DNA of 64,000 nucleotides from an uncultured Eubacteriales bacterium (GTDB lineage: Bacteria; Acidobacteriota; Aminicenantia; Aminicenantales; Aminicenantaceae): positions 890 through 64,889 of the forward strand of contig CAYFWF010000047.1 of assembly GCA_964346815.1 (NCBI GenBank), written 5' to 3'. Made by a program: the position numbers and the translations under genes. Of the stretch, positions 1 through 64,000 are shown piece by piece. The notes below the pieces were generated by a model. That model worked only from the letters and a program-made list of their open reading frames with translations. It was not told where the DNA came from and searched no databases. Numbering within the stretch: position 1 is the stretch's first letter; every line of letters begins with the position of its first letter.

Positions 1-269
1 CAGCAACACCAGCATTGCTGTTATTACCCATGCTCCACCGTTGTCCTTATTTCCTCTTCGGGAATTCCTGGGAAATTTCAATCAAGCTCATTTTGATCTA
101 TGTTGCTGACTTGTTGACTCCACTCTTTTCGTATCTTCTTTACATTGAGGCAGATAGTATCTCTGTGCACTCCTAATTTCTCAGCAACTTCTAGCTGTGT
201 GATTGCCAAGTCCGAGTCCAGCTAAGTTATAAGTCAACTACTGAATCGATATCAGGGAGGAAGGTTAGC

Positions 270-1337
270 CTATCGGGTTTTCAAGATGCGGATCATTTCT
301 GCGCCGAACTCATCTGGTTCCTCGAAGAAGGGGAAGTGTGCAGAGTTGTCGAACCAAACAATCTCTTTGTAAGGCGCCTCGAGAATGGAGCAGTATTTTT
401 GGACCAGCTCGAACGGTGTCACATAATCATGGCGCCCGCTGAAGAAATAAATGGGGACCTCGAATTCTCTCACATTATCCATCAAGGGGCCCGCGATGAC
501 ATTGTATTGCATGTAGCGGGAGGAAAAGCTCGAACCCTTGGAAATCTTGAGTATATCGAAGAATCCGTACTCGGGAGAAAGGATGCCGGCTTTTATGAAC
601 GGCATGTAGCTTGTCGCTCCAACCAGCTCCCCCCCGAACTTGAATAGCCATTTTTCATGAACAGAGGGGCCGTATATTTTGAGCTCTTCAAGAGCTTCGG
701 GAATATTCCGGCTTTCGGCTGTTTCAAGAATAAAACGGGCTTGTATTTCTGTGGCCTTTTCATCGTCGACGACCTGGCCGATACCTATATAGGCTTCGAC
801 AAGTTCAGGATTCCCGGAGGTGAATAAGGTCCCCAAATAGCTGCCGAAGGAATGCCCCGCAAGGTAGACCTTATCCTGACTATATCGACGGCACAAAATG
901 TGGATGAGCTCCTTTGTATCCGCTAAAAGTTGAGCAACATTTAGAGAAGAAACCGGCAGATCATCGCAGAAAGACTTGCCGGCGCCGCGCCGGTCCCATT
1001 GTACGCAGATGAACTCTTTCTCGAGAGGATGCTGGAAGACATGAGAAAGATACATCATAGGCATTCCGGGACCGCCGTGGAGGAACAAAAGGATCGGATT
1101 GGAAACATCGTCTCCCCGGATCGATATCCACTGCTCATAACCGCTGATCGTTATTTTCTCCAGAGAGGTTATGCTATCGGGCGGAATTTTACCCTCCTGG
1201 TCTCTTATTTTCGGCGTGTGCGGCCTCATCAGATACAGAATTAAAAGGAAAAGGACAATAACAATGCCCACCATCCAGAAAATGATCTTGAAAAATTTGG
1301 GCACTCGCATCTTTTTATGTCTCTTTCCAACTCGCAT
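270..1337 (-). CDS. alpha/beta hydrolase, proline-iminopeptidase-like (S33), N-terminal membrane anchor
   Basis: GxSxG nucleophile elbow (GHSFGSY); HGGPG oxyanion-region motif; hydrophobic N-terminal segment. Confidence 0.75.
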   Translation of the reverse strand: MRVGKRHKKMRVPKFFKIIFWMVGIVIVLFLLILYLMRPHTPKIRDQEGKIPPDSITSLEKITISGYEQWISIRGDDVSNPILLFLHGGPGMPMMYLSHVFQHPLEKEFICVQWDRRGAGKSFCDDLPVSSLNVAQLLADTKELIHILCRRYSQDKVYLAGHSFGSYLGTLFTSGNPELVEAYIGIGQVVDDEKATEIQARFILETAESRNIPEALEELKIYGPSVHEKWLFKFGGELVGATSYMPFIKAGILSPEYGFFDILKISKGSSFSSRYMQYNVIAGPLMDNVREFEVPIYFFSGRHDYVTPFELVQKYCSILEAPYKEIVWFDNSAHFPFFEEPDEFGAEMIRILKTR

Positions 1338-1678
1338 GTCGTCGAATGATTCGGATACGCGCCTTGATTTCTAAAGCGACGTTTTTATTCTCTCATTGTA
1401 ATTCAGATTTAAGCTTTTTATCAAGTTCTTGAGCGATAGGCTTTGATATAGCTTTCTCCTTAGCCGCATGGCTTCGGCTTAGGTCTTTTTCCTCTCAGAG
1501 ATCTACGGTTTTTCATGTTTTTCCTTTACAACAATACTTGCAGATCCCGCCTGCAAGCAGCCAACTGTGAGATGGGATGACCCGCCAGTTAGTCGAAAAG
1601 GGGTTCTTGTTTTTTCCTTGTTCTTTACAGGTAATTATTTCTTGTCTACAATCAATCCAATTCTTTTTTTAAGTGTCG

Positions 1679-2050
1679 TCAATATCTTCTAAATGAATTT
1701 ATCCTCTCCCATTTCTCTATTTTCAGTCTTCTCCAATAAGCCCAGTCATAAACCCAATCTGGACATCTTTTGACTGTGATTCCTTCCGATCTTAGCCACC
1801 TTTGAATTGCCCTTCTTGGCACATGGAGAAGCCGTGAAGTAGCCCTGACTCCTACAGTCGTTGCTTTTTCGATGGCATATTCCTTCTGTTCTTGAGTATA
1901 GTGTCCTCCTTTAGGATTTAAGCTTTGGAAATAAAGCAATTGTTTACGATTTTCAGCATCAATCCACAATCTGATCAATGCTCTTGTACTTAATTTGTCT
2001 AGTCTATTCATGCTGCCCTCCATAGACCAAGATATCTTCCCATGTGACAA
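1679..2050 (-). CDS. orphan IS-type transposase N-terminal HTH protein (truncated, no DDE domain downstream)
   Basis: HTH segment VGVRATSRLLHVPRRAIQRWLR resembles InsA/IS-family transposase DNA-binding domains; no catalytic ORF follows; only out-of-frame fragments lie in 1380-1680. Confidence 0.45.
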   Translation of the reverse strand: MSHGKISWSMEGSMNRLDKLSTRALIRLWIDAENRKQLLYFQSLNPKGGHYTQEQKEYAIEKATTVGVRATSRLLHVPRRAIQRWLRSEGITVKRCPDWVYDWAYWRRLKIEKWERINSFRRY

Positions 2051-2144
2051 ATAAGTGACAAATTCTGTTGACTAGCGCTGAAGCTATGGTATTCCGGTTG
2101 AAAGACAAAAATGGGGTTTCCCAGGGGAAAACAGAGAAATCAGG

Positions 2145-2215
2145 CTGGCTGGGAAGCAGGGATTCGAACCCCGAATCCATGATCCAGAGTCATGTGTCCA
2201 TGTAGACAACAGCTC
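2145..2215 (-). pseudogene. tRNA-Gln(CUG)-like 3' fragment (anticodon arm + T arm + acceptor 3' strand + encoded CCA); no matching 5' acceptor strand
   Basis: Minus-strand read: catga-ctCTGga-tcatg anticodon stem-loop, GGTTCGAATCC T-loop, cttccca-g-CCA 3' end; the 5' strand tgggaag needed to close the acceptor stem is absent. Confidence 0.4.
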
Positions 2216-2331
2216 GTGGGCCAAATACGGGTCAAAAATGACTGAAAATGGCTGAAACTATGGTAATAGGATTGAAAATCCGAAAGACTTAAAAATCATC
2301 AAAAGGCAAAGATTTCCTGGGTTAACAGGAG

Positions 2332-2418
2332 TGCCGGGGGCCGGACTCGAACCGGCACGTAGGTACAACCTACGAGGGATTTTAAGTCCCTTGCGTCTAC
2401 CAATTCCGCCACCCCGGC
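2332..2418 (-). tRNA. tRNA-Leu(UAA), class II with long variable arm
   Basis: Acceptor gccgggg/ccccggc, anticodon loop cuUAAaa, variable arm cgtaggttgtacctacg, perfect T stem gccgg/ccggc with ttcgagt loop. Confidence 0.85.
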
Positions 2419-2621
2419 ACGCTTAGAATCAATGACTGAGATATTTTAGAAGACGCTATTTTTTTCCGACCGTGTCACCATTCTGCTCGTTATGGGCTGA
2501 AATTATATCACAACCTCATCTTCTGAACAATTGCACCCAAAGGATATGTGCTTTCATTTTATCCGATAATTCTTATATAATCAGTAACTATTATTTTCCA
2601 AATAATTAAAAGGTAAATACA

Positions 2622-3884
2622 ATGAAGAACAAAAGATTTATCTGGTTGCTCACGGTATCGATGCTCATTCTTTCCCCAGGGAACTCTCTATTGGCACAAG
2701 AAAAGTATTCACTCGAAAAAATCGTCGATCTCTACAAGCAGAACAACATTGCCCTGAAGATAAATAAGATGGAAATTGACAATGCCGTCTCCCGAAAGAA
2801 AATCGCCGGAGCTTGGGAAAATCCGTCGATTCGATACATTCAAGAAGGGATCAACATAGGGACTCAAGATAATCCTATTAAAGGAAGAGAATTTCAACTT
2901 GCCATGGAACAGAAGATTCCTCTAAGCGGAAGATTAGGACTGCAGTCAAAGCATGCTGAGCAGGGCATTCATATCGCTTCCGAAGAATACCGGCAAGTCT
3001 TTTGGTCTGGATTATCCTATATCAAGACATTGTTCTACGAGATCCAGTTTCTTAACAATACCCAGGACATCCTGGAAAAAATGAGACAGAAGATCGAAGA
3101 GCTCAACACCATCATAATCGAGAATTATGAACGGGGGGAAGCTTCTGGGATCGACACGGCCCGGATAACAATGATTCTCAAAGACATCGATTTAGAAAAG
3201 TATTCTGTCGATACTTCCTTGGATTTAAAAAAAAGAGAGCTCATCACACTGCTCGATCTCTCGAATGAACCAACACAAATCTCCTTTATGGAACCATATT
3301 ATCATTATGTCATTATCGAAGAAAAAAGCGATTTGAGTCAATCGCTGGTCGAAAATAACCCGCAAATTCAAATACTGATCAATTCACAAAAACGCGAGGA
3401 AATCCAGTTGTCTCTCGAAAAAAGGAAAAACTTCCCGGATCTCACAGCAGCCGGAGGATACAAAAAAGAAGATCTCTATGACACATATGCTTTTTCTTTA
3501 TCTCTGAACATTCCTCTATTTAACCAGCACGGAGGAGAAATCCAAGTCGCAAAAAACAATATGAGGATGAACGAACTGCAGCAAAGACTGATCACGAAGG
3601 AATTATTGGAGGCGTTTGAGAGAGAACACGCAAAGCATCTTAAGTCAAAAGAGCTCATTCAGCTGTTCAAAGCTCAATATCTGAGCCAGGCAGATAAACT
3701 GGAAAACTCTACGGTGGCAGCCTACAAAGGAGGCGAGGTCAATATGCTCGTCCTTGTGGACGCCCTCCAATCGGCCCTCAAAACCCGTCTCGAATTCATC
3801 GATCTAATCCTGCAAAACAATGTCGCTGTCTTCAACATCGAAAAAATGATAGGCAGGGAGATCGATTCGGAGAAAATACAATGA
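2622..3884 (+). CDS. outer-membrane efflux protein (TolC/CzcC family) of an RND system
   Basis: Signal peptide; ~420 aa with two coiled repeat halves typical of OEP family; 4-nt overlap with downstream MFP gene. Confidence 0.8.
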   Translation: MKNKRFIWLLTVSMLILSPGNSLLAQEKYSLEKIVDLYKQNNIALKINKMEIDNAVSRKKIAGAWENPSIRYIQEGINIGTQDNPIKGREFQLAMEQKIPLSGRLGLQSKHAEQGIHIASEEYRQVFWSGLSYIKTLFYEIQFLNNTQDILEKMRQKIEELNTIIIENYERGEASGIDTARITMILKDIDLEKYSVDTSLDLKKRELITLLDLSNEPTQISFMEPYYHYVIIEEKSDLSQSLVENNPQIQILINSQKREEIQLSLEKRKNFPDLTAAGGYKKEDLYDTYAFSLSLNIPLFNQHGGEIQVAKNNMRMNELQQRLITKELLEAFEREHAKHLKSKELIQLFKAQYLSQADKLENSTVAAYKGGEVNMLVLVDALQSALKTRLEFIDLILQNNVAVFNIEKMIGREIDSEKIQ

Positions 3885-5449
3885 AAAACAAATTCTTATT
3901 TTTCGGCGCTTTATTGGTCTTTACATACATTACTTCTCTTTGTATAGGGTGTACGGCAAAAAAAGAAAGTGCAGAGCCTGATTATTCTGTCTCATTGACG
4001 GATTGGAGCGATAAGCTCGAAGTGTTTATGGAATACCAAATGCCTACCCCTGGAGAAGAAATAAGTTTTGGCGTTCATGTAACGGATTTGAGTGATTTCA
4101 AACCCATCACAGAGGGAACACTGGCTCTTGTTTTCGTCAACCGCACCTCCGGACAAAAATCCGAAGCTCGAGCGGAAAATCCCATAAGGGACGGGATCTT
4201 CTCACCAAAACATACTTTTACCGAACCGGGAGAATACGACTTAGGCCTGACGCTCGAATCCGAAAAGGTCACGGATACCATGGACCTTGGAACTCTTGAG
4301 GTCTTCGAATCTTTATCGCTGCCTGAAAACGATGAAAAAATGTCCATCGATGAGGTGACTTTCCTCAAAGAGCAGCAGTGGAAAATGGAGTTCGATGTTG
4401 AACCCACAGAAATGCGGACCATCACGAACACCGTATCTGCTCCTGGAAAAATTATTGCTGCCCTCTACAGAATGGCGAAAATAAGTCCCCCACTTGACGG
4501 CAAAATAACATTAGACAAAAACGTCGTTCTGCCAAAACATGGGGATATGGTCAAATCAGGAGACATCCTCGCAATTATCGAACCATCTCTTGCATCATTC
4601 TCGAATTCTGACGGATACCAGATCGATCTGGAAGTGAAAAATTCCGAAACAAAACTCAAACTCGCTCAAAGCGAAGTGGAAAGACTGCGTGCGCTGTATG
4701 AAAAAGAAGCAGTTCCCAAAAAGAGACTGCTGGAAGCAGAAGCCGAACTGAATATCGCAGAGGCAAATTATAATAAAGCCATTAACAAGAAAGCGGCCTT
4801 CCAAAACATAAAGCTCCAGCCAGGTTCTGATTCCCAAAGCCCCTATTATTATGTCCGGGCACCCATCGACGGAAAAATAGTCGACCTGACATACACGCTG
4901 GGGGAACAGATCAAAGCCGGCGACATCATCATGACTGTACTCGACGATTCGAAAGTCTGGCTCGACATTGCCGTCTTCGAAAACGATATCGCCAAAATCA
5001 AAGGCTCATCCGGCGGGTACTTTACGATGACAGATAAAAGCCAGACATTCAATTTAGCCCAATACGATGGAGAATTGTTCTTTTTTGGTACAGTCATAGA
5101 TGAGAGCACAAGAACGATCTCCGTCATTTATGAGTTATCGAATCCGTCCAGCGAATTTTTGGTCGGCTCGTTCATCACCGCGCACCTGAATACGGCCGAG
5201 AACATTCAGACGATAAGCATCCCCAAGTCTGCCATATTTGACTCCGGAGGAAAAAAAGTCTGCTTTGTTCAGATCGGAGGGGAATCCTTTGAAAAGAGGG
5301 TCATTGAGCTGGGAATCGAAGGCCAAGACCATTTTCAAGTCCTCAACGGCCTTCAATCAGGAGAAAAAATCGTTGTTAAGGGAGGGTATGCCATTAAATT
5401 AGCAGCAGAGTCTTCCAGCAAAGATGTGGGAGAAGGACATTATCATTAA
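3881..5449 (+). CDS. RND efflux periplasmic adaptor (HlyD/CusB/CzcB family) with ~150-aa N-terminal extra domain
   Basis: Coiled-coil hairpin (EVERLRALYEKEAV...LLEAEAELNIAEANYNKA) and beta-barrel/MP domain motifs; position between OMP and RND genes. Confidence 0.8.
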   Translation: MKNKFLFFGALLVFTYITSLCIGCTAKKESAEPDYSVSLTDWSDKLEVFMEYQMPTPGEEISFGVHVTDLSDFKPITEGTLALVFVNRTSGQKSEARAENPIRDGIFSPKHTFTEPGEYDLGLTLESEKVTDTMDLGTLEVFESLSLPENDEKMSIDEVTFLKEQQWKMEFDVEPTEMRTITNTVSAPGKIIAALYRMAKISPPLDGKITLDKNVVLPKHGDMVKSGDILAIIEPSLASFSNSDGYQIDLEVKNSETKLKLAQSEVERLRALYEKEAVPKKRLLEAEAELNIAEANYNKAINKKAAFQNIKLQPGSDSQSPYYYVRAPIDGKIVDLTYTLGEQIKAGDIIMTVLDDSKVWLDIAVFENDIAKIKGSSGGYFTMTDKSQTFNLAQYDGELFFFGTVIDESTRTISVIYELSNPSSEFLVGSFITAHLNTAENIQTISIPKSAIFDSGGKKVCFVQIGGESFEKRVIELGIEGQDHFQVLNGLQSGEKIVVKGGYAIKLAAESSSKDVGEGHYH

Positions 5450-5465
5450 ATAACAAAGAGGCAAC

Positions 5466-8400
5466 ATGCTTAGCAAAATCATAAATTGGTCCTTATCGAA
5501 CAGAGCGATCGTCATTTATTTGACAGCATTGCTGTTGATCCTGGGAGTTTACATAACATCCCGGATTCCGGTAGATGTTTTCCCTGATCTGACCGCTCCC
5601 ACGGTCACGATTCTCACCGAAGCTCACGGAATGGCGCCGGAAGAAATTGAAATATTGATCAGCTTTCCGATCGAATCGGCCCTCAACGGGGCGGCAAACG
5701 TAAGAAGGGTACGATCCATATCAGCCATCGGATTATCTATCGTCTGGGTTGAGTTTGATTGGGGAATGGATATATACAATGCGCGCCAGATAGTCAACGA
5801 AAAACTTCAACAGGTCGCAGCCCAACTTCCCCCTGAAAGCGATCCTCCTTTCATGGCACCTATCTCGTCGTTGATGGGAGAGATTTATTTGGTCGGACTC
5901 ACAGGAGAAAAGGCCTCTCTTATGGAGCTGCGATCAATCGCTGATTGGGAGATAAGACGGCGCCTCCTCTCGGTCCGTGGCGTATCACAGGTCATTCCCA
6001 TTGGAGGAGACGTCAGACAATATCACGTCACCGTCGATCCCTTAAAAGCCAAGGAATACGGAATCTCTCTTCAGAAAATCGATGCGGCAATCGAGCAATC
6101 CAACGAAAACTCTGCCAGCGGCTTCACCGTTCAGTCAGGCATGGAATACATCATCAGAGGGCTGGGAAGGATACAGGCTTTGGAGGACCTAAAGAATTCT
6201 GTGGTTACGATAATAGAATCCAAGCCTATTCTCTTGAAACACATAGCCGAAGTATCTATAGGTCCAAAAATTATCCGTGGGACTGCTTCGATCAATAAAC
6301 AACCTTCGGTTATCGTGTCAATCATGAAGCAGCCAGATGTCAACACCCTGGAATTAACCAGAGAGATTGAGGATGTTCTCGCGGACATTCAATCGAAACT
6401 TCCTTCGAACATCCAGATCAACACAGAAATCTTCAAACAGTCTGATTTTATCAATGTCGCCGTCTCCAACGTTTTTCATGCCATAAGAGATGGAGCCATT
6501 TTGGTTGTGATCATTCTTTTCCTATTCCTGCTCAACTTCCGGACCACTTTCATCGCTTCCCTGGCCATTCCTCTCTCATTGCTCATCACGGTAATCGTCA
6601 TGAAGCTGGCAAATATCACGATCAACACCATGACCCTGGGAGGGATGGCTATCGCAGTGGGGATATTGGTTGACGATGCCATAGTCGATATCGAAAACGT
6701 ATTCAGGCGGTTGAAACAGAACATGCACCTACCCGAGGAAAAGAAAAAAAGCATCTTCCAGGTAGTCTACCAAGCTTCAAATGAAATCCGGCACCCGATC
6801 CTGTTCGCCACTCTCATCATCATCCTGGTATTCGCCCCGCTTTTTTTTCTCAGCGGTTTTGAAGGCAGGTTGTTGAGACCTCTTGGATTGACATACATCC
6901 TCTCCATTTTTGCCTCCTTGATCGTGGCCGTGACCGTGACTCCTGTCCTGAGTTATTATCTCCTCCCCAGCCTGAAAATTCTCAAACGGGAAGGCGATAC
7001 GCCAGTCGTTCGATATTTAAAGGCACTTTACAAGCCAATCCTTCAAAAAGTTCTCAAGCACCCAAAATCAGTGCTTATCGTGGCCTTTTCTCTGGTTGTC
7101 GTATCTATCGGTGTCATTCCCTTTTTGGGAAGGAGCTTCCTCCCGAGTTTTAACGAAGGAACTCTCACTTTGAGTGTGAATACAGCTCCTGGAACGTCGC
7201 TTTCCGAATCCGACAAAATCGGCAGCATGGTGGAGACAATCCTTCTCGAGCAGCCAGAGGTTTCATCTACAGCCCGAAGAACAGGTCGAGCCGAACTCGA
7301 CGAACATGCCCAAGAGGTCACAGGAGCGGAAGTGGATGTCAGACTGACCATGAAAGACCGCAGCAAAGCGGATTTTTTGGCTGAGCTGAGGAGACAGCTC
7401 TCTTTGGTTCCAGGCACTTTTATCGGTATCGGGCAACCGATCTCCCATCGCATCGATCATCTTCTTTCCGGCACGAAGTCACAAATCGCAGTAAAGATTT
7501 TCGGGCCAGATATATACATGTTACGGACCTTAGGAAACAGCGTCAAGGACCTCATGGAAGATATCGACGGAGTTGTCGATCTCGCCATCGAACAGCAGCA
7601 TGAAATCCCCCAAATCCAAATAAAGTTCAACCGCATCAATATGGCAAGGTTCGGTTTAAGGACACATGAAGTCGCGGAAAATATCGAGATAGCCTTTCAA
7701 GGAAAAATCGTTTCCCAGATCCTGGAAGGACAGCGCTCATTCGACGTTGTGTTGAGATACGGAGAAGAATTCAGGAAAGATATCGAGTCGATCAAAAGAA
7801 CCCTTATAGATACACCCTTAGGGGAAAAAGTGCCTTTGCTACAAGTGGCTGATATCCGATATGAAAATGGGCCCAACTTCATAAGCCGTGAAGATGTTCA
7901 GAGAAAAATAGTCGTCCACTGCAACGTAGCAGGAAAAGACCTCAAGAGTGTTATAGACGCCATCGAATCGAAAATTGCAGAAAGCATCGTCATCCCTCCG
8001 GATTATTACATCTCATTCGGAGGACAATTCGAAAGCGAAGAAAAAGCTTCGAGGATCATCCTTCTGGTGAGTCTGCTCTCCTTGTTAAGCATTTTCGTTC
8101 TGCTTTCGATCTCCTATCACTCCATCAAATCAGCGATGCTGATCATTATCAACCTACCCCTGGCTCTAATTGGAGGGATTGTAGCTGTGCTGCTTTCAGG
8201 GGGAACTCTGAGTATTCCTTCTCTTGTTGGTTTCGTTACCCTCATCGGGATAGCCACCAGAAACGGAATCATGCTGATCTCGCATTACAACCATCTCATA
8301 GAGGAAGAACAAAAGTCCCTGGACGAAGCGGTTATGCAGGGATCTCTGGAACGGTTGATCCCTATTCTCATGACAGCTCTGACAACGAGTCTCGCTCTTA

Positions 8401-8555
8401 TACCCTTAGCAATTAGAGGAACCGCGCCCGGTAATGAAATTCAATCTCCCATGGCCATTGTCATTTTAGGCGGGCTAGTGACCGCGACATTTCTCAACAT
8501 GATCGTCATGCCGGTTTTGTTTCACAGATATTTCAAAGAGAGGGCTAAGGCATAA
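5466..8555 (+). CDS. heavy-metal-efflux RND transporter (CusA/CzcA family)
   Basis: 1029 aa, 12-TM RND architecture; TM4 motif GILVDDAIVDIENVFRR aligns to the HME-RND A/D-x5-D-x6-E signature and gives the A...D...E pattern seen in CusA. Confidence 0.85.
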   Translation: MLSKIINWSLSNRAIVIYLTALLLILGVYITSRIPVDVFPDLTAPTVTILTEAHGMAPEEIEILISFPIESALNGAANVRRVRSISAIGLSIVWVEFDWGMDIYNARQIVNEKLQQVAAQLPPESDPPFMAPISSLMGEIYLVGLTGEKASLMELRSIADWEIRRRLLSVRGVSQVIPIGGDVRQYHVTVDPLKAKEYGISLQKIDAAIEQSNENSASGFTVQSGMEYIIRGLGRIQALEDLKNSVVTIIESKPILLKHIAEVSIGPKIIRGTASINKQPSVIVSIMKQPDVNTLELTREIEDVLADIQSKLPSNIQINTEIFKQSDFINVAVSNVFHAIRDGAILVVIILFLFLLNFRTTFIASLAIPLSLLITVIVMKLANITINTMTLGGMAIAVGILVDDAIVDIENVFRRLKQNMHLPEEKKKSIFQVVYQASNEIRHPILFATLIIILVFAPLFFLSGFEGRLLRPLGLTYILSIFASLIVAVTVTPVLSYYLLPSLKILKREGDTPVVRYLKALYKPILQKVLKHPKSVLIVAFSLVVVSIGVIPFLGRSFLPSFNEGTLTLSVNTAPGTSLSESDKIGSMVETILLEQPEVSSTARRTGRAELDEHAQEVTGAEVDVRLTMKDRSKADFLAELRRQLSLVPGTFIGIGQPISHRIDHLLSGTKSQIAVKIFGPDIYMLRTLGNSVKDLMEDIDGVVDLAIEQQHEIPQIQIKFNRINMARFGLRTHEVAENIEIAFQGKIVSQILEGQRSFDVVLRYGEEFRKDIESIKRTLIDTPLGEKVPLLQVADIRYENGPNFISREDVQRKIVVHCNVAGKDLKSVIDAIESKIAESIVIPPDYYISFGGQFESEEKASRIILLVSLLSLLSIFVLLSISYHSIKSAMLIIINLPLALIGGIVAVLLSGGTLSIPSLVGFVTLIGIATRNGIMLISHYNHLIEEEQKSLDEAVMQGSLERLIPILMTALTTSLALIPLAIRGTAPGNEIQSPMAIVILGGLVTATFLNMIVMPVLFHRYFKERAKA

Positions 8556-8587
8556 CCTGCAAAATGTATAATAATATGGAGGATAAA

Positions 8588-9421
8588 ATGAGAAAAATTG
8601 GTTTGACTTTAATGGCTATTATTTTTTTGTTTGCTGTTTCTGTCACAATTCTTGCTCATGATTTTTGGCTTGTCCCTAAAAAATTCAGGATTTCCCCAGG
8701 TGATTCGTTGATTATTCTGGCCAATACGGGAATGGATTTCCCGAACAGCCTCAGTGCAGTAACCCCAGATAGAATCGACCAGTTTGTACTTGCAGGGGAA
8801 TCAACAAAAGAGAATATTACAGAATTTACTGTCGAGGGGAACTCTCTTGCTGCGAATTGCTCTTTCGGAAAACCTGGGACTTTTGTCATCGCGGCGGCTT
8901 TGAAGCCCAACGAGATCAAATTGACAGGGAAAGAATTCAACGAGTACCTGCTTGCCGATGGCCTTCCCAACATTTATGAGCTCAGGAAAAAAGAAGGAAT
9001 CCTCCATAAAGACGCTGTCGAGTATTATTCCAAATATCCCAAGACAATTATCCAAGTCGGAAACAAAATTGACGATTCCCCGACAAAACCAATAGGCCTT
9101 CCCATCGAAATCGTCCCAAAGGTCAATCCTTATAAATTAAACAAAGGAGATGAGCTGGAAGTTTTGGTGCTTTTCCAAGGGAAGCCGCTTCCGAATGCGG
9201 AAATTGCGTGGAGTTACCCAGGACGGGGGGAAGAGTTTGCCGGCTCAGCAAAAACAGATGAATCAGGACAGGCATCTATTCCTTTGATAAAAGCCGGGCC
9301 ATATGTCATCAGGCTCACTCATATGGAATGGGTCAAAAAACCGACACGTGAATGGGAGAGCTATTGGACTTCTCTGACCTTCGAGGTTATATCTAACAAT
9401 AATTCTCAATCCCAAAACTGA
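8588..9421 (+). CDS. periplasmic protein, possibly DUF4198-like metal-binding protein
   Basis: Signal peptide followed by HDFWLVP start of mature protein; RBS GGAGG before ATG at 8588; all-beta composition; follows RND gene in the same orientation. Confidence 0.45.
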   Translation: MRKIGLTLMAIIFLFAVSVTILAHDFWLVPKKFRISPGDSLIILANTGMDFPNSLSAVTPDRIDQFVLAGESTKENITEFTVEGNSLAANCSFGKPGTFVIAAALKPNEIKLTGKEFNEYLLADGLPNIYELRKKEGILHKDAVEYYSKYPKTIIQVGNKIDDSPTKPIGLPIEIVPKVNPYKLNKGDELEVLVLFQGKPLPNAEIAWSYPGRGEEFAGSAKTDESGQASIPLIKAGPYVIRLTHMEWVKKPTREWESYWTSLTFEVISNNNSQSQN

Positions 9422-9461
9422 GACCAAAATTTGAGGATCGTTTTAATTCCAGAAAATAAAT

Positions 9462-10658
9462 TCACTCCTGGTGGCTATTCTCAGGAATTCGTTTCAGAAG
9501 ATCATCCAAAAGTTTTTTAGCTTCTTCATTATCCGGTTCCAACTCCAGTGCTTTTTTTATACTCTGAATACTCAGATCAACCTTGTTCAACTGAACATAT
9601 GCTTTACCTAAGTTAACGAAGCCATTTGCAGACTTTGAGTAAATGGATACAAAATATGTATAAAGTTCAACTGATTGTTGAGATTCATTGTTTCCCAAAT
9701 ACCTTTGGCCGACGGTGTTAAGGATGTCAGGAGGGGGAAGGACTTTGAATCCGAACCGTTTCGTTAAGGTCTCATAGTGCTTTTTTATGAAATCCAAGGT
9801 TCCACTCCTGAAGAATTCTAGCTCTGGAATCCACCCTGAAAAGAGATTCATCAATCCTTGATAAAATCCCTTTATGGGAACGTGTCCCTCACCCTCAAAT
9901 ATGTCAGAGTCCCACTTAAGTCCCAGATTTTCCTTATTATGGAGCAGGGCGTCGAATTTTCTTATTCCTTCATGAAGTTCTTCAGGTTCATTTCCTCCTC
10001 CTGAAAAGTACAGGTATTTATGGGACAGCAATTCGCCAGGAATTTCATCCAATCGATCGGATAAAAATTGTAGTCGCTCTTCGTTTTGAAGGACCGGACT
10101 GGATGCGATAAAGGCGGAAAACATAGCGGGATCCTTGAGGAGAATATAGGCTGTAAAAAAGCCAGCCAAGGAATGTCCAACCAGAATCCTGTACTCATGG
10201 ATCCGGTATTTTTTCTCGAGGTGGACAAACAATTCCTTTTTGAGAAAACAAATGAACTTTTCAGAATCCTTGATTGCCTGTGGATCGCTTGTCCTGCATG
10301 GATCCAGATCCCTCCTTCTGTCTGTATTGGGAATCCCCACAACGATCATTTGGGGGAGATAGTTGGGGGATATCATGTCCACAATACTCACACAGTACCG
10401 AAATGCCCAATCGCCATCGAGGACAAGCATAAGAGGATAGGACCCGTCTGAGCTTTCAAAATTATCCGGAAGATAGATCTCCAACGGCCGCCATTCACCT
10501 AAGATCTTAGAGAAAATTTGAGTTCTGTGTCCAATGATAATATTCTCGTCAATCTCTTTTTTTTGCGTATTTTGCATGGATTGAGCTGGAAAAATTTGTA
10601 TCATACAAAGTACAAAAAAAAGAAAAACAAGACACATTTTTGAGTTCATAATTATCAC
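9462..10658 (-). CDS. secreted esterase (esterase-D/enterochelin-esterase-like alpha/beta hydrolase) with C-terminal TPR
   Basis: Signal peptide; GHSLAG nucleophile elbow; C-terminal TPR-like segment (LGKAYVQLNKVDLSIQSIKKALELEPDNEEA). Confidence 0.65.
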   Translation of the reverse strand: MIIMNSKMCLVFLFFVLCMIQIFPAQSMQNTQKKEIDENIIIGHRTQIFSKILGEWRPLEIYLPDNFESSDGSYPLMLVLDGDWAFRYCVSIVDMISPNYLPQMIVVGIPNTDRRRDLDPCRTSDPQAIKDSEKFICFLKKELFVHLEKKYRIHEYRILVGHSLAGFFTAYILLKDPAMFSAFIASSPVLQNEERLQFLSDRLDEIPGELLSHKYLYFSGGGNEPEELHEGIRKFDALLHNKENLGLKWDSDIFEGEGHVPIKGFYQGLMNLFSGWIPELEFFRSGTLDFIKKHYETLTKRFGFKVLPPPDILNTVGQRYLGNNESQQSVELYTYFVSIYSKSANGFVNLGKAYVQLNKVDLSIQSIKKALELEPDNEEAKKLLDDLLKRIPENSHQE

Positions 10659-10920
10659 TCCACTTTCTAATTTTGACCAATATTATTTATTTAAATATTA
10701 TCACCGTCTCCCAGAAATCGCCAATTTCTCCTTTAAAGAAGTAAGAATATATTCATTTTGACTCGATAATCTCCCTGTGTTACATACTACAAGAATAGCA
10801 ACTATGCAGATGTTCATGTTCTATGTGAAATCTTGGAAACAAACAGGATAGATACTTATAGGAAAAATAATTGTTGAGCGTAATATTTAAAAATTAAACT
10901 CAAAAGTAGGGAAAGGGCAA

Positions 10921-11541
10921 ATGAAAAGCAAAGGCATATCAATTTTAACAGGGCTGATTTTTATTCTCATTTTTAGTCTAAACGGACAAGAAATGCCGCA
11001 GAACTGGAAAGCCAAAACACTTTGGGAGAGCATTGAAAAGATTCAGAGAGTAATAGTTGGCGATATCGATCCAAATCATAAAGGAGACGAAATCATTTCA
11101 GTAACTCAGAAGGGTGAAGTCGTCTATACGCTCGAATCCCCTGATGGATGGGTAAACGATATTCTCTGGGTTGACACGGCCTCTCTAACAGGAGCAGCAA
11201 TAGGTGAATTGGATACTGGTCACCCAGGCAGAGAGGTTATCGTGGGAGGCGCGAGGGGAGTTTCAGAGGAAATATACAGGGACAAAGACGGCCTGCGAGG
11301 TGTGGCAGTTGCAGATATCCAGCCAGATATCCCGGGTAATGAAGTGGCTATCTTCGGCTATGCGAAAGATATCATTATGATTTATCCAAAAAACGGCGAG
11401 TGGGTGACAGAGACTCTGTGGACTGATTCAGACCGTGCGCACAGCCTTTCCTGTGGAAACTTTTCACCCTCTACATCCTGGCAGGAATGCGTGGTAGGAG
11501 GCTATTCAAAAAAGGTCACTGGAATCTTCTACAAAAAATGA
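10921..11541 (+). CDS. secreted FG-GAP/VCBS-like repeat protein
   Basis: Signal peptide; repeated D-x-D/N-x-D-G motifs (GDIDPNHKGDEI, GELDTGHPGREV, ADIQPDIPGNEV). Confidence 0.45.
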   Translation: MKSKGISILTGLIFILIFSLNGQEMPQNWKAKTLWESIEKIQRVIVGDIDPNHKGDEIISVTQKGEVVYTLESPDGWVNDILWVDTASLTGAAIGELDTGHPGREVIVGGARGVSEEIYRDKDGLRGVAVADIQPDIPGNEVAIFGYAKDIIMIYPKNGEWVTETLWTDSDRAHSLSCGNFSPSTSWQECVVGGYSKKVTGIFYKK

Positions 11542-13115
11542 GAATCCCCTCTTCTCTTAAAGGCGAAGTGAAGAAAGTAATCTTAGGACTGTTTTTTATC
11601 AATCTGATGATAGCGAGTTTTGCCCTAGAGAGCAGAGGAGCTGAGGTTAGAAAAACTCCGGCCATAAAGATCTCCTCGCCTGTTAAAATCGATGGGAATT
11701 TGAGCGATGAGGCGTGGGAAAATATAGATCCTATAAGAGACTTCATCCAATTTTCCCCGTTCCATGGCGAACCATCCCCTCTGAAAACAGAAGTTAGGAT
11801 TGCCTATGACGACGAATCGATATACTGTGGCTTTTACTGCATTGACCTTGATCCTGAGAAGATCTCCGCCAGCATCACCAAAAGAGATGCGGAATTCGAA
11901 CAGGATGATACAGTTATCGTTATGCTCGATACTTTCAACGACAATCGCACATGCTATCTATTTGCAACCAATCTTCTGGGGACACAATTCGATGGCAAGG
12001 TCGCGGATAACGGACGCTCAGAGGACGATAGCTGGGATGAATCTTGGCAGTCAGCAGCTCAGCGAGTGGAGGATGGATGGATTGCAGAAATCGCTATACC
12101 CTTTTCCATTCTCAAGTTTAAAAGCGGAGAAGGCAGGATATGGGGGCTTAATATCGGAAGAAACTATCCCCGAACTCTCGAGACAAGCTTTTGGGTCGGC
12201 CCTCTCGAAAAGGAGAATCGTGTATCCCAGTTTGGAAAATTGGTGGACCTTGATCTTCAGCCTAAAGGAAAAAGACTGACAATCATGCCCTATGGTCTCT
12301 CTCAAGTTCAGGAAGACAAGAAATGGGAAGGAAAGGCAGGAATTGATTTTCGTTATCCATTCACCTCAAACCTAGGAGCGGATATCACCATCAATCCTGA
12401 CTTTGCCACTGTAGAAGCCGATGTAGAACAGATCAATCTTACGCGTTTTGAACTCCGCATCTCCGAAAAGCGGCCTTTTTTTCTGGAAGGATCTGAATAT
12501 TTTAGAACTCGTATCAATCAATTCTACTCACGCCGCATCGGTGACATACCGTGGGGGGCAAAACTGACAGGCAAAATTGGCGGCTGGAATATAGCCCTCA
12601 TCAACGCTCAGTCAGATCCTGCTTCAACTGGAGCAATTCCCGAAAGCGAGGAAAAAAAAGCACTCTACAGCGTATTCCGCACCCAGAGGGATATATTTGG
12701 AAACTCTAATATCGGTCTCATCTTTGCTAACAGAGCATACAAAGGAGAAAACAGCGGCTCAATAGGAATAGATACGACTCTCTTTTTTACAAGAACTTTA
12801 GGAATGACTGCACAATTTGTTAAGAGTCATGGTCCCGTTAAAGACGGTACCTGGGCCTGGTTTATTCGACCCGCATTTGACAGCGCAACAGGCCATTTCC
12901 ATATTCGGTACTCCCACTGGGGCGAAGGATTGATGGAGAATATGAACTCAATTGCTTATATCCGAGATGACGACCGAAAGGAAATAGACTCCAATCTCTC
13001 TAAAACTTTCTGGATAAGAAAAGGTTGGTTTGAGCGCATCCAATTTACGACAAACTACAATCGATACTGGAGCCAGGAAGGAGTCCTGAGGAGCTGGGAT
13101 TCGAGTTCACGATAA
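11538..13115 (+). CDS. secreted DOMON/CBM9-like domain + large beta-barrel protein (DUF5916-like); probably truncated by an in-frame stop
   Basis: ATGA overlap start; signal peptide; N-terminal motif KIDGNLSDEAWENIDPIRDF; ORF ends at TAA 13113-13115 but the same frame continues with plausible beta-strand sequence. Confidence 0.5.
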   Translation: MRIPSSLKGEVKKVILGLFFINLMIASFALESRGAEVRKTPAIKISSPVKIDGNLSDEAWENIDPIRDFIQFSPFHGEPSPLKTEVRIAYDDESIYCGFYCIDLDPEKISASITKRDAEFEQDDTVIVMLDTFNDNRTCYLFATNLLGTQFDGKVADNGRSEDDSWDESWQSAAQRVEDGWIAEIAIPFSILKFKSGEGRIWGLNIGRNYPRTLETSFWVGPLEKENRVSQFGKLVDLDLQPKGKRLTIMPYGLSQVQEDKKWEGKAGIDFRYPFTSNLGADITINPDFATVEADVEQINLTRFELRISEKRPFFLEGSEYFRTRINQFYSRRIGDIPWGAKLTGKIGGWNIALINAQSDPASTGAIPESEEKKALYSVFRTQRDIFGNSNIGLIFANRAYKGENSGSIGIDTTLFFTRTLGMTAQFVKSHGPVKDGTWAWFIRPAFDSATGHFHIRYSHWGEGLMENMNSIAYIRDDDRKEIDSNLSKTFWIRKGWFERIQFTTNYNRYWSQEGVLRSWDSSSR

Positions 13116-13530
13116 TCCCCCACACTGACAAACAAGTGGGAAATCAGGTTGAATCACGACGAGGATTTCAAGCGCTATGAAAAAGATTTCCGCAACCGTG
13201 AAACGAGCTTGAGTATCGGCTACGACACCAGAACGGGAAGGTCTTTTTCCAAACCAATTCTGTTATTGACAAAAAAATGTTCAGGTTGTCTTCGTATGGC
13301 GATTTCTCCCGCCTTTTGGCTCTCTTCAGATTGCTTATCAAAGAGGCACATCAGGGTTCGGCACAAAATCAGATCAAGGGCATACATTATTTACTAAGCT
13401 ATCCTGGGTATTCTAAAGACCGAAGAAAAATACTGGCTTTTTTTCCATTTAAACTTTACATGCATAAAAAGTCTTATACCTTACATCGAAATACAAAAAT
13501 CCTTAAACGCTCCATAGGAACAAGGTAAAT
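13116..13530 (+). pseudogene. decayed 3' portion of the preceding gene (same frame after TAA, then frameshifted)
   Basis: ORF 13149..13397 is in the same frame as 11538..13115 (NHDEDFKRYEKDFRNRETSLSIGYDTRTGRSF...); no RBS or start of its own. Confidence 0.35.
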
Positions 13531-13774
13531 GTCCTATTTCCGCTCTCATTTTTTTCCGTCAAGTCTACTCACCAGCAGAAGTCACGGGATTAAATCCTAT
13601 GACTCCTAGTTTAATTCCAGGGACTTCTCAGGGACAAAAACATGACAAAATAGACCAAAACTGATTGTTTACCCTTGTTTTCGTCTATTTGCCGTGGTGA
13701 CATTAAATATTATGTTTTCAAAGGATTAGTGCCGAGGTCCGGACTCGAACTGGTACGCAGGCTCACTTACGAGC

Positions 13775-13787
13775 GATTTTAAGTCCC
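13775..13787. repeat. 13-bp direct repeat GATTTTAAGTCCC (copy 1) = anticodon stem-loop of tRNA-Leu
   Basis: Exact 13-nt match with 13965-13977; also present in intact tRNA at 2378-2390. Confidence 0.9.
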
Positions 13788-13964
13788 CTGTTCCATCAAA
13801 AATCCACCGTGTCCTTCTTGTGTCCCTCTTCTGCACAGGAGTATGCAGACTATACAGATAATTGGGAAAATACACATCTCCCTATTTTTCCAAAATCTGC
13901 TGATTTTTCAGTAAGTTACTGGCTTTTAATGCTTTACAGAAAAACTCGAATTCTCTTTCCTGAT

Positions 13965-13977
13965 GATTTTAAGTCCC
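13965..13977. repeat. 13-bp direct repeat GATTTTAAGTCCC (copy 2)
   Basis: Exact match; flanks the 177-bp insert. Confidence 0.9.
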
Positions 13978-14257
13978 TTGCGTCTACCAATTCCGCCACC
14001 CCGGCATACCAAGTGAGGGGATTATATCATAATCCTAAAACCCCAACAAGCTCTGGGAATTTCCATGCAGTCCACTCCTTACAAGGATTGCTTCAATCCA
14101 TATATCGACCCGCGTTGACATCGATGACTTCTTTCCATTCTTCGCCCTCTATGGACAGCAAAAACGAATGAGGCCCCGAGGTTCCCGCAGTATGATCCGA
14201 GTTGACATGGACCCAGACAGTGATAGAATAAGTTTAGAAGTGGGAGTGTTTGAAACG

Positions 14258-15421
14258 ATGCGCACAATTCTTTTTACCGGAAAAGGAGGGGTGGGGAAAA
14301 CCACACTCTCTGCAGCTACGGCTCTGCAATGCGCAAACAAGGGATACAGAACCCTTGTTATTTCTACCGATGCCGCCCATTCTCTCTCCGACTCTTTCGA
14401 AACTCAACTCTCCAGCCAGCCCAAAAGAATTGCGGCCAACCTTTTCGGTCAGGAAATAAACGCCCTGGAGGAAATAGAGAAAAATTGGGGGGATATCAAA
14501 AGCTATTTGAGCGCCCTCTTCTCTTCTCAGGGAATAGACGAGATAGAAGCCGAAGAGATGAGTGTTTTCCCGGGCATGGAAGAGCTGTTCAGCCTGATGG
14601 AAATCCGCAACTATAACAGATCTTCCGAATATGATGTCATTATCGTAGACTGTGCTCCCACAGGGGATACCTTGAGGCTCCTCAGCGCTCCGGAAATCAC
14701 CAACTGGTACCTCAAACACATCTTTCCCATCCAGAGAACCGCGGCCAGGGCCGTAAGGCCTGTGGCTAACCGGGTCCTTCCCTTTCCTTTCCCTGAAGAT
14801 AAAGTCTTCGGCGCCATGAAGAAGCTGACTACCCAGCTGGCCGAGATGAAAGAAATCCTTTCCGATTCCCAAAAAACGACCGTCCGCCTTGTGGTCAATC
14901 CAGAAAAGATGGTCATCAAAGAGGCGCAGCGGGCATTTACATTCTTCAGTCTCTTCGGCTATGCCGTCGACCTTATCATCGTAAACAGGGTGATTCCTCC
15001 GGATATACAGGATGCGTACTTTGATAAATGGAAGGTCATTCAATCTGGATACCAAAGGAAGATCAAGGAGTGTTTTTCACCCATCCCCATATTTTCATTG
15101 GAGCTTTTAGAAGAGGAAATCATTGGTACAGAGCTGCTCTCTCGGATAGCGAAAAAAATATACGGCAGAAAAGATCCAGCCCGGATTTTTCTCTCTCAAA
15201 AGCCTGTCGCTATTCAGAAGGCAGACGGCGGATTCGATATGCTCCTGAATCTGCCTTTTCAGAAAAAGGCCGATATAGACCTCTACAAGAACGGCGATGA
15301 GCTGATCATTAAAGCGGGCAAGTTCAAAAGGAACATCATCCTTCCGCCGACGTTGATCCATTATTCGATCAAAAGCGCGAAGTTCGAAGAAGAAAAGCTT
15401 AGAATAAGCTTCCGCCAATAG
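14258..15421 (+). CDS. ArsA/GET3-family ATPase with C-terminal HSP20-like domain
   Basis: Deviant Walker A GKGGVGKTT; ArsA signature DCAPTGDTLRLL; C-terminal alpha-crystallin-like segment (DLYKNGDELIIKAGKFKRNIILP...KLRISF); GGAG RBS before ATG at 14258. Confidence 0.8.
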   Translation: MRTILFTGKGGVGKTTLSAATALQCANKGYRTLVISTDAAHSLSDSFETQLSSQPKRIAANLFGQEINALEEIEKNWGDIKSYLSALFSSQGIDEIEAEEMSVFPGMEELFSLMEIRNYNRSSEYDVIIVDCAPTGDTLRLLSAPEITNWYLKHIFPIQRTAARAVRPVANRVLPFPFPEDKVFGAMKKLTTQLAEMKEILSDSQKTTVRLVVNPEKMVIKEAQRAFTFFSLFGYAVDLIIVNRVIPPDIQDAYFDKWKVIQSGYQRKIKECFSPIPIFSLELLEEEIIGTELLSRIAKKIYGRKDPARIFLSQKPVAIQKADGGFDMLLNLPFQKKADIDLYKNGDELIIKAGKFKRNIILPPTLIHYSIKSAKFEEEKLRISFRQ

Positions 15422-15464
15422 ACCTTTAGGCTCAAACAGTCCTAATGGGAAAGGAGGTGACGCA

Positions 15465-15689
15465 GTGAACGAAGAGAAGACACGAGAAATCAGAATCAGT
15501 CTGCCCGAAGAGATCTTTTCGATCTTATTCCCCAGGGATGCTGTCGGTCATGTGATCAAGGCAAGAAAAGAAATGCTTTTCGCTGTCCGTTCCTTCATCG
15601 ATGCGAGAATCGCAATGCTGGAAAAGATGGAGAAGAAGACCTCGCAAGGGAAGAGAAGCGAAAAAAAGAAAAAAATAAAAATCGAGTAG
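15465..15689 (+). CDS. small hypothetical protein (74 aa, lysine-rich tail), GTG start
   Basis: Strong RBS AAGGAGGTGA 5 nt upstream of GTG; follows the ArsA-like gene on the same strand. Confidence 0.4.
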   Translation: MNEEKTREIRISLPEEIFSILFPRDAVGHVIKARKEMLFAVRSFIDARIAMLEKMEKKTSQGKRSEKKKKIKIE

Positions 15690-15765
15690 AAATTCTTTTA
15701 TTGACTTAAAATCCTTCAGATATTAGAGTAACTGTATTCTTGAAAGCGATTCTGAAATAAAAGAA

Positions 15766-16428
15766 GTGAATAAGAGTAACCGGTCCCAGGAAACAGCACG
15801 AATTTTACCCAAAAATTTGATCGCTTCCGCCATCCAATTTGCCGACAGCCTGGCCGACATTTTCATCCGCCTCAAAATTTCCCCCAATTCCTTGAGTGTT
15901 TTTGCGCTCATTCTCGGATTCGGAGCGGGATTTCTCTATTTTTCTTCCAAACCTTTATGGGCTGGAATTGTCATCGTTTTCTGCGGTTTGTTCGATATGC
16001 TGGATGGAAAAGTGGCAGTAAAAACAAAGCGAATGAGCTTGTTCGGAGCCATTTTTGACTCGACTTTAGACAGATATTCTGAATTTTTTATCTACCTTGG
16101 CTTGGCCTACTATTTCAGGAACCACTGGGCTCTTTGGCTGCTTTTCTTCACCTTTCTCGGGTCCTCGATGGTCAGCTACACACGGGCTCGAGCCGAAGGA
16201 CTGGGCATAGAGTGCAAAATAGGGGTGATGCAGAGGGCCGAAAGAATGGTCCTGCTCGCCTCTGCCTCCATCCTGGGTTCTGCCTTCGGAGTTTTCGACC
16301 CTGCCATGATCGGGGTGCTGATCGCCATCGCTGTCATCTCAAACATCACAGCCTTCCAGAGAACGTTCTATGTCAGAAAAGTGGAGAAGCTGAATACGCT
16401 AGAACTCAAAACGAAGCATGCAAAATAG
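15766..16428 (+). CDS. CDP-alcohol phosphatidyltransferase family protein
   Basis: D-x2-DG-x2-A-x8-G-x3-D-x3-D-like motif (DMLDGKVAVKTKRMSLFGAIFDSTLD); multiple TM segments; GTG start. Confidence 0.7.
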   Translation: MNKSNRSQETARILPKNLIASAIQFADSLADIFIRLKISPNSLSVFALILGFGAGFLYFSSKPLWAGIVIVFCGLFDMLDGKVAVKTKRMSLFGAIFDSTLDRYSEFFIYLGLAYYFRNHWALWLLFFTFLGSSMVSYTRARAEGLGIECKIGVMQRAERMVLLASASILGSAFGVFDPAMIGVLIAIAVISNITAFQRTFYVRKVEKLNTLELKTKHAK

Positions 16429-16509
16429 AACAAAACTTTGCTCTCTGCAAAGTTTTCACATATTTTTCCATTTTTTATAACTTCCAGCAAAGTTCATTTC
16501 GCTTTGTTT

Positions 16510-16786
16510 CAAAGTGAGGAGAAATAAAACTTGGAATAAAGGAGCAGGGAAATGTGGAAGCGACATTGAAGATTTAGCCTTCCAGAACCGCCCTGCGAGG
16601 GAATCCGATCTCGTCGGACTCCGAGGATGTATTGAGCACGACAATTCCGAAGATTTGAAACTCGGCTTAACATAGAATAACAACAAAGGACTTGAATTGA
16701 TCATGCGGAGTTCCGCAGGCGCCGAGAAGGACGGTGAAGGAATGGCGTTAAAAATCTGAACTAAAGCGAAGACATTTCCCTGCTCC
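16510..16786 (+). repeat. intergenic repeat element, copy A (full length; inner TIR 16541-16555 / 16772-16786)
   Basis: GGAGCAGGGAAATGT at 5' end pairs perfectly with ACATTTCCCTGCTCC at 3' end; conserved leader CAAAGTGAGGAGAAATAAAA; conserved blocks shared with copy at 38553. Confidence 0.7.
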
Positions 16787-17162
16787 CTATGACAATACCT
16801 CCCTCCATTCATTTTAAGAGAACCTTAATTCTTTACATCATCAACGCGTAAATCAAGCCTCACCATTTCCACAGCAGTTTGGATAACTTCCAACCAAGCT
16901 AGTCAGGGACCACCCAGTACGAACGGGCATGATGAGCGGAGTGTGTCGATATCATTAAAAGAGATTGCTTCACCATCAGAGGTGGTTCGCAATGACAACG
17001 GGCTTCGCTGGGGAAAAAAGCCGGGGACGAATCAGCTTGCCTGACTGTTCCCGCAGAGTGGTTTTTGAGAGGGTTTCATGAAGGGGCTTGATAATGTTGC
17101 TCGTTTGAGCAAAAATGAACAGAGATCGGGTGTATGAGTATTCAAGAAAGGAGACCTCGGGC

Positions 17163-19979
17163 ATGAACAAACCGAAGTTTTTCTTCTTCTTATCGGGTCT
17201 CTTCTTCCTTATCGGGAGCATTATTTATGCTATCGAAACCGGTGAAATAAAAGGAAAAGTCGTGGATGTGAACGGCGATGTTCTGCCCGGGGTTCAGGTC
17301 ACCGCCGAAAGCCCTAACCTCCAAGGCATCCGAACCGCTATATCAACGAATAACGGAGATTTTTCCTTTCCACTCCTTCCGGTAGGGAAATACACCCTGA
17401 CGTTCAAGCTCGAAGGGTTCAATCCCGTTATCCTGGAGGAAGTTCTCGTTCGATTGGGCAGAGTGACGAATCTGACTGTCACCATGAAAATCTCCGAACT
17501 TCAGGAAGAGGTGGTGGTGACGGCTTCGCCTCCCCTCATCGATAAAACATCCACAGATACGAGTTATCTCTTTAGTGAAAAAGAGCTGGAAAAAATTCCA
17601 GTCCAGACCCGCAACATCGTGGATGTGACGAAATTTACCCCTGGAGTGACAGGGGTCCGAATCAATACCCGCCGCGGCGTAGCCACACAAGGACAGCCAA
17701 GTTTCAGAGGAGAAGGAGAAGAAGGAAACACGTGGATAGTGGACGGACTTGCCATCAGCGGAGTGCGGCTCAAGAATGCGGGCGTTCCTATAAACTTCGA
17801 TTCTCTCGACGAGGTTCAAATCATTTCCGATCCATTCAGTCCTGAATACGGACCTGCCTACGGCGGAATCATCAACATGGTCACGAAGAGCGGGAGCAAT
17901 GATTTTAGCGGAGAGTTTTCCCTCGTTTTCACGAACAAAGGACTCCAATCCGCCCGTCAGGAGCAACTGGCAATCGTCAGCGAACCGTTCTCTTTTTCCA
18001 ACTATAACTGGTATTTCAATTTGGGCGGTCCCCTGATCAAAGACAAACTCTGGTTCTTCGCTTCCAATAACTTCTTCACGGATACAGAAGAGACCCGGAA
18101 TACCACTGTGGACTACTTCGAAGTTCCTGGCGGGAGACTCAATACCCGCAACAATAATGTGTTTCTCAAGCTGAGTTACGCAATGAACGACAATCATCAT
18201 ATAAGTCTGACATCCGTGTTCAACAAATCCTTAGGCCAAAAGGGGGGCACAGGAATTCCGGATCTGTATGAAGACCACAGATTCACCGACCTCGTTTTCC
18301 GGCTGAACTACAAGGGGATCCTCGACGCAACGACCTTTGTAGAAGCGGGATTCGGGCTGGTCAACCGGGATGACCTGAAGGAGCCCCAGAATGGGGATCT
18401 CGGTCCGGCCCAGTATTATATCGAGGATCTGGCAAGAAACATCCATAACAGCTATGGATATGTCATCGATGACCAATACAGATGGGATTTCAATGTGAAG
18501 CTCACAAAATATTTCGATACCCCGAACTTCGGCCACCATGAAATCAATCTCGGATTCGAATACACCTCTTTTGGATCGGAATTTGTAGTGGATTTCTCCG
18601 GCCAGGATGAGGACATATTCCCCCATAATGGATTCGATAACGGAACAAAGTACTATTTCACATCATGGAAAGAAGGAGCAAAGACTCCGACTTTTTTTTA
18701 TGAATACGGAGCTTTCAACTTCACAAATTCTTCCCGCGGCATGGGGATCTACATCAAAGATAAGATGACCGTAGGAAGATTCACTTTTATGGCAGGCTTC
18801 CGCAGCCAAACCCAAGCATGTCTCGACGAAAACAAAGAACGGCTCTGGTCCTGGGGTCTCAGCGACTTTTTCGCTCCCCGGCTTTCTGCCGCTTTAGATG
18901 TGACAGGTGATGGGAAAAACGTCCTGAAACTGGGATGGGGAAGATTCTCTGACTACATCACAACCATGCCCTTGGGGCTTTTAAGTTCCGGGGCAGGTCT
19001 GAGTTTCCGGAACTTCAGCTGGATAGGCCCCATCAATCCCACTGATTCCGAACGCCGCGATCCTTCGAACTGGAACTTTGAAGTCGAACAAAAGCTGCAA
19101 GCCTTCGAAATTTCCAGCGGTTTAAAGCCCAACTTTCTTACCCGATATTTGATCCAATTCGACAGGAGGATCGGAACAAACTGGGCCCTCAGCGCAAGAT
19201 ATGTCCATTCGAGCGCCGATGACCTTCTCGAAGTTCTGGCCCTTTTCGATCCTGTCACACTCTATAAATTTCTCTACGATAATTTTGAACACAAGAGAAG
19301 AAATTACAATGGATTCGAGATAGAATTGAACGGAAGAATCGGAGGCTCATTCTTTTTGAACGCTTCATACAGCCATGCATCCGCCAAGGGAACGAATCCA
19401 GGCCAAGTGGAGACAGGCTCCTGGAGCCAGGAAGAAGGAAGCACCAATTTTTTGGGGCTTTTCGGCAATCATCTTTATGTTCCCAGTCTTCCTGAGCTGA
19501 AAGAGATAAAAGAATGGGCAGACCGGTCACTCGGCGGACTCGGGGGGAGGGGGATCGGAGATGAAGGCTGGTATGGAAAGCTCCCCTACTCTATAGACCA
19601 CAGCGTTAAAATCAACGCCATATACTTCGCTCCTTACAAGATGACCTTTTCCTCGGCGTTCGAATATATCTCGGGATATTACTGGGAGAAACTGGGTTAT
19701 GTGCCTTTCTTCGGAGGATATTACTCCTTTCCCGAAGGTCGAGGAACTCAAAAGACTCCCGGCCATTATTATCTCGATCTAGGAATAGAGAAAGAGATCC
19801 TCTTGAAAAGCCTCCGCCTTCCTGAAACAATGGCCCTCATATTGAGATTCGATGTATTGAATCTGCTGAACAGCCAGAAACCGATTTCCTATGTTAAGGA
19901 AGACATCCCGATCTTCGGACATGTTTGGGCCAAGCAGCAGCCCAGGCAAGCTCGTGTTACGGTCAGGTTGAAGTGGTAA
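17163..19979 (+). CDS. TonB-dependent receptor-like outer-membrane protein with N-terminal carboxypeptidase-regulatory-like domain
   Basis: Signal peptide; CarbopepD_reg-like segment (GKVVDVNGDVLPGVQVTAE...GKYTLTFKLEGF); plug-like region; C-terminus ends in aromatic W; AAGGAGA RBS. Confidence 0.75.
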   Translation: MNKPKFFFFLSGLFFLIGSIIYAIETGEIKGKVVDVNGDVLPGVQVTAESPNLQGIRTAISTNNGDFSFPLLPVGKYTLTFKLEGFNPVILEEVLVRLGRVTNLTVTMKISELQEEVVVTASPPLIDKTSTDTSYLFSEKELEKIPVQTRNIVDVTKFTPGVTGVRINTRRGVATQGQPSFRGEGEEGNTWIVDGLAISGVRLKNAGVPINFDSLDEVQIISDPFSPEYGPAYGGIINMVTKSGSNDFSGEFSLVFTNKGLQSARQEQLAIVSEPFSFSNYNWYFNLGGPLIKDKLWFFASNNFFTDTEETRNTTVDYFEVPGGRLNTRNNNVFLKLSYAMNDNHHISLTSVFNKSLGQKGGTGIPDLYEDHRFTDLVFRLNYKGILDATTFVEAGFGLVNRDDLKEPQNGDLGPAQYYIEDLARNIHNSYGYVIDDQYRWDFNVKLTKYFDTPNFGHHEINLGFEYTSFGSEFVVDFSGQDEDIFPHNGFDNGTKYYFTSWKEGAKTPTFFYEYGAFNFTNSSRGMGIYIKDKMTVGRFTFMAGFRSQTQACLDENKERLWSWGLSDFFAPRLSAALDVTGDGKNVLKLGWGRFSDYITTMPLGLLSSGAGLSFRNFSWIGPINPTDSERRDPSNWNFEVEQKLQAFEISSGLKPNFLTRYLIQFDRRIGTNWALSARYVHSSADDLLEVLALFDPVTLYKFLYDNFEHKRRNYNGFEIELNGRIGGSFFLNASYSHASAKGTNPGQVETGSWSQEEGSTNFLGLFGNHLYVPSLPELKEIKEWADRSLGGLGGRGIGDEGWYGKLPYSIDHSVKINAIYFAPYKMTFSSAFEYISGYYWEKLGYVPFFGGYYSFPEGRGTQKTPGHYYLDLGIEKEILLKSLRLPETMALILRFDVLNLLNSQKPISYVKEDIPIFGHVWAKQQPRQARVTVRLKW

Positions 19980-19984
19980 TCCTG

Positions 19985-21814
19985 CTACTCGACGGTGACA
20001 CTTTTAGCGAGGTTCCGCGGCTGGTCCACATCCGCTCCTCTTTTGGCGGCTATATAATAGGCGAAGAGCTGAAGAGGAAGTGTCGTCAGGAACGGCGTGA
20101 ATAGGGGATGGACTGAAGGAATAGGGATCACCTCGTCCACTTTATCCCTTATCTCGTCATCGTCTTCGAAAGCTACGGCAATCACATAGCCGATTCTCGT
20201 CTTGACCTCTGAGATATTGCTCAGTATTTTTTCATAGACCCGGTCTCTGGGAACGATGACCAGAGTGGGCATCAAGTCATCGATAAGTGCAATCGGTCCG
20301 TGTTTCATTTCTCCGCCCGCATATCCTTCGGCATGGATGTAAGAAATCTCCTTCAACTTCAGCGCTCCTTCCAAGGCTACTGGATAGCTCACCCATCGCC
20401 CCAGATAAAGAAAATGGGAAAAGGGAACGAACCGCACGGCCTGTTCTTCGATCGTTTTGTTTCCGAGGAGGATGATTTCCATTTTATGAGGGATGCACTG
20501 AAGAGTCTGGACAAGGGAGAGACTTTCTTCTGCATCCAGCTTCTCTTTGATCTGTCCCAGATATATGGCCAATAAGGCCAAAGCAGCCATCTGCGCAGAA
20601 AAAGTCTTGGTAGCGGCTACTCCGATTTCAGGGCCGGCATGAGTGTAAAGGACTCCGTCGGCTTCTCTGGCAATCGAGGAATTCACCACGTTGCAGACAG
20701 CCAGGGTCAAAACTCCTCTTCTTTTTATCGCTCTCATTGCAGCCAGAGAATCAGCCGTTTCCCCGGATTGTGAGATAACAACGACCAGAGCATTCTCCTC
20801 CAATACGAAATCACTGTATCTGTATTCCGAGGCATATTCCACATCCACCGGAACCTGTGCGAGGCTTTCAATGAAATATTTACCCAGGAGCCCTGCGTGA
20901 TACGAAGTTCCACAGGCAATGACCACCACTCTGTCGATCTCTCGGAGCTGGTCTGACGTTATCCCGATTTCCTCCAAAAAGACCCTGCCTGTCTCCAGAG
21001 ATATTCTTCCCTTGAAGGTATCTCTGACCACCTGGGGCTGCTCGAATATCTCTTTGAGCATAAAGTGCTTGAATCCCCTTTTTTCGATCATCAAAGGATT
21101 CCACTCGATGTGTTCTGGCTTTTTTTCCAACACCTTCCCGGAAAAGTCACAGAATTCAATGCCGGACGGCTGTATGACGGCCATTTCCCCGTCCTCGAGA
21201 AAGACGATTTCCCTGGTGTGGCTGATCAAAGGATTGATGTCGGAAGAAATAAAAAACTCCTGTTCTCCAATACCCACTACAGCCGGGGGGCCCATCTTGG
21301 CGGCAACGATTTTATCGGGATCTTTGACCGAAACCACTGCGATCGCAAAATCCCCTGTCAGTTCCTTGAGGGCCTGCTGGACAGCGCTTTCCAGAGATCC
21401 ATCATAATATTTTTCGATGAGATGAGCGATGACCTCTGTATCCGTTTCGGTTTGGAAGGTATGTCCCTCCTCACCGAGCCTGTTTTTCAGAGGAAGATAA
21501 TTTTCGATAATCCCATTGTGAACGACAACCAAAGAACCCGTGCAATCCTGATGGGGATGGGCGTTCTCTTCTGAAGGCCGCCCGTGGGTAGCCCACCGGG
21601 TATGGCCGAGACCGAAGCGGCCAGCGAGCGGTGCCTTTTCCAGGCTTTTTTCCAGCTCGCTTATTTTGCCCATGACTCTCTTTCGGTGGATTTTTCCCTC
21701 GGCGATCACAGCGATACCGGCAGAGTCATAGCCCCTGTATTCGAGTTTTTTCAATCCTTCCAAAAGGATGGGAACAACCTCCTTTAAACCCACATACCCG
21801 ATGATCCCGCACAT
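19985..21814 (-). CDS. glmS: glutamine--fructose-6-phosphate aminotransferase
   Basis: N-terminal MCGIIGY catalytic Cys; two SIS domains; C-terminal ...AKSVTVE. Confidence 0.95.
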   Translation of the reverse strand: MCGIIGYVGLKEVVPILLEGLKKLEYRGYDSAGIAVIAEGKIHRKRVMGKISELEKSLEKAPLAGRFGLGHTRWATHGRPSEENAHPHQDCTGSLVVVHNGIIENYLPLKNRLGEEGHTFQTETDTEVIAHLIEKYYDGSLESAVQQALKELTGDFAIAVVSVKDPDKIVAAKMGPPAVVGIGEQEFFISSDINPLISHTREIVFLEDGEMAVIQPSGIEFCDFSGKVLEKKPEHIEWNPLMIEKRGFKHFMLKEIFEQPQVVRDTFKGRISLETGRVFLEEIGITSDQLREIDRVVVIACGTSYHAGLLGKYFIESLAQVPVDVEYASEYRYSDFVLEENALVVVISQSGETADSLAAMRAIKRRGVLTLAVCNVVNSSIAREADGVLYTHAGPEIGVAATKTFSAQMAALALLAIYLGQIKEKLDAEESLSLVQTLQCIPHKMEIILLGNKTIEEQAVRFVPFSHFLYLGRWVSYPVALEGALKLKEISYIHAEGYAGGEMKHGPIALIDDLMPTLVIVPRDRVYEKILSNISEVKTRIGYVIAVAFEDDDEIRDKVDEVIPIPSVHPLFTPFLTTLPLQLFAYYIAAKRGADVDQPRNLAKSVTVE

Positions 21815-23193
21815 TATTTTTTCCCTTTCTTTTTCCCCCACCCGGGCTTTTCGACCTGTCTGGCTCGAGCAACGGCAAGAGCGCCAGGAGAAACGTCTTT
21901 GTTTATTGTCGATCCTGCCCCGACATAGGCTTTTTTCCCAATTTTGACAGGTGCGATGAGCTCCGTACCCGAGCCGATGAAGGCCTCATCATCGATGAAG
22001 GTTCTGTGCTTTTTGCGCCCGTCATAATTACAGGTTATCGTTCCTGCTCCGATGTTGACCTTCTCCTTGATCTCGCTGTCTCCCAGATAGGTGAGGTGCA
22101 TGGCCTTCGATCCCTTGCCAAAAACAGTGTTTTTTACTTCGACAAAATTGCCGACTTTGGCTCCGCTTTTGATTACGGTCTTTGGTCTAAGATGAGAGAA
22201 AGGACCTATCTGGGCATTTTCTTCAACAGTGCATTCCTCGATCACGGTCGAGGTCAAAACCCTCACCCCCCTGCCCAATCGGGCATGAGATACATGGACG
22301 AAAGGATAGAGAGTGCATTTTTCGCCGATTATCGACTTGCCCTCCAGAATCACGGATGGATAAAGAGTCGTGTCCCTCCCGATTTTCACATCGAGATCGA
22401 TCCAGGTGGAACTTGGGTCGTATATCGTGACTCCGCTCTGGGCAAGGGATTTGATTTTTCTCAACCGCAGAATCTCCACCGCTTTTGCCAGTTCGAAACG
22501 GTCATTTATTCCGACGATTTCCTGTTCGTCGGGAGTTTTGAAGATCCCGACTTTTTTCCCTTCGCTGGACATAATCTCTATGATGTCTGTGAGGTAAAAC
22601 TCGCCCTTTTTATTCAGGTTCGAAATTTTAGGGAGCGACTGGAGAAGATCCTCGATCCTGAAAAGATAGATGCCGACATTTGCCTCCTTGATCTTCCGAA
22701 CAGCAGGAGTGGCGTCTTTCTCCTCTACGATTCTTATCCCATCGTTTTCAAGGTAGGTGACTCTTCCGAATCCCGCTGGATCCTCCATTTCTGCGCTTAC
22801 AAAAGTCAGGGCATTCCCCTGTTGTCGATGCTTTCTCACCATTGGTCTGAACGTCTCTGGCCGGACCAAAGCTAAATCTCCATTGATCACGAGCAAATCT
22901 TTTTGCTGGTGTTTCTGGAGAATGTCTTTCGCTGCAAGAACAGCATGCGCTGTTCCCAGTTGTTTTTTCTGGATTACAAATCCGACTCTTCCCGAAAACT
23001 TCTCCTTGATAACCTGGTCCTTTTGATAACCGACAACCACATACACTGCTTCTGGCCTCAGGCCAAGAGCACAGTCCACCACCAAATGAATCATAGGTTT
23101 TCCAAGCAGAGGATGGAGAACTTTAATCTTGTCTGACTTGAATCTGGTTCCCTTACCTGCAGCTAAAACAAGAGCCAGAAGGTTCTTTCTCAT
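21814..23193 (-). CDS. glmU: bifunctional UDP-N-acetylglucosamine pyrophosphorylase / glucosamine-1-phosphate N-acetyltransferase
   Basis: N-terminal LAAGKGTRFKS nucleotidyltransferase motif; C-terminal left-handed beta-helix hexapeptide repeats; TAATG overlap with glmS. Confidence 0.95.
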   Translation of the reverse strand: MRKNLLALVLAAGKGTRFKSDKIKVLHPLLGKPMIHLVVDCALGLRPEAVYVVVGYQKDQVIKEKFSGRVGFVIQKKQLGTAHAVLAAKDILQKHQQKDLLVINGDLALVRPETFRPMVRKHRQQGNALTFVSAEMEDPAGFGRVTYLENDGIRIVEEKDATPAVRKIKEANVGIYLFRIEDLLQSLPKISNLNKKGEFYLTDIIEIMSSEGKKVGIFKTPDEQEIVGINDRFELAKAVEILRLRKIKSLAQSGVTIYDPSSTWIDLDVKIGRDTTLYPSVILEGKSIIGEKCTLYPFVHVSHARLGRGVRVLTSTVIEECTVEENAQIGPFSHLRPKTVIKSGAKVGNFVEVKNTVFGKGSKAMHLTYLGDSEIKEKVNIGAGTITCNYDGRKKHRTFIDDEAFIGSGTELIAPVKIGKKAYVGAGSTINKDVSPGALAVARARQVEKPGWGKKKGKK

Positions 23194-23741
23194 GCCATCT
23201 TCGTGATCACTTTAAACTTTTTGTCCTCCCAGACAGACTCGAAAACGGTTTCATTCTGGGCTAATATTCCGAAGAATTTGTCCAGGTGGACAGCGTCCTT
23301 CAAAGCTTCCAAACATTTTTCCATGTTTCCTGTTTGGCAGTAGACAAGTGACATCAAATAAGGGATTTTTCCCTCTTTAGGTTCCTTCTCTCTGGCTTTC
23401 GTCAAGAGTTTGATTGCCTCCTCATAATCCTCTTGGTTAAGCTTGTATACTCCGTACTGATAATAATCCTCGAAGGTCTTCAGCTGGATCGATTCTTTAT
23501 CCAGACGGTTTTCAGAAATGGAAAGATAAATCTTTGCGCGGTCGATCAGCTCTTTTTCTTCAGGATATTTTTCTATAAATGCTTCGAACAGCTCTTTTGC
23601 CTTGGCAAAATCTCCTTTGCGAAAGGATTTCATGGCCTGACCGTAGGCAGCTAGAGATTTCTCGTAGGCGTCCTTTTTCAATTTTTCTTTGGATTCTGGC
23701 AACTCTTTTCTCCCTGTGTTTGTTTCTAAGTTTTTTGTCAT
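23190..23741 (-). CDS. TPR repeat protein
   Basis: Three TPR-like units; ATGA overlap with glmU. Confidence 0.55.
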   Translation of the reverse strand: MTKNLETNTGRKELPESKEKLKKDAYEKSLAAYGQAMKSFRKGDFAKAKELFEAFIEKYPEEKELIDRAKIYLSISENRLDKESIQLKTFEDYYQYGVYKLNQEDYEEAIKLLTKAREKEPKEGKIPYLMSLVYCQTGNMEKCLEALKDAVHLDKFFGILAQNETVFESVWEDKKFKVITKMA

Positions 23742-23842
23742 TTTATATCAGAATCTTGTCTTTGACAAGGGCAGATCGGAACCGGGCGGGTAAGCGCGCT
23801 GAAAACGGCCTTTTCATCGGAACTTTACGAGGAGAGGTTCTT

Positions 23843-24679
23843 TTAGGCTTTTTCCCAATATTCCAGGTGATCTAACAAGAATCTGACCATCTTCAAATGA
23901 AGGACATGCCCCGCCTTTTTGGCAATAAAATGTCCGATTACAGGGACTCCGGTGAGCGATAGATCGCCGATGAAATCCAGAATCTTGTGCCTTACAAATT
24001 CATCGGGAAAACGAAGGGGGCCGCTTATCACCCCCTTTCTATCGAGCACAACGGCATTCTTCAGTGAGCCCCCTAAAGCCAATCCTTTTGCCCGAAGATC
24101 GGGAATATCTTCGATGAAGCCGAATGTCCGGGCAGGGGCTATTTCTCTTTCAAAACTTTCTCGATCCACAGAAAGAGAGAATCCCTGCCGTTTGATACTC
24201 GGATGTCGGAAAGAGATTTGGTATGTCACCTTGAGTCCTGAGTCAGGCAAAACAGAAATCGAAGCATCGCGATCCTTGATGATGAAAGGCTTGGTGATCG
24301 TCAATGTGCTTTTTTTTTGAGCCAGCTCCCTCGTTCCAGCCTGGCGCACCGCTTGGGCAAAAGGAGCAGCGCTCCCGTCCATTATAGGAACTTCATCTCC
24401 GTTGAGTTCCACGATCAAACTATCTATCCCATTCACCCATAGAACAGCAAGAAGATGCTCGAGTGTATAAACCTTTCCTTTTCTCGTTTTCAACATGGTG
24501 CAGTTTTGAGACTCCACTTTTGCTGGATCCAGAGGGAATTCGAAATCCTCCACATCTGTTCGTCTGAACAGGATTTTCCCCGATTCAGAGGGTTTCAGCT
24601 TCATCTCGACTGATTTTCCTGTATGAATACCCACCCCTGAAACCACAATCTCTTTTTCGATCGTTTTTCTGTTTATCAT
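23843..24679 (-). CDS. lpxC: UDP-3-O-acyl-N-acetylglucosamine deacetylase
   Basis: Whole-length LpxC-like sequence including HTGK near N-terminus and HLLAVL region. Confidence 0.9.
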   Translation of the reverse strand: MINRKTIEKEIVVSGVGIHTGKSVEMKLKPSESGKILFRRTDVEDFEFPLDPAKVESQNCTMLKTRKGKVYTLEHLLAVLWVNGIDSLIVELNGDEVPIMDGSAAPFAQAVRQAGTRELAQKKSTLTITKPFIIKDRDASISVLPDSGLKVTYQISFRHPSIKRQGFSLSVDRESFEREIAPARTFGFIEDIPDLRAKGLALGGSLKNAVVLDRKGVISGPLRFPDEFVRHKILDFIGDLSLTGVPVIGHFIAKKAGHVLHLKMVRFLLDHLEYWEKA

Positions 24680-24811
24680 CTTTTCCGCATAAATTATCCG
24701 GACTAAAAGTATAGCTTATGTGAAAACGGCCGGTCAATCAGGGATTGGGAGCTGCCTCTCTTATCAGTATGAGCTAGCTTTTGCTGCTGCACATATGCTA
24801 GAATTTGGAAA

Positions 24812-25555
24812 ATGAAAAACCTCATTGAAGACATTCTCAATAAAGTCCATGAAGGAGCTCTCTCCCCGAAAAAGGCCCTCCAATTGCTGAAGGATTATCC
24901 CTATCAAGATCTGGCTTTTGCCAAAATCGACCATCACCGGGAGCTCAGACGAGGATTCCCTGAGGTCATATTCGGACAGGGGAAAACCGAAGACCAAATC
25001 GTAAAGATTTCCCGGGAAATTCTCAGAAAAGGCAACAGCCTCTTGATCACAAAGGTGGATCCTTCAGTGTTCGATAAGATAAAGAGCAAATTGCCCGGAG
25101 TTCAGTACAATACTCATGCCAAAGCAATCTACAGCAAAAATAAGGTTCCTGCCAAAGGAAAAGGCAAAATCATAGTGATCACAGCAGGCACATCCGATAT
25201 GCCTGTAGCCGAGGAAGCGGCTGTAACATGCGAAATCTTCGGGAACGATGTGGAAAGGATCTACGACGTGGGAGTGGCAGGCCTTCACCGACTTTTCGGA
25301 GAATATGATAAAATCACGAAAGCGAGGGTTCTGATTACGGTAGCTGGAATGGAGGGGGCTCTTCCCAGTGTGATAGCTGGAATCACGGATAAGCCGATTA
25401 TCGCTGTACCCACCAGTGTAGGATACGGAGCAAGCTTAAAAGGCCTGGCAGCCCTTCTGGCAATGCTCAATTCCTGCCCCGGCGGCGTGGCTGTAGTCAA
25501 TATCGATAACGGATTCGGTGCCGCCTATCTCGCCAGCCTCATCAACCACCTCTGA
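24812..25555 (+). CDS. PurE-like AIR-carboxylase-related protein (LarB-like nickel-pincer cofactor biosynthesis family)
   Basis: ~250 aa; PurE-like core (IIVITAGTSDMPVAEEA...VAGMEGALPSVIAG); N-terminal extension typical of COG1691/LarB proteins. Confidence 0.55.
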   Translation: MKNLIEDILNKVHEGALSPKKALQLLKDYPYQDLAFAKIDHHRELRRGFPEVIFGQGKTEDQIVKISREILRKGNSLLITKVDPSVFDKIKSKLPGVQYNTHAKAIYSKNKVPAKGKGKIIVITAGTSDMPVAEEAAVTCEIFGNDVERIYDVGVAGLHRLFGEYDKITKARVLITVAGMEGALPSVIAGITDKPIIAVPTSVGYGASLKGLAALLAMLNSCPGGVAVVNIDNGFGAAYLASLINHL

Positions 25556-25574
25556 AATGTCCTCTCTCAGAATC

Positions 25575-25603
25575 TTGACAATTTATGTACTCGACCCTAT
25601 ATT
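25575..25603 (+). promoter_or_regulatory. sigma70-like promoter upstream of dnaG (TTGACA-17-TATATT)
   Basis: Consensus -35 and near-consensus -10 with 17-bp spacer, 34 bp upstream of dnaG ATG. Confidence 0.45.
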
Positions 25604-25636
25604 TTATGAGTTAAACTCCATTGCTCATCGAAAATC

Positions 25637-27382
25637 ATGGAAGTTATCGACCAAATAAGGCAAACTGCCAATATCCTTGAAATCGCCTCCCAATATACGA
25701 CGCTGAAAAGGAGCGGACGGAGGCATGTTGGACTCTGTCCTTTTCATTCGGAAAAGACTCCGTCATTCACTATCGATGAAGAAAAGCAGCTCTTTCACTG
25801 CTTCGGATGCGGGGCAGGCGGTGATCTTTTCACTCTCGTCATGGAGAAGGAAAATCTCAGTTTCTCTGAGGCACTACGTTACTTGGCACAGAAATACCAT
25901 ATCACGCTGCCCGAGAGGAAAAGACTGTCTCCCCAATATAAGAGACTCGAAGAGAACATCCTGAAGCTCACAGAAAGTGCGCTCGCTTTCTTCAAAAAAA
26001 ACCTCTTCAATACAGGAGAAGGAAGAAAAGCCCTGGAATATTTGAAAAAGAGGCACATTTCCGATGAAATCATCCAGAAATTCAAGCTCGGCTATGCCTT
26101 GAACTCCTGGGACTCCCTCATTTCCTATTTTCAGAGGCAAAAGGTATCACCCAAACTTCTGGAGAAAGCGGGTTTAGTCATTTACAATCCAAAAAAAGAA
26201 AGTTACTATGACCGATTCCGGGGGAGAATCATCTTCCCCATTTTCAGCGAAACCGGAAAAGCCGTGGCTTTTGGAGGAAGAAGCCTGTTCGATGCCGAAC
26301 CCAAATATCTCAATTCTCCAGACACACCTATATATAAAAAAGGGGGGCTCCTTTACGGCTTAAATTTCTGTAAAGAAGTAATCCGGGAAAAACAAGAAAT
26401 TATATTGGTAGAAGGATACACGGACTTCATCTCCCTATTCCAAGCTGGAATAAAAAACCTCGCAGCTTCCCTTGGGACAAGCCTGACATCAGAACAGATT
26501 TCAAAAGCGAGAAATTTCGCAAGGAAAAAAATGATCATATGCTTCGACGCAGATACAGCTGGTGTGAAAGCAGCTGGCCGTGCAGTATCATTGGGTTTTG
26601 AGGAAGGCATGCAAACATATATTTTGAGGCTCCCTCAAGGAAATGATCCTGACAGTTTTGTGAGAAAGTTCGGGGCTGAGGCATTTCTCAAATCAATAGA
26701 AGGGAGCACACCGGGCTTGAAATTTCTCATCGAAATGCAAAAAAGAGATTTCAACTCTGATATTCCGGAAGAAAAAGCACAAATCGCTAACAAGATTGCC
26801 AGCGAGTTAGAAAAAATATCCGATCTCGTCGTGCGGGACGATTACATAAAACAAACTTGCGAGTATCTTGGCATCGACGAAGGCGACCTAAGATCAAGAA
26901 TCAAGCAGAAAAAGAAGGAACCAACGGTGGCGGGAAAAATCACTTTGCTCCCTGTCGAGGAAATCCTTCTTCTTATACTTTTCAAACATAAGGCCATCGC
27001 CCAATCCCTTCTCGGAAGCCTTAATTTGCAGTACTTGAAAGGACTCAGGAGCGAACCTATTTTCAGAACAGCTCAAATCATATATGATAAAAACAAAAGA
27101 CTGCCTGAAATCTCAGACGTCAAGAGGGAACTAGACAAATCGCTTTACAGTTCCTTATCAGAAATTTTGATGGAGAGCGATTATGTCCCCTCCAAAGAAG
27201 AAGTGAAGGATTGTCTTGAAATAATAAAAGAAAGATATCTCGAAAACAAGCGCAAAGAATTGAGAATTCAAATCGACAGATTGCAGCGAAACAAAGAAGA
27301 AGACGATAAAATCAAACCACTTCTCAAACAAATAGCTGATATTACAAATCAATTATCAGCGATGCCGCAACGAAATCAATGA
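25637..27382 (+). CDS. dnaG: DNA primase
   Basis: CHC2 zinc finger (CPFHSEKTPSF...CFGCGAGGD); TOPRIM region (EGYTDFIS...DADTAG). Confidence 0.9.
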   Translation: MEVIDQIRQTANILEIASQYTTLKRSGRRHVGLCPFHSEKTPSFTIDEEKQLFHCFGCGAGGDLFTLVMEKENLSFSEALRYLAQKYHITLPERKRLSPQYKRLEENILKLTESALAFFKKNLFNTGEGRKALEYLKKRHISDEIIQKFKLGYALNSWDSLISYFQRQKVSPKLLEKAGLVIYNPKKESYYDRFRGRIIFPIFSETGKAVAFGGRSLFDAEPKYLNSPDTPIYKKGGLLYGLNFCKEVIREKQEIILVEGYTDFISLFQAGIKNLAASLGTSLTSEQISKARNFARKKMIICFDADTAGVKAAGRAVSLGFEEGMQTYILRLPQGNDPDSFVRKFGAEAFLKSIEGSTPGLKFLIEMQKRDFNSDIPEEKAQIANKIASELEKISDLVVRDDYIKQTCEYLGIDEGDLRSRIKQKKKEPTVAGKITLLPVEEILLLILFKHKAIAQSLLGSLNLQYLKGLRSEPIFRTAQIIYDKNKRLPEISDVKRELDKSLYSSLSEILMESDYVPSKEEVKDCLEIIKERYLENKRKELRIQIDRLQRNKEEDDKIKPLLKQIADITNQLSAMPQRNQ

Positions 27383-27425
27383 AACATTTGTATAAAACTA
27401 AAGAGAATGGATACCTATAGAGGAG

Positions 27426-29063
27426 TTGAGATTGCCTTCTGATAATAAATACGACAGAAATGAAGTCCACGACTTGATCTCAAAAGGCAGAAAAAGAGGT
27501 TATATCCTCTTCGAAGAAATCGACAAGACTTTCCAGGATGAATTCGACAGCGAAGAGGATTTCGATGAATTCATAAGTTCCATGGACGATTATGGGATCA
27601 AAATCCGGTACAAGAGAAAGGACTATGTGCCCAAACGAAAGAAAAGTGACACCATTTCCATCGAAGGGCTGGAACGGACAACCGATCCAGTAAAGCTTTA
27701 TCTGCGGGAAATGGGAAACATCTCTCTACTCACCAGAGAAGGAGAGATTTCAATCGCCAGGGAAATCGAACGCGGAGAAAAAACGATTGTAAAGGCCCTC
27801 TCTAAGACGAGACTCGTCCTCAACGAAGTTCTTTCCATAGAGGATAAGCTGCAAGACAGCCCTGATATCCTTCAAGAGATGTTCGAGATCAGTGAGGATG
27901 ATATTCCCGAAGGAGAAATCGAAGAAAAAAAGAAACAAATCCTGGATAAGATAAAAAAAATTAGAGGATTGAGTGAGCAGCTCGATTCGATTCCTGCAAG
28001 AAAAAGATTTGCATTGACCAGAGGCCGGCTCATCGTTCAGATGAGCCGTCTCATCCGGAACCTCAACATACGCCCAAGCCTGCAAGAAGAAATTATCGAA
28101 AGTCTTCGAGAGAAACTCAGAGTTATCAATGAATTGGAAGAAACACGAGAAGAATTGATACTCTCTCTAAACCAGGCAAAAGCCAAAAAATCGACAAAGA
28201 AAGCATCCGATCTGAAGCAGAAGACCAAGGACATCAACGGGCTGCTGCGCAGTTATCAGCAAGATATTGGGCTCGATTCCCAAGCATTAAGAAAAATCCT
28301 GCGTGCGATCACGACAGGGAGAAAAATCAGCGACCAGGCAAAAAAGGAATTGGTCGCAGCGAATCTGAGACTGGTCGTTTCGATCGCGAAAAAGTACAGC
28401 AACCGCGGACTTCAATTCCTCGATCTGATTCAAGAGGGGAACATGGGATTGATGAAAGCAGTGGATAAATTCGAGTACCGGAGAGGATACAAATTCTCCA
28501 CTTATGCCACCTGGTGGATCAGACAAGCCATAACCAGAGCTATCGCAGATCAAGCCAGGACAATAAGGATCCCTGTCCATATGATAGAAACCATAAACAA
28601 ACTCATCCGGGTATCCAGAAGCCTGGTTCAGGAAGTCGGCCGAGAGCCCTCCAGCGAGGAGATCGCCAAAAAAATGGATCTTCCTATCCATAAAGTGAGG
28701 AAAATCATAAAAATCGCTCAGGAACCCATTTCTCTGGAAACGCCGATCGGAGAGGAAGAGGACAGTCATCTCGGAGATTTCATCGAGGACAAGTTTATCC
28801 CTTCGCCTCCCGATACTGTTATCCATATCAATTTAAGGGAACAGATCGAGACCGCTCTGAAGACCCTCACCGAAAGAGAAGCTAAAGTTCTGAAAATGAG
28901 ATTCGGACTGGGTGACGGAAACGAACACACCCTGGAGGAAGTCGGACAGCAGTTCAAAGTGACCCGTGAAAGAATCAGACAGATAGAGGCAAAAGCATTG
29001 AGAAAATTGAAGCATCCCAGCCGAAGCCGAAGGCTGAAATCGTTCACCAACGATGAGAACTAA
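27426..29063 (+). CDS. rpoD: RNA polymerase sigma-70 factor
   Basis: Regions 1.2-4 present; region 2.4 [27 protein letters not shown]; region 4 HTH; TTG start inferred. Confidence 0.93.
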
Positions 29064-29119
29064 CCGCATCAAAAGCATCCTGCAATCCGCCATATAACCC
29101 AACATCGCTTCTCCAAACG

Positions 29120-29290
29120 CTGTTGGACTTGGATAGAAAGCTACGGAGTTGGCCGCGAGGACTGTATGAGCGCGGAATGATCGACTGGAGTGGCCTGAGA
29201 ATGGCAGAGAACAATGAGGGGCAACAACAGATAACCATGCGGAGTTCCGCGGGGCCGAGAAGTTTGGTGAGGGTAGACACTTACTATGGC
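29120..29290 (+). repeat. variant/degenerate copy D of the intergenic repeat family (internal blocks only, no terminal inverted repeats)
   Basis: Shares TGTATGAGCGCGG, AACAA..., ATGCGGAGTTCCGCGGGGCCGAGAAG and GGTGAGGG blocks with copy A (16640-16750). Confidence 0.45.
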
Positions 29291-29300
29291 ACTCAATAAA

Positions 29301-29329
29301 TTGACTTGGTTCATGAGATTTGCTATATA
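29301..29329 (+). promoter_or_regulatory. sigma70-like promoter for tRNA-Met (TTGACT-17-TATATA)
   Basis: Spacing and position place the TSS within a few nt of the tRNA 5' end at 29340. Confidence 0.45.
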
Positions 29330-29339
29330 ACAAATTCAA

Positions 29340-29411
29340 GGGCCTATAGCTCAGCGGTAGAGCCACCGGCTCATAACCGGCAGGTCCCAGGTTCGAATCC
29401 TGGTAGGCCCA
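29340..29411 (+). tRNA. tRNA-Met(CAU) (elongator or Ile2-type cannot be distinguished)
   Basis: gggccta/taggccc acceptor, anticodon loop cuCAUaa, GGTTCGAATCC T-loop; 72 nt, no encoded CCA. Confidence 0.85.
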
Positions 29412-29432
29412 CTTTTTTCTTGAGGATAAGAT

Positions 29433-30146
29433 GTGGATACAGATTTCGAGAATCTAATTCAACTTCAGAATCTTGATATCGAAATGAAGAACACATCTCT
29501 CCTCCTCGAAGAACTTCCCCGCCAAATCAAAGATCTCGATAAAAAAATAGAAGAAAGCCTTAAAGTCGTCCAGGAGGCCAAAGATAAGCTCGCTCAAAAT
29601 CAGAAAAGAAGACGTGATCTCGAGGCCGAAGTCCAAGACTTAAAAGGGAAAATAACAAAATATAAAAGGCAGCTCAATGAGGTCAGAACCAATAAAGAAT
29701 ACAGCTCCCTTCTCAAGGAAATCGAAGAAACCCAAGTGAAGATCGACACTCATGAAGAAGAAATTATCGGAGAAATGCTCGCTGCAGATGACATCGAAAA
29801 AGACATCAAATTAGCCGATCAAAAAGCCGAACAAATCCAGAAAGAGCTGACCAAACAAAAAGAAGCCATCTTAAAAAAGAAAAAAGAGATGGAGGACGAA
29901 AAAGCCTCGCTTCAGAGGAAGAAAGAAGAGCTTCTCCCAAAGGTGCCTTCCGACAAATTGAATCTCTACAATCAGATCTCCGCTAAAAAAAATGGGATCG
30001 TGCTCTCCCCTTTATGGGATGAGTTCTGCTCGATGTGCCACATGAGGATTCGCCCCCAGATGGTCAATGAACTCCTTGCTGGAAACAAAATCATTCTTTG
30101 TGAGAACTGCGGCAGAATTCTCTACCACCCTGAAAAAAAGACTTGA
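29433..30146 (+). CDS. coiled-coil protein with C-terminal C4 zinc ribbon (COG1579-like)
   Basis: Long heptad-rich coiled coil; C-terminal CSMC...CENC zinc ribbon; GTG start with GAGGA RBS. Confidence 0.55.
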   Translation: MDTDFENLIQLQNLDIEMKNTSLLLEELPRQIKDLDKKIEESLKVVQEAKDKLAQNQKRRRDLEAEVQDLKGKITKYKRQLNEVRTNKEYSSLLKEIEETQVKIDTHEEEIIGEMLAADDIEKDIKLADQKAEQIQKELTKQKEAILKKKKEMEDEKASLQRKKEELLPKVPSDKLNLYNQISAKKNGIVLSPLWDEFCSMCHMRIRPQMVNELLAGNKIILCENCGRILYHPEKKT

Positions 30147-30159
30147 CTCATCGAGAACT

Positions 30160-31962
30160 TCATGTTTCCCTATTTACTGCTTCGGCCTCCCCGTAGAGGG
30201 CATTGATCACGTCTTTATATTTCTCTTCGATGGTGTTTCTCTTTACTTTTAAGGTTGGAGTGATCTCTCCTTTTTCTACCTCGAATTCTCTGTCCAGGAG
30301 AGCCACTTTTTTTATTTTTTCATAGGAGGCGAGATGAGGCGTAGTCCGTTCAATTTCTGCCTCTAAAAACCTAATGATCTGGTCATTCTCCACCAGACTC
30401 TTTCTGTCTTGGTAAGAGATGTTGTTGAACTTGGCATATTCCTCAAGTTTTTCAAAATTGGGAACAATCAAGGCAGACATGAACTTACGCTTATCCCCTA
30501 TGACCATTGCGTTGGAAATATATGCGTTGGTCTTGAGAAGATTCTCGATAGGTTGAGGAGCGACATTCTTTCCACCCGCAGTGACGATAATGTCTTTCTT
30601 CCTGTCGGTTATGACCAAGAATCCGTCTTCGTCAAGATAGCCGATGTCTCCTGTGTAAAGCCACCCCTCTTTGAGCACCTCATTCGTCTCTTCCTCCATT
30701 TTATAATAGCCCTTCATGATGTTGGGACCTCTGGCGAGAATTTCTCCATCTTCGGCGATTTTGACATCCACAGCGGGAATAGGGGGTCCCACCGTCCCGA
30801 ATTTTATTTTTTCTAACCTGTTGACAGAGATAACCGGAGAACTCTCGGTCAGCCCATATCCTTCCAGTACGACGAGCCCCATGGCGTAAAACAGTTCTGC
30901 GATATCTTTGGAAAGAGGGGCGGCTCCTGAAACAAAAAATTTCACTTTCCCTCCAGTCTTTTCAATTATTTTAGAAAAAACGAGCCTATGAGCTATCCTC
31001 CTTTTGAACCGAAGGAACCGAGGGACAGGATCTCCCTTGAGTGTTTTTTGACCGTATTTTCGTCCGACTTTAGTTGCCCAAAAAAATATCTTTCTCTTGA
31101 GCGGAGGGCTGGATAGAACATTATCCATAACTTTTGCATAAATCTTCTCGAACACCCTTGGCACGCTGACCATGATTTGAGGCCGAACTTCTAAGAGGTT
31201 TTCGCCAACCGTATCTATACTTTCGGCATAGGCAATAGAACATCCCTTATACAGGTAGCAGAAGGTGACCATCCTTTCAAAACTGTGGGATAACGGCAGG
31301 AAGGACAAAACGGTATCTTGATGGGTGAACTCGATGACTTGGGTGGCGGAAATGACGTTACTGACAAAATTTCCATGGGAGAGCATGACTCCTTTTGGAA
31401 GCCCAGTTGTTCCTGAGGTGTATATGATGGAGGCCACGTCATCAGGTTTGACTTTAGATGCAATCCGGTCGAAAAGACCTGGATCCTCCGCCTGTATTTT
31501 TTCTCCGCGTTTCATAACCTGGTCATAAGTTATGACTCCCTCTGGGGCTTGCGTTTCCAAAGTTATGTAGTGAGTGACTTTAGTGAGCTCACTCTTCACG
31601 GCTTCCACTTTGCTTCCAAGAAATGCATCGGAATACAAAACAACTTTAGCATCGGAATTATGGATGATGTACTTGATCTGTTCGGGGACCAAAGAGGTAT
31701 AAATGGGCACGGTGACTCCCCCCAAACATAGATTTGCCAGATCCGTCATCACCCATTCGGGCCTGTTTTCTGAGAGAATGATAAGCTTATCTCCTGGATT
31801 CAACCCCAAATCTCTCAATCCTAAAGAAAAATATCTCACTCTCCGGGAAAATTCATCTGTGGATACAGGGACATATTTCCCTTCCTTCTTGTAGAGCATG
31901 AGATCATCTTTGGGATAAGATTTGACTGTATTAAGGAATAACTGGCTGATTGTCTCGACCAT
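30160..31962 (-). CDS. long-chain-fatty-acid--CoA ligase (AMP-dependent synthetase)
   Basis: AMP-binding motif IYTSGTTGLPKGV; ~600 aa FACS architecture. Confidence 0.85.
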   Translation of the reverse strand: MVETISQLFLNTVKSYPKDDLMLYKKEGKYVPVSTDEFSRRVRYFSLGLRDLGLNPGDKLIILSENRPEWVMTDLANLCLGGVTVPIYTSLVPEQIKYIIHNSDAKVVLYSDAFLGSKVEAVKSELTKVTHYITLETQAPEGVITYDQVMKRGEKIQAEDPGLFDRIASKVKPDDVASIIYTSGTTGLPKGVMLSHGNFVSNVISATQVIEFTHQDTVLSFLPLSHSFERMVTFCYLYKGCSIAYAESIDTVGENLLEVRPQIMVSVPRVFEKIYAKVMDNVLSSPPLKRKIFFWATKVGRKYGQKTLKGDPVPRFLRFKRRIAHRLVFSKIIEKTGGKVKFFVSGAAPLSKDIAELFYAMGLVVLEGYGLTESSPVISVNRLEKIKFGTVGPPIPAVDVKIAEDGEILARGPNIMKGYYKMEEETNEVLKEGWLYTGDIGYLDEDGFLVITDRKKDIIVTAGGKNVAPQPIENLLKTNAYISNAMVIGDKRKFMSALIVPNFEKLEEYAKFNNISYQDRKSLVENDQIIRFLEAEIERTTPHLASYEKIKKVALLDREFEVEKGEITPTLKVKRNTIEEKYKDVINALYGEAEAVNRET

Positions 31963-32058
31963 TAATCACTCCTAACAACCGGTTGGATAAATTTTAAAGA
32001 AGTCCAGGAACAGGTGTCAAGCAACAAAGAGAAGAGGTACAGAAGACTCTTCTGGATT

Positions 32059-34479
32059 TCAGCTTTCGCGCACTTTGGCGATCGAGACTACCCTATCGCC
32101 CTTTTCAAGGTTGATAATTCTTACTCCTTGAGTAGCCCGGCTCAATGGCCTGATCTGTTCGGTTTTAATCCGGATGACCTTTCCGAGTTCAGTGATTAAG
32201 AGCATTTCTTCATCGGAAATCCCGACAATCCCGACAGCCTTCCCTATTTTGGATCCGATACGGAGATTGAGGACTCCTTTTCCGCCCCTTCGATGTCTGG
32301 GATAAAGCTCCACAGGGGTTTTTTTCCCATATCCTTTCTCACTGGCTGTGAAGATGTATTTTTCAGCCTCTCCAGCAACCACCATCCCTATGATCTCATC
32401 CTTTTTGTTTAAGGACAGGGCTTTCACTCCCGCAGCCTGTCGGCCCATAGGTCTGACATCGCTTTCTTTAAACCGGATAGCCTTTCCCAATTTTGTCCCG
32501 ATAATGATATCTTTGTTTCCGTCTGTGAGCTTCGCAGAGATCAACTCAGACTTAGGAGTCATTCCGATGGCAATGATCCCCCCCCTCCGTATATGGCGAA
32601 ATTCACTCAACCGCGTTTTTTTGATCCGGCCGTCCGAACAGAGCATAACGATATATTCATTCTCGGGAAAATCTCTCACTGCAACAACAGAGCTTGTCTT
32701 CTCACCAGGACTCATCTCTACAAGATTTCTAATGGATTTTCCCCGACTCGAAACACCCAAATCCGGAATAAGTAAAGCTTTCAGCCAATAGAGATTGCCT
32801 TGATTGGTAAAAATAAGAAGATAGCTATGGGTAGAACTGATGAAGAGATCCTGCACCACATCCTCGGGTTTCATCCTGATGCCTCTTCGTCCTTTCCCCC
32901 CGCGGCTTTGAAAGTGATAATAGCTCAGAGAGGTTCTCTTGACATATCCAGAGGAAGTGTAAGTCAGCACCACATCCTCTTCCTTGATCAAATCTTCTGC
33001 CTTCATGTCTAAGACTTCTTCTGCGACGATCTCTGACTTTCTCTCATCCTGATATTCTTTTTTTATCTGTGTGAGTTCGTCGACGATGATATCCAATATG
33101 AGCTCTTCGCTTCCGAGTATTTTTCTCAGTTTCGTTATCAGCTTTTTCAACTCCTGGTATTCCTTCAATATTTTATCCCTTTCCAACCGGGTTAACTTTT
33201 GAAGCTGCATTTCTAGAATAGCCTGAGCCTGGATTTTGCTTAAATTGAAATTCGCGATCAGTCCTCTTCTTGCTTGATCCACAGTGCGGGAAGCGCGGAT
33301 CAGCTTGATGACAGCATCCAGATGATCCAACGCGATGTTTAAGCCTTCCAGAATATGGGCTCTGTGTTCTGCTTTTTTCAACTCAAAACGCGTTCGGCGC
33401 CGTACCACATCCTGACGGTGGGAAATAAAATACCACATCATATCGAGAAGCCCCATCACTTTGGGTTGCTTCTCTACGATCGCCAGCATGATGATCCCGA
33501 AAGATGTCTGAAGAGCGGTGTGCTTGTACAGGTTGTTGAGAATAACCTCGGGAAACTCTCCCTTCCTGATCTCGACCACGATTCTCATCCCTTCTCTGTC
33601 CGACTCATCCCTGATATCCGCAATCCCCCCCAGTTTCTTGTTGTTGACGAGATCTGCAATATTTTCCAGCAGCCTGCCTTTGTTGACCTGATAGGGTATT
33701 TCGGTGATAACGATCCGATCTCTCTCGTTTTTTCGTCCTCTTTCGATCATGGCACGGGCTCTTAAACAGATAATACCTCTTCCTGTTTTATATGCGCTTT
33801 TTATACCTTCGGTGCCGAAAATATATCCCCCTGTGGGAAAATCAGGCCCACCCACAAACTCCATTATTTTTTCCAAGCCAGCCTTCGGATGTTTGATAAG
33901 GTATACGATTCCGTCGATTATCTCTCCCAAATTATGAGGGGGGATATTGGTCGCCATTCCCACAGCGATTCCTGATCCACCATTTATCAGCAGATTTGGA
34001 AATTTTGCCGGTAAAACCTCGGGCATTTGAAGGCTTTCGTCATAATTGGGAACAAAATTGACTGTGTCCTTTTCGATATCTGCGAGCAGCTCATGGGTGA
34101 TTTTTCTCATCCTGACTTCGGTATAGCGCATGGCCGCAGGAGGATCTCCATCTATGGAGCCGAAATTACCCTGCCCATCCACGAGGGGGTACCTCAGACT
34201 GAAGCTTTGAGCCATCCTTACCAGCGTATCATAGACAGCCATCTCACCATGGGGATGGTATTTACCGATCACGTCTCCTACGATGCGGGCAGACTTTTTG
34301 TAAGGCTTGTTCCATACATTGTTCACATCGTGCATGGCATACAGAGTGCGCCTGTGGACCGGCTTCAATCCGTCTTTGATGTCAGGAATGGCTCTTCCTA
34401 TGATTACGCTCATGGCATAATCCAGATAGGACTGCCGCATTTCTTTTTCGAGGCTCACCACCTCCAACTTGCTGCTCAT
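32059..34479 (-). CDS. gyrA: DNA gyrase subunit A
   Basis: N-terminal [16 protein letters not shown]...AAMRYTE active-site region; C-terminal beta-pinwheel repeats. Confidence 0.95.
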
Positions 34480-34557
34480 GGATTCTCCTTTATCTTATAT
34501 AAGTCGTGCTCATGGATATCGAACCACCGAATCATCGGGAGATGCTCAACCTACACA

Positions 34558-37008
<2,451 letters not shown>

Positions 37009-37240
37009 TTAAGCACATTTAATTTTACCTTAAAATGACAATTTAGTAAAGTAAAATTCCCCTAAAAAACAGAGAAAATCTCCCTTTTTTTTGAGCCTTT
37101 TTTCCCCGGAAAATCAGTCCCAACGAGATGTCGTTTCATCACTCTTTTCTAACGAACCTGAGTTTCTTTTTATCTCATAACACATCAATTGCCCTCTTTG
37201 ACCGCTCGAAAAATTCGTTTATACTAAATAGGAGGACAAA

Positions 37241-38230
37241 ATGCCGGCTAACCTTCCCCCTCAGTATTTCGAAACGGAAAAAAAACTGAAGACTGCAAAA
37301 ACGCTTCAAGAGAAAATCGCGATCCATGAGGAACTGCTTGCTATCGTTCCCAAGCACAAAGGGACAGAAAAACTTCAGGCCCTTCTCAAAACCAAGATCG
37401 CCAAACTCAAGGCTCAAGGACAGAAGAAATCCGTAGTCGCCCGCCACACCGCAGCCTTCCAGGTAGAAAAAGCGGGCGCTGGGCAGGTAGTCCTCATCGG
37501 TTCCCCTAACTCCGGGAAGTCCTCCATTGTCAATTCGCTGACCAACGCCAAACCCGAAATCGGAGATTATCCTTTCACCACCTACCTTCCTTCTCCAGCC
37601 ATGATGCCGTATGAAAACACTCAGATTCAGCTTATCGATATGCCTCCCATCACCCAGGATTATTTCGAATTCTGGCAGGCTGAATTGATAAAAGGATCGG
37701 ATGGGGTTCTGCTTATCCTTGACCTGTCTATTCCGGAGCCTGCCGAAGATTACCTGACACTTCTGGGCAGACTCGAAGAAAAAAGGATAGAGCTTGTTTC
37801 AGACACCCAGACAGTGCCTCCTGAAAAACATCAATTCTGCAAAAAATCATTGATTGTTGCCCATAAATCGGATCATCCCCGCGCTGCAGAAAGACTCAAA
37901 GCATTGAAGGAATTCATTGATCCAGGATTCACTCTGATTCCCGTCTCGGTCATCAAGAAAGACAGCTTAGAAGATCTCAAAGAACGCATCTATATCCTTC
38001 TCGATGTGATTCGTGTGTACAGCAAAATCCCGGGAAAAAAAGTTGACCTCAACGACCCATATGTCTTCAAAAAAGGAAGTTCCCTGATGGATATGGCCGA
38101 GGCCGTGCACAAGGATTTTTCCCAAAATTTGAAATATGCCAGGATCTGGGGAAAAAACAAATATCAAGGACAAAAGGTCAATCGAAATTATGTTCTGGAG
38201 GATGAGGATATCATCGAACTTCACATCTAG
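37241..38230 (+). CDS. DRG-family GTPase with C-terminal TGS domain (developmentally-regulated GTP-binding protein homolog)
   Basis: N-terminal helical KTAKTLQEKIAIHEELLA...; G1 GSPNSGKSS, G2 FTT, G3 DMPP; C-terminal TGS (VYSKIPGKK...VLEDEDIIELHI) colinear with eukaryotic/archaeal DRG. Confidence 0.7.
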   Translation: MPANLPPQYFETEKKLKTAKTLQEKIAIHEELLAIVPKHKGTEKLQALLKTKIAKLKAQGQKKSVVARHTAAFQVEKAGAGQVVLIGSPNSGKSSIVNSLTNAKPEIGDYPFTTYLPSPAMMPYENTQIQLIDMPPITQDYFEFWQAELIKGSDGVLLILDLSIPEPAEDYLTLLGRLEEKRIELVSDTQTVPPEKHQFCKKSLIVAHKSDHPRAAERLKALKEFIDPGFTLIPVSVIKKDSLEDLKERIYILLDVIRVYSKIPGKKVDLNDPYVFKKGSSLMDMAEAVHKDFSQNLKYARIWGKNKYQGQKVNRNYVLEDEDIIELHI

Positions 38231-38292
38231 CCTGTCTGAATTATTTTAAAAAATGTTACCTAAATGTATCGACAGCGGCATCTTATTTAACT

Positions 38293-38321
38293 TTACTGAT
38301 CCTTTGATTGCATTTATAATG
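38293..38321 (+). promoter_or_regulatory. sigma70-like promoter for tRNA-Pro (TTTACT-17-TATAAT)
   Basis: Perfect -10 TATAAT 13 nt upstream of tRNA 5' end. Confidence 0.45.
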
Positions 38322-38334
38322 AGAACCTCGAAAC

Positions 38335-38412
38335 CGGGGCGTAGCGCAGTCTGGTCAGCGCACAGCGTTCGGGACGCTGGGGTCATGGGTTCGAATCCCA
38401 TCGCCCCGACCA
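38335..38412 (+). tRNA. tRNA-Pro(CGG) with encoded CCA
   Basis: cggggcg/cgccccg acceptor, anticodon loop uuCGGga, GGTTCGAATCC T-loop, terminal CCA. Confidence 0.85.
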
Positions 38413-38552
38413 GTTTCTTCTCCATCCCTTCATCGCTCGAAACAGACATAAATTACTATCCAAAGGGCATCCTTGGGAATTCGATAGAATCTTGAGCAAT
38501 GAGGACCGAACGGACCGCGAAATTTTTTTACGGGAAATAAAATCGGGATAAA

Positions 38553-38805
38553 GGTGCAGGGAAATGTCGGAGCGGCATTGAAGATTTAGCCATTACTGCC
38601 GTTCTTCGAGGGGATCTGACATAGTCAGACGGCGATGTTGTATTGAGCACGACTTTGCCAAAGGATACCAGTTGTGCGCAGGCACGGGAACAAAGGATAA
38701 AGGAGGAGAGTTAGGTGTTGTCGTGCACAGTTCAGCGCCGCCGAGAAGGGCGGCAACGGAATGGCGTTAAAAATCTGAACTAGAGCGAAGACATTTCCCC
38801 GCACC
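38553..38805 (+). repeat. intergenic repeat element, copy B (full length; leader 38525-38552; inverted outer motif CCGTCACTTTGGG at 38825-38837)
   Basis: 5' GGTGCAGGGAAATGT / 3' ACATTTCCCCGCACC; internal TGTATTGAGCACGAC, AACAAAGGA, GCCGAGAAG and 3' GGAATGGCGTTAAAAATCTGAACTAGAGCGAAGACATTTCCC blocks shared with copy A. Confidence 0.7.
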
Positions 38806-38910
38806 TTAGATGGATACTTCATCCCCGTCACTTTGGGACATACCCAAAAAATGAAATAATTACATTAACTGTAAAAATAGGGAAACTAGAGTATAGGATT
38901 GGATTTTTGA

Positions 38911-40002
38911 CTAAGTCAAAGTGATAAGCTCATAGTCCATGCTGCCCAATCCTATCTTTTGCCCGTGCTTGAGTTGTACGGACCAATCCACGTTATGGGT
39001 TGCTCTTAAAAAGTCCTTCCCACTTTTATCTATAAGCAAATCTGCGGATGCTTTATCTATGGCTACGGGATCGAGAGAACCGAGTAAACCCAGATCACCG
39101 GCAATCGCTTTTCCGTCCTTAGACATACAGTCGCAATCCTTGGTGACCTGGATCAAGTAGCTGATAAATCCTGCACCCTTGTTGATGCTCCGGAAAACCG
39201 CCGAGGCATATTCGGCCATCTTTTCCTGAACTCGGAGCTCATCCCCATCCCACCTCATCTTTACTGCACCCACAGTACACACGACCAGGCATTCTCCGCA
39301 TCCGATGCACTTCTCCTCTATGATGTGGGCACTTCCATCCCCCTGTTCGATGGCATCGGCCGGACAATAGTCAAGGCATATTGAACAATTTGTACAGATT
39401 TTGGGATTCACCCAGGGATGAACATCCGAATGCTGCTCGAGTTTACCTGCCCTTGAGGCACACCCCATTCCCAAATTCTTGATGGCTGCACCAAAGCCAG
39501 TTAAGACATGCCCTGTGAAATGGCTCAAACAAAGGAGCAGATCGGTATTCAGGAATGCGCTTCCAATCTTAGCCGATTTGACTCGGTCGAGTCCGATTTC
39601 GACCTCATCGCTGTCCCGACCGATGAGCCCATCGGCAATGATTACTGGTATTCCCAGTTCATCTAAGGAAAATCCGTGATCCGAGGCCAGTCGAAGATGG
39701 TCAACGGAATTGGATCTGCTCCCGATATAAAGGGTGTTCGTATCTGTCAAGAATATTTTTGCCTTATTTTTTTTCAGCCGATCGATCAAACGGATCAGCC
39801 AGGAAGGCTTAATATAGCCAGTGTTCCCCTTTTCTCCGAAATGCATCTTGATTCCTACGAAAGAATTTTTCTCAATTTTCTCTTCCAGACCAAGACGAAG
39901 AAATATTCTCTCTGTCTTTCTGGCGAGCGAGTCATTGTCTTCATCCCTTGAGACAGGCACAAAATACACTTTGCTCTTCATCGGATTCTTTTCCTTTATC
40001 AT
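38911..40002 (-). CDS. DUF362 domain protein with 2x[4Fe-4S] ferredoxin insert
   Basis: Two CxxCxxCxxxCP motifs (CTNCSICLDYCP, CIGCGECLVVCT); DUF362-like flanks. Confidence 0.65.
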   Translation of the reverse strand: MIKEKNPMKSKVYFVPVSRDEDNDSLARKTERIFLRLGLEEKIEKNSFVGIKMHFGEKGNTGYIKPSWLIRLIDRLKKNKAKIFLTDTNTLYIGSRSNSVDHLRLASDHGFSLDELGIPVIIADGLIGRDSDEVEIGLDRVKSAKIGSAFLNTDLLLCLSHFTGHVLTGFGAAIKNLGMGCASRAGKLEQHSDVHPWVNPKICTNCSICLDYCPADAIEQGDGSAHIIEEKCIGCGECLVVCTVGAVKMRWDGDELRVQEKMAEYASAVFRSINKGAGFISYLIQVTKDCDCMSKDGKAIAGDLGLLGSLDPVAIDKASADLLIDKSGKDFLRATHNVDWSVQLKHGQKIGLGSMDYELITLT

Positions 40003-41150
40003 TTCTGCGATTCCAGGATAGCTCGAGCTGCCTGAAGGCCGGATCCAGGCTCGAACCTGTATTCGAGCGAAGAGAGTGTCCTCTCCAGAGCCTCCAGGGC
40101 AAAATAAACCTGGGAAAGGGATAGGTTGCCCATGTGTCCCATCCGGAAGACTCTGCCAGCCAGATGCCCCAATCCTCCAGCAACGACAGCACCATTCATG
40201 AAAAAAGACTTTCGAAAAGCCAGATCCTCGATTCCTTCTGGATAACGAACCACACTTAAGGTGTCCGCCAGAAAACGATCCTCAGGAAGAAATGAAAATC
40301 CCAATGCGAGTAAAGCAGCACGGATGGCACTGGCAATGCGGGAATGCCTCACGAAACGATTCTCCATTCCCTCTTCCAGGATGATTTTGGTTCCCTCGCT
40401 GAAAGCCCTAATTTCATTCACGCATGGAGTCGAGAAATATTTGGACGGATCCTTCATAATCGGAAGCCATTTTAAAAGATCCGAGTAATAGGCCGGGACA
40501 GATTCCATACTTCTTCTCTTCTCCATGGCCCTTTCTGACACCACCAAAACTGCCAAACCGGGAGGAACGCCAAAACACTTCTGGGCAGCCGTTAAAATGA
40601 CATCCACTCCCCAGGCATCCATCCTTTCTTCGAGTCCTCCTGTCGCGCACACCCCATCGATGATCAAGAGTGAACCGGAGCCCTTGACCGACTCAGCATA
40701 ATCTCTGACCGGTGCGCACACACCCGTGGCTGTATCCACATGGGTGGAGGCGACTGCCGCATAATTCTCCTGGCTGATTTGAGTGCGCAGGTCTTCCGGA
40801 TCGACGGCCTTTCCCTGATCGCTCTGGAGAACATCGCAGTCTATCCCGAAGCTTTCCAGAATCTCAGCCATCCTCTTCCCAAAGTAACCCTGAGAGACTA
40901 TCAGGACCTTCTCTCCCTTTGCCACGGTGTTGAGAAGTGCCATCTCCATGGCTAATGTTCCAGCCCCGGCAGTAATAAATGGCTCTCCTCTTTCACAGAA
41001 AACGATCTTCTTGAGGTTCGAAAGCGCCTCCTTCAACTCTTCGACATGAACCGGACTGACATGAGATACGGTAGGCAGTGCGAGTGCATTCAAGATCCGG
41101 GGATGAACAGGCGTAGGGCCCGGTATCAGGAGTAATTTTTCTTGCTCCAT
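39999..41150 (-). CDS. class V aminotransferase (alanine--glyoxylate / serine--pyruvate aminotransferase family)
   Basis: PLP-lysine context TAAQKCFGVPPG; ~380 aa fold-type I; ATGA overlap with downstream gene. Confidence 0.75.
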   Translation of the reverse strand: MEQEKLLLIPGPTPVHPRILNALALPTVSHVSPVHVEELKEALSNLKKIVFCERGEPFITAGAGTLAMEMALLNTVAKGEKVLIVSQGYFGKRMAEILESFGIDCDVLQSDQGKAVDPEDLRTQISQENYAAVASTHVDTATGVCAPVRDYAESVKGSGSLLIIDGVCATGGLEERMDAWGVDVILTAAQKCFGVPPGLAVLVVSERAMEKRRSMESVPAYYSDLLKWLPIMKDPSKYFSTPCVNEIRAFSEGTKIILEEGMENRFVRHSRIASAIRAALLALGFSFLPEDRFLADTLSVVRYPEGIEDLAFRKSFFMNGAVVAGGLGHLAGRVFRMGHMGNLSLSQVYFALEALERTLSSLEYRFEPGSGLQAARAILESQK

Positions 41151-41314
41151 TTTTCCTCTCTCATCTCAAATTCTCCTTCATTTTTAACCATAAACACCGA
41201 TAAATCAAGAGGGCTCTCTCTCCCAGAAGAATATCTTTCCATGATCACATCCGTAATATATAATGAGGCAAAAAACGAGTGGTGTCGTATGAGATTAAGT
41301 GGAGGAGAGCCAAA

Positions 41315-42241
41315 ATGATCAAGATTGAGCATCTCAGCAAAACCTTCGATTCTGTAAAAGCTGTCGATGACATATCTCTGGAAATAAAAAAAGGAGAAAT
41401 ATTCGGATTCCTCGGGCCAAACGGCGCCGGGAAAACCACCACCATCTCCATGATTTCCGGCATCCTCAAGCCTGATTCAGGAAAAATATATGTCGACTCT
41501 ATGGATCTGGACGATAATCTGAGGAAGATAAAAAAGGTCATGGGGGTGGTTCCGCAGGATATGGCTTTCTACGAGGAGCTTTCTGCAAAAGAAAACCTGC
41601 TTTTTTGGGGGAGACTCCAGGGCGTCGGCCGGAAGAATCTGGAGGACCGCATCCGGTCTTATCTCGAAGCGACCGGTCTTCTGGGAAGAGAGAACGAGCC
41701 GTTAAAAAAATACTCAGGAGGGATGAAGAGGCGGATCAATCTGGTTATAGGTCTCATCCACCAGCCAAAGCTCCTTCTCCTCGACGAGCCGACAATCGGA
41801 ATAGATATTCAAACCAGGCTCAATATCTTCAAGCTCATCAAGGAGGCATCTTCTCAGGGAACGACCATCCTTTACACCACCCACAACCTGACGGAAGCCG
41901 AAGAACTCTGTCATCGGATCGCCATTATGGATAATGGAAAGATTCTTGCCCTTGGAACACTCGAAGAGCTGATCCAAATCGTAGGTGAAAAAGACATCGT
42001 CATCATCAGCGGTGAATTCAGTGTCGATCAGGGCCGAAAAATCACCTCTCTATTCAAAAATGCGGCTGTCCTTTCCCTCAAGGAAGGAAAAATCATCCTC
42101 TCGCTGGAAGCCTCAAAAAAAATGCCGCTGCTGCTGGAAGAATTTTTTAAACAGGGTCTGAGCATCGACGATGTTTCTATCAAACAACCCAATCTGGAGA
42201 GTGTGTTCCTCAAGCTCACAGGAAAGGAACTGCGGGAATGA
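41315..42241 (+). CDS. ABC transporter ATP-binding protein
   Basis: Walker A GPNGAGKTT, signature YSGGMKRR, Walker B LLLLDEP; GGAGGAG RBS. Confidence 0.85.
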   Translation: MIKIEHLSKTFDSVKAVDDISLEIKKGEIFGFLGPNGAGKTTTISMISGILKPDSGKIYVDSMDLDDNLRKIKKVMGVVPQDMAFYEELSAKENLLFWGRLQGVGRKNLEDRIRSYLEATGLLGRENEPLKKYSGGMKRRINLVIGLIHQPKLLLLDEPTIGIDIQTRLNIFKLIKEASSQGTTILYTTHNLTEAEELCHRIAIMDNGKILALGTLEELIQIVGEKDIVIISGEFSVDQGRKITSLFKNAAVLSLKEGKIILSLEASKKMPLLLEEFFKQGLSIDDVSIKQPNLESVFLKLTGKELRE

Positions 42242-43491
42242 ACACCCTCCTTCACCTCATCCGCAAAGACTTTCAAAGAAAATGGAAAAATCCCATCGTC
42301 ATCCTCGGCTTCCTCATGATTCCCGTTATTTTCACCGTTATTTTCGGGATCGTATTTGGATCTTCAGAAGAACAAACTCTGCCTCAAGTCCAGGTTTTAG
42401 CCGTCGACAAGGATAAAGGTTTTCTCTCCCAGTTCTTCCTTACCGCCTTGAATCAGGGAGAATTGAAAAGGCTTGTCAGCTTTAAAGTGGTCGAAGATGA
42501 AGAGGGCCGCAGGCTTCTCGACAAGGGAAAGGCATCGGCTCTGCTGATCATCCCTGAAAATTTTACTGAAGACGTGTGGAATAACCGAAGTGCGGAAATT
42601 TTGCTCCTTAAGAATCCCGCCGAACAGTTCCTCCCTCAAATCGCCGAAGAAATCGTCGATACGGCCTCCCTGCTCTTTTCTGCACTCTTCTCTGTTTTCG
42701 AGGATGAAGTGTCTTTGCTGCGGGACGTCATAAAAAAAGGAGAATTCAGGGATCGGGATATTTCCTCCCTGTCTGTTCAGATCAAAAACAGAATAGAGGG
42801 AGTGTCCAAATTTGTCTTCCCTCCTGTAATTTCCCTGAAGCAAGAAACCGTCTCAGAGAAGGAGGAGAGGGCCGGAGTCTCTCTCTCAGTCCAGGGTTAT
42901 ATCCTGCCTGCAATGGCCATCATGTTTCTCCTCTTCATTTGCAACGTCGTTTTCGAAGATATCCTCAGAGAAAAAGAGATGGGAACCCTGCGTCGGATGA
43001 GTGTTTCGCCCATGAAGTTATCTGAGTTTATCTGGAGCAAGACACTCACTTCGGCCCTGATAGGGATGATCTGCACGTTTGTGTTGATAGTCCTCGGAAT
43101 CGTGCTATTCTCCATTCACTGGGGAGATTTGTTCACAGTCTTTTTGATCGTTCTCTGTCTTAACATCATGCTGGCAGGGTTTATTTCTCTCATCTATTCC
43201 TTTGTCCACACAGAAAGACAGGCTGGTGCGGTTCTCTCATCTGTGATTATCGTGATGTCCATGCTCGGAGGGAGCATGATACCCGTGGAAAATTTTCCTC
43301 CCCTGGTTCAAGAAATTTCCAAAATAACATTGAACTACTGGGGCCTCAGAGCCTTCCACAAGGCGATCCAGGGGGCGCCTTTCCAAGAAATGGTCCCCAT
43401 GCTGGCAGGAATGTTGGGTGCCGGTATCGTCTTTTCGGTTGCGGGATCTTTTTTTCTGAAAAACAACTTGAGGAAAGGTCTGATCCGATGA
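42238..43491 (+). CDS. ABC-2 family permease
   Basis: TM1, large extracytoplasmic loop, then 5 TM; ATGA coupling. Confidence 0.7.
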   Translation: MNTLLHLIRKDFQRKWKNPIVILGFLMIPVIFTVIFGIVFGSSEEQTLPQVQVLAVDKDKGFLSQFFLTALNQGELKRLVSFKVVEDEEGRRLLDKGKASALLIIPENFTEDVWNNRSAEILLLKNPAEQFLPQIAEEIVDTASLLFSALFSVFEDEVSLLRDVIKKGEFRDRDISSLSVQIKNRIEGVSKFVFPPVISLKQETVSEKEERAGVSLSVQGYILPAMAIMFLLFICNVVFEDILREKEMGTLRRMSVSPMKLSEFIWSKTLTSALIGMICTFVLIVLGIVLFSIHWGDLFTVFLIVLCLNIMLAGFISLIYSFVHTERQAGAVLSSVIIVMSMLGGSMIPVENFPPLVQEISKITLNYWGLRAFHKAIQGAPFQEMVPMLAGMLGAGIVFSVAGSFFLKNNLRKGLIR

Positions 43492-44618
43492 CTTTCTGGA
43501 CTATAGCGTTAAATGACTTGAAAATCACTTTCAAGGACAAGATGTTTTTCTTCTGGCTACTTGTGTTTCCCTTTCTCTTCGCAGTCATCTTCGGTCTCGC
43601 CTTTCGCGAGTCTGCTCCTCAAGATCGAAAAGTCGTCTTGAACATCGTAGACAAAGATAAAAGTTTCCTTTCCAAGGCATTGATAGATGAGCTCAGAGAC
43701 GACAGATACACAGTGAGTCTTTCGGACAATGAGGCAGATACTTCGATAAGAGCCCTGGTCATCCCTGAGAATTTTTCCAAAGACGTCCTGGCGGGGAAGA
43801 AAGCAGAGATGATTCTCCGGAAAGAAGAGGGGAGCAGCATGGAAGCTTCCCAGGCAGCCTCTTCTCACATATTCAAAGCCATCGTCAAAATTCTGACGAA
43901 AATTGTCTCTATCAATCCGCGGAACGAGGACGAACTCGTCCAGGGGTACGATCAGAGTGAATTCGAAAGGCTCATAACCATCCGTACGGAGCTGGGAGGA
44001 AAGCTTCGGACCATCCCGACCGGCTTCAACCATTCCGTACCCGCCATCACGGTGATGTTCATCCTGTTCACTGTGTTTATGTACGGCGGCATCAGCCTGC
44101 TCGAGGAACGCAATAAGGGGCAGTTAGAGAGAACTTATCTGAGTCCTGCAACTTTTTCATCGATAATCACCGGAAAATGGATAGGCCGCCTCCTGCTCGG
44201 AATGCTCCAGTTTGTCGTACTCTTTGCGGCCGGAAAGATCGTGTTCGGGATCTACCTGGGAAATTCCCTCCTCTCCCTTTTTCTGGTGGCTCTTTTCCTC
44301 TGCGGCACAGCAGCGGGCATGAGTATCCTTTTTGGCAGTATCATCAGAAAGATTGAAGTTCTCATCATCTTCAATATTCTAGTGGCCAACATCATGTCTG
44401 CATTCGGAGGATGCTGGTGGCCTATCGAAATCGTATCTCCAGCCATTCGGAAAGCGAGCCTCGCTTTCCCCACAGGATGGGCCATGGATGCCTTCCACAA
44501 GCTCATTTTCTTCGGCGAGGGTTTCGAAGCGTTGATTCCCCATATCCTTGTTCTGGTGGGATTCACGCTGGCCTTTCTTTTGCTGGCGGTCAAATTTTTC
44601 AGCCTGCGGAGAGCTTGA
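43488..44618 (+). CDS. ABC-2 family permease (second subunit)
   Basis: Same topology as preceding ORF; ATGA coupling. Confidence 0.7.
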   Translation: MTFWTIALNDLKITFKDKMFFFWLLVFPFLFAVIFGLAFRESAPQDRKVVLNIVDKDKSFLSKALIDELRDDRYTVSLSDNEADTSIRALVIPENFSKDVLAGKKAEMILRKEEGSSMEASQAASSHIFKAIVKILTKIVSINPRNEDELVQGYDQSEFERLITIRTELGGKLRTIPTGFNHSVPAITVMFILFTVFMYGGISLLEERNKGQLERTYLSPATFSSIITGKWIGRLLLGMLQFVVLFAAGKIVFGIYLGNSLLSLFLVALFLCGTAAGMSILFGSIIRKIEVLIIFNILVANIMSAFGGCWWPIEIVSPAIRKASLAFPTGWAMDAFHKLIFFGEGFEALIPHILVLVGFTLAFLLLAVKFFSLRRA

Positions 44619-44686
44619 CTCCCATCATTCGAGGAAGACGGTAAAAGGGTTTTGACCGCGTTTCATACACCGAGTCGTAGACCACA

Positions 44687-46795
44687 TTATTCTTTATTGA
44701 CAATCCTATAGTTCAAACCTTCATAACTGATGATCAGATTTTTGGCTACAGAGAGGTATTTGACAATTCCAGGCTTATCGGAAATCAGCCTAAAATAGTC
44801 TTCGGAATTGAACCCGATTTCTTTGCACGCACTCCCTTCCTCATATTGGCTGTCTACCCAGAATCCGTCTTTCAAGTAGAATGTTTTCTCATCCTTGTAC
44901 CTGATCATCCGCGATTCCACTCGCACAACCTGCTCCTCCGCTTTGAAACGCTGGGTGGCTTTAGCGATCCGCACTCCTCCTGCTCCGGTCACCTTCTTCG
45001 CCTCAAAAGCTTCTACAGCTTCCGGAGCCGCCACATCCAAACCCAATCTCTCTTCCTCGGTTACCAAAAAAGAGGTATAAGGAGTCACGATGCCGAATTT
45101 CAGGCCCAGTTTCTTCACCTCCTCCACAAGTTCGGCCTTTTCCCCATGAAGCCTGATTTCTTCGAGAAGATAGCCGATCCGTCTGGTCGCCCATATCCTA
45201 GGCAGGAAGTTGTAGGCATCACTCCTGACCAGTTCCTGGTCTTTGAGAATAAATTTCCGCTCTGTCTTACCGACATCTCCAGTGAGGGTCACGCTCACCG
45301 GACCGTGGCCTGAATATTTGCCTACCAGCATGAGCTGGGAGCCTTTAAACAAATCGGGAAGAGTCCTGGGATAGTAGTCTTTGACTTGGATAGAGGCAAA
45401 ATTGATCTCCAAATCTGCAAGGAGAGGAGATGAGATTTTCTCGTAATAATTTGAAACAGCCACTTCCAAATCATCATTCTCCCCTAAATACACCGACGTC
45501 CCCCGGTTATCCAGAGAAATTCTGTCCAGAAGCTCGGTATTCACATCATATCCCACTCCGAATACAAATATCCGCGAATGAAAAGAATTGGCCTGGTGGA
45601 TGTTTTTCAATATATCTGCCGTTTCTGTTACTCCGACTGTGGGAAGACCATCGGTGAGAAAAAGGATATAAGTCGGCCTTTCGTCCTGCTCGATCATCTC
45701 GAGCGCACGCAGAAGAGCGTCATTGATGTTGGTGCCGCCCGAATCTTCGATTTCTTCTACAAATTCCAGGGCTCTCGCCTTGTTCGCTGAATCTGCAGGC
45801 ACAACACGGGAGGAAAACATATCCACACCATCATCGAAATCCACCACAGCGAAACGATCTTCTTTTTCCAGATGGTTGATGATAAAATGCACAGCTTTTT
45901 TTGCCTGGTCCATCTTTTTCCCGCTCATACTTCCAGAACTGTCCAGCACAAAAATCAGGTTTTTGCTGATGATTTTCTCCTTCCGATGAACATAAGGAGG
46001 AGAAGCCAGGAGCATGAAATAGTTATCCTCTTCCCCCTCCCAATTCATCCAGGAAAGCCCGACCTCATCCTGGGTGAGTGAATAATACAGGGAAAAATCT
46101 TTATCAGGCTTAACATTCGAAGCTTCATAGCTCACCCGGGCATTCTTTTCCCCTTCTTTTCTGACAGAGACCTTATGAGTTGGCGAATAGATGCTGGAGA
46201 TAGGGATTTGCGATGAGATGTCAGTCGAGATGCTGACTTCCTTGATGGGATGGAGAGAAAACCGTTCTGTGTCCAATGGGTAAACATAATGAACCAGGTT
46301 TGCTTCAGACTTGAGGACTTCGGTATAGGAGAGCTCGATCCTTTTTTCCCCTCTAGCAGGAATCGGATACACACGCGCCTGGAACATGCTGCGCCCTATA
46401 TACTCCAGCAGAGCCGGATCCTTCATTCTGCGGACAATATCCTCGTATATCTGGCGCGCTTTATCCCTATCCAAAATCTCGCCGTCGACCTTTCTGCCGC
46501 CGATGTAGAGAGAAAATTTAGAAATGGATGCTCCTTCTGGCAGGGGAAAAATAAAAGTTCCTTCGATATCTCTGGTATGGTTATTGATGAAAACCTGGTC
46601 GATGGATGTCGTTGCCACCTGATTGACGATTTCAACACGCACCCGGTGGTATTTCACGGTCAAAGGAGGAATGTCTTCCCCGGGCTTTGGTCTGGGAATG
46701 ATGAATCCATCTGCAAAACAATTTCCCCACAGGATACTCATCACGAGAATCGGAAGTAAAATCCTTGATGTTTTCAAAAGCCGCTTCTCTATCAT
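44687..46795 (-). CDS. secreted VIT + von Willebrand factor A domain protein
   Basis: Signal peptide; VIT-like N-terminus; vWA MIDAS motif DSSGSMSG...TDG; ~700 aa. Confidence 0.8.
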   Translation of the reverse strand: MIEKRLLKTSRILLPILVMSILWGNCFADGFIIPRPKPGEDIPPLTVKYHRVRVEIVNQVATTSIDQVFINNHTRDIEGTFIFPLPEGASISKFSLYIGGRKVDGEILDRDKARQIYEDIVRRMKDPALLEYIGRSMFQARVYPIPARGEKRIELSYTEVLKSEANLVHYVYPLDTERFSLHPIKEVSISTDISSQIPISSIYSPTHKVSVRKEGEKNARVSYEASNVKPDKDFSLYYSLTQDEVGLSWMNWEGEEDNYFMLLASPPYVHRKEKIISKNLIFVLDSSGSMSGKKMDQAKKAVHFIINHLEKEDRFAVVDFDDGVDMFSSRVVPADSANKARALEFVEEIEDSGGTNINDALLRALEMIEQDERPTYILFLTDGLPTVGVTETADILKNIHQANSFHSRIFVFGVGYDVNTELLDRISLDNRGTSVYLGENDDLEVAVSNYYEKISSPLLADLEINFASIQVKDYYPRTLPDLFKGSQLMLVGKYSGHGPVSVTLTGDVGKTERKFILKDQELVRSDAYNFLPRIWATRRIGYLLEEIRLHGEKAELVEEVKKLGLKFGIVTPYTSFLVTEEERLGLDVAAPEAVEAFEAKKVTGAGGVRIAKATQRFKAEEQVVRVESRMIRYKDEKTFYLKDGFWVDSQYEEGSACKEIGFNSEDYFRLISDKPGIVKYLSVAKNLIISYEGLNYRIVNKE

Positions 46796-46899
46796 GATCG
46801 GCCTCCCTGTTTCATGATTTCCTTCTCTCTATTTAAAACCTGATTCAGCCTTATTCGTTTCATATCCTTTATACAATCTTCCTTACGAAATATTCACTT

Positions 46900-47160
46900 T
46901 TTTTCACCCCAAAGTGAGCATTTCCAAAACCGCGATAGCGTAACAGTCAGGTAAGCTGATTCGTCAGCCCGTGGATTTTCCCCAGCGAGGAAAATCCACT
47001 TATTCCTCGGCTCGCTCTCCCTACCTGCCAGTAAAGCTTGCTTTCCTTGCCCGCTCGCCTCCGGATGGCTTCCTAACCAGCTTACCTGACCGCTGTTGGA
47101 TTTGTCACGGTTTTGGGAATGCTTCCCAATCCAAACGAGATCTGGGAAAAACAAACTGAA
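46900..47160. other. structured intergenic region (13-bp long-range inverted repeat GTCAGGTAAGCTG/CAGCTTACCTGAC enclosing nested hairpins)
   Basis: Arms at 46936-46948 and 47068-47080; inner 9-bp hairpin GTGGATTTT...AAAATCCAC at 46961-46989; additional hairpin TTGGGAATGCTTCCCAA at 47113-47129. Confidence 0.3.
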
Positions 47161-47179
47161 AGACTGCAATATACGAAGA

Positions 47180-47761
47180 TCAATGCTCGATGAGCCGTTC
47201 GAGCCACTTCCTCAAATCATGTACGTTCTGGAAAACTCTGTCACTCGATGGCAGGCTGTTCTGTCTTCTGCCACCCAGTATAAAAACACTCCGGATGCCC
47301 GCATCTGCAGCTGCCTTGACGTCAAAATGGGAATCGCCAATTACACAGCAGTCCTCTCTTTCTAATCCTAACGTCTTGAGAACAAACAAAAAGGGAGCTC
47401 CGGAGGGTTTCCACAAACCAGCCTCACGTGACAGAATGATATCGAACTGAAGATTGAATTTCTTCAAAAGAAAATCCACATTCCTTCGAGAATTGTTGGT
47501 AACGAGAGCTTTCTTAATTTTCTTACTCTCCAAAAAGGAGAGGAACTCCTTCATACCCTTCTTCAATACAGCCTGTGCTGTCGCCTCCTTCTCGAACTTT
47601 TCCAGGATCTTCCACTTTTCATGTTTCTCCGGCTCTTCAAGACTCTGGATATAGGAGAGGATCGGAGTTCCCCGGGTTTGCAGCTCCTCTTTGATCTTCT
47701 TCCAATCATAAGGAACATCGACCACTGTCCCGTCCATGTCGAAGATCACACACTTTATCAT
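47180..47761 (-). CDS. HAD-family hydrolase
   Basis: Motif I VIFDMDGTVVD; GAGGAG RBS before internal Met chosen as start. Confidence 0.8.
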   Translation of the reverse strand: MIKCVIFDMDGTVVDVPYDWKKIKEELQTRGTPILSYIQSLEEPEKHEKWKILEKFEKEATAQAVLKKGMKEFLSFLESKKIKKALVTNNSRRNVDFLLKKFNLQFDIILSREAGLWKPSGAPFLFVLKTLGLEREDCCVIGDSHFDVKAAADAGIRSVFILGGRRQNSLPSSDRVFQNVHDLRKWLERLIEH

Positions 47762-47789
47762 CTGTTCTCCTCTCAAAAATTGGCTTCGC

Positions 47790-47865
47790 CCCAAAGTGAC
47801 GGAAAATAAATTTGCGAGAGAGGTGCAGGGAAATGACGGGGCGACATGGAAGATTCGGCCTTACG
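47790..47865 (+). repeat. truncated copy C of the intergenic repeat family (leader + 5' ~45 nt only)
   Basis: CCCAAAGTGACGGAAAATAAA leader and GGTGCAGGGAAATGACGGGGCGACATGGAAGATTCGGCC match the 5' ends of copies A/B; similarity stops where the downstream gene ends. Confidence 0.5.
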
Positions 47866-47877
47866 GTACTGTCTCAT

Positions 47878-48951
47878 TCATTCATTCAATACAGAACCCA
47901 CTTCGAACAGAGGCTCTCCCTTGTTAGCCGGAGGTGTATTGATGATATAGAGCATAATCCCAGCAAAGGGAGCCCGCAGTTCCTGTATCCTGTTGCCGAG
48001 GTAATCGGCGAGATATCCCACTTTCTCTCCTTCTTTTACGTGATAGCCCATTCTGGTCAGCGGGAAAAAAAGGCCATCTGCATCCGAGTAGACGACCTCG
48101 TATTTGTCGATCCAAACAGCTTCAACATCCAGCTTTGGTTTCCCTTCGACCATCTCGAACAGCCTCATCACATTCAAAACACCCTTGATGTTACGGACGA
48201 TCGATTCCTCATCCGTATTTCCGAGGAAACCGGATTCTGTGGTGATAGCCGGTTTTCCCAGGAGGACAGCCGTATTTCCCAGATATTTGGAATGGGCTAA
48301 GTCTTTTGTGCGCGACTCATCGATGATGATATGCTTGATGCCAAACGCCAATGCCATTTTTTTTGAGATTCCATCTTGGCTCTTGTCACCGCTTATCATC
48401 CAGTAGGTGTACGGGATCAAGGCTTCATTCCCATCCCCGCAGTGCATATCTATCAAATAATCGCATCTATCCACGACTTCGTTCTTAAGGACATGAGCGA
48501 TCCGCTGGCTTATCGTACCGTCAGGATCACCTGGAAAAACTCTGTTGAGATTCTTCCAGTCATAAGGATTGTAATAGATAATTCGCTTTTGAAAAGACTG
48601 CAGGTTTGCGATATGAACGAGGATGACTGTTCCGGTTAAGTTCGCAGGATCGATCATTTCTTTAAGACGGTACAAAGCCAGGATGGGGGGATACTCGTAC
48701 CCGTGCACACCTGCAACCAAACCCAGCACCTTCCCTTTTTTAGAACCATGGATGACTGTAAAAGGGATGGTGGTTCCAAGACCGCCTTCCTCGGATACAG
48801 CAAGATATCCGGATTTCATTTCTCCTGGGGAAACCTCGATGTCCCCAATTCTAAACGCGTCACTTTCTTCTGCAGCTAAAGGGACCGTGAAAAACAGACA
48901 AAGAATAACGATCGAGAGAAAAATATTTCTAAAACGCATCTGATCCATCAC
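47878..48951 (-). CDS. secreted succinylglutamate desuccinylase/aspartoacylase-family zinc hydrolase
   Basis: Signal peptide; AGVHGYEYPP and DMHCGDGNE metal-ligand-like motifs. Confidence 0.6.
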   Translation of the reverse strand: MMDQMRFRNIFLSIVILCLFFTVPLAAEESDAFRIGDIEVSPGEMKSGYLAVSEEGGLGTTIPFTVIHGSKKGKVLGLVAGVHGYEYPPILALYRLKEMIDPANLTGTVILVHIANLQSFQKRIIYYNPYDWKNLNRVFPGDPDGTISQRIAHVLKNEVVDRCDYLIDMHCGDGNEALIPYTYWMISGDKSQDGISKKMALAFGIKHIIIDESRTKDLAHSKYLGNTAVLLGKPAITTESGFLGNTDEESIVRNIKGVLNVMRLFEMVEGKPKLDVEAVWIDKYEVVYSDADGLFFPLTRMGYHVKEGEKVGYLADYLGNRIQELRAPFAGIMLYIINTPPANKGEPLFEVGSVLNE

Positions 48952-49105
48952 ACTTCCTCCACAGGTATGTTTGTAATTCTGCCCTTATTCTACCCGTTTC
49001 ATATGACCCACACAAATTTTTTTCCCATTATTGCTTCTTGAATTCTTGTTTGATATAATGCCGCATTGAATATGAACCTTGAACAACGAAAAGGGAGTAA
49101 ATCAA

Positions 49106-49369
49106 ATGGGTAAGTTTGTTGCCGTTTTTGGAGGGCTCATCGCGATGGCCGGTGGAATCCTTCTTGCTATTTTCGTGTGGTGGCGAGAATTCTACGAACT
49201 CGTGTTTGGAATGATTCCCCCTTTACTCTTTTTTATCGGACTTATCGCACTCATAGCAGGAATCAGCAGCATCAAGGACGCAAAGAGAACCAAGAAGCTC
49301 GAAGAAGAAGCGCCTGCGACAGAAGTATCCGAAGCATCAGAACCAGAAACAGAAAAAGAACCAGAATAA
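49106..49369 (+). CDS. small 2-TM membrane protein with acidic C-terminal tail
   Basis: AAAGGGAG RBS; two hydrophobic helices; E/P-rich tail. Confidence 0.45.
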   Translation: MGKFVAVFGGLIAMAGGILLAIFVWWREFYELVFGMIPPLLFFIGLIALIAGISSIKDAKRTKKLEEEAPATEVSEASEPETEKEPE

Positions 49370-49370
49370 G

Positions 49371-49396
49371 AAAGCCGGCTTTCCAAACCTTTTTTT
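49371..49396 (+). terminator. candidate rho-independent terminator
   Basis: Palindrome AAAGCCGGCTTT followed by T7 run. Confidence 0.3.
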
Positions 49397-49653
49397 CAGA
49401 GGAGAGAGAGCATATCCTCCTTGTGAAGCCGGGAGGATTCCCTATTCGTTCCGGACATAGCGAGATTGCAGTAAGCATGGCCTAAAGTCAAGGTCTTGTG
49501 GCGAATCATCTTGATCTTGGGATTGAACCCTTCCGCAAAAGTATAATCACCGATGCAGACGGCCGCATTCCCGGTCTCACCAGCTTTAGCTCTGAGAAAG
49601 GTGTCTACCTTTTTCGTCGCCACATAAATGTTTTTTTCCGTTAAAAAAACCGC

Positions 49654-49696
49654 TTGACATATTATCATAATTATGTTATTTGTAACTTGATTACAA
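49654..49696 (+). promoter_or_regulatory. candidate promoter (-35 TTGACA) overlapping palindromic operator TTGTAA-N5-TTACAA
   Basis: Perfect -35 at 49654-49659; 17-bp palindrome at 49680-49696 just upstream of the RBS of the RHH gene. Confidence 0.4.
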
Positions 49697-49714
49697 ATTA
49701 CAGGAGTTAATCTG

Positions 49715-50158
49715 ATGACGGATAACGACACGAAAAAAGAATCCACTTCTAAAGACAAAGAAAAAAAGCACCACCGGCCTTTAGATGATTTCGGCAACCA
49801 GATGGAGAAATTCGCTGTCAAGACAGCCGAATCCATCAGAAAAGTGATCGACAGAGCATTGGCCTCGAGAAATACAGTTTTGACCATTCGTGTCAATGAC
49901 GAGAGCAACAAAAAGCTCAACATGCTCGTCGAAGCGGGCCTTTTCAAGAGCCGTTCGGAAAGCGCAGCCTTCCTTATAGAGGAAGGAATAAAAAGTCAGC
50001 AGGCTTTATTTGCCAAGATCACAGATAAACTCGAAAAAATGGAGAAAATTCGAGAGGAGCTGAAGGTCATCGTTTCTAAAGAAGTCGAGGTCAAACCAGC
50101 TAAAGAAGATGAGCCTAAGAAGAAAAAGGCCCCTCGACCGACAAAGAAGAAAAAATAA
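49715..50158 (+). CDS. ribbon-helix-helix (CopG/Arc-like) DNA-binding protein with lysine-rich N- and C-terminal tails
   Basis: beta-strand TVLTIRVNDE followed by two helices (KKLNMLVEAG, SRSESAAFLIEEGI); K-rich termini. Confidence 0.55.
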   Translation: MTDNDTKKESTSKDKEKKHHRPLDDFGNQMEKFAVKTAESIRKVIDRALASRNTVLTIRVNDESNKKLNMLVEAGLFKSRSESAAFLIEEGIKSQQALFAKITDKLEKMEKIREELKVIVSKEVEVKPAKEDEPKKKKAPRPTKKKK

Positions 50159-50200
50159 TCCCGGCTGCTGATTTATTCCTGTATCGGAAACATGTCTCCA

Positions 50201-50219
50201 GAGCGTGTTTACGCTTTTT
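50201..50219 (+). terminator. rho-independent terminator
   Basis: GAGCGTG-TTT-ACGCTT hairpin followed by TTTTT. Confidence 0.5.
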
Positions 50220-50242
50220 CCTGAATATGCTATCATTTTTGG

Positions 50243-50671
50243 GTGACACCATTCCTTATCTCTGCGCTCACTTTCCTCACCTTCACCCTGACGACCGCTA
50301 CCCAAAACATAGAAAAAGCCTTCCTCCAGAACAATCCGAAACTGCTTTCCAATCTCTTCTCTACACAACATCCTATCAACGTATCTCTTCCTGACCCCAT
50401 TTTTTTTTCTGACCAAATCACGCATCACCAGGCCTATTTTATGTTTAAAAAAATCTTCGCTCTTTATTCAACCTTCGAGTTCTACTCCGAACAACAGGCG
50501 CTGACTCCTGAAAAGACCAGCTATATTTTCAAAGCCAGATGGTCCTTTCGAGACAAAAAGAATAATGACCAATATCCTTTTTACATTTTTTTCTTCCTCA
50601 TTAAAGAAGCCTCCGGAGACGAAGAAGAGACGGCTTGGAGAATTTCGGAAATAAAGGCCAAGAAAATTTGA
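50243..50671 (+). CDS. hypothetical secreted protein preceding the sensor kinase
   Basis: Hydrophobic N-terminus; overlaps kinase ORF start by 37 nt; no recognizable motif. Confidence 0.35.
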   Translation: MTPFLISALTFLTFTLTTATQNIEKAFLQNNPKLLSNLFSTQHPINVSLPDPIFFSDQITHHQAYFMFKKIFALYSTFEFYSEQQALTPEKTSYIFKARWSFRDKKNNDQYPFYIFFFLIKEASGDEEETAWRISEIKAKKI

Positions 50672-53600
50672 AAAAGAATTTTTTTTCTGCCTTTGTCCTG
50701 GGCGCGGCCCTTTCTCTCCTTCTGTTCATCTGTTCTTTTTTTCTGCCCTCACTCCTTTCGTCCAACTATTACCAAAGAAGTCTGAACCGACTCAGACACA
50801 CAGCCAGTAAAATAAAGACAGAATTTTCCCAGGTCTTGGATGCCATAGATGCCAACCAGAACTTAGTTAGAGAATCTCTGCCTCTGGACACAAACGAAGA
50901 AATATTTTCCCTGTTCAAACGGCTCGGTCTGAATCCAGAAACAGAGGGAATCAGCTATTATGACAGGATGGGAAATGCTGTTCTGTGGCTGGGGAATATC
51001 ATCGATCTTCAAAATGTCAAGCGCCAAAATGGAAAAGTCATTCTCTTCGAAGAAGTCAATCGTTCGCTCCTGGTAAAGACCAAAGCATCTGTCTATCTTG
51101 TGTCTATAGAAAAAACACCCGATGGAAATTACTTCGTCTTTTATCATCTTCTTGCCTTTCTGCCCCAGTTCGAAACTCCCTACTTGAGAGAATATCATTT
51201 TCTCAATCCAAAACTATTGCGCAATTGCACGATCCAGTATTGGGACTTTCGGGACGACGTTTCTACACTGGAGAGGATCTTCTCGAGACATCAGGACGAG
51301 TATGTAGGTGAGCCCGGACTGCAAGGCGAAGTGCAAACCCTTATTTTTCCGTTGAGGAATACAGACCAGAAAATAGTTGCGACTGTCAACTTAAATTCTC
51401 CTTCGCTCTCTTCAAGACTTTCTTCCCTCCATGAACAGATCCTTCTGATGTGTTATTTGCTCTTCGGTATTTCGCTGATATTTTTAATTATCTATCTTGT
51501 TCGGTCTCCTTCTTTTTTCAAAGAACGGAAACCGCTTTCTGTGTTGGCTGTCATTCTGACTTTAGCCGGACTGCGAATGCTCTTTTTCCCGTTGAGCAAT
51601 CTGGAAAAGATCCAGTCTCTCTCCATCTTTTCCCCCTCTATCGCGAGTTTTTTCTCTGTCTGGAACTTCACTCAATCTCCAGCAGATATTTTTCTAACCG
51701 CTTTTATATTCTTCCTTATGGTCGGTTGTGGTGTCATTTATTTCCGCGGCTATTTTGAACAAAAAAGGACAAAAATGGCGCCCGTTTCAGCTTTTTTTAT
51801 CAATATTTCCGTCATCTCTTTTGCCCTCCTTCTCCTGTTCCTGTTTCAGGAGATTCTTACTCGACTTGTTTCTCATTCGAACCTCAACCTTCTCCGCATT
51901 TCTTTCGAGCCGTCATTTTTCTTCCTGCATATCAGTATCTTTCTCTTCCTCTTTATTTTTCTGCTTTTCTGTTTTACGGTGTTCCGGTTAGCTGAGTCGT
52001 TTTCCCAAAACCTGCTTCTATCCCTCTCGCTCTTTGCTGCAGAATTTGCGCTCTTTGTTTTTATTTTCAAGAATAGAGTTCACCCTCTCCTCTTCCTGTT
52101 TCACTTCGTTCTGATTCTCTCAATATTGACGCTTGCTCACCACCCGAAACTCTTAAGGAAAAAAGAAATTCTTTTCTCAGTATTCATTTTGGCTGTTTTT
52201 GTGGTCTATTCTTCGGTCTACGTGTCTTTTTCTCAGCGCAATAAAAACCTCATCGAAAATTTCCTGCAAAACATCATTAAATCCCAAGAAACCTGGGGAA
52301 GGTATCTTATCAGAGAATCCCTTCCCGAGATCGACAAGAGTACGGAGACGATCAAAAACTTTCTTCGAAATCCGGAGCCCTCTGATCTCGCCCAGGCTCT
52401 ATGGGAAGAGACATGGTTCGCAAAATTCAGCTGGTACTCGAGTCTCGAAATAGTCACGCCAGAAGGAGTCATCCTTTCCCGATTCTCATTGAATGTTCCA
52501 GAGCTTTTCGAGCTTGAATTCGCACTGCCTCAAAGCGAAGACTGGAACATCTTGCGTCAGAACCTCCTTTTCAGGGGATTCGAAAAAGATTTCCTGGTAG
52601 GGTACAAAGACTGGTTCAGGGAGGGAGAGCCTATAGGCAGGTTGATGATCTTCCTGTCTGTAGATTATGACATGCTCCCTTTTCTGTACTCAGCCAATCC
52701 CTATTTCGAACTCATGCGAGTCTCATCGATACCTTCGCTCAATCAAATCGACCTCGGATTTGCCATATTCGATCTGAACGGAGAGCTGCTGTTCAATCCC
52801 AACAAAATGTCGAAAGGAATTCCTCCAGCCACCCTTCAAAGGGTGAGCAGGTCCCAGGAAGCCATCTGGTCCACATTCATTGACAAACAGGAAAAATTCA
52901 GAAGCCTGTATTTTAAATACCATCAAAAAATCTATGCGCTTTTCCTCCCACAAAAGAGCTTTCTCGACCATTCCGTCGATTTTTTAAAACTCTTTTTCAT
53001 CTATCTTCTTTTGTTCGTGATTTTCCTCTTCGCTCTCGTTCTATCGCCCACCAGAAAAAAAATAAAAAGTCCTTTCTGGTCATTTTCCAATCGGGTCTAT
53101 ATTTCTTTCGTCGCCATCGCTCTTATACCCCTTATTTTATTCACCATTTCCACCAGAAATTTCTTCAAACAGATGTTTACCCAACAGATAACAGAAAAGG
53201 CAGAAATTCATGCAAATTTCGCCCGGAGGATTGTCGAAGATTTTATCTCCGAACAGCAGGACGAACAGCTCTCCTTGACACTCCCCCCCGATTATGTGAT
53301 GCTTTTGATAAGCTCTGCCATTTCCAATGATGTCAATCTTTATCAGGATGGCAGCCTCATCTCCTCCAGCCGAAGGGAATTTTTCGATTATGGCATCCTT
53401 CCCGAAATGATCGATGGCGAAGTTTATTATAAGATTCAATATGAAAACAATCCTTTCTACTCTCAATCGCAAAAATTCGGGGACTACTCCTTCCACACCC
53501 TGACCGTCCCTTATCTTTTCGAAGACTCCCTTTTGCTCATTTCACTCCCTTTTCCCCTGGAACAGCAGGAAATCTCCAAGGCGACCAGAGACCTGGTCGA

Positions 53601-54510
53601 GTTTTTCTTTCTGATATCATCTTTTTTCATCTTTATCGTACTTCTCTTTGCACGAGGGATGGGAGGCATGATCGTTACTCCGATTAGAAAATTGCTGGCC
53701 GGAACCAGAGAGGTCAGCGTAGGCAATCTGGAAGTATCCATTCCCCATCAACACCAAGATGAGATGAAAACTCTTATAGATGGATTCAATTCCATGGTGG
53801 AAAGCCTTAAAAAGCACCAGCAGGAATTGGCTGAGATGAGCAAAAAAGTGGCTTGGGCAGAGATGGCCAGGAAAGTGGCTCATGAAATAAAAAACCCTCT
53901 GACTCCCATTCAACTCTCAGCCGAACATCTACTGAGCGTGTACCAGGACAAAAAAGCAGATTTTGAGGAAACCTTAACCGAGTCAACATCCTACATCATC
54001 AAGGAAGTCGAGAATCTGAGAAGAATCGCCAAGGAATTTCTCGAGATATCTAAGGAAACCGCTCTCCAGAAGGAAACTTTCGATATCAAAGAGATTGTCG
54101 GAGAAACGATCTCTCCTTATAAAAAAATTCTTGCCGAACGGATATCGCTCAAGGAAACTTATGAAGGAGAAAACTTCATCCTTACAGGGGACAAAACGAA
54201 AATCAACATCGCCTTACGGAACGTTTTCACCAATGCAGTGGAGGCAATCGAGGGTCATGGCAATATCGAGGTCCTGGTCCGCAGCGAAAAGGAAGCTTTG
54301 ACCATCGAAATAAGCGATTCTGGAGGGGGGATGGATCAGAAGACGCTGAACAGAATTTTCGACCCGTACTACTCCACCAAAGAGGTCGGAACAGGGCTGG
54401 GATTGACCATCGCAAAGAAGATCATAGAAGACCATGAGGGAAAAATCTCGGCCTCGAGCCAGAAAAATGTGGGAACAAAGATAACCATATATCTTCCGCG
54501 AAAAGGATAA
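50635..54510 (+). CDS. very large multi-TM sensor histidine kinase (HAMP-HisKA-HATPase_c C-terminus, NtrY/NtrB-like H box)
   Basis: H box AHEIKNPLTPI; N/G boxes (NAVEAI, DSGGGMD, GTGLGL); HAMP before H box; >12 predicted TM helices in N-terminal 1000 aa. Confidence 0.85.
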   Translation: MENFGNKGQENLKKNFFSAFVLGAALSLLLFICSFFLPSLLSSNYYQRSLNRLRHTASKIKTEFSQVLDAIDANQNLVRESLPLDTNEEIFSLFKRLGLNPETEGISYYDRMGNAVLWLGNIIDLQNVKRQNGKVILFEEVNRSLLVKTKASVYLVSIEKTPDGNYFVFYHLLAFLPQFETPYLREYHFLNPKLLRNCTIQYWDFRDDVSTLERIFSRHQDEYVGEPGLQGEVQTLIFPLRNTDQKIVATVNLNSPSLSSRLSSLHEQILLMCYLLFGISLIFLIIYLVRSPSFFKERKPLSVLAVILTLAGLRMLFFPLSNLEKIQSLSIFSPSIASFFSVWNFTQSPADIFLTAFIFFLMVGCGVIYFRGYFEQKRTKMAPVSAFFINISVISFALLLLFLFQEILTRLVSHSNLNLLRISFEPSFFFLHISIFLFLFIFLLFCFTVFRLAESFSQNLLLSLSLFAAEFALFVFIFKNRVHPLLFLFHFVLILSILTLAHHPKLLRKKEILFSVFILAVFVVYSSVYVSFSQRNKNLIENFLQNIIKSQETWGRYLIRESLPEIDKSTETIKNFLRNPEPSDLAQALWEETWFAKFSWYSSLEIVTPEGVILSRFSLNVPELFELEFALPQSEDWNILRQNLLFRGFEKDFLVGYKDWFREGEPIGRLMIFLSVDYDMLPFLYSANPYFELMRVSSIPSLNQIDLGFAIFDLNGELLFNPNKMSKGIPPATLQRVSRSQEAIWSTFIDKQEKFRSLYFKYHQKIYALFLPQKSFLDHSVDFLKLFFIYLLLFVIFLFALVLSPTRKKIKSPFWSFSNRVYISFVAIALIPLILFTISTRNFFKQMFTQQITEKAEIHANFARRIVEDFISEQQDEQLSLTLPPDYVMLLISSAISNDVNLYQDGSLISSSRREFFDYGILPEMIDGEVYYKIQYENNPFYSQSQKFGDYSFHTLTVPYLFEDSLLLISLPFPLEQQEISKATRDLVEFFFLISSFFIFIVLLFARGMGGMIVTPIRKLLAGTREVSVGNLEVSIPHQHQDEMKTLIDGFNSMVESLKKHQQELAEMSKKVAWAEMARKVAHEIKNPLTPIQLSAEHLLSVYQDKKADFEETLTESTSYIIKEVENLRRIAKEFLEISKETALQKETFDIKEIVGETISPYKKILAERISLKETYEGENFILTGDKTKINIALRNVFTNAVEAIEGHGNIEVLVRSEKEALTIEISDSGGGMDQKTLNRIFDPYYSTKEVGTGLGLTIAKKIIEDHEGKISASSQKNVGTKITIYLPRKG

Positions 54511-54514
54511 TACG

Positions 54515-55486
54515 TTGTTTGTCCTGGATTTTTTTAAGAATTTATGGAAAAATATTTTTAAGACGATGAGAATAAGAAACATTCTTTTGATCGGTTTAAC
54601 CGGTCTCCTGGTTGCTTCTTCTTCCCTTATGGCAGAGAGCGTAAGCATTAAATTCAGCTACAATACAGCCTCCGTAAGTAAGGGGGACCTGAACACATGG
54701 ATCGAATCATACAATTCGCTTTGGAATGATTGGCAGGCCAATTGGGGAGGTCAGCTGGACGGTCGACTCGATTCCCTCAATTACGGACCCAAGTATGAGG
54801 TGGAGATCAGGATTCCTGTTTTCTTTGGGCTGTCTCTTAATCTAGCCGGCAGTTCTTTCAGCAGCGCAAAAGAAGGCACCATCCAATTCGTCCACGGAAC
54901 GAAGGATCAAACCGAGGAAGACTTCACCAGGAATGAAGTCAAGGGGATCCCATTAAAAATCGGATTCAGCTATATTCAATCCCTTCCTTTTTTAGAAAAC
55001 CTCTCCGTGTTTGGCGGTATTGGCAGACATATCACATTTCTGAAATATACCTACATCCAAGACTACGAATTATCCATTTCTAATCTAAACTACATCTTGA
55101 AGAGGGAAAACACTTACCATTCCGAAGCACTGGGAGTTTATGCCACGCTCGGCTTTGAATACGACCTGATCAAAAATATCGCTATCGTGGCCGAGGCAGA
55201 AAAAATATGGTCCAAGGCTGACGGCTTTAAAGGAGCTTACACTTCAGAGCTGACCGACCCTGTAGAAAATACTCAAACAACGGAATCAGGTGAAGCCTCT
55301 CTCTATTTCTATGAAAACAAGCAATGGTGGAATGATAAGTATTATTCTGCCTTTACCGGACATGAGATCAAACCTGAAGAACCCGCTGATTATCCTGCGG
55401 GGGTAGTAGATATTCAGAATCTCCGCCAGGGAGAATTCGATTTGAGCACGTTCTCTTTTAAAATCGGTTTTCGTTTCAAGTTTTAA
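54515..55486 (+). CDS. predicted outer-membrane beta-barrel protein
   Basis: Signal peptide (MRIRNILLIGLTGLLVASSSLMA); alternating amphipathic strands; C-terminal ...FRFKF. Confidence 0.45.
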   Translation: MFVLDFFKNLWKNIFKTMRIRNILLIGLTGLLVASSSLMAESVSIKFSYNTASVSKGDLNTWIESYNSLWNDWQANWGGQLDGRLDSLNYGPKYEVEIRIPVFFGLSLNLAGSSFSSAKEGTIQFVHGTKDQTEEDFTRNEVKGIPLKIGFSYIQSLPFLENLSVFGGIGRHITFLKYTYIQDYELSISNLNYILKRENTYHSEALGVYATLGFEYDLIKNIAIVAEAEKIWSKADGFKGAYTSELTDPVENTQTTESGEASLYFYENKQWWNDKYYSAFTGHEIKPEEPADYPAGVVDIQNLRQGEFDLSTFSFKIGFRFKF

Positions 55487-55498
55487 AGAATCGAAGGA

Positions 55499-56005
55499 AT
55501 GTCGAAAACACTGGTAACCTACTTAAGCTGGACCGGAAACACAAAAAAGGTTGCCCAGGCTCTCTTCGAGGCGCTGGAGGGAGAGAAGAGCATTAAAGAC
55601 GTCGAAGAGATTCGTAATCTCGATGAATACGACCTTATTTTTATAGGTTTTCCTGTCCACTCCCACAGCGTCCCAGTCAAGATACAGGAGCTGCTAAAAA
55701 AAATTCCCCCCGGGAAAAAAATCGCACTTTTTTCCACCCACGGTTCTTTAACCGGAAGCCGTCTGTCCCGAGAGGCTCTGGAACACGCTTCCGTCCTGGC
55801 ATCCAAGAACAAAATCCTGGGCACATTTTCCTGCCGTGGTAAAGTCTCGAACGAGGCCATGGAGGCCTTGAGCCGATCGCCAGAACACAAGGCCTGGGTG
55901 GAAATGGCCGCTTCAGCTCGCACCCATCCCGACGAAAACGACCTCGCTGATGCCAGGTCTTTCGCTAAGTGGATCATGACGCTCAGCGCTCAGGACGAGT
56001 CATAA
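55499..56005 (+). CDS. flavodoxin
   Basis: FMN-binding signature LVTYLSWTGNTKKVA; AAGGA RBS. Confidence 0.75.
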   Translation: MSKTLVTYLSWTGNTKKVAQALFEALEGEKSIKDVEEIRNLDEYDLIFIGFPVHSHSVPVKIQELLKKIPPGKKIALFSTHGSLTGSRLSREALEHASVLASKNKILGTFSCRGKVSNEAMEALSRSPEHKAWVEMAASARTHPDENDLADARSFAKWIMTLSAQDES

Positions 56006-56016
56006 TTCGCCCGGAT

Positions 56017-56958
56017 TCAAATCTTTTTTACTTCTTGAATGATCTGGTCTGCGACAGTATAAGGATCCATCTCCCTCTTGTAAATTCTCTCTATAAAATT
56101 ATCGATCTCAGAGTCTTTGATAGTTTCCGAAACAGCTCGGAACAGCTTTTCGTTTATGATGCCTCTCAACATCCAGAAAAGCAGCCTCTTCTTTCGGGAG
56201 GCCCTCGTCTCCTCGTCCCTTTCGGCTGTTACGTTATCGATCTCCTGGAGGAGGCGTTCAATGCCTGTCCCTTCTGTAGCGATAGTCTTTATCACAGGAG
56301 GAGCGGGACTGTCTTTCAATCCCATATCCAGAATAGCCCTCAACTGCCTTTCCGTTTTATCCGTTTCTGGAGAATCCGCTTTATTGAGTATAAAAATATC
56401 GGCAATCTCCATAATACCAGCCTTGAAGACCTGGATCTCATCACCTGCTCCTGGAACCAGAACCACGAGAACAACATCGGCGAATTTGACAACTTCCACC
56501 TCATCCTGTCCAACTCCTACAGTTTCCACCAGAATAATATCTTTTCCCGAAGCTTCAAGAATAGCGATCGCTTCTCCTGAGGATTTGGCCAGTCCTCCCA
56601 GGTGGCCCCGAGTGGCCATGCTGCGGATGAATATATTCGAGTCGATGCTGTGGCGCATCATCCGTATACGATCCCCAAGGATGGCACCTCCACTGAAAGG
56701 GCTGGAAGGATCCACGGCCACGATTCCTATCTTCTTATCGATCCTTCTCAAGACATCGATGAGTTTATCGACCAACGTGCTTTTTCCTGACCCAGGAGAT
56801 CCTGTTATGCCGATGATAGTCGACTTTCCCGTATGAGGAAAAATTTCTTTCAACAGATTTTGTGCCTCCGTGTTTTTATTTTCAACCATAGAAATTCCCC
56901 TGGCTATGGCCCTGGGACTTCCCTTAAGAATCTCCTCTGTTAAATTCATTCTCTTCAT
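56017..56958 (-). CDS. meaB: MeaB/ArgK-family G3E GTPase (methylmalonyl-CoA-mutase-associated)
   Basis: Walker A GITGSPGSGKST; AVDPSSPFSGGAILGDRIRM; start set at internal Met to avoid overlap with upstream gene. Confidence 0.8.
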   Translation of the reverse strand: MKRMNLTEEILKGSPRAIARGISMVENKNTEAQNLLKEIFPHTGKSTIIGITGSPGSGKSTLVDKLIDVLRRIDKKIGIVAVDPSSPFSGGAILGDRIRMMRHSIDSNIFIRSMATRGHLGGLAKSSGEAIAILEASGKDIILVETVGVGQDEVEVVKFADVVLVVLVPGAGDEIQVFKAGIMEIADIFILNKADSPETDKTERQLRAILDMGLKDSPAPPVIKTIATEGTGIERLLQEIDNVTAERDEETRASRKKRLLFWMLRGIINEKLFRAVSETIKDSEIDNFIERIYKREMDPYTVADQIIQEVKKI

Positions 56959-56986
56959 GAGGTTCTTTGCTAAGATATCTGGAAGT

Positions 56987-58132
56987 TCAGTATTCGGAAA
57001 GGACCTTATGGGCGATGATCCAACGCTGGACCTCTGAGGTTCCTTCTCCAACCGTGGCCAGCTTCGAATCCCGGTAGAACTTTTCAGCGGGATAATCTTT
57101 GGTGAAACCATAGCCTCCATGAACCTGAACAGCCATGGAGGAAGCCCTCACGGCCAATTCGCTGGCAAAAAGCTTAGCCATAGCGGATTCCTTGGGGATC
57201 TTTTTTCCTTGATCTTCCAGAAACGCTGCGCGATAAGTGAGGAGACGGGCTGCATCTAATTCCGTATACCCATCGGCCAGCATCCATTGTATGGCCTGGA
57301 AATTGGAGATAGGCTGATCGAATTGGACCCTCTCCTTCGCATATCGAAGAGCCGAATCCAAAGCACCTGCAGCGATTCCCAGGGAAAAAGCGGCAATACT
57401 GACCCGTCCTCCATCCAGAATAGCCATAGCCTGCCGGTACCCCTTTCCTTGGTCCCCGATCAAATTTTCTGCAGGAACCTTGACATCTTCAAAAATGAGT
57501 TCAGTCGTATCGGCTGCTCTAATGCCGAGTTTGTCTTCCTTTTTCCCCACCTGAAAGCCTTTCATCCCTTTTTCCAAAATAAATGCTGATATGCCTTCCC
57601 TTTTTTGATCGGGATCAGTTATGGCCATCACCACATGGATATCGGCTAAAGACCCATTGGTTATAAAACGTTTTGAGCCATTGACGACCCAATGATCTTC
57701 ATTTTTTTCGGCTTTAGTTCTCAAGGCCGCAGCATCAGAGCCGGCACTTGCCTCAGTCAATCCCCAGGCGCCCAGGGTTTCTCCTTTAGCCAGCCTGGTG
57801 AGATATTTCTTCTTCTGTTCTTCAGAGGCAAACAGATTCAGATGATTGGAACAGAGCGAATTGTGGGCAGCGACAACCAAACCGACAGATGGATCGACCT
57901 TGGATATCTCTTCAAGAATGATAACATAATCCACATTGGAGTAGCCTGCCCCAGCATACTCAGTCGGAATCACGATCCCTAGCAATCCCATTTCAGCTAG
58001 CTTTTTGGTGAGGACATTTGGCCATTCTCCCTTCTCATCGCTTTCTTTGATAAGGGGCTGGATTTCTTTTTGGGCAAAATTTCTTATGGAATCTCTCAAT
58101 ATTTCCTGTTCCTCAGTCAGTGAAAAATCCAT
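56987..58132 (-). CDS. acyl-CoA dehydrogenase (short/branched-chain type)
   Basis: MDFSLTEEQ N-terminus; three ACAD domains; strong AAGGAG RBS. Confidence 0.9.
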   Translation of the reverse strand: MDFSLTEEQEILRDSIRNFAQKEIQPLIKESDEKGEWPNVLTKKLAEMGLLGIVIPTEYAGAGYSNVDYVIILEEISKVDPSVGLVVAAHNSLCSNHLNLFASEEQKKKYLTRLAKGETLGAWGLTEASAGSDAAALRTKAEKNEDHWVVNGSKRFITNGSLADIHVVMAITDPDQKREGISAFILEKGMKGFQVGKKEDKLGIRAADTTELIFEDVKVPAENLIGDQGKGYRQAMAILDGGRVSIAAFSLGIAAGALDSALRYAKERVQFDQPISNFQAIQWMLADGYTELDAARLLTYRAAFLEDQGKKIPKESAMAKLFASELAVRASSMAVQVHGGYGFTKDYPAEKFYRDSKLATVGEGTSEVQRWIIAHKVLSEY

Positions 58133-58275
58133 TCCTTCTCCTTTTCTTCCTGTACCTCTCTCTTTCACTCATCTTACTTTTACAGGAATCAATAATCAAG
58201 GAAAATCGGTGTTCAATTGTCGACCGGTTCTCGCTCCAAGTTGACTTGATAAGGGAAATCATCTAAGTTAGAGAC

Positions 58276-58536
58276 ATGTTTTCAGGATTTTTAAAAATCG
58301 TCCTGTACGCCCTTCTCGTTTACATCATATATAAATTCATCCGTCTCTTTCAAATCCTCGGCAAAAAGAACAAGGCGCCTCGGCAGCCCAAACAAATCTC
58401 AGGGATCATGGTTAAAGACGAAGTGTGCAACACCTATCTTCCCCGAGAGGACGCCATTAAAGAAATCGTGGAAGGAAAAGAATTCTTTTTCTGTTCTAAA
58501 GAATGCCGCCAAAAATTTTTGGAAGAAAGGAAGTAA
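58276..58536 (+). CDS. membrane-anchored YHS/TRASH-domain protein
   Basis: N-terminal TM helix; C-terminal C-x32-FFCSKEC pattern typical of YHS metal-binding domains. Confidence 0.55.
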   Translation: MFSGFLKIVLYALLVYIIYKFIRLFQILGKKNKAPRQPKQISGIMVKDEVCNTYLPREDAIKEIVEGKEFFFCSKECRQKFLEERK

Positions 58537-58567
58537 CGATATTGGGGGCCTTTCTGGATAATCTCGA

Positions 58568-58891
58568 TTAAGGAGTCAGGCTCCAGGCGTCAATAGTCAC
58601 AGATTCATCGAGCACAATCTGTTCGTGCTCGAAATTCGGAGGGACGACAAAAGAATCTCCTGCCCTGACGGCTAAAACTTTCTCTTCATCCTCAGATTTT
58701 ATTATGATCTTTTGTTCGCCTTTCAGAACTGTTGTGACCTGCTCGTAAGAGTGACGGTGGGGAGGCACGTGAGAATCTTTTTTGTATTCAAATTTAGCCA
58801 TTAAAACATCCTTGCCACAGGCTAGTGTTCGCCGAATGACCCCTTCGAATACCTCTACAACATGTTGGTCTTTTTCTTCAATTTTAATCAT
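58568..58891 (-). CDS. cupin-domain protein
   Basis: Cupin motifs PPHRHSYEQV...GDSFVVPPNFEHE; AGGAGG RBS. Confidence 0.7.
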   Translation of the reverse strand: MIKIEEKDQHVVEVFEGVIRRTLACGKDVLMAKFEYKKDSHVPPHRHSYEQVTTVLKGEQKIIIKSEDEEKVLAVRAGDSFVVPPNFEHEQIVLDESVTIDAWSLTP

Positions 58892-58995
58892 TCAGCCACC
58901 TCCTGTTCGCTCACATTAAGTTTTCGGGCCTCTTCGAATGTGCCATATATTTAGTCAGATGAACTTTCCGGTTTAGGAAATTGAATGCAAACTTC

Positions 58996-59271
58996 CTACC
59001 AGGCGATATGAAAATCAGAAAATTCTCCTTCGAATTTTTCCCACTGGAGTTCGATATTATCGATCCTTGCCATAGGAGGGCCTTCTCTCATCTGTCCTAC
59101 CAGAGCCTGGATGTCTTCCTTTTCGCCTTCTACCAAAGCCTCGACGCGTCCATCCGGCAGGTTCTTCACCCAGCCCGTCAGCCCTTTGGAGGAAGCCCAT
59201 TTTCGCGTGCTGTCACGATAAAAAACTCCTTGAACTCTCCCCAAGACAAAAATGCGTGCTCTCGCCTTCAT
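58996..59271 (-). CDS. acyP: acylphosphatase
   Basis: Signature GRVQGVFYR and GWVKNLPDGRVE. Confidence 0.85.
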   Translation of the reverse strand: MKARARIFVLGRVQGVFYRDSTRKWASSKGLTGWVKNLPDGRVEALVEGEKEDIQALVGQMREGPPMARIDNIELQWEKFEGEFSDFHIAW

Positions 59272-59434
59272 CCTGCTCTCTCTGTTTCTATTATTTATAA
59301 CACATAAACCTGTGCAGGGGTCAAGCTATTCCTGGGATCGGATCGGGACCACCCCAAATCCTTTAAACAATTTTGCGTCAAATTCTGATAAAATAAGTGT
59401 TTGGAATAGAGTCCAGAGTCAGGGGCCGATTCTG

Positions 59435-60229
59435 TTGAAAAAAGTTCTTCTCTCCGTCGCAGGTTTTGATCCGACCGCAGGCGCAGGTGTGGCTCTCGAT
59501 CTAAAAGTCTTCCAGAGCCTCGGATATCAAGGGATGGGCATCGTGACCTGCTTGACAGTCCAGAACACATTGGGGGTGAAAAACATCCATTGTCCCCCTG
59601 CACGGCTTCTTTGGGATCAATATCATTTCTTACGGAACGACGTGGATTTTTCAGGAATCAAAGTCGGACTGGTGGGATGCGCAAAAAACATCCCTTCTAT
59701 CGTTCGTATACTCAACGAGAACCCGGACCTGCCTGTAATCATCGATCCCGTGTTCAAATCGAGTGGAGGGGAATGGATTTTCGGAAAAAAATCCATTCCC
59801 CTCTATATGCAGAAAATCCGTGGAAAAGCTTCTTTGCTCACTCCAAATCTGGAAGAGGCCGAGTTCATTTCCGGCATTAACATTGAAGCCGTGTCTGATG
59901 CACAAAAAGCTGCTCAGGTGATTTTCAAACAGACAAAAACACCCTGTCTGGTAAAGGGCGGCCATCTCCGAAAAGAAAACATCGACATATTGTACGACGG
60001 ATCTAAATTTCACACCTTTGAAAACAGAAAGTTGAAGAAAAAGATACACGGCACAGGATGCTTTCTCTCTTCTGCCCTCCTCTGCTATATGGTCAAAGGA
60101 TTTCCATTGGATCAAGCCTGTTCACTTGCTGTCCAGATCACTCATAAAGCTATGACAGAAGCCATCCGGACTGGCTCAGGACAAGCCCTCTTCAATTTCA
60201 CTGCTTTTTGCCGGCTTCTTCGACCTTGA
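59435..60229 (+). CDS. thiD: hydroxymethylpyrimidine/phosphomethylpyrimidine kinase (ThiD/PdxK family); TTG start inferred
   Basis: GFDPTAGAGVALDLK and ribokinase-family GTGCxLSSA motif; the 60-aa N-terminal extension in the ORF track overlaps acyP and looks non-native. Confidence 0.7.
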   Translation: MKKVLLSVAGFDPTAGAGVALDLKVFQSLGYQGMGIVTCLTVQNTLGVKNIHCPPARLLWDQYHFLRNDVDFSGIKVGLVGCAKNIPSIVRILNENPDLPVIIDPVFKSSGGEWIFGKKSIPLYMQKIRGKASLLTPNLEEAEFISGINIEAVSDAQKAAQVIFKQTKTPCLVKGGHLRKENIDILYDGSKFHTFENRKLKKKIHGTGCFLSSALLCYMVKGFPLDQACSLAVQITHKAMTEAIRTGSGQALFNFTAFCRLLRP

Positions 60230-61478
60230 ACAGAAGCCGCTGAAGAAAGATGGGTCCGATGATCTGGTTGATAGCGATGACCGCCAGGACCAGAGCCATG
60301 AATTCGCCCCCCCATTCCGGAAAAGTGTGTTCAACCACAATCGCCATACCCAAGGCTACGCCAGCCTGGGAGATAAAACCTGCCCAGGCCCATTTCTGAA
60401 CGCCCGCTTCCTCGTTGGTCAGTCTTGATCCGAGAAAAGTTCCTGAAAATTTCAACACCCCTCTCCAAACCACACAGATCAAAGCTAAAAGCCAGGTCTG
60501 ACGCAGAGCTCCCAAATTCAGCGAGGCACCAGACAGAGCGAAAAAGACAACGTAGATGGGGGTGGAACTCTTCTCGATCGCCGAGATCAAAAGCCTTCCC
60601 TGTGCTGAAAAATTTTCTGCGAGAAAGCCGGCCACGAGGCAGATCAAAAGAGGGTGATATCCATAGTTGTGTGAGATCTGATAAGAGAAAAAAGCGACAC
60701 CCAGGATGAAAATGGTCACATCCCTTTTGATGTATCTAAGATAAAGTATGATGCCTGCTCCTATGAAGAGCCCGATGAGGACTGATCCTCCCACCTCTTG
60801 CAGGATTTGGAGCAGAAATCCCAAATCGAACTCGTGAGAAGGCATGGATACAGATTTGGAAATCGATAGGGAGAAGGCAAATATCACGACAACAAAAAAG
60901 TCCTTAACCACAGCGCTGCCCAACACAAGGTCAGTGAACTTCCCGGACGACTTGGTCTCGGTGATAATCGCGATGGTTGTGGCTGGAGATGTGGGAGTCG
61001 ACAAGGTTCCTAAGAGGAGAGAAAAGGCAAAGACCTGAAAAAGCGTCCCTTCTTGGAGAAAAGAAATGGAAGAACGACCGATAAAACCTAAAAGGACGAA
61101 TCCTGAGAGAATGATGATAGTCTGAAAAAAAACGATAGAGGATATAGTCTTGAAGCGTCTCTTGAGTCTCTGGATATTCATCTCCCCGCCAGCGGTCAGC
61201 GCTATCAAACTCAGCGCCAAACCATCCAAAAGATCGAGGTCCTGCACATCCGATTGACTGATAAAATTCAACACATACGGCCCACAGAGAATTCCAGCTA
61301 GAATGAAGCCTGTGATCAAAGGAAGGCTTATTCGTTTGAGGTGGCTGCCCAGCAAGTAGGCAAATACCAATATGAACCCAAGAGCAATAGAAGTGCTTTG
61401 ATCGGGATTGGCAAAAGGGAGAAGTACCGGATCTTTTAAAAAAAACATCAGCACAAATATCAGCAGGAGCGGGATCAT
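60198..61478 (-). CDS. cation:proton antiporter (CPA1/NhaP-like)
   Basis: ~12 TM helices, 426 aa, Na_H_Exchanger-like composition. Confidence 0.7.
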   Translation of the reverse strand: MIPLLLIFVLMFFLKDPVLLPFANPDQSTSIALGFILVFAYLLGSHLKRISLPLITGFILAGILCGPYVLNFISQSDVQDLDLLDGLALSLIALTAGGEMNIQRLKRRFKTISSIVFFQTIIILSGFVLLGFIGRSSISFLQEGTLFQVFAFSLLLGTLSTPTSPATTIAIITETKSSGKFTDLVLGSAVVKDFFVVVIFAFSLSISKSVSMPSHEFDLGFLLQILQEVGGSVLIGLFIGAGIILYLRYIKRDVTIFILGVAFFSYQISHNYGYHPLLICLVAGFLAENFSAQGRLLISAIEKSSTPIYVVFFALSGASLNLGALRQTWLLALICVVWRGVLKFSGTFLGSRLTNEEAGVQKWAWAGFISQAGVALGMAIVVEHTFPEWGGEFMALVLAVIAINQIIGPIFLQRLLFKVEEAGKKQ

Positions 61479-62686
61479 CTTTTTTCCTCTCTATCGAGCT
61501 TGAAAATAGACAGCCTCACTCCGCAAGGACTGATAAGCTCGGTGATCAAAATCCCGAACAGGGCTGCAGAGAGGAAAACATCAGTCAACGGTAAGGGAAA
61601 AGCCAGCTTCAAACTGACAGCAAAGGCCAAACCAATCCCTCCTGACGAGAGAAAACTGAATCCGAAACGAATGGGCAGGCGCAGGGGAAAATCGAGGATC
61701 ACCTTGAACAGTGGCAGAGGGAGAAAGTAACCGATGATCCTTAAAAGAATCATGAGAAGGACGAGAAGGGCCAACTTATAGTCAAAAGATATCTCCCAGA
61801 GAGCCCCAATAAGAATCAGGAACGTGATGTACAGAGGCTTCTCGGTGGAAAGAAGAAGAGGATAGAGCCTTTCATGAATTCTGGTCAGGTTGGAATAGGT
61901 AATCCCCATCACCATGCTCATGTACAGAGGGAGAAGATTGAAATAGAAAGATGCGCCTGAAACGAAGAAAACCAGGCCCAAAAGATAAACGAGCATCTCT
62001 TCCTCTGAAGTCTTCTTTTTTGTCAGAAGGTGAAACAAATATCCTATGAGAATGGGGAAACCAGAGGAGAACAGCAGCAAGAGACTTCCTCTGAGAAAGA
62101 TTTTGGATTCGAAAATGGGATAATGCCAGAAAGAGGAAAAAACCGCCAGGCCGACTATCCCCCAAAATCCACTCACACTGACCAGGAATCGTGCCAAATA
62201 ATAATAGCTTCCTCTTTTCGGAATAACCGGGGAGGCCATATTCAGCAGAGTCGGGGAGTTGACGCTCAACAGCAGACCAAAGGTCAAGCCGATCCCGTAG
62301 AGGAGAAATGTGCGCTCCGAGGGGTAAAGCTGTTTCAAGGCTAGAGAAAAAATCAGACCGCCTAAAAGGAAGACAAACAGAGATTGAAGGAAAGAAAGGC
62401 TTTTATACTTGCTAGAGAAACGGCGCAAATATTTTGCTTCCAACTGGAATCCAAACAAGAATCCCACCCATCCCAAACCGAGGCTGATCAGGGGCGTCAA
62501 GCCTCTCAATACTGAAGGGCTTAGGATGTTGAATCCACTTTGTCCCAGAGCCAGCCCCAAAAATATATAGATCAGCCCGGAAGAAAAGAAATAATTGATG
62601 GGCGAGAGTGCCTGACTCCTTGTTATGAATCGGGCGCCCAGAAAGGCTATCAAAACGAGAAGGCCAAAAGCATAGATGGCTTGCAT
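61475..62686 (-). CDS. cation:proton antiporter-like membrane protein (paralog)
   Basis: ~12 TM, 403 aa; ATGA coupling to downstream antiporter. Confidence 0.6.
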   Translation of the reverse strand: MQAIYAFGLLVLIAFLGARFITRSQALSPINYFFSSGLIYIFLGLALGQSGFNILSPSVLRGLTPLISLGLGWVGFLFGFQLEAKYLRRFSSKYKSLSFLQSLFVFLLGGLIFSLALKQLYPSERTFLLYGIGLTFGLLLSVNSPTLLNMASPVIPKRGSYYYLARFLVSVSGFWGIVGLAVFSSFWHYPIFESKIFLRGSLLLLFSSGFPILIGYLFHLLTKKKTSEEEMLVYLLGLVFFVSGASFYFNLLPLYMSMVMGITYSNLTRIHERLYPLLLSTEKPLYITFLILIGALWEISFDYKLALLVLLMILLRIIGYFLPLPLFKVILDFPLRLPIRFGFSFLSSGGIGLAFAVSLKLAFPLPLTDVFLSAALFGILITELISPCGVRLSIFKLDREEKR

Positions 62687-62692
62687 GAAAGA

Positions 62693-63028
62693 TTAAAATT
62701 CAGGTTTTAAGCCTTCGACCCTATCCAAAGAAATGGTGAACACAATGCCCGTGCCAGGCTGATCCAAGTCTCCGACGATTTTCTTGAGCAATCGGATCGC
62801 TTCCTCTTCTTTTTCCTCCCTGATAACCGAGAAAACGGTCTTGTTGTGAGGTTTTGCTCCTGCGAACATGAAGCGCAGTCCTGCAAAAATCGGGACTTCT
62901 TCGGAAAGGATGTGGCCCATACCCACACTGTCGATCACCGTAGCTCCGGTTATTCCAATCTCGACAAAGCCCTCCAACACTTCCTCCAGTTTTTCCACTT
63001 TGTTCAGGAAGAGGATCAAGAGCTTCAT
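62693..63028 (-). CDS. P-II-like (GlnB-fold) regulatory protein
   Basis: ~112 aa with beta-alpha-beta pattern and GITGATVIDSVGMG core reminiscent of PII T-loop region; ATGA overlap with ptsN-like gene. Confidence 0.55.
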   Translation of the reverse strand: MKLLILFLNKVEKLEEVLEGFVEIGITGATVIDSVGMGHILSEEVPIFAGLRFMFAGAKPHNKTVFSVIREEKEEEAIRLLKKIVGDLDQPGTGIVFTISLDRVEGLKPEF

Positions 63029-63489
63029 ACGATTTTTCCTTCTTCTTCCTTGAAAATGGCACAAATCTCACTCGGATTCTTGACTCTTTTGATTTTTTCA
63101 ACGACATCAGTCTCTTTCACCAAACGGCAGACATGCGCAAGGATCTTCAGCTGATCCCCAGGGTTATTCTTGTTGCCGAGAAGGAGGATAAGAACATAGG
63201 TAGGCATCATATCCGCCGCCTCGAAATCGATTCCCTGTTTGATCACAGCGAGAGCCAAAAAAGGTTCCTTCAAATCATCTATCAAAGCATGGGGAATGGC
63301 GATGCCTTTCTCTAAGCCCGTACTCCCCAGGCTTTCCCGTTTCAAGAGCGCATCCAGGATCAGTTTATCATCGGAGATCAATCCTCTCTTGTTTATAGAT
63401 TCGACAAGCTCCTGGAGCACCTGACGCTTATCACCGGGTTTCAAATCCAAAAAAATGTGGTTTTCTACTAAAAAGTTACAAATTCTCAT
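63025..63489 (-). CDS. ptsN: PTS EIIA type-2 (nitrogen-regulatory EIIA-Ntr, PtsN-like)
   Basis: Phosphorylation-site motif GIAIPHA; 154 aa. Confidence 0.8.
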   Translation of the reverse strand: MRICNFLVENHIFLDLKPGDKRQVLQELVESINKRGLISDDKLILDALLKRESLGSTGLEKGIAIPHALIDDLKEPFLALAVIKQGIDFEAADMMPTYVLILLLGNKNNPGDQLKILAHVCRLVKETDVVEKIKRVKNPSEICAIFKEEEGKIV

Positions 63490-63590
63490 TTTCTAATCCT
63501 CTTCACGGTCTATATATCCTGCTTTTTCTATCCAGATATGGCTTATTTACAATCCTTTTTCACTATCTTCTGCATTCTTAAAAACACAGT

Positions 63591-64000
63591 CTAGGGTCTT
63601 TTTTTTCGAGGCAAAAGTGTCCGGGTTCCGAATTTATTCCTTTCGACATTTTCCCTGGAGAAAATCATCGGATGGTACCCTCCCTCAAGCCAGGTTTCTA
63701 CCTGATTGTCATAGAAACGGCTCATAAAATGCCCGCTCTGGCCCGAGGTGATCACACAAACCGAACGATCCCAGTCTGAAAGATCGATAATCTGGCGGTA
63801 GCTTGCCGACCAGCTGGTCTTGTGTGGAGTCCTATAATTGACCATGACAGTAAAGGGAGCACCTCCTGAAGGATAGGATCCGGCGTTGAAAAAGCGGAAA
63901 AGAAATTTTCGGCCTAACACATGCTTAAAAAGGACAGCGTTCATTTTGCTCCAATCCCAGTTATCAGGAGAACCATACAGCCAGTCCAGCCGCCTGAAAG
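63591..64000 (-). CDS. C-terminal end of a penicillin-acylase-family (Ntn hydrolase) protein; gene continues beyond window
   Basis: C-terminal motif SGQSGHFMSRFYDNQVETWLEGGYHPM resembles the conserved penicillin amidase C-terminus; ORF open to window edge. Confidence 0.45.
   Translation of the reverse strand, partial: FRRLDWLYGSPDNWDWSKMNAVLFKHVLGRKFLFRFFNAGSYPSGGAPFTVMVNYRTPHKTSWSASYRQIIDLSDWDRSVCVITSGQSGHFMSRFYDNQVETWLEGGYHPMIFSRENVERNKFGTRTLLPRKKRP

Follow-up and report, generated by a model that had tools for sequence, protein, structure and literature searches.

A heavy-metal efflux operon between two front halves of tRNA-Leu(UAA) in an uncultured Aminicenantes relative

How did an 11.6-kb stretch with HME-RND cargo come to be flanked by two front-half copies of a tRNA-Leu gene in an uncultured relative of the Aminicenantes, at a locus where a close relative has one unbroken tRNA? 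We addressed this question in a 64,000-nucleotide stretch of DNA, hereafter the window, and in about 25 related contigs, each with one tRNA-Leu(UAA) upstream of a conserved ArsA gene. The locus is a decayed genomic islet of a general kind that is already known, with a geometry rarer than usual in that the insert contributes the front half and the promoter of the tRNA. The structure is present in one lineage only, namely the window and its twin L174, a 69.8-kb NCBI contig that covers the same region and is 99.86% identical.

An exact repeat, a decayed 3' fragment and the cargo

The intact tRNA-Leu(UAA) gene (2331–2418; ARAGORN, Rfam 60 bits) is encoded on the minus strand, with its 5' end at the high coordinate. 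It is 98–99% identical to the tRNAs of the related contigs L087 and L094, and it is presumably functional. A preliminary description of the locus had proposed a block bracketed by tRNA-Leu sequence in the same orientation sharing 42 nt, and the repeat search recovered precisely such an exact direct repeat (family D2, 100% identity), with copy 1 at 2378–2419 and copy 2 at 13965–14006, both on the minus strand. The repeat covers tRNA positions 1 to approximately 40, comprising the 5' half together with the anticodon loop and ending 2 nt past it. Copy 1 forms the 5' part of the intact gene and the left boundary of the inserted unit of 11,587 bp (2420–14006, or equivalently 2378–13964), and the 3' part of the gene runs on from a left flank of the L094 type. 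Copy 2, a 5' half with 0 mutations, ends in ...CTTAAAATC, and a lone 5' half in L132 has the identical breakpoint. Because the 42-nt segment is 100% conserved across the tRNA-Leu genes of most relatives, the identity of the halves alone is no evidence of a recent event. The identity could alternatively be kept by gene conversion from the intact copy.

The preliminary description was also correct that the 5' halves are identical (42 of 42 positions) and the 3' parts differ (85–88%), but the "disrupted paralog" that it recognised is not one gene. Its 5' piece, 13965–14006, appears to be the resident 5' half, displaced together with a TATAAT at 14021–14026, and its 3' piece lies inside the insert with its own downstream flank of ~200 nt (13520–13727). 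This 3' fragment (13728–13790, minus strand) is a diverged copy of tRNA positions ~25–76, found by the repeat search, 85–88% identical to the 3' part of the intact tRNA and in the same orientation. Its anticodon stem has one mismatch, two of the five pairs in its T stem are broken, and its variable arm is weakened. The boundary on its 5' side, CA[A/G]GGGA, is also that of the displaced 3' fragment in L083. A 13-nt anticodon-region core, GATTTTAAGTCCC, is found at both 13775–13787 and 13965–13977; the duplication extends to 16 nt with one mismatch, and its two copies flank a spacer of 174 nt, termed Z (13791–13964). In L099/L101, a noncoding segment that follows a MacB gene close to tRNA-Leu is homologous to Z (79% over 131 nt). 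The central 21–27 nt of Z recur directly upstream of the ArsA promoter in L081–L085, and no Rfam family, group I intron included, matched the spacer. The displaced 5' half has changes at 0 of 42 positions and the 3' fragment at 4 of 33 family-invariant positions (Fisher one-sided p = 0.034), which, together with the broken variable arm, fits a 5' half that stayed in use up to the event and a 3' fragment that had become junk before it.

Between the repeats, the gene content is as described before: OEP, MFP and ACR_tran (Pfam), DUF4198, an esterase and two genes of secreted type. The HME-RND efflux operon (2622–9421; Pfam and NCBIfam) comprises an outer-membrane factor (2622–3884; Pfam OEP, PF02321), an MFP adaptor (3881–5449; TIGR01730, 150 bits versus a cut-off of 94.9), a CusA/CzcA pump of the ACR_tran family (5466–8555; TIGR00914, 844.5 bits versus a cut-off of 701.45) and a periplasmic DUF4198 protein (8564–9421; Pfam), all on the plus strand. 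With the pump above the TIGR00914 cut-off and the adaptor and outer-membrane factor adjacent, this is a CusA/CzcA system, resembling the CusCBA/CzcCBA heavy-metal RND systems in combining a CusA/CzcA-family pump with an adaptor and an outer-membrane factor in a single operon and differing from them by the extra DUF4198 protein after the pump. The operon is 83% identical in nucleotide sequence to one in L175 that stands in an unrelated, tRNA-free context, and this homology starts at 2568, just beyond the upstream region of the intact tRNA. The remaining cargo consists of an esterase with C-terminal TPR repeats (9462–10658, minus strand; PF00756 and TPR families), a 206-aa secreted protein (10921–11541, plus strand) that matched no family in profile scans, and a CBM9/DUF5916 pseudogene of outer-membrane type (11487–13260, plus strand; Pfam) with a homologue in L128. 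The in-frame stop already reported for this last gene is a TAA at 13113–13115; coding-like sequence continues to ~13260, and the gene is short by ~100 or more C-terminal amino acids compared with the ~830-aa L128 homologue. Its end at the inner junction is probably an illegitimate junction.

No recombinase was detected with Pfam and NCBIfam among all ORFs of the block and those of 13116–14171, in line with the absence of an integrase noted earlier, and the proposed search for integrase pseudogene traces in 13116–13730 found none. The block, the L099 island and the ars-type cargo carried by relatives likewise yielded no integrase, excisionase, transposase or conjugation genes in profile searches. 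The compositional check yielded a signal, albeit a weak one: compared with four control chunks, the block deviates mildly in GC content (0.436 versus 0.445–0.473) and in tetranucleotide distance (0.143 versus 0.100–0.120).

Flanking regions and single-copy relatives

The sequences adjoining the two copies are of different types. Downstream of the intact tRNA lies the flank d' (2217–2330), of which the full length is common to L094 and the proximal 54 nt to L091/L092. It is followed by a tRNA-like remnant (2149–2216, minus strand) with a Gln-type CUG anticodon arm, a T arm, an encoded CCA and a broken acceptor stem. The tRNA fragment previously noted outside the block exists as a tRNA-like remnant, but it scores 27.5 bits with the Rfam tRNA model, under the cut-off of 29, and the IS-type HTH remnant noted with it comes down to sub-threshold HTH_17 and HTH_23 matches (E = 0.03–0.06). 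The remnant and d' together are 95% identical to L094 3549–3737, and the L094 homology ends at 2142, 7 nt past the 3' end of the remnant. The flank dB, which adjoins the 3' fragment at 13520–13727, is homologous to the tRNA-Leu downstream flanks of L081, L083, L087–L090, L095, L099, L101 and L109 (70–78% identity by blastn, and alignment). There is weak similarity between d' and the downstream flank of the other copy at equal offset from the tRNA end (a score reached by 27 of 1000 shuffles).

The upstream regions differ as well. That of the intact gene, uI (2420–2567), is homologous to the interval between tRNA-Leu and ars-type cargo in L081/L083 and L091/L092, and it contains an extended −10 element, TGTGATATAAT, with TATAAT as the complement of 2502–2507, 83 nt before the tRNA. 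The resident upstream region, uA (14007–14200), has its proximal ~45 nt in common with L087–L090, L094, L098 and L177 and carries a TATAAT (complement of 14021–14026) 15 nt before the tRNA 5' end. The motif TGATATAAT is found in both uI and uA. Beyond uA lie the ArsA promoter (14202–14229, plus strand; TTGACA-16-TAGAAT with TG), conserved in all relatives, and the ArsA/Get3-type ATPase gene (14258–15421, plus strand; Pfam and synteny), which opens the conserved right-hand anchor order ArsA, AF_1253, CDP-OH_P_transf, TonB-type OMP, GlmS, GlmU, LpxC and DnaG.

Synteny with relatives, proposed earlier as a check, supports an insertion site. In the Aminicenantes relatives examined there is never more than one tRNA-Leu(UAA) beside ArsA. 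L094 and the window are collinear to the left and right of the block, and exactly the 11,587 bp between the repeats are absent from L094 (window 2142–2418 versus L094 3549–3825, 96%; window 13965–14049 versus L094 3785–3869, 87%). It runs from the left flank of the intact copy (189 nt, 95%) through one whole tRNA into the right flank of the disrupted copy and on to ArsA, its single intact tRNA being 174 nt from ArsA, and is effectively an empty site. The left module (2142–2330) is 95% identical to L094, and the right-hand 7 kb only 84%. The left module is perhaps mobile or constrained, which complicates the use of L094 as the ancestor. A whole tRNA beside uA-type sequence is found also in deeper lineages, such as L098 and L177, and this neighbour together with the single tRNA of the relatives suggests that the uninterrupted state is ancestral. 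Several related contigs break near tRNA-Leu.

Four combinations of flanks exist, namely d'/uI in L091, dB/uA in L087, d'/uA in L094 and dB/uI in L081, which shows that recombination has taken place repeatedly inside this tRNA-Leu. Breakpoints recur at the anticodon loop, as in the lone 5' half of L132 and the 3' fragments of L083 and the window; standard displaced 3' fragments lie 3.3 and 8.9 kb from their tRNA in L083 and L099, respectively. When the ends of the insert are joined, dB, the 3' fragment, Z, the 5' half and uI form a complete tRNA-Leu locus broken by 174 nt, and dB with uI is the flank combination around the single tRNA-Leu of L081/L083.

Recombination with an incoming tRNA-Leu locus and its alternatives

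The best model, which we hold with middling confidence, is that a circular DNA with its own tRNA-Leu locus recombined with the resident tRNA-Leu(UAA) and thereby inserted the 11,587 bp. The incoming circle would have had a tRNA-Leu locus of the L081/L083 flank type, with dB downstream and uI upstream, and would have carried the HME-RND operon, the esterase and the two secreted proteins. A single reciprocal recombination of the Campbell type, crossing over at some point in the 42 nt between the anticodon loop and the tRNA 5' end, could have created the working gene at 2331–2418, in which d', the tRNA-like remnant and the resident 3' half are joined to a 5' half and a promoter region that come from the insert. 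The resident 5' half with its own promoter would have been moved 11.6 kb off, beside ArsA, where it would abut the vestigial 3' half of the insert. This vestigial half (13728–13790) would be redundant and decayed, set apart from the recombination core by Z, which may be a scar left when another event took place at this anticodon-loop site. In line with the model, L081–L085 keep the Z centre directly before the ArsA promoter, as expected if a junction of Z, 5' half and uA resembling that of the window existed there and was later deleted. Since the duplicated piece is the 5' half, the insert would be the source of the 5' half and promoter region of the functional gene; this 5' half and 2420–2567 thus appear to belong to the insert, and the recombinant tRNA would be transcribed from the insert-borne candidate promoter in uI. 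Circularity of the incoming DNA is inferred, parsimony favours insertion over deletion as the event, and the crossover might have been made by a tyrosine integrase acting in trans or by RecA; homologous recombination is an equally possible mechanism at this locus. The lack of a recombinase and the presence of one cargo pseudogene suggest that the element is now fixed. Alternatively, L094 could have arisen through a deletion that ran exactly from one 42-nt repeat to the other. The model by itself gives no account of Z and the duplicated 16-nt core, for which at least one extra event is needed, and its donor, a split tRNA on a circle, is a hypothetical configuration.

That deletion is central to a rather unlikely alternative, in which an ancestor possessed both a d'/uI and a dB/uA tRNA-Leu locus with the cargo between them and the single-copy relatives arose by loss, L094 through deletion between the copies and L087 and L091 through loss of one copy. 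The ArsA-proximal copy would have decayed because it was redundant. Such an ancestor would explain why both copies carry diverged versions of one wider unit, with a downstream motif at equal offset and TGATATAAT in both upstream regions, and deletion between the 42-nt repeats would yield exactly L094. The Z remnant in L081–L085 suggests, moreover, that the Z junction is older than the split from that clade. However, two copies are kept in 0 of ~40 related loci, the dB/uI combination of L081 is not obtainable by deletion, and an unmutated 5' half beside a decayed 3' part would require gene conversion. Somewhat less likely still, the ArsA-proximal copy might be wholly resident and L087-like, broken in place by Z as a small insertion or scar with a 13–16-nt core duplication, and the intact tRNA, uI and the block might be an unrelated replacement of the left flank that brought a back-up tRNA. 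The dB flank with the 3' fragment and the 5' half with uA both match L087–L090, a short-core duplication without reconstruction resembles tRNA-dependent lysogeny (PMC10865867), and L003 has a DUF4198 gene on the 3' side of its tRNA, but the L003 junction contains NN and is unreliable. Destruction in place also requires the window to differ from any relative in two independent respects, against one in the L094 comparison, puts the compensating tRNA outside the split and not inside it, and leaves the asymmetry of 0/42 versus 4/33 unexplained.

The preliminary description had favoured an element that supplies a new 3' half and displaces the old one. Such a classical tDNA island, with an integrase-borne 3' half and the divergent 3' fragment as the displaced original, is very improbable here, even though L083 and L099 have standard displaced 3' fragments and the fragment of the window has the standard extent, positions 25–76. 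The geometry is wrong for it, as the intact gene stands at the end away from the conserved ArsA anchor; the outer repeats consist of 5' halves; and the 3' fragment is separated from the proximal 5' half by 174 nt instead of occupying the far end of the block, which has no integrase. The 42-nt 5'-half repeat and the L094 comparison contradict this candidate. An assembly chimera, with two strains or a circular element and the chromosome joined at the common 42 nt, would be conceivable for a metagenome assembly with several related contigs ending near this tRNA. We regard it as highly improbable: the 69.8-kb NCBI contig, 99.86% identical, spans the same region, and sequencing reads are longer than a repeat of 42 nt and should therefore resolve it. 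A functional split or intron-containing tRNA-Leu(UAA), such as one with a degenerate group I intron that sits at the anticodon, like that of cyanobacteria, is scarcely credible. The insertion point is indeed in the anticodon loop, the TATAAT is kept 15 nt upstream, and the 279-nt transcript is predicted to fold with the halves paired (z = −3.9), but neither Intron_gpI nor any other Rfam family matched at E ≤ 10, the anticodon region is duplicated and not split, the T and anticodon stems of the 3' part are broken, and a group I core would need more than 174 nt and a sequence less rich in AT.

Relation to known systems and implications

The locus resembles tDNA islands (Islander; PMC4383910) in having cargo in a tRNA gene, a regenerated tRNA and a displaced fragment as direct end repeats, an empty site in a relative, and a breakpoint in the anticodon stem-loop, a classic sublocation. 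Unlike in classical islands, the outer displaced fragment is the 5' half and not the 3' half, the regenerated gene has a different upstream region instead of keeping its own promoter, there is no tyrosine or serine integrase, and a vestigial 3' half with its own flank lies inside. A closer geometry is offered by the pTN3-like archaeal integrases of Thermococcus, which use the tRNA 5' half as attB and leave expression of the recombinant tRNA to a promoter of the element, a mode of integration "seldomly encountered in bacteria" (PMC8371274). As with pTN3, the element replaces the 5' half and must supply a promoter, the displaced 5' half stays at the other junction, and the repeat of the window, from the tRNA 5' end to 2 nt beyond the anticodon loop, corresponds to 5'-half attachment; unlike with pTN3, the host is bacterial and there is no integrase, whether self-splitting or of any other type. 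In the tRNA-dependent lysogeny of mycobacteriophages, a compensating tRNA is located inside the prophage, between the split halves (PMC10865867). The inner junction of the window shares with it a short common core (~10–16 bp), no rebuilding at that junction and compensation by a second tRNA of the same isotype, whereas here 174 nt separate the halves, the working tRNA is 11 kb outside and there are no phage genes.

The locus shows the entry of a heavy-metal efflux operon into the chromosome of an uncultured phylum of sediment and groundwater. The junction between tRNA-Leu(UAA) and ArsA stands out as a hot spot of recombination, where four or more flank combinations and several sets of cargo are found. 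The geometry of the locus, with a tRNA 5' half and promoter that come from the insert and a decayed 3' half that persists, is uncommon in bacteria, and programs that recognise islands by an integrase and displaced 3' fragments would overlook such a locus. As a tentative and rather doubtful extension, Aminicenantes might harbour a family of non-autonomous integrative elements that use the tRNA-Leu(UAA) 5' half and anticodon loop as attachment site, are mobilised by a recombinase acting in trans, replace the 5' half and promoter, and carry interchangeable cargo, which would be ars genes in L081/L091 and the HME-RND block in the window. If this is true, the vestigial 3' half of the window would record the evolution of attP from a complete captured tRNA gene, and if a dedicated recombinase exists, the 5'-half integration mode of archaeal pTN3 plasmids would be extended to bacteria.

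Pieces of tRNA-Leu and a probable empty site

The window holds a single intact tRNA-Leu(UAA) gene, on the minus strand at 2331-2418 (ARAGORN; Rfam, 60 bits). Repeat searches revealed an exact 42-nt direct repeat (2378-2419 = 13965-14006) and, in the same orientation, a copy of the remaining tRNA 3' part with 85-88% identity at 13728-13790. Because the gene lies on the minus strand, the 42 nt correspond to the tRNA 5' half plus the anticodon loop, and the preliminary description was right that two identical 5' halves share one orientation. A duplicated 13-nt core, GATTTTAAGTCCC (16 nt allowing one mismatch), flanks on either side a 174-nt spacer, termed Z (13791-13964). The 42-nt sequence is identical in the tRNA-Leu(UAA) genes of most relatives, so its identity inside the window is a poor guide to age. 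Decay is evident in the sequence of the 3' fragment, which shows a single mismatch in its anticodon stem, disruption of two of the five T-stem pairs, a weakened variable arm, and changes at 4 of 33 family-invariant positions versus 0 of 42 in the adjacent 5' half (Fisher p = 0.034). A group I intron or a functional split tRNA was rejected, as Rfam gave no match and the structure of the 3' part is disrupted. Misassembly is improbable, given that reads are longer than the 42-nt repeat and that a 69.8-kb contig, 99.86% identical, spans the region.

ArsA (14258-15421) places the window within Candidatus Aminicenantes. We compared about 40 related loci (L-numbers) from genome and metagenome collections, all of which carry, in conserved order, ArsA, AF_1253, CDP-OH_P_transf, a TonB-type OMP, GlmS, GlmU, LpxC and DnaG to the right of the tRNA. 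Upstream of ArsA, no relative has more than one tRNA-Leu(UAA), which lies on the minus strand either 150-350 bp from ArsA (L087-L090, L094, L098, L002, L003, L177) or separated from it by ars-type cargo (ArsR, ArsP, thioredoxin; L081-L085, L091-L093). L094, with a single tRNA, has an ArsA protein 91% identical to that of the window and a right flank 84% identical in nucleotides over 7 kb. Window 2142-2418, consisting of a tRNA-like remnant, the downstream flank type d' and the tRNA, equals L094 3549-3825 at 96% (180/189 positions outside the tRNA), and window 13965-14049, the 5' half with the first 43 nt upstream, equals L094 3785-3869 at 87%; the conserved ArsA promoter comes next in L094. 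With matches on both sides, L094 is therefore collinear with the window, minus precisely the 11,587 bp that separate the repeats, and the suggested synteny comparison has yielded an effectively empty site. A whole tRNA adjoining uA, the resident, ArsA-side upstream type, was found also in deeper-branching relatives, e.g. L098, and on this ground we take the window state to have arisen by insertion into such a locus. L094 may alternatively represent a precise deletion of the block.

The ArsA promoter (14202-14229; TTGACA, a 16-nt spacer with TG, TAGAAT) is kept in every arrangement, and the sequence upstream of it varies among tRNA, ars genes and an SDR-like gene (L176). Two junctions in the comparison set are untrustworthy: in L174 (3511-3512) 'NN' replaces 16 nt of the tRNA-Leu variable arm, and in L003 (9753-9756) 'NN' stands exactly where a DUF4198 gene meets the tRNA 3' end.

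The tRNA-like remnant, 115 nt downstream of tRNA-Leu, retains a Gln-type anticodon arm, a T arm and CCA, but its acceptor stem is broken. Together with the spacer to tRNA-Leu (2142-2330), it is 95% identical to L094 versus 84% genome-wide. The L094 homology ends 7 nt beyond the remnant 3' end; past that point, L094 has PadR/MacB, whereas the window encodes (1679-2050) a 123-aa ORF whose similarity to HTH_17 (excisionase-type) is sub-threshold. The 2142 boundary appears to mark where a further module, mobile or constrained, ends.

Contents and ends of the proposed insert

The gene list of the preliminary description was confirmed: the block encodes an OEP, an RND adaptor, a pump above the CusA/CzcA cut-off (TIGR00914, 844 bits vs 701), DUF4198, an esterase with TPR repeats, a 206-aa secreted protein and a CBM9/DUF5916 protein, whose gene has an in-frame stop at 13113-13115 and lacks the C-terminal ~100 or more residues of an ~830-aa homologue. 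The composition of the block, proposed as a check, is only slightly atypical (GC 0.436 vs 0.445-0.473; tetranucleotide distance 0.143 vs 0.100-0.120).

At the left end of the insert lies uI (2420-2567), the insert-type upstream flank, homologous to the interval from tRNA-Leu to the ars cargo in L081/L083 and L091/L092; it holds TGTGATATAAT (2502-2513), 83 nt before the intact tRNA. Homology of the RND operon with L175 begins at 2568, and the L175 context is different and tRNA-free. The right end runs through the truncated DUF5916 pseudogene, ~260 nt unassigned, dB, the 3' fragment and Z. The ~200-nt dB (13520-13727) is homologous to the tRNA-Leu downstream flank in L081, L083, L087-L090, L095, L099, L101 and L109. 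Joined together, the insert ends would read dB-3' fragment-Z-5' half-uI, which, Z aside, matches the way the single tRNA-Leu is flanked in L081/L083. The supposed disrupted paralog is not one gene: the 3' fragment lies with dB in the insert, and the 5' half is resident.

Within dB (13597-13640; L087 ~9480-9530) are a hairpin resembling a T arm (L087: ACAGGGTCGAATCCTGT) and an ATTTTAA(G)TCCC motif resembling an anticodon loop, which suggests that earlier events at the site left a still more ancient tRNA fragment, now decayed. In L175 (3484-3691 and 15967-16763), with the closest RND operon (83% nt), the final ~200 nt of the DUF4198 gene occur a second time, upstream of a MacB/PadR pair; BrnT/BrnA toxin-antitoxin genes are close by. 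At just 92% identity, this second 3' end is a relic of an earlier cassette copy, ruling out a circular wrap of the cassette.

Recurrent breakpoints and the spacer

All four flank combinations (d' or dB with uI or uA) are present across relatives, which marks the tRNA as a place of repeated crossovers. The downstream types share a motif at equal distance from the tRNA, the upstream types share a TGATATAAT box, and the two flank sets appear to have diverged from a single ancestral locus. The lone tRNA-Leu 5' half of L132 breaks at the nucleotide (...CTTAAAATC) identical to that of the window's displaced half, and the 3' fragments of the window and L083 begin at an identical nucleotide (CA[A/G]GGGA). 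L083 and L099 have the textbook layout of an intact tRNA with a displaced 3' fragment downstream, at 3.3 kb (431-501) and 8.9 kb (644-702), respectively. Their enclosed cargo consists of PadR and MacB/FtsX permease pairs, with additional DNA-alkylation repair and Fe-S/aldo-keto reductase genes in L099. No integrase occurs in these tRNA-to-fragment segments, and d' or dB sequence after the displaced fragments found no support. In the distant relative L132, the lone 5' half (746-787; the contig ends 745 nt to its left) adjoins genes for a ComEA-like protein, a reverse transcriptase (RVT_1) and then a 688-aa protein (1925-5325), possibly a defence cluster.

Z has homologues after the MacB gene near the tRNA in L099/L101 (79% over 131 nt). 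The homology in L099 extends up to a core-like GATTTT..GTCC (2/2000 shuffles); a decayed tRNA 5' half adjoining it was rejected, the tRNA part being unsupported (131/2000 shuffles). The Z centre, 21-27 nt, stands directly before the ArsA promoter in L081-L085, as would be left by a later deletion of the Z-5' half-uA junction. Z as a MITE or IS was rejected: terminal inverted repeats are absent, the window has no other copy, and viral contigs gave no match. A 27-nt motif, ATGCAGACAATACAGATAATTGGAAAG, is identical in L081 (3802-3828) and L099 (9341-9367), despite ArsA genes just ~71% identical in nucleotides, with a close variant in the window (13842-13868). In L081-L085, it precedes the ArsA promoter's -35 box by ~10 nt and may be a protein-binding site.

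Possible route of insertion and known systems

Campbell-type recombination between a circular DNA and the resident tRNA is the best-supported model. The incoming circle would have carried the cargo and its own tRNA-Leu locus of dB/uI type, crossing over inside the 42 nt with the resident d'/uA tRNA. The working gene would then owe its 3' half to the resident locus and its 5' half and promoter region to the insert, and next to ArsA the resident 5' half would be left isolated with its TATAAT (14021-14026). Redundancy would explain why the 3' half brought by the insert decayed. Z and the duplicated core would require at least one further event. The recurring breakpoints favor a crossover by a site-specific enzyme, such as a tyrosine integrase at the anticodon loop. 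However, a recombinase gene is absent from the block, as the preliminary description had stated for an integrase, as well as from the relatives' ars cargo and the L099 island. Integrase pseudogene traces, suggested as something to look for in 13116-13730, did not appear in a search covering 13116-14171, nor did remnants in the relatives' islands. The crossover may instead have occurred by homologous recombination. Single-step site-specific schemes (alternative cores, tandem elements, excision and re-integration) were rejected, since each needs an extra deletion or illegitimate junction to reach the order dB-3' fragment-Z-5' half.

The locus belongs to the general kind of tDNA-integrated genomic islands (PMC4383910), in which the displaced piece is typically the 3' portion and an integrase is a standard feature, unlike in the window block. 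The island outline proposed earlier holds, with L094 as the empty site, whereas its orientation and the origin of the halves do not. In its 5'-half geometry, the block resembles integration by archaeal pTN3-like integrases, where a promoter of the element drives expression of the rebuilt tRNA; this geometry is seldom met in bacteria according to a review (PMC8371274). Around Z, the junction has a short core and rebuilds no tRNA, which is reminiscent of tRNA-dependent lysogeny, although there the tRNA that compensates is found between the two split halves (PMC10865867), unlike in the window. The block is a composite islet, fixed and devoid of a recombinase, that belongs to a known class but has a rare orientation.

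Follow-up and report, generated by a model that had tools for sequence, protein, structure and literature searches.

The anticodon stem-loop of tRNA genes is a classical attachment core for integrative islands. The anticodon loop of tRNA-Leu(UAA) is, in addition, the classical site of a group I intron, found in cyanobacteria and plastids (Rfam RF00028). Cassette systems served by an integrase acting in trans are also known, among them integron cassettes, with attC, and IMEX elements, which use host XerCD. In the Islander survey (Hudson, Lau & Williams 2015, PMC4383910, where Williams 2002 is cited), 2083 of 3919 islands use an anticodon-centred attP, and in 159 of the 3919 mapped tDNA islands the fragment left behind is a 5' one, which necessarily lies upstream of the full tDNA. 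Scars of this kind are common, and tDNA fragments at island junctions are already known.

The DNA considered here, the window, is the whole of a 64,000-nucleotide stretch from a Candidatus Aminicenantes bacterium; the ArsA-like ATPase gene (14168-15421) that adjoins the locus of interest has its best relatives in Candidatus Aminicenantes MAGs. The window contains an intact tRNA-Leu(UAA) gene and, 11.6 kb away, a copy which is split in the anticodon loop by 177 bp of other DNA. The reading favoured here, given a probability of roughly 60%, is that the split copy is a dead tRNA-Leu(UAA) gene at its original position, broken by island recombination in the anticodon loop, with a solo island end left between att cores. 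The features concerned are as follows.

2142..2331, minus strand: D block, the downstream flank of the intact gene, identified by homology to the relative L082
2149-2216, within the D block: tRNA-Gln(CUG)-like pseudo-tRNA, scoring 27.5 bits, below the 29-bit threshold
2332..2418, minus strand: intact tRNA-Leu(UAA) (ARAGORN; Rfam 60 bits); 2378-2419 is the second copy of the 42-bp repeat
2420..13964, no strand: segment between the 42-bp repeats (repeat period 11,587 bp)
13611..13700, minus strand: H block, a conserved 3' flank of tRNA-Leu with a hairpin and a T-rich tail, homologous to L083, L087 and L097
13730..13774, minus strand: decayed tRNA-Leu 3' part, recognised from sequence, repeat families and an HMM match
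13775..13787, minus strand: core copy 2, GGGACTTAAAATC, a 13-mer match
13788..13805, minus strand: 18-nt spacer GGATTTTTGATGGAACAG leading from the E-block to core copy 2 (alignment A3)
13806..13964, minus strand: E-block, which is the part of the 177-bp insert that is conserved and non-coding; its last bases are ...GACACGGT
13965..13977, minus strand: core copy 1, GGGACTTAAAATC, tRNA positions 28-40
13965..14005, minus strand: orphan tRNA-Leu(UAA) 5' fragment (acceptor 5' strand, D arm, anticodon 5' stem, loop and 2 nt)
14021..14029, minus strand: promoter-like TGATATAAT (extended -10), 15 nt upstream of the tRNA 5' end

The minus-strand sequence of 14005-13965, GCCGGGGTGGCGGAATTGGTAGACGCAAGGGACTTAAAATC, coincides base for base with positions 1-41 of the intact gene (2332-2418); it also matches positions 1-43 of a tRNA-Leu HMM (E 2.8e-11). 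An earlier reading of the sequence, referred to here as the original prediction, had reported an exact 42-nt copy of the 5' half; the copy is indeed exact, over 41 nt of tRNA, or over 42 nt once base 14006 is added, which gives a repeat (13965-14006 = 2378-2419) with a period of 11,587 bp. The presence of GGGACTTAAAATC on both sides of the 177-bp insert (13964-13788) was likewise confirmed, at 13977-13965 and 13787-13775, and a third copy lies within the intact gene at 2390-2378. Three copies in 64 kb compare with 0.17 expected, and three or more were seen in 0 of 100 shuffles. As a repeat the 13-mer does flank the insert, but the large event at this locus is marked by the 42-bp 5' half and not by the 13-mer alone. 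The 41 nt of the 5' half are 100% identical in L002, L003, L004, L007 and L082-L088, and for this reason a recent event cannot be read from the match between the window's two 5' halves.

The 3' half has fared differently. The sequence 13787-13730 is ~84-85% identical to intact tRNA-Leu 3' halves, and the decayed part matches positions 25-87 of the HMM (E 2.6e-11). The changed variable arm and two T-stem mismatches that had been remarked upon earlier are present, the former having 3 pairs, down from 6, and they are accompanied by a G.G in the anticodon stem and a G.U in the acceptor stem; the damage consists of base pairs lost without compensation. Downstream lies the H block, whose 14-bp hairpin is formed by AAATAGACGAAAAC and GTTTTGGTCTATTT (13690-13677 and 13661-13648), and which is homologous to the sequence immediately 3' of the intact tRNA-Leu in L083, L087 and L097. 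Since the dead 3' half carries H, it brought an authentic tRNA-Leu flank along and has drifted since. At the other end of the split copy, TGATATAAT is the predicted native tRNA-Leu promoter. It was not picked up by a simple sigma-70 scan and is present at equal distance upstream of the intact tRNA-Leu in L082 and L086.

In many relatives an intact tRNA-Leu(UAA) gene is found upstream of ArsA on the same strand, and rightward of the locus the order ArsA-AF_1253-CDP-OH transferase-TonB receptor-GlmS is kept; the leftward order is not. The closest sampled relative, L082 (ArsA 91% identical; syntenic coding DNA 83.3% identical to the window), has a single, uninterrupted tRNA-Leu gene at the locus, which is the empty site that the original prediction had proposed to look for. 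The upstream flank of that gene (L082 3826-3904) matches window 14006-14084, the flank of the split copy, including TGATATAAT, and L082 3549-3825, comprising the 3' half and 190 nt downstream, matches window 2142-2418 with 96.4% identity. In L082 the D block is contiguous with the upstream flank of the split copy. As these two flanks lie 11.6 kb apart here, the window has, relative to L082, an additional 11,587 bp set between two direct copies of the 5' half, and this segment (2420..13964) is absent from the L082 locus.

The split copy, which adjoins the ArsA-like gene and retains its own promoter, is at the original chromosomal position of the gene, and its earlier description as a paralog has to be given up. 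It is the intact gene 11.6 kb away that is the displaced or reconstituted one. This is the sole tRNA-Leu(UAA) called in the window by ARAGORN and Rfam, it is 98.9% identical to the genes of L082 and L084, and it is predicted to be the working gene. The D block downstream of it reaches 96% identity to L082, where the two genomes as a whole share 83%, a feature for which the history proposed below does not account.

The 11.6-kb segment holds the E-block, core 2, the dead 3' half, H and a region X upstream of the intact tRNA. Its cargo consists of a broken CBM9/DUF5916 gene, an esterase-TPR gene, a DUF4198 gene and an RND efflux operon (AcrB, HlyD, OEP). No integrase or other recombinase was detected in the segment by Pfam scans of the large and several small ORFs in 270-21841. 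Called genes cover 2622-13115, and with no unassigned stretch longer than ~620 nt there is no room for an integrase gene. The cargo was also considered as the ancestral neighbour of the tRNA. This was rejected, as tblastn found none of it near tRNA-Leu/ArsA in ~35 related loci except for a DUF4198 gene in L004, which is joined to the tRNA there across an NN scaffold gap. Orthologs of the CBM9 gene on L296 (95%) and L297 (79%) have no tRNA, E or H sequence adjacent to them, or their contigs end too early.

The insert itself belongs to a family. Matches to the E-block were obtained with nhmmer in L087/L088 and L282-L295, the homolog in L087/L088 having an E of 4.5e-20 despite an ArsA identity to the window of only 72%. 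Further copies were found by using a spurious plus-strand ORF over the insert as a protein query, with one alignment iteration. This yielded 22 homologs at E <= 3.5e-7, on at least 22 other metagenomic contigs. DNA was recovered for seven of these homologs which, together with the window and L087, makes nine independent DNA copies at distinct loci, the eight outside the window being L087, L282, L284, L285, L289, L290, L292 and L294. In the nine copies (alignments A3 and A4) the family is ~180 nt long and ends in ...GGGGACACAAAAATGACACGGT. Pairwise identity averages ~79% and column identity, in A4, averages 84%; the flanks cannot be aligned. In the spacer GGATTTTTGATGGAACAG the first ~10 nt are common to L284/L289 and the remainder is unique. 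Each locus, over up to ~21 kb, has a single copy, as does the 64-kb window.

Differences per site at codon positions 1, 2 and 3 are 0.246, 0.186 and 0.214, without codon periodicity, and the starts and stops of the open frame differ among copies. Given the lack of a third-position excess and the varying starts and stops, the E-block is taken to be non-coding. It matches no Rfam family. As a check for viral origin, a 22-base E-block pattern was searched for in IMG/VR, with zero matches, and a viral search with a 15-mer returned chance matches only, none of them confirmed by nhmmer. The insert family is undescribed conserved non-coding DNA.

What adjoins the E-block is informative. A tRNA-derived 5' neighbour (in the tRNA sense) is present in eight of the nine DNA copies, and all seven full-length DNA E-blocks start with tRNA-Leu anticodon-arm sequence. 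The full tRNA-Leu 5' half and promoter are joined to the E-block at AAAATC|ATC in the window and, at the DNA level, in L282/L283, where the same-nucleotide junction after the full 5' half reads AAAATC|ATC(A/C)GG; in P0001, P0002 and P0004 translation (...DDFKSLASTNSATPA) places the full 5' half against the E-block at this nucleotide as well. A decayed 5' half precedes the E-block in L087 and, by translation, in P0007, and ~21 nt of tRNA only, AGACGCAAGGGACTTAAAATC, are found in L284 and L285 and approximately in L289 and L290. In L292 a whole tRNA-Arg(UCG) is followed by the 3' ~100 nt of the E-block only, and in L294 an E-block reduced to its 3' ~100 nt stands behind unrelated sequence. The suggestion that other copies of the insert be sought has thus uncovered a recurrent island-end sequence, fused elsewhere to tRNA-Leu 5' halves at the same nucleotide.

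On the 3' side the commonest neighbour is the stop codon of a MacB_PCD/FtsX permease gene in a PadR-MacB module. The E-block abuts such a stop codon in L087, L285, L292 and L294, and the same adjacency is seen in at least 9 of the 22 translations, which start MN[DE]GF.TVS. A second core or tRNA 3' half after the E-block was found in none of the eight other loci with readable DNA; the 3' junction in the window is thus unique, which argues both against a conserved intron and against a target-site-duplicating transposon. Precomputed Pfam labels and a few hmmscans recorded no integrase or recombinase near E-block copies except in L290, where the E-block adjoins a fragment of an IS91-type transposase (Zn_Tnp_IS91). 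In related bacteria the E-block is the island-terminal DNA of PadR-MacB/FtsX modules which lack an integrase.

A counterpart of the E-block, the F block (~200 nt), lies on the opposite side of the core in L284, giving the order F-core-E, and is also found 3' of MacB genes in L285 and L082. In the E-block of the window a tandem GGACAC-N6-GGACAC is present at 13809-13825, and the GGACAC tandem motif recurs in E and F blocks.

An interruption in the anticodon loop of tRNA-Leu(UAA) calls to mind the group I intron of the same tRNA species, which classically occupies this position. A working intron-containing gene, with a group I intron or one of a new kind, would have its tRNA restored by excision of 190 nt. 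The two ends of the insert are able to pair with each other, the region as a whole folds better than shuffles (z = -3.85), and the two halves, when joined in silico, are recognised by ARAGORN, though only in a lowered-threshold run. Against this, the joined product has four uncompensated structural defects, including the G.G in the anticodon stem, the two T-stem mismatches and the collapsed variable arm, so that the exons do not have intact stems. For the insert by itself, folding is not better than in shuffled sequences (z = -1.3). The split locus is called neither by standard ARAGORN nor by Rfam at the gathering threshold, and in intron mode ARAGORN returns only a distorted, implausible Leu(AAG) with a 180-nt intron. 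With Rfam at E <= 10 over 13500-14250 there is no match to Intron_gpI or to any other intron or ribozyme family, the sole match at the locus being a 15.6-bit tRNA resting on the 5' half. The insert therefore differs from the known intron in having no ribozyme core (P3-P9), and it differs also in that its splice-site nucleotides are wrong, its 3' exon is degenerate and not conserved, and the insert is found in many places away from a complete tRNA.

Comparison between genomes points the same way. The 3' junction and 3' exon are missing after the E-block in L282, where the ~780 nt of downstream sequence at hand contain no 3' half, and in the remaining seven DNA loci. Relatives have intact tRNA-Leu genes at the orthologous locus, uninterrupted in the closest of them, so the interrupted gene is not conserved, and the window has an intact tRNA-Leu(UAA) of its own 11.6 kb away. 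The minimum free energy fold of the region contains no bulge-helix-bulge motif, and the organism is a bacterium with outer-membrane machinery. The intron reading is extremely improbable and close to refuted already. The original prediction had called a group I intron unlikely and had proposed a check with tRNA-finders; neither ARAGORN nor Rfam calls an intact intron-containing tRNA with canonical intron features, and the defects of the joined halves agree with that judgement.

A different account would make the E-block a small, non-autonomous (MITE-like) transposable element, the 13-bp repeat its target-site duplication, with no island involved. The perfect 13-bp direct repeat that bounds the window copy would fit this, as would a short, non-coding sequence present in many contigs and the IS91-type transposase fragment beside the copy in L290. 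It is nevertheless quite unlikely. In eight of eight other DNA loci no second core follows the E-block, so that these copies are not bounded by duplicated targets of their own, and terminal inverted repeats were not found, the ends matching at 7 of 10 positions at best. All seven full-length DNA copies have tRNA-Leu-derived sequence at their 5' boundary, where varied targets would be expected of a transposon, the 3' boundary is mostly a MacB stop codon, and copies do not multiply within a locus (one in up to ~21 kb, one in the 64-kb window). The original prediction had offered an att core or a target-site duplication as the source of the repeat. The former half stands in so far as the locus is a scar of recombination in the anticodon stem-loop, the att core itself being something that we infer, since no tyrosine recombinase was found; a simple small-transposon target-site duplication is not supported, given the lack of a second core in the eight other loci and of terminal inverted repeats.

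It is also rather improbable, though not without indications, that the fusion of tRNA 5' half and E-block, or the E-block alone, is a selected functional non-coding element for which the scar anatomy is only the origin. The tRNA promoter could drive such an element as a small RNA, or it could serve as a site at which proteins bind in regulation or recombination. The E-block is conserved between unalignable flanks and is better conserved than the adjoining remnants of the 5' half, which have decayed in L087, L284, L285 and L290; this hints at a function beyond that of a mere scar. Both the window and L282 have an intact promoter upstream of the 5' half, some hairpins persist and contain G-U pairs that only the tRNA-sense strand can form, and the GGACAC tandem is shared by E and F blocks. 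However, neither strand gained covariation support in RNAalifold (the terms are +0.7 and +1.2 kcal/mol, and many pairs are broken), there is the unremarkable fold of the insert alone and the lack of an Rfam family, and recent spread could equally explain the conservation. Whatever its role, the native promoter probably transcribes the 5' half into the E-block, and nothing points to splicing.

That the arrangement is an artefact, the contig having been mis-joined at the 42-bp repeat, is very improbable. The short-read Logan contig L001, on which this ArsA gene also lies, ends within the repeated 5' half, so the repeat does break some assemblies. Yet 42 bp is less than a read length, the local order 5' half-E-core-3' half-H covers only ~400 bp, and the junction of 5' half and E-block occurs independently in other samples (L282/L283, P0001, P0002).

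The favoured history, that of an old gene broken by an island, may be set out in three steps. First, an element bearing an E-block would recombine into the anticodon loop, thereby duplicating the 13-nt core. Second, the body of the element would be deleted, leaving 5' half-core-E-core-3' half-H, with a solo end between cores. Third, circular or transferred DNA with the dead gene and ~11 kb of cargo would recombine with an intact tRNA-Leu via the 5' half or core; alternatively, two gene copies may have existed, and L082 may have lost the interval by deletion between the repeats. Either way, the outcome would be a working gene made up of 5' half, 3' half and D flank at 2332-2418, with the old promoter and 5' half left in front of the E-block. 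The recombinase, for which there is no local gene, may act in trans or may have been lost, or short-homology recombination may have done the work. Plain integration at the core predicts an attL of 5' half-core-E and an attR of P arm-core-3' half; as the attR is not seen, extra steps of deletion or recombination are assumed. A model in which the tRNA core recombined with an inverted island core to give an inversion was considered and rejected for the window, core 2 and the 3' half being in direct orientation. An element that inserted here without rebuilding the tRNA would do harm if there were no second copy of the gene, a consideration that counts against the favoured history.

The locus L087 preserves what appears to be a fuller version of the arrangement. 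Its order is intact tRNA-Leu, H, decayed 5' half, E-block, an 8.6-kb island and a displaced full 3' half at 721-774. The island contains two PadR-MacB modules, genes for an aldo-keto reductase/Fe-S protein and an AlkD-like gene, and has no integrase. The split gene of the window is in effect the L087 arrangement minus the island body.

Set beside the islands of the Islander survey, the window has much in common with them. A full tDNA and its cognate fragment lie in the same orientation on the same replicon (2332-2418 and 13965-14005, both on the minus strand), the 5' fragment being upstream of the full gene in the tRNA sense, as in the minority class of islands that displace a 5' piece of the tDNA. 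The repeat ends in the anticodon stem-loop, the segment of 11.6 kb is within the 2-200 kb range, and a close relative, L082, has the uninterrupted site. The tDNA is predicted to be restored by attP, the gene at 2332-2418 scoring 60 bits with the tRNA model. Cargo is variable, as at a hot spot: the flanks differ from one relative to another, and at a distance of 115 nt there is a further tRNA-like site, which bears an island in L082. Unlike these islands, the window has no integrase gene and would fail the integrase filter of Islander. Its cargo consists of ordinary housekeeping-like genes, one of them broken, and it has an extra 3' fragment (13730-13787), which lies 177 bp from the 5' fragment and is misplaced relative to the full gene, belonging instead to an older, local split of the old gene by a solo island end. 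In the latter respect the locus resembles solo remnants such as solo LTRs and degraded tandem tDNA islands, in which a short conserved end lies between duplicated copies of the target and the body is gone. It differs from them in that the cores are 13 nt and the remnant has one arm only.

Annotators should treat the locus as a tRNA pseudogene and island junction and should not enter it as an intron-containing tRNA. What is new is the E/F-block family, conserved non-coding DNA of an uncultured phylum which is tied to integrase-less PadR-MacB modules, lying at the ends of these transporter modules and at tRNA-derived junctions. PadR-MacB/FtsX modules without a recombinase of their own, ending in a conserved non-coding block, resemble the cassettes of integrase-in-trans systems, as do the E and F blocks in being present at recombination junctions and in arrays. 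The likeness goes no further than resemblance, as no integron integrase, attI, attC structure or dif site was identified here, and the arrays could stem from ordinary duplication, recombination being putative. It is conceivable, although unlikely, that E-block, F-block and tRNA-Leu core together make up an attP-like site by which the integrase-less modules are moved and multiplied, with a recombinase encoded elsewhere in the genome and tRNA-Leu(UAA), the tRNA-Gln-like site and tRNA-Arg as targets. If so, this would be a cassette system that docks at the anticodon-arm or 3'-end sequences of tRNAs, and it could account for the large arrays of PadR-MacB paralogs in Aminicenantes and Acidobacteria. 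If the E/F blocks are recombination sites they would show how PadR-MacB modules spread; otherwise they are well-preserved scars. The family, whose functional role is putative, would merit a genome-wide look.

The locus also pinpoints a hot spot, tRNA-Leu and the tRNA-Gln-like site, where close Aminicenantes relatives differ in gene content. The tRNA-Gln(CUG)-like pseudo-tRNA lies 115 nt downstream of the intact tRNA-Leu, and its flank in the window is 2014-2173. The F end of L284 borders on a 3' fragment of tRNA-Gln and on a flank with homology (E 3.4e-24) to this stretch of the window; the E-block of L284 is the end of an island sitting in the tRNA-Gln-like site. In L082 a 3.3-kb PadR-MacB island sits at the pseudo-tRNA, with a repeat of the pseudo-tRNA 3' end as its boundary, and in L121 a further orphan tRNA-Leu 5' half and core are followed by foreign DNA. 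Together with those of L087, these tRNA fragments indicate that the neighbourhood is a recombination hot spot.

Downstream of the intact tRNA-Leu(UAA) of the window, at a distance of 115 nt, lies a second tRNA-like sequence.

2149-2216, minus strand, flank extending to 2014: tRNA-Gln(CUG)-like pseudo-tRNA (window; Rfam tRNA, 27.5 bits)

Its score falls slightly below the threshold of the Rfam tRNA model, and its acceptor stem is broken. In L082, the closest sampled relative, the counterpart of this pseudo-tRNA contains a 3.3-kb island carrying PadR-MacB, an integrase-less transporter module, and the limits of the island are formed by a repeat of the pseudo-tRNA 3' end. At the related locus L284, a 3' fragment of the tRNA-Gln-like element, together with its flank, adjoins an array consisting of a conserved F-block, the 13-nt tRNA-Leu anticodon stem-loop sequence (the core) and the E-block, the conserved non-coding part of the insert in the split tRNA-Leu. 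The pseudo-tRNA looks like a second attachment site, which is empty in the window.

The F-block, about 200 nt long, is likewise conserved and non-coding, the second such element besides the E-block, and occurs at the following positions.

3809-4015, minus strand: F-block (L284)
13183-13400 and 16905-17100, minus strand: F-blocks (L285)
288-491, plus strand: F-block (L082)

It is bounded on one side by a sequence resembling the tRNA-Leu core and on the other by a fragment resembling the 3' end of tRNA-Gln. Within it lies GGTCACAAAATGGACAC, which is similar to GGGGACACAAAAATGACAC, the E-block tail.

The same island end is also found behind a different tRNA, as in L292/L293 a gap of about 25 nt separates a complete tRNA-Arg(UCG) from an E-block of which only the 3' part (about 100 nt) is present, and next comes a MacB stop codon. 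Core-like 13-mers are present 3' of further MacB genes, in the orientation of the core that adjoins the E-block.

10143-10218, minus strand: complete tRNA-Arg(UCG) (L292/L293)
6295-6307, minus strand: core-like 13-mer, two mismatches, just after a further MacB stop codon (L087)
13170-13182, minus strand: core-like 13-mer, two mismatches, just after a further MacB stop codon (L285)

Since by our own estimate about 0.4 such matches with two mismatches are expected per locus by chance, these 13-mers are no more than suggestive.

The block that spans tRNA-Leu and, downstream of it, the flank with the pseudo-tRNA (window 2142-2418; L082 3549-3825) is 96.4% identical between the two genomes; identity is 83.3% in the syntenic coding DNA and just 75-80% or so in the upstream flank. 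The block may have been exchanged recently, or else it may be strongly constrained.

A tRNA-Leu 5' half also occurs alone in L121, an Aminicenantes contig whose ArsA-like ATPase gene has 68% identity.

755-796, minus strand: orphan tRNA-Leu(UAA) 5' half with core (L121)

It ends ...AAAATCC, after which the DNA is unrelated.

Among the cargo between the 42-bp repeats of the window, one gene appears to be broken.

10921-13400, plus strand: CBM9/DUF5916 gene, apparently broken (window)

Homologs have a single frame of 685-695 aa, whereas here there are two overlapping ORFs of 206 and 542 aa, and relative to the 95% identical L296 about 200 nt are missing close to the 3' end.

In L004, a DUF4198 gene only seems to stand directly next to tRNA-Leu: in this MAG an 'NN' scaffold join (9754-9755) lies between the two and truncates the DUF4198 gene, and the neighbourhood is not to be taken as real. 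The short-read Logan contig ERR2564001_274840, whose ArsA gene is identical, ends at window position 13977, inside the repeated 5' half, which is typical of an assembly graph broken by the 42-bp repeat.

Follow-up and report, generated by a model that had tools for sequence, protein, structure and literature searches.

MITE-like elements of Aminicenantes-type genomes with a structured RNA interior that is probably under selection

Copies A and B are two intergenic sequences that both lie on the + strand of the window (the whole stretch of DNA that was analysed, 64 kb in length), and they raise the question of whether a locus of this kind is a gene for a structured RNA or a piece of mobile DNA. 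An earlier note on the same DNA favoured the first answer and held that the copies are not a MITE. Many of its observations are borne out. The 5' and 3' blocks that were described as common to A and B each correspond to a degenerate pattern with two exact matches in the window, where shuffles give an expectation of 0, and the middle region is indeed unalignable, the two copies being 73.5% identical over 283 nt. The exchange of ggAgc/gcTcc for ggTgc/gcAcc is a genuine compensatory change. The first 15 nt, which were said to be the reverse complement of the last 15 nt, are exactly so in A, and a single A·C mismatch interrupts the match in B. The change in the AATGT...ACATT hairpin, also read as compensatory, turns out to be a one-sided replacement of U-A by U·G with no double change. 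As for the four copies that were counted in 64 kb, four loci are present, only two of which have complete cores, and the rest are the fragments C and D (Table 1).

Table 1. Parts of the element copies in the window
Feature	Position	Strand	Sequence, content or support
Copy A, left terminal inverted repeat, degenerate	16500..16522	+	CGCTTTGTTTCAAAGTGAGGAGA; differs from the 19-nt repeat core TTGTCCCAAAGTGACGGGA at 4 positions; alignment with A-type relatives
Copy A, left spacer, AT-rich	16523..16540	+	AATAAAACTTGGAATAAA; part of the 'leader' of the earlier note
Copy A, predicted structured RNA core	16541..16786	+	covariance model full length, 174.5 bits, E 3e-37; MFE z -4.95; covariation
Copy A, P1	16541-16556 pairs with 16771-16786	+	
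Copy A, variable domain, subfamily-specific	about 16641-16706	+	
Copy A, right spacer and heavily mutated right terminal inverted repeat	16787..16826	+	alignment with relatives
Copy D, internal L035-type fragment	29129..29273	+	P4 to P4, including the variable domain
Copy B, left repeat remnant and left spacer	38530..38552	+	last 6 nt of the repeat, ACGGGA
Copy B, predicted structured RNA core with B-type variable domain	38553..38805	+	covariance model full length, 164.7 bits, E 5e-35; MFE z -6.14
Copy B, right spacer and right terminal inverted repeat	38806..38845	+	CCCCGTCACTTTGGGACAT at 38823-38841, then terminal ACCC at 38842-38845
Copy C, truncated	47782..47873	+	left repeat, spacer and 5' strands of P1-P3 only; similarity E 5e-11

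A covariance model that was built from relatives of the two copies and run on the window matches exactly 16541-16786 and 38553-38805, end to end, and the folds of A and B share the same outer architecture and lie far below those of shuffled sequences (Table 1). In copy A, a rod runs from P1, the terminal stem of 15-16 bp that A and B have in common, via P2 and P3 to P4, and is followed by the hairpin P5 and then by P6. The full element extends from about 16500 to 16826, and its flanking 8-mers, GTTCATTT and AATTCTTT, agree at only 4-5 of 8 positions. Its right spacer and repeat are 0.60-0.68 identical to those of the relatives, as compared to 0.92-0.98 in the RNA blocks. In copy B, the outer ~13 nt of the left repeat core (~17 nt with the 4 terminal bases) are absent or replaced, and the right repeat is matched on the minus strand with 2 mismatches. 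With a decayed right repeat in A and most of the left repeat absent from B, the two copies are probably immobile relics, the RNA cores of which are intact despite the damaged terminal repeats. The conserved leader that had been seen upstream of the copies exists as well, although it consists of the inner part of the left terminal inverted repeat plus the AT-rich spacer. In copy A, this spacer is a possible but unproven candidate for a promoter -10 region, and a sigma-70 scan gave no match within it.

The two fragments are of different kinds. Copy C fills an 83-nt gap between two minus-strand genes. Copy D, which sits between rpoD and tRNA-Met, is without P1-P3 and terminal repeats, and it is related to the relative L035 (81% identity over 146 nt in blastn, E 2e-36; nhmmer E 4e-4). 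D might be taken for an ancestral, non-mobile RNA gene, but this idea was rejected: the L035 subfamily, of which D is an internal fragment, does have terminal repeats. The genes around the copies belong to the ordinary core chromosome, and include gyrA, gyrB, dnaG, rpoD, lpxC, glmS, glmU, an RND pump and ABC transporters, and no transposase or reverse transcriptase gene is encoded in the 64-kb window.

The relatives, 40+ in number, come from MAGs and metagenomes. A scan of species-representative genomes gave 6 loci in 3 MAGs, one of which is labelled Candidatus Aminicenantes, and a metagenome scan gave 21 further loci. Additional loci were fetched via 36 small 'hypothetical proteins', all in tiny clusters, that gene callers had placed on the minus strand of the element. 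Several copies are found per MAG, including at least four in GCA_964400735.1, and the covariance model has 41 matches in 38 loci, on one strand only. Plasmid and phage collections contain no similar sequence. Given its occurrence in a few MAGs and metagenomes and its absence from these collections, the family is real, narrow in distribution and multicopy. No literature linking Aminicenantes with MITEs or RNA motifs was found.

The size of the elements ranges from 150 to 330 bp. A long form of ~325 bp carries one of at least six mutually unalignable variable domains, a 262-bp form has no variable domain, and in forms of ~150 bp only the terminal hairpin remains. Some copies contain nested insertions of other small repeats that disrupt P4 and P5, and contigs often terminate within element copies. 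The copies occupy short intergenic gaps within operon-like gene rows, at insertion sites that are unrelated between genomes.

Every complete relative is bounded by both arms of a terminal inverted repeat of ~23 bp (left arm GGCTTTGTCCCAAAGTGACGGGA, right arm TCCCGTCACTTTGGGACAAAGCC or ...ACCTC), which is present in 20+ relatives. To locate the insertion boundaries, the element ends were set 4 nt outside TTGTCCC and the 8 bases on each side were compared in 18 copies. At this boundary 112 of 144 flank positions agree and 7 of the 18 copies have a perfect 8-bp target-site duplication (for example AAATATTA, AATTAATT and AAAAATTA), as compared to at most 65 matching positions and no perfect duplication at other offsets. 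L028 has an additional perfect duplication, TTTTTTAT. The duplications are AT-rich and the element termini are GGCT. Such duplications of 8 bp, together with repeats that start with GG, would be expected of DDE transposases of the ISL3, IS1595 or IS256 type, which are candidates for the mobilising family. In the genomic region L004, which is syntenic with the window at 38.3-41.2 kb, the element is found on the other side of tRNA-Pro, and about 360 nt of the spacer that separates tRNA-Pro from the DUF362 gene in the window are absent; an exact empty site for B could not be delimited here beyond this difference in length, as the intergenic DNA of L004 and the window is too diverged.

The terminal inverted repeats and the 8-bp duplications make this a MITE-like transposable element, which is old and diversified and not the product of a recent burst. 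Small size, the lack of a transposase gene and multiple dispersed copies are further traits of a MITE, and the earlier verdict against this class has to be reversed in view of the repeats and duplications that flank the relatives. The term applies minus its last defining feature, an autonomous partner transposase, which was not found in the loci examined: no repeat pair encloses a gene in 356 kb of collected loci, no transposase is present in L003, which adjoins a truncated copy, and a scan of viral contigs with a 15-mer gave 56 chance matches with no similarity beyond. The earlier note had expected a simple MITE to combine near-identical copies with target-site duplications. Only the duplications are found, and the copies are not near-identical, so the MITE and the structured-RNA readings are complementary and not exclusive.

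The evidence for an RNA comes from two alignments. In the first (A1), which comprises 20 unique cores, RNAalifold predicts 52 pairs, 17 of which have double compensatory changes. In the second (A2), the variable domain was excised, four more divergent copies were added, and the structure was written by hand, with P1, two G-C pairs inside a G·A-rich loop, P2, P3, P4, the hairpin P5, P6 and P8. This curated structure leaves 93.9% of cells paired and has double changes in 25 of 54 pairs, although the counts of covarying cells exceed the number of independent events, as the sequences are related. None of 500 column shuffles reaches any measure of the curated structure, and slid controls, in which the partners are shifted by 1-3 columns, reach at most 49% of cells paired and at most 14 double-change pairs. 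The helix P8 is poorly supported (68%).

According to this structure, P4, P5 and P6 form a tight three-way junction, which caps a rod made of P1, the G·A-rich loop, P2, P3 and P4. A second junction carries the subfamily-specific expansion domain and a hairpin with an invariant AGUUC loop. If the internal loops are taken as G-C pairs with tandem G·A pairs on either side, P1 through P4 would become an almost continuous rod. A candidate pseudoknot of GGGAAU with the AGUUCC loop was rejected, since the A2 alignment has few variants at these positions and they are not compensatory. The P1 stems of three subfamilies are entirely different yet complementary: in subfamilies 2 (L024, L019) and 3 (L031, L034) P1 is wholly different (GUAAAAUACACAGGAAUGG and GCCAUCAGGUAUGUCC, each with a perfect partner), and P2 has co-varied (GGAUCU/AGAUCC) around the same core. 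The strong covariation among the relatives supports the structured RNA that the earlier note had proposed, and, as shown by this comparative evidence, the interior has the properties expected of a structured RNA of 180-255 nt that would be read from the + strand.

The statement that the element belongs to no known large ncRNA class also holds. At the gathering threshold, Rfam 15 detects three tRNAs only in the window, and permissive scans of A, the short form and subfamily 3 gave no family at threshold. The highest permissive score (Phe_leader, 23.1 bits, E 0.16) lies for the most part beyond the core, on the opposite strand. The lowest E-value among the permissive scans belongs to RNase P RNA type T (RF02357; E 0.11, 16.4 bits as compared to a gathering score of 60), which aligns end to end with the short form on the same strand and shares with it a CR-I-like string, GAGGGAAUCCG. 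However, the putative P4 strand is the local covarying hairpin P5 and not a long-range P4 pseudoknot, and the CR-V-like letters vary among the element copies, therefore this similarity is judged to be due to chance. A sponge of the CsrB/RsmZ type was rejected as well, because the 7-8 GGA per core correspond to a z of only 1.4 against shuffles and just 3 of them are unpaired. GGA and GAG are weakly enriched in the core (z about 1.4), and one site, GAGGAUGU, is similar to the CsrA consensus. Scans for sigma-70 promoters and intrinsic terminators found nothing inside the element: the sole hairpin followed by a T-run, at 16432-16456, was assigned to the upstream gene, and the best promoter candidate, TTGTCC-15 nt-TAAAAT in the left repeat and spacer, is not convincing.

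The strand on which the fold is kept can be told from its mismatches. When the core helices are read on the + strand, their non-Watson-Crick cells comprise 61 G·U versus 15 A·C; counted per pair, G·U occurs in 25 pairs and A·C in 12 (p 0.047). In these same elements, the stem formed by the terminal repeats has 14 G·U versus 28 A·C and thus no G·U excess, which makes the bias specific to the interior. In addition, 23 of 24 copies have a lower MFE on the + than on the - strand (Wilcoxon p 2e-5). Since the orientation of the copies relative to neighbouring genes is apparently random, the asymmetry cannot be due to a mutational bias linked to transcription or replication. We read it as selection on a + strand transcript, with the terminal repeats acting at the DNA level.

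The distribution of conservation within the element points in the same direction. In the A-subfamily, mean pairwise identity is 0.78 in the terminal repeats, 0.72 in the spacers and 0.79 in the variable domain, versus 0.92 in the P1-P3 5' block, 0.97 in the P8-P3 3' block and 0.90 in the P2-P1 3' block. The RNA is therefore more constrained than the sequences that a transposase must recognise, which is unusual for a MITE. From the position of the most conserved part, the persistence of the fold across changes of P1 and of the repeats, and the presence of G·U on one strand only, we infer that selection targets the RNA and not the transposon ends. The nested insertions break the cores of several relatives, which indicates that individual copies are dispensable, and the constraint may act mainly on lineages that are still spreading. 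The block conservation could stem in part from selection in the source lineages only, or from gene conversion between copies.

It is likely, on this evidence, that A and B are MITE-like non-autonomous transposons of Aminicenantes-type genomes, the interior of which encodes a + strand RNA under selection. Such an element would be mobilised in trans by a DDE-type transposase that has its gene elsewhere and would bind the repeats and cut with a stagger of 8 bp. Transcription of the + strand could start from a weak promoter of its own in the AT-rich left spacer, or result from read-through, in which case the long terminal duplex would be trimmed afterwards. The product would be a stable RNA, with the tandem G·A loops and the invariant junction strands as its putative protein-binding surfaces, and element lineages that retain it would benefit, for example if it has a part in mobilisation as a cofactor or regulator. 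Our best guess for its role is that of a stable protein-binding RNA that serves the propagation of the element. Among the possible reasons for which the RNA is kept, service to the element ranks first, followed by an action in cis on neighbouring mRNAs and, in third place, by a cargo that would be useful to the host.

If the fold acts in cis only, the same MITE would stabilise or terminate a co-transcribed mRNA or expose it to RNase III, and there would be no independent RNA. Such a mode of action has been proposed for ERIC, BOX, Correia and bcr1 repeats, and bcr1 and other MITEs with compensatory changes at the RNA level provide a precedent (PMC3184786). The location of the copies in short intergenic gaps of operon-like gene rows would be suited to it, as would the scans in which a promoter or terminator of the element's own was not detected. 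Nevertheless, we consider it unlikely, because selection acts on one strand while the orientation to the flanking genes appears to be random and both are antisense in no fewer than 9 of 31 contexts, and because a simple stabiliser or terminator needs no two junctions, invariant strands and AGUUC loop that are kept across subfamilies. The RNA could also be an obligatory partner of DDE transposition, as a cofactor, scaffold or ribozyme, or it could represent a new class of RNP-forming RNA that uses the transposon as a vehicle. Such a role would account for an RNA fold that outlives changes in the terminal repeats and in P1, and we regard it as improbable.

A function at the DNA level only, through subterminal transposase-binding sites, nested inverted repeats or a strand-specific fold of single-stranded DNA, appears distinctly improbable. 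P1 can be seen as a second inverted repeat inside the terminal repeats, similarly to transposons with multiple binding sites, but binding sites predict conservation of sequence, and here 25 of the 54 pairs are double-changed and P1 is replaced in subfamilies 2 and 3. Recombination at the DNA level does take place at these repeats, as the inversion between the P1 arms of L017 and the inversions between terminal repeats show. G·T is the most stable DNA mismatch and is tolerated in DNA hairpins, yet the G·U bias is found in the interior and is absent from the true terminal repeats. Furthermore, the duplications and inverted repeats suggest double-strand DDE chemistry and not the hairpin-dependent single-strand transposases, those of the IS200/IS605 type making no target duplications, and tandem G·A motifs, like multi-helix junctions, are characteristic features of RNA.

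The reading preferred by the earlier note, a non-mobile, multicopy family of ncRNA genes that carry their promoter in the 'leader' and arose by ordinary duplication, has become very improbable. It would explain the block conservation and the covariation, and also the lack of intact terminal repeats or clear duplications in the window copies, but a 23-bp inverted repeat has one of its arms in the 'leader' and the other past the 3' end, perfect 8-bp duplications flank many relatives, and the insertion sites are unrelated and differ between genomes.

Finally, a small (~90-130 aa) Ser/Pro/Leu-rich protein encoded on the minus strand is scarcely credible, even though the frame runs without a stop through the entire element in A-type, L018-type and short forms, exceeds in length those of 95-99% of shuffles, yields a shadow-ORF peptide, GNVFALVQIFNAIP, in both copies A and B, and accounts for the 36 deposited 'hypothetical proteins': the substitutions do not follow a codon pattern (0.60, 0.75 and 0.72 per column at positions 1-3), the B, L004 and L005 subfamilies (half of the subfamilies) have a broken frame in spite of conserved nucleotide blocks, and a Pfam domain is absent from all 36 proteins. 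The scarcity of stop codons follows from the pyrimidine-rich composition of the minus strand, and the earlier view that the element is not protein-coding is supported.

If the preferred reading of a MITE-like element with a selected RNA interior holds, a large and complex RNA (180-nt core, 54 supported pairs) that is absent from Rfam and confined to a poorly known uncultured lineage would spread as the cargo of a DNA transposon and not as a fixed gene. The ends are the conserved, selected part of most bacterial MITEs, and the reversed order of conservation would make this family a test case for small transposons that act as vehicles of RNAs, or that need an RNA to move. In practical terms, databases hold at least 36 spurious minus-strand 'hypothetical proteins', and assemblies break within copies.

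Among the known systems, bcr1 of the Bacillus cereus group (~155 bp) is transcribed and has a cruciform-like RNA structure that is kept by compensatory changes (PMC3184786). It resembles the present family as an interspersed, non-autonomous element with flanking short direct repeats, and, compared by description and not by sequence, it differs in being half the size, with 5-bp duplications and two simple stem-loops. The element studied here belongs to another phylum, has 8-bp duplications, a rod of ~55 bp and two junctions whose loops are invariant, and has RNA blocks that are conserved above the terminal repeats. ERIC/IRU, BOX, RUP and Correia (CREE/nemis) sequences are small intergenic repeats bounded by terminal inverted repeats, and on transcription they form long hairpin RNAs that can affect neighbouring transcripts (PMC3184786). 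In the present family, by contrast with ERIC, BOX and Correia, the selected strand is independent of the neighbouring genes. Each of ERIC/IRU, BOX, RUP and Correia amounts to one imperfect hairpin, the target duplications are TA or otherwise short and the effects in cis depend on orientation, and none is known to have a multi-junction RNA with conserved unpaired strands.

Comparable as well are cassettes of the MIC231 type, in which the terminal repeats of an IS flank a passenger gene, mobilisation occurs in trans, and the selected part is a cargo unrelated to transposition. The cargo of MIC is protein-coding and its parent is IS231, whereas the cargo here would be a non-coding RNA. The omega RNAs of IS200/IS605 elements (TnpB, IscB/HEARO) and the IS110 bridge RNA are structured RNAs of 150-300 nt that are encoded by the element and selected as serving it. 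They are located beside a protein gene, have a guide read-out, and lack comparable inverted repeats or 8-bp duplications, while in the element loci examined there is no adjacent protein partner gene, the AT-rich targets show no sign of guiding, and the Rfam HEARO and IS605-orfB motifs do not match A, the short form or subfamily 3. To conclude, MITEs with an RNA structure that is kept by compensatory changes are already known, as exemplified by bcr1, and the novelty here lies in how large and complex the fold is, in its persistence among subfamilies whose ends differ, and in its being conserved above the terminal repeats.

The minus strand of the element is pyrimidine-rich and stays open in one frame, hence at least 36 'hypothetical proteins' (P0001-P0036) have been deposited by gene callers from this strand. 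These public entries are almost certainly spurious gene calls. Directly past the CDP-alcohol phosphatidyltransferase gene, and directly ahead of where copy A starts on the left, stands a perfectly paired 10-bp hairpin with a T-run on either strand. This hairpin is probably the bidirectional terminator of that gene rather than a piece of the element.

Two further features were recognized in the window. A 43-nt inverted repeat, whose two arms are 79% complementary, precedes two unrelated genes, coding for a TonB-dependent receptor and a VIT/VWA protein, at a distance of about 50-130 nt and in identical orientation relative to each gene, and it may be a regulatory or leader motif common to both. 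In addition, a second tRNA-Leu(UAA)-like gene has its anticodon arm interrupted by about 190 nt, and this insert is flanked on either side by GGGACTTAAAATC. The 5' part is identical to the intact tRNA-Leu at 42 of 42 positions, and the 3' part is ~85% identical. Neither ARAGORN nor Rfam called the split gene, and the search for a group I intron signal was negative. The split gene could represent a disrupted tRNA, or the att duplication of an 11.6-kb island that carries the RND efflux operon.

Features of the window and of loci carrying relatives of the element (L numbers, from MAGs and metagenomes)
Feature	Locus	Positions	Strand	Site
Open minus-strand frame	window	16456-16812	-	copy A
10-bp hairpin	window	16432-16456
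43-nt repeat arms	window	17026-17068; 46923-46965
TonB-dependent receptor gene	window	17115	+
VIT/VWA protein gene	window	starts 46795	-
Split tRNA-Leu(UAA)-like gene	window	13728-14006	-
Its 5' part	window	13965-14006	-
Intact tRNA-Leu	window	2331-2418
Flipped RNA core	L017	68-383
~110-130-nt repeat	L028	10075-10204		P4 3' strand
~110-130-nt repeat	L012	about 200-330		P4 3' strand, point identical to L028
~110-130-nt repeat	L031	5379-5486		P4 5' strand
~110-130-nt repeat	L001	1-76		P5 loop, opposite orientation
Other nested insertion	L007	about 1560-1740
Other nested insertion	L034	about 5165-5300
Copy with CCGACCCAACCTAACCCA insert	L026	10913-11181		between P2 and P3
Copy with CCGACCCAACCTAACCCA insert	L034	5045-5453		between P2 and P3
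Copy with CCGACCCAACCTAACCCA insert, truncated	L034	8560-8760		between P2 and P3
IS110-family (DEDD) transposase gene fragments	L034	8996-10380

The repeats of the element also serve as sites of inversion. L017 was compared with L013, L016, L004 and L020. Its RNA core is flipped relative to both spacers, which is an inversion between the arms of the P1 helix. Furthermore, the terminal tetranucleotides (GGCT as opposed to GAGG or GAAG) change sides relative to the core between subfamilies, which implies that inversions occur between the terminal repeats as well.

Element copies at four loci harbor a second small repeat with palindromic ends (e.g., TTGGAGGGGGAAC...TTCCCCCTTCCAAC), nested in the P4 helix or the P5 loop. 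As L009, the locus of L031 in a different sample, is devoid of this repeat, it is polymorphic and probably active; the 64-kb window has no copy of it. Distinct from it, insertions with inverted ends of their own (TAACAATAGGGGACG...CGTCCCCATATTGT and AAGGATCAGGCTAAATGC...GCATCCAGCCTGATCCTT) take the place of P5 or of the variable domain in L007 and L034. Several MITE families seem to abound in the genomes of these loci and to insert into each other. A common ~16-18-nt insert is shared by copies from different subfamilies.

Finally, the truncated subfamily-3 copy in L034 ends within the P5 hairpin, and the transposase gene fragments lie about 300 nt past it. Because repeat hairpins are known targets of IS110-type elements, the IS110-family element of L034 may have inserted into this copy.

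Follow-up and report, generated by a model that had tools for sequence, protein, structure and literature searches.

A probable one-ended copy of a MITE-type element with structured-RNA cargo downstream of a tRNA-Pro gene in an Aminicenantes-type bacterium

The window, by which we mean the whole 64,000-nt stretch of DNA analysed here, contains four related sequences on its plus strand, referred to as copies A, B, C and D. Copy B lies downstream of a tRNA-Pro(CGG) gene. It has a structured RNA core that is flanked by a leader and a trailer, and the inverted repeats found at the ends of complete relatives (TIRs) are present as a remnant on the left and as an intact repeat on the right. The following features were assigned.

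38335..38412, plus strand: tRNA-Pro(CGG), found by ARAGORN and Rfam; neighbour of copy B, outside the element
38530..38552, plus strand: copy B leader ACGGGAAATAAAATCGGGATAAA, a 6-nt left-TIR remnant (ACGGGA) followed by a 17-nt leader with a TAAAAT box
38553..38805, plus strand: copy B structured RNA core, 253 nt, assigned by covariance model R1, fold z-score and family covariation
38553-38567 with 38791-38805, plus strand: closing helix P1 of copy B, a 15-bp inverted repeat with one A-C mismatch
38582-38587 (AGATTT) with 38771-38776 (AAATCT), plus strand: invariant P2 of copy B
38758-38780, plus strand: invariant 3' block GGAATGGCGTTAAAAATCTGAAC of copy B
38806..38821, plus strand: copy B trailer from the RNA to the right TIR, by alignment
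38822..38845, plus strand: intact right TIR TCCCCGTCACTTTGGGACATACCC of copy B, 2/19 mismatches to the TIR consensus
38846..38853, plus strand: AAAAAATG, the expected right half of an 8-bp target duplication at copy B, from the fixed offset in 27 complete elements
16500-16826, plus strand: copy A as a whole, RNA intact, both TIRs eroded
16500..16522, plus strand: eroded left TIR CGCTTTGTTTCAAAGTGAGGAGA of copy A, 4/19 mismatches to the TIR consensus
16541..16786, plus strand: intact 246-nt structured RNA core of copy A, closed by a perfect 15-bp helix
16803..16826, plus strand: strongly eroded right TIR CTCCATTCATTTTAAGAGAACCTT of copy A, 6/16 conserved columns changed
47782..47873, plus strand: copy C, a 5' stump with left TIR, leader and ~50 nt of RNA (nhmmer E=1e-18 over model positions 21-132)
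47782-47804, plus strand: left TIR GGCTTCGCCCCAAAGTGACGGAA of copy C
29110..29276, plus strand: copy D, a diverged apical domain only (P4-P6 region; nhmmer E=1.3e-5)

The original prediction had copy B start at 38525, 113 nt after tRNA-Pro, with a leader common to copies A, B and C. The tRNA gene was confirmed, and the leader is indeed common to the three copies (16518-16540 in copy A and 47799-47821 in copy C, both aligning with that of copy B), but in copy B it starts at 38530. A motif expected ~20 nt past the 3' end of copy B was found as CCGTCACTTTGGG at 38825-38837, within the right TIR and 19 nt beyond the end of the RNA (38805). Its reverse complement CCCAAAGTGACGG lies ahead of copy C at 47790-47802 (predicted at 47791-47803). 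The related motifs proposed before copy A and near 46909 are CAAAGTGAGG at 16511-16520 and CCCAAAGTGAGC at 46907-46918. The predicted positions were accurate to within 1-5 nt. In the window, the inner motif GGNGCAGGGAAATGT has five matches with up to two mismatches where 0.51 are expected, and none of 100 shuffles reached five. The outer 13-mer is not significant in the window alone (three matches versus 1.04 expected; 4/100 shuffles reach three), and one of its matches, at 33453-33465 inside an ORF, is probably due to chance. The outer repeat is convincing only through relatives outside the window; there it is inverted at both ends of 25 oriented complete elements.

The window copies differ in what they have kept. 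The ends of the copy B unit are the 15-bp inverted repeat GGTGCAGGGAAATGT with ACATTTCCCCGCACC, and its RNA core is intact and belongs to a sub-lineage that copy B has in common with locus L072. Alignment to 13 complete elements revealed that the left TIR has lost ~17 nt from its outer side and that ...GCGAAATTTTTTT stands in their place. 9/16 conserved columns are changed in the left TIR versus 1/16 in the right TIR. The RNA of copy C starts at 47822, and this stump is truncated inside an 83-nt gap that separates two minus-strand genes. Copy D sits between rpoD and tRNA-Met and has neither TIRs nor basal helices. Both outer repeats are intact in none of the window copies (two eroded repeats in A, only the right one in B, only the left one in C), and no recognisable target-site duplication was found at any of them. 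At copy B, the offset would make AAAAAATG the right-hand half of a duplication whose left partner was lost. Transposition is now impossible for all four window copies, in the case of copy B because its left TIR is lost. Copy B is likely to be an old one-ended copy of a MITE with structured-RNA cargo.

Relatives were collected by two scans. One genome per species was scanned with an exact pattern, which gave 14 loci in four MAGs, with 3-5 copies each; one of these MAGs is labelled Candidatus Aminicenantes and three bear no label beyond the generic 'uncultured Eubacteriales'. An independent 3' pattern was used on metagenome contigs and gave at least 117 loci. The total sample comprised at least 131 related loci with 143 copies in ~1 Mb of DNA. 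Both collecting patterns are exact-match and lie inside the RNA, and the apparent invariance of those two blocks is therefore inflated. No relatives were found among viral contigs and plasmids, where a single TIR match in a coding region is attributed to chance, and the motif strings had only unrelated eukaryotic matches in the literature. Judged from the relatives, a complete element measures ~270-330 bp and is composed of a left TIR GGCTTTGTCCCAAAGTGACGGGA, a ~17-nt A-rich leader, a 190-250-nt RNA on the plus strand, a ~15-nt trailer and the inverted right TIR. The family includes short forms (~190-nt RNA), standard forms of the window type (~250 nt), insertion-bearing forms and internally deleted 'mini' forms.

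The mini derivatives are recurrent and measure ~110-130 bp from TIR to TIR (L012:6486-6620; also in L077, L027, L054, L016, L106, L116 and L126). They retain both TIRs, P1, which is still compensated, and only the GAAUGGCGUUAAAAAUCUGAAC..GAGCGAAG block, and they seem to have originated by deletion between the similar strings GGGAATGG and GAGAATGG. We also noticed secondary insertions inside the RNA of some members, located in the P5 hairpin (L002:1370-1690, L004, L007, L009) or seen in L012:3740-3870, L052 and at the contig ends of L001 and L005. In one type, a ~140-nt perfect long hairpin takes the place of the P5 loop; the second type is a GGAGGGGGAAC...GTTCCCCCTCC repeat, which also breaks assemblies at contig ends. 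In L009 (3869-5931), a gene of the Na+/H+ antiporter family (486 aa) lies between two inverted element copies, one mini and one standard. This arrangement resembles a composite transposon, and it may be a coincidence.

The TIR is ~23 bp long and is present at both ends of complete copies; the flank motif of the original prediction is its core. In the 25 oriented elements 511 of 675 TIR cells are complementary. Other lineages have the homologous, diverged TIRs GCATTTCCAAATCCGTGATA and GGTTCTCTTCCATATTGTGTGGG. In the ~1 Mb of DNA from relatives, nearly every occurrence of the motif is attached to an element, which runs counter to a random scatter over unrelated sites. The 8-mers that flank the TIRs at a fixed offset match perfectly in 8/27 elements and at seven or more positions in 17/27, compared to 1% and 6%, respectively, in shuffled pairings. 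These 8-mers are 92% A+T. Further support for mobility is provided by pairs of copies from the same MAG. L003 and L010 are 94.8% identical and L006 and L013 98%, while their 200-bp flanks are unrelated (~57%), and the similarity ends exactly at the TIR ends. Moreover, the tRNA-Pro/DUF362 spacer of L010, orthologous to the window locus, lacks copy B, a single case of presence/absence. Among the matches listed, 141/143 copies are intergenic, and they show random orientation towards neighbouring genes.

Mismatches between left and right TIRs are of the G-U type in 42 and of the A-C type in 36 cases, without strand bias. On account of this ratio, TIR complementarity is a property of the DNA. The ORFs in the element are spurious stop-to-stop frames only, and deletion derivatives retain both TIRs. 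A MITE is a non-autonomous DNA transposon that is moved in trans by a transposase encoded elsewhere. TIRs, a duplication of fixed length, a small multi-copy unit without transposase ORF and presence/absence polymorphism were all found, and it is nearly certain that the family is a mobile element of the MITE type. The suggestion of a small mobile element was therefore right. The nested inverted repeats that had been proposed are real as well, the outer pair being the transposon TIR with its 8-bp duplications and the inner pair the closing helix of the structured RNA.

No autonomous element or transposase with matching TIRs was found in the window or in the at least 131 related loci (~1 Mb). A tblastn search of this ~1 Mb with Tnp26 gave nothing below E=1. 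Clustering of ORFs within 3 kb of the copies, a scan for ORFs flanked by inverted repeats and Pfam searches likewise yielded no transposase, and returned transporters, kinases and metabolic enzymes only. Transposases of several families, among them ISL3 and IS1595, generate 8-bp duplications. The element end GGCTTTGTCCCAAA agrees at 10/14 positions with the IS6/IS26 end consensus GGTTCTGTTGCAAA, including GG at positions 1-2 and G at position 7, with C instead of G at position 10. IS6/IS26 elements make 8-bp duplications (PMC6807381), and the IS1016-group of the IS1595 family has the ends GGGGCTGTACTAGA and A/T-rich 8-bp repeats (PMC12561309). Judging from the element ends, the transposase would be a DDE enzyme of the GG...TGT-end, 8-bp-duplication type, either IS6/IS26-like or IS1595/IS1016-like.

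A second foldback element of ~210 bp is present in the window at 46916-47125 (also at 17005-17049 on the minus strand), and CCCAAAGTGAGC abuts its left end. Its core is unrelated to the RNA-bearing family. In type, its TIRs (AGCATTTCCAAAACCG... and ...CGGTTTTGGGAATGCTTC) match the lineage-2 TIRs of that family, and partial relatives occur in L109, L115, L116, L131 and L043. The TIR type in common suggests that one type of transposase may move several types of cargo.

The RNA core was analysed with a consensus fold from a 33-sequence alignment of short forms. The fold has 51 pairs in eight helices, 25 of which pairs show compensatory double changes. Paired cells amount to 95.4%, compared to 36-53% when the partners are slid by 1-3 columns, and the covariation score is 0.384 versus 0.157 in shuffled and 0.06-0.11 in slid alignments. 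None of 500 shuffles reached any of the observed pairing measures. From the closing helix P1 the fold proceeds through the invariant P2 and P3 to P4, which leads into a three-way junction with the hairpins P5 and P6-P8. Free covariation is seen in P1, P4, P5 and P6; the sequence is invariant in P2 (AGAUUU with AAAUCU), in P3 and in several internal loops. Covariance model R1, built from the short forms, finds copy A (131 bits, E=4e-28) and copy B (102 bits, E=1e-21) on the plus strand only, and the fold z-score of the copy B core is -6.1. In a scan of the whole window at gathering score, no Rfam 15 family matches the element, and at E up to 10 Rfam gives noise only for copies A and B and one short-form relative.

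In paired columns of the plus strand, the ratio of G-U to A-C is 77:12 in short forms and 100:24 in standard forms. This excess identifies the plus strand as the folded strand, although such asymmetry is no strict proof of RNA since G-T wobble is tolerated in single-stranded DNA, too. The minus strand was considered as well on account of the A-C mismatch in P1 of copy B, which would be G-U on the other strand; the G-U:A-C ratio of the family and the covariance model reject it. Taken together, there is strong evidence that the core is constrained as RNA on one strand.

A consensus scan found no usable canonical sigma-70 promoter in the leaders, and a scan for sigma-70 sites and terminators found no intrinsic terminator. 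A -10-like TAWAWT box occurs in 17/84 leaders and 2/84 trailers, an excess that is suggestive only as a sign of a promoter, and a minority of copies have a TAAAAT-like box ~9 nt ahead of P1. The shared promoter-like leader that had been offered as an alternative was not borne out, given the lack of a sigma-70 site in the consensus scan and a -10-like box in just those 17 leaders.

The rival that fares best holds that the element is a plain MITE without functional RNA, and that the fold is a foldback by-product or a single-stranded-DNA structure of transposition or replication. We consider this unlikely. The element is clearly mobile, the recurrent mini forms still propagate with both TIRs, the leader scans found neither promoter nor terminator, and MITE transcripts generally give stable hairpins (PMC10969869), all as a plain MITE would lead one to expect. 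The fold is, however, no simple foldback: it has a three-way junction, internal loops of invariant sequence, and helices with covariation that spans deep lineages. On one strand of the core, G-U exceeds A-C by a factor of 4 to 6, and the TIRs show no such excess. DDE TIR transposons are not known to have a strand-specific single-stranded intermediate. Copy A also speaks against a plain MITE, for its core was kept while its TIRs erode (9/32 conserved columns changed in the TIRs versus 3/153 in the core, Fisher p=7e-6). This comparison concerns one copy, and internal gene conversion with other copies as donors could leave the same pattern as selection.

Much less probable is a chromosomal ncRNA family in which the outer repeats form an RNase III processing stem, as around rRNA, and are not transposon ends. 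The repeats would make a duplex of ~20 bp around the RNA, and L010 is changed on both arms (cccGaagtg with cacttCggg). Yet A+T-rich direct repeats of 8 bp, unrelated in sequence, adjoin the outer repeats, the similarity between copies stops exactly at the ends of the latter, the element is present or absent at orthologous sites, and the terminal sequence is like known insertion-sequence ends. The RNase III stem was ruled out by the target duplications together with the missing wobble bias (42:36) of the repeat mismatches.

Least probable of all is a link to tRNA genes, either as an ncRNA co-transcribed with tRNA-Pro or through tRNA-gene targeting, with the leader as promoter. In its favour, copy B follows tRNA-Pro at a distance of 113-118 nt on the same strand, copy D lies just upstream of tRNA-Met and 5/12 tRNAs of the sampled loci have an element within 300 bp. 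Against it, a tRNA lies within 300 bp of only 4/143 copies among the matches listed, and neither copy A nor copy C has one as a neighbour. The orientation to upstream genes is unbiased among the copies listed (41 same, 55 opposite). In L010, whose locus is syntenic with the tRNA-Pro/DUF362 region of the window, a separate copy lies on the opposite side, upstream of tRNA-Pro and in antisense orientation to it. The proximity to a tRNA, which the original prediction called typical of small mobile elements and co-transcribed ncRNAs, is incidental. The position of copy B probably reflects insertion into A+T-rich intergenic DNA, not co-transcription.

When ORFs within 3 kb of the copies were clustered, no conserved gene neighbour with fixed side, distance and strand was found. 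Genes for TonB-receptor-like proteins (CarboxypepD_reg + Plug) and MacB-like permeases are often near copies (window 17115-19979 and 12 other loci); these are probably abundant paralogues with A+T-rich spacers.

Another tRNA-like gene of the window was noted. The minus strand at 13728-14006 carries a tRNA-Leu(UAA)-like gene that ~175 nt interrupt behind the anticodon loop; GGGACTTAAAATC is found at either junction. Over its first 42 nt this gene has 100% identity to an intact tRNA-Leu (2331-2418) 11.6 kb away, and Rfam has no intron match for it. The split gene could be an integration scar or an island boundary.

The best-supported reading is that of a MITE family with a conserved structured-RNA cargo, to which we assign a probability of roughly 75%. 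A transposase encoded elsewhere would move the element in trans via the TIRs, making A+T-rich 8-bp duplications. The RNA would be transcribed from within the element, with TAAAAT ~9 nt before P1 as candidate -10 box. It would then act in trans, as suggested by copy A, which keeps its RNA although its TIRs decay, and probably as a protein-binding scaffold. Selection would retain it even once a copy has become immobile, and the contrast between core and TIRs in copy A is the chief argument for this. A more far-reaching proposal, which we put forward tentatively and hold to be somewhat less probable than its opposite, is that the cargo is a previously undescribed class of large structured RNA, spread as a 'mobile RNA gene' and retained after immobilisation for a role in trans. 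Such a role may be that of a protein-binding scaffold, a decoy or a ribozyme. In a radical variant, the RNA may participate in the transposition or regulation of its own element and would represent an RNA component for a TIR/DDE transposon.

MITEs are usually regarded as inert foldback DNA, and here a MITE of uncultured sediment bacteria (Aminicenantes-type) carries a complex RNA. The covariation support for this RNA equals that of many accepted ncRNA classes and it has no Rfam counterpart, making the core a candidate new RNA class. One and the same element allows constraint at the DNA level (TIRs) to be told apart from constraint at the RNA level (core). The family also calls for caution in annotation, as such copies would otherwise be named 'repeats' or 'orphan ncRNAs near tRNAs'. 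Should a function of the RNA in trans be confirmed, the family would show how DNA transposition can raise the number of ncRNA genes in bacteria and scatter them.

With respect to known transposons, the element has GG at positions 1-2, G at position 7 and 8-bp duplications in common with IS6/IS26 and differs from it at position 10, where the G that it lacks is highly conserved. The IS6/IS26 family includes MITEBth2 and MITEHarch3 (ISfinder). The A/T-rich 8-bp repeats of the IS1016-group (IS1595) fit the target preference of the present element as well as IS6/IS26 does. IS26 moves via cointegrate formation, and mobilisation of a MITE by such a route is not obvious. A structured RNA inside a transposable element is also found in the omega RNAs of IscB/TnpB (including HEARO), the IS110 bridge RNA and IS10 RNA-OUT. 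These systems differ from the present one in that IS200/605 and IS110 lack TIRs and 8-bp duplications, or in that the RNA is a short antisense RNA. The RNAs of these systems adjoin a nuclease or recombinase gene, unlike the present element, which has no such gene, and neither HEARO nor other Rfam models match it.

Among MITEs, Correia/NEMIS, ERIC, RUP and Coxiella QMITE1/2 are likewise non-coding and have TIRs, target-site duplications and A+T-rich intergenic targets. Prokaryotic MITEs give stable stem-loop transcripts, and some of these elements yield sRNAs (PMC10969869). A typical MITE folds by way of the TIR foldback itself, whereas here the TIRs show no constraint of the RNA type and strong structural selection acts, across deeply diverged lineages, on a separate RNA inside the element. 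Of the documented systems, bcr1 of the Bacillus cereus group comes closest (Okstad 2004; Klevan 2007). It is a non-autonomous mobile repeat with short direct repeats, the distribution of which differs between strains (PMC3184786). It is transcribed, and its RNA secondary structure is maintained by base-pair compensatory changes (PMC3184786). Both elements are non-autonomous and mobile and have an RNA fold with compensatory changes. There is no sequence similarity between the two, and their RNAs differ in complexity and in how deeply they are conserved. With ~155 bp, 5-bp direct repeats, a two-hairpin cruciform and a Firmicutes host, bcr1 contrasts with the 270-330 bp, 23-bp TIRs, 8-bp duplications, eight-helix RNA with three-way junction and invariant internal loops, and Aminicenantes-type host of the element described here.
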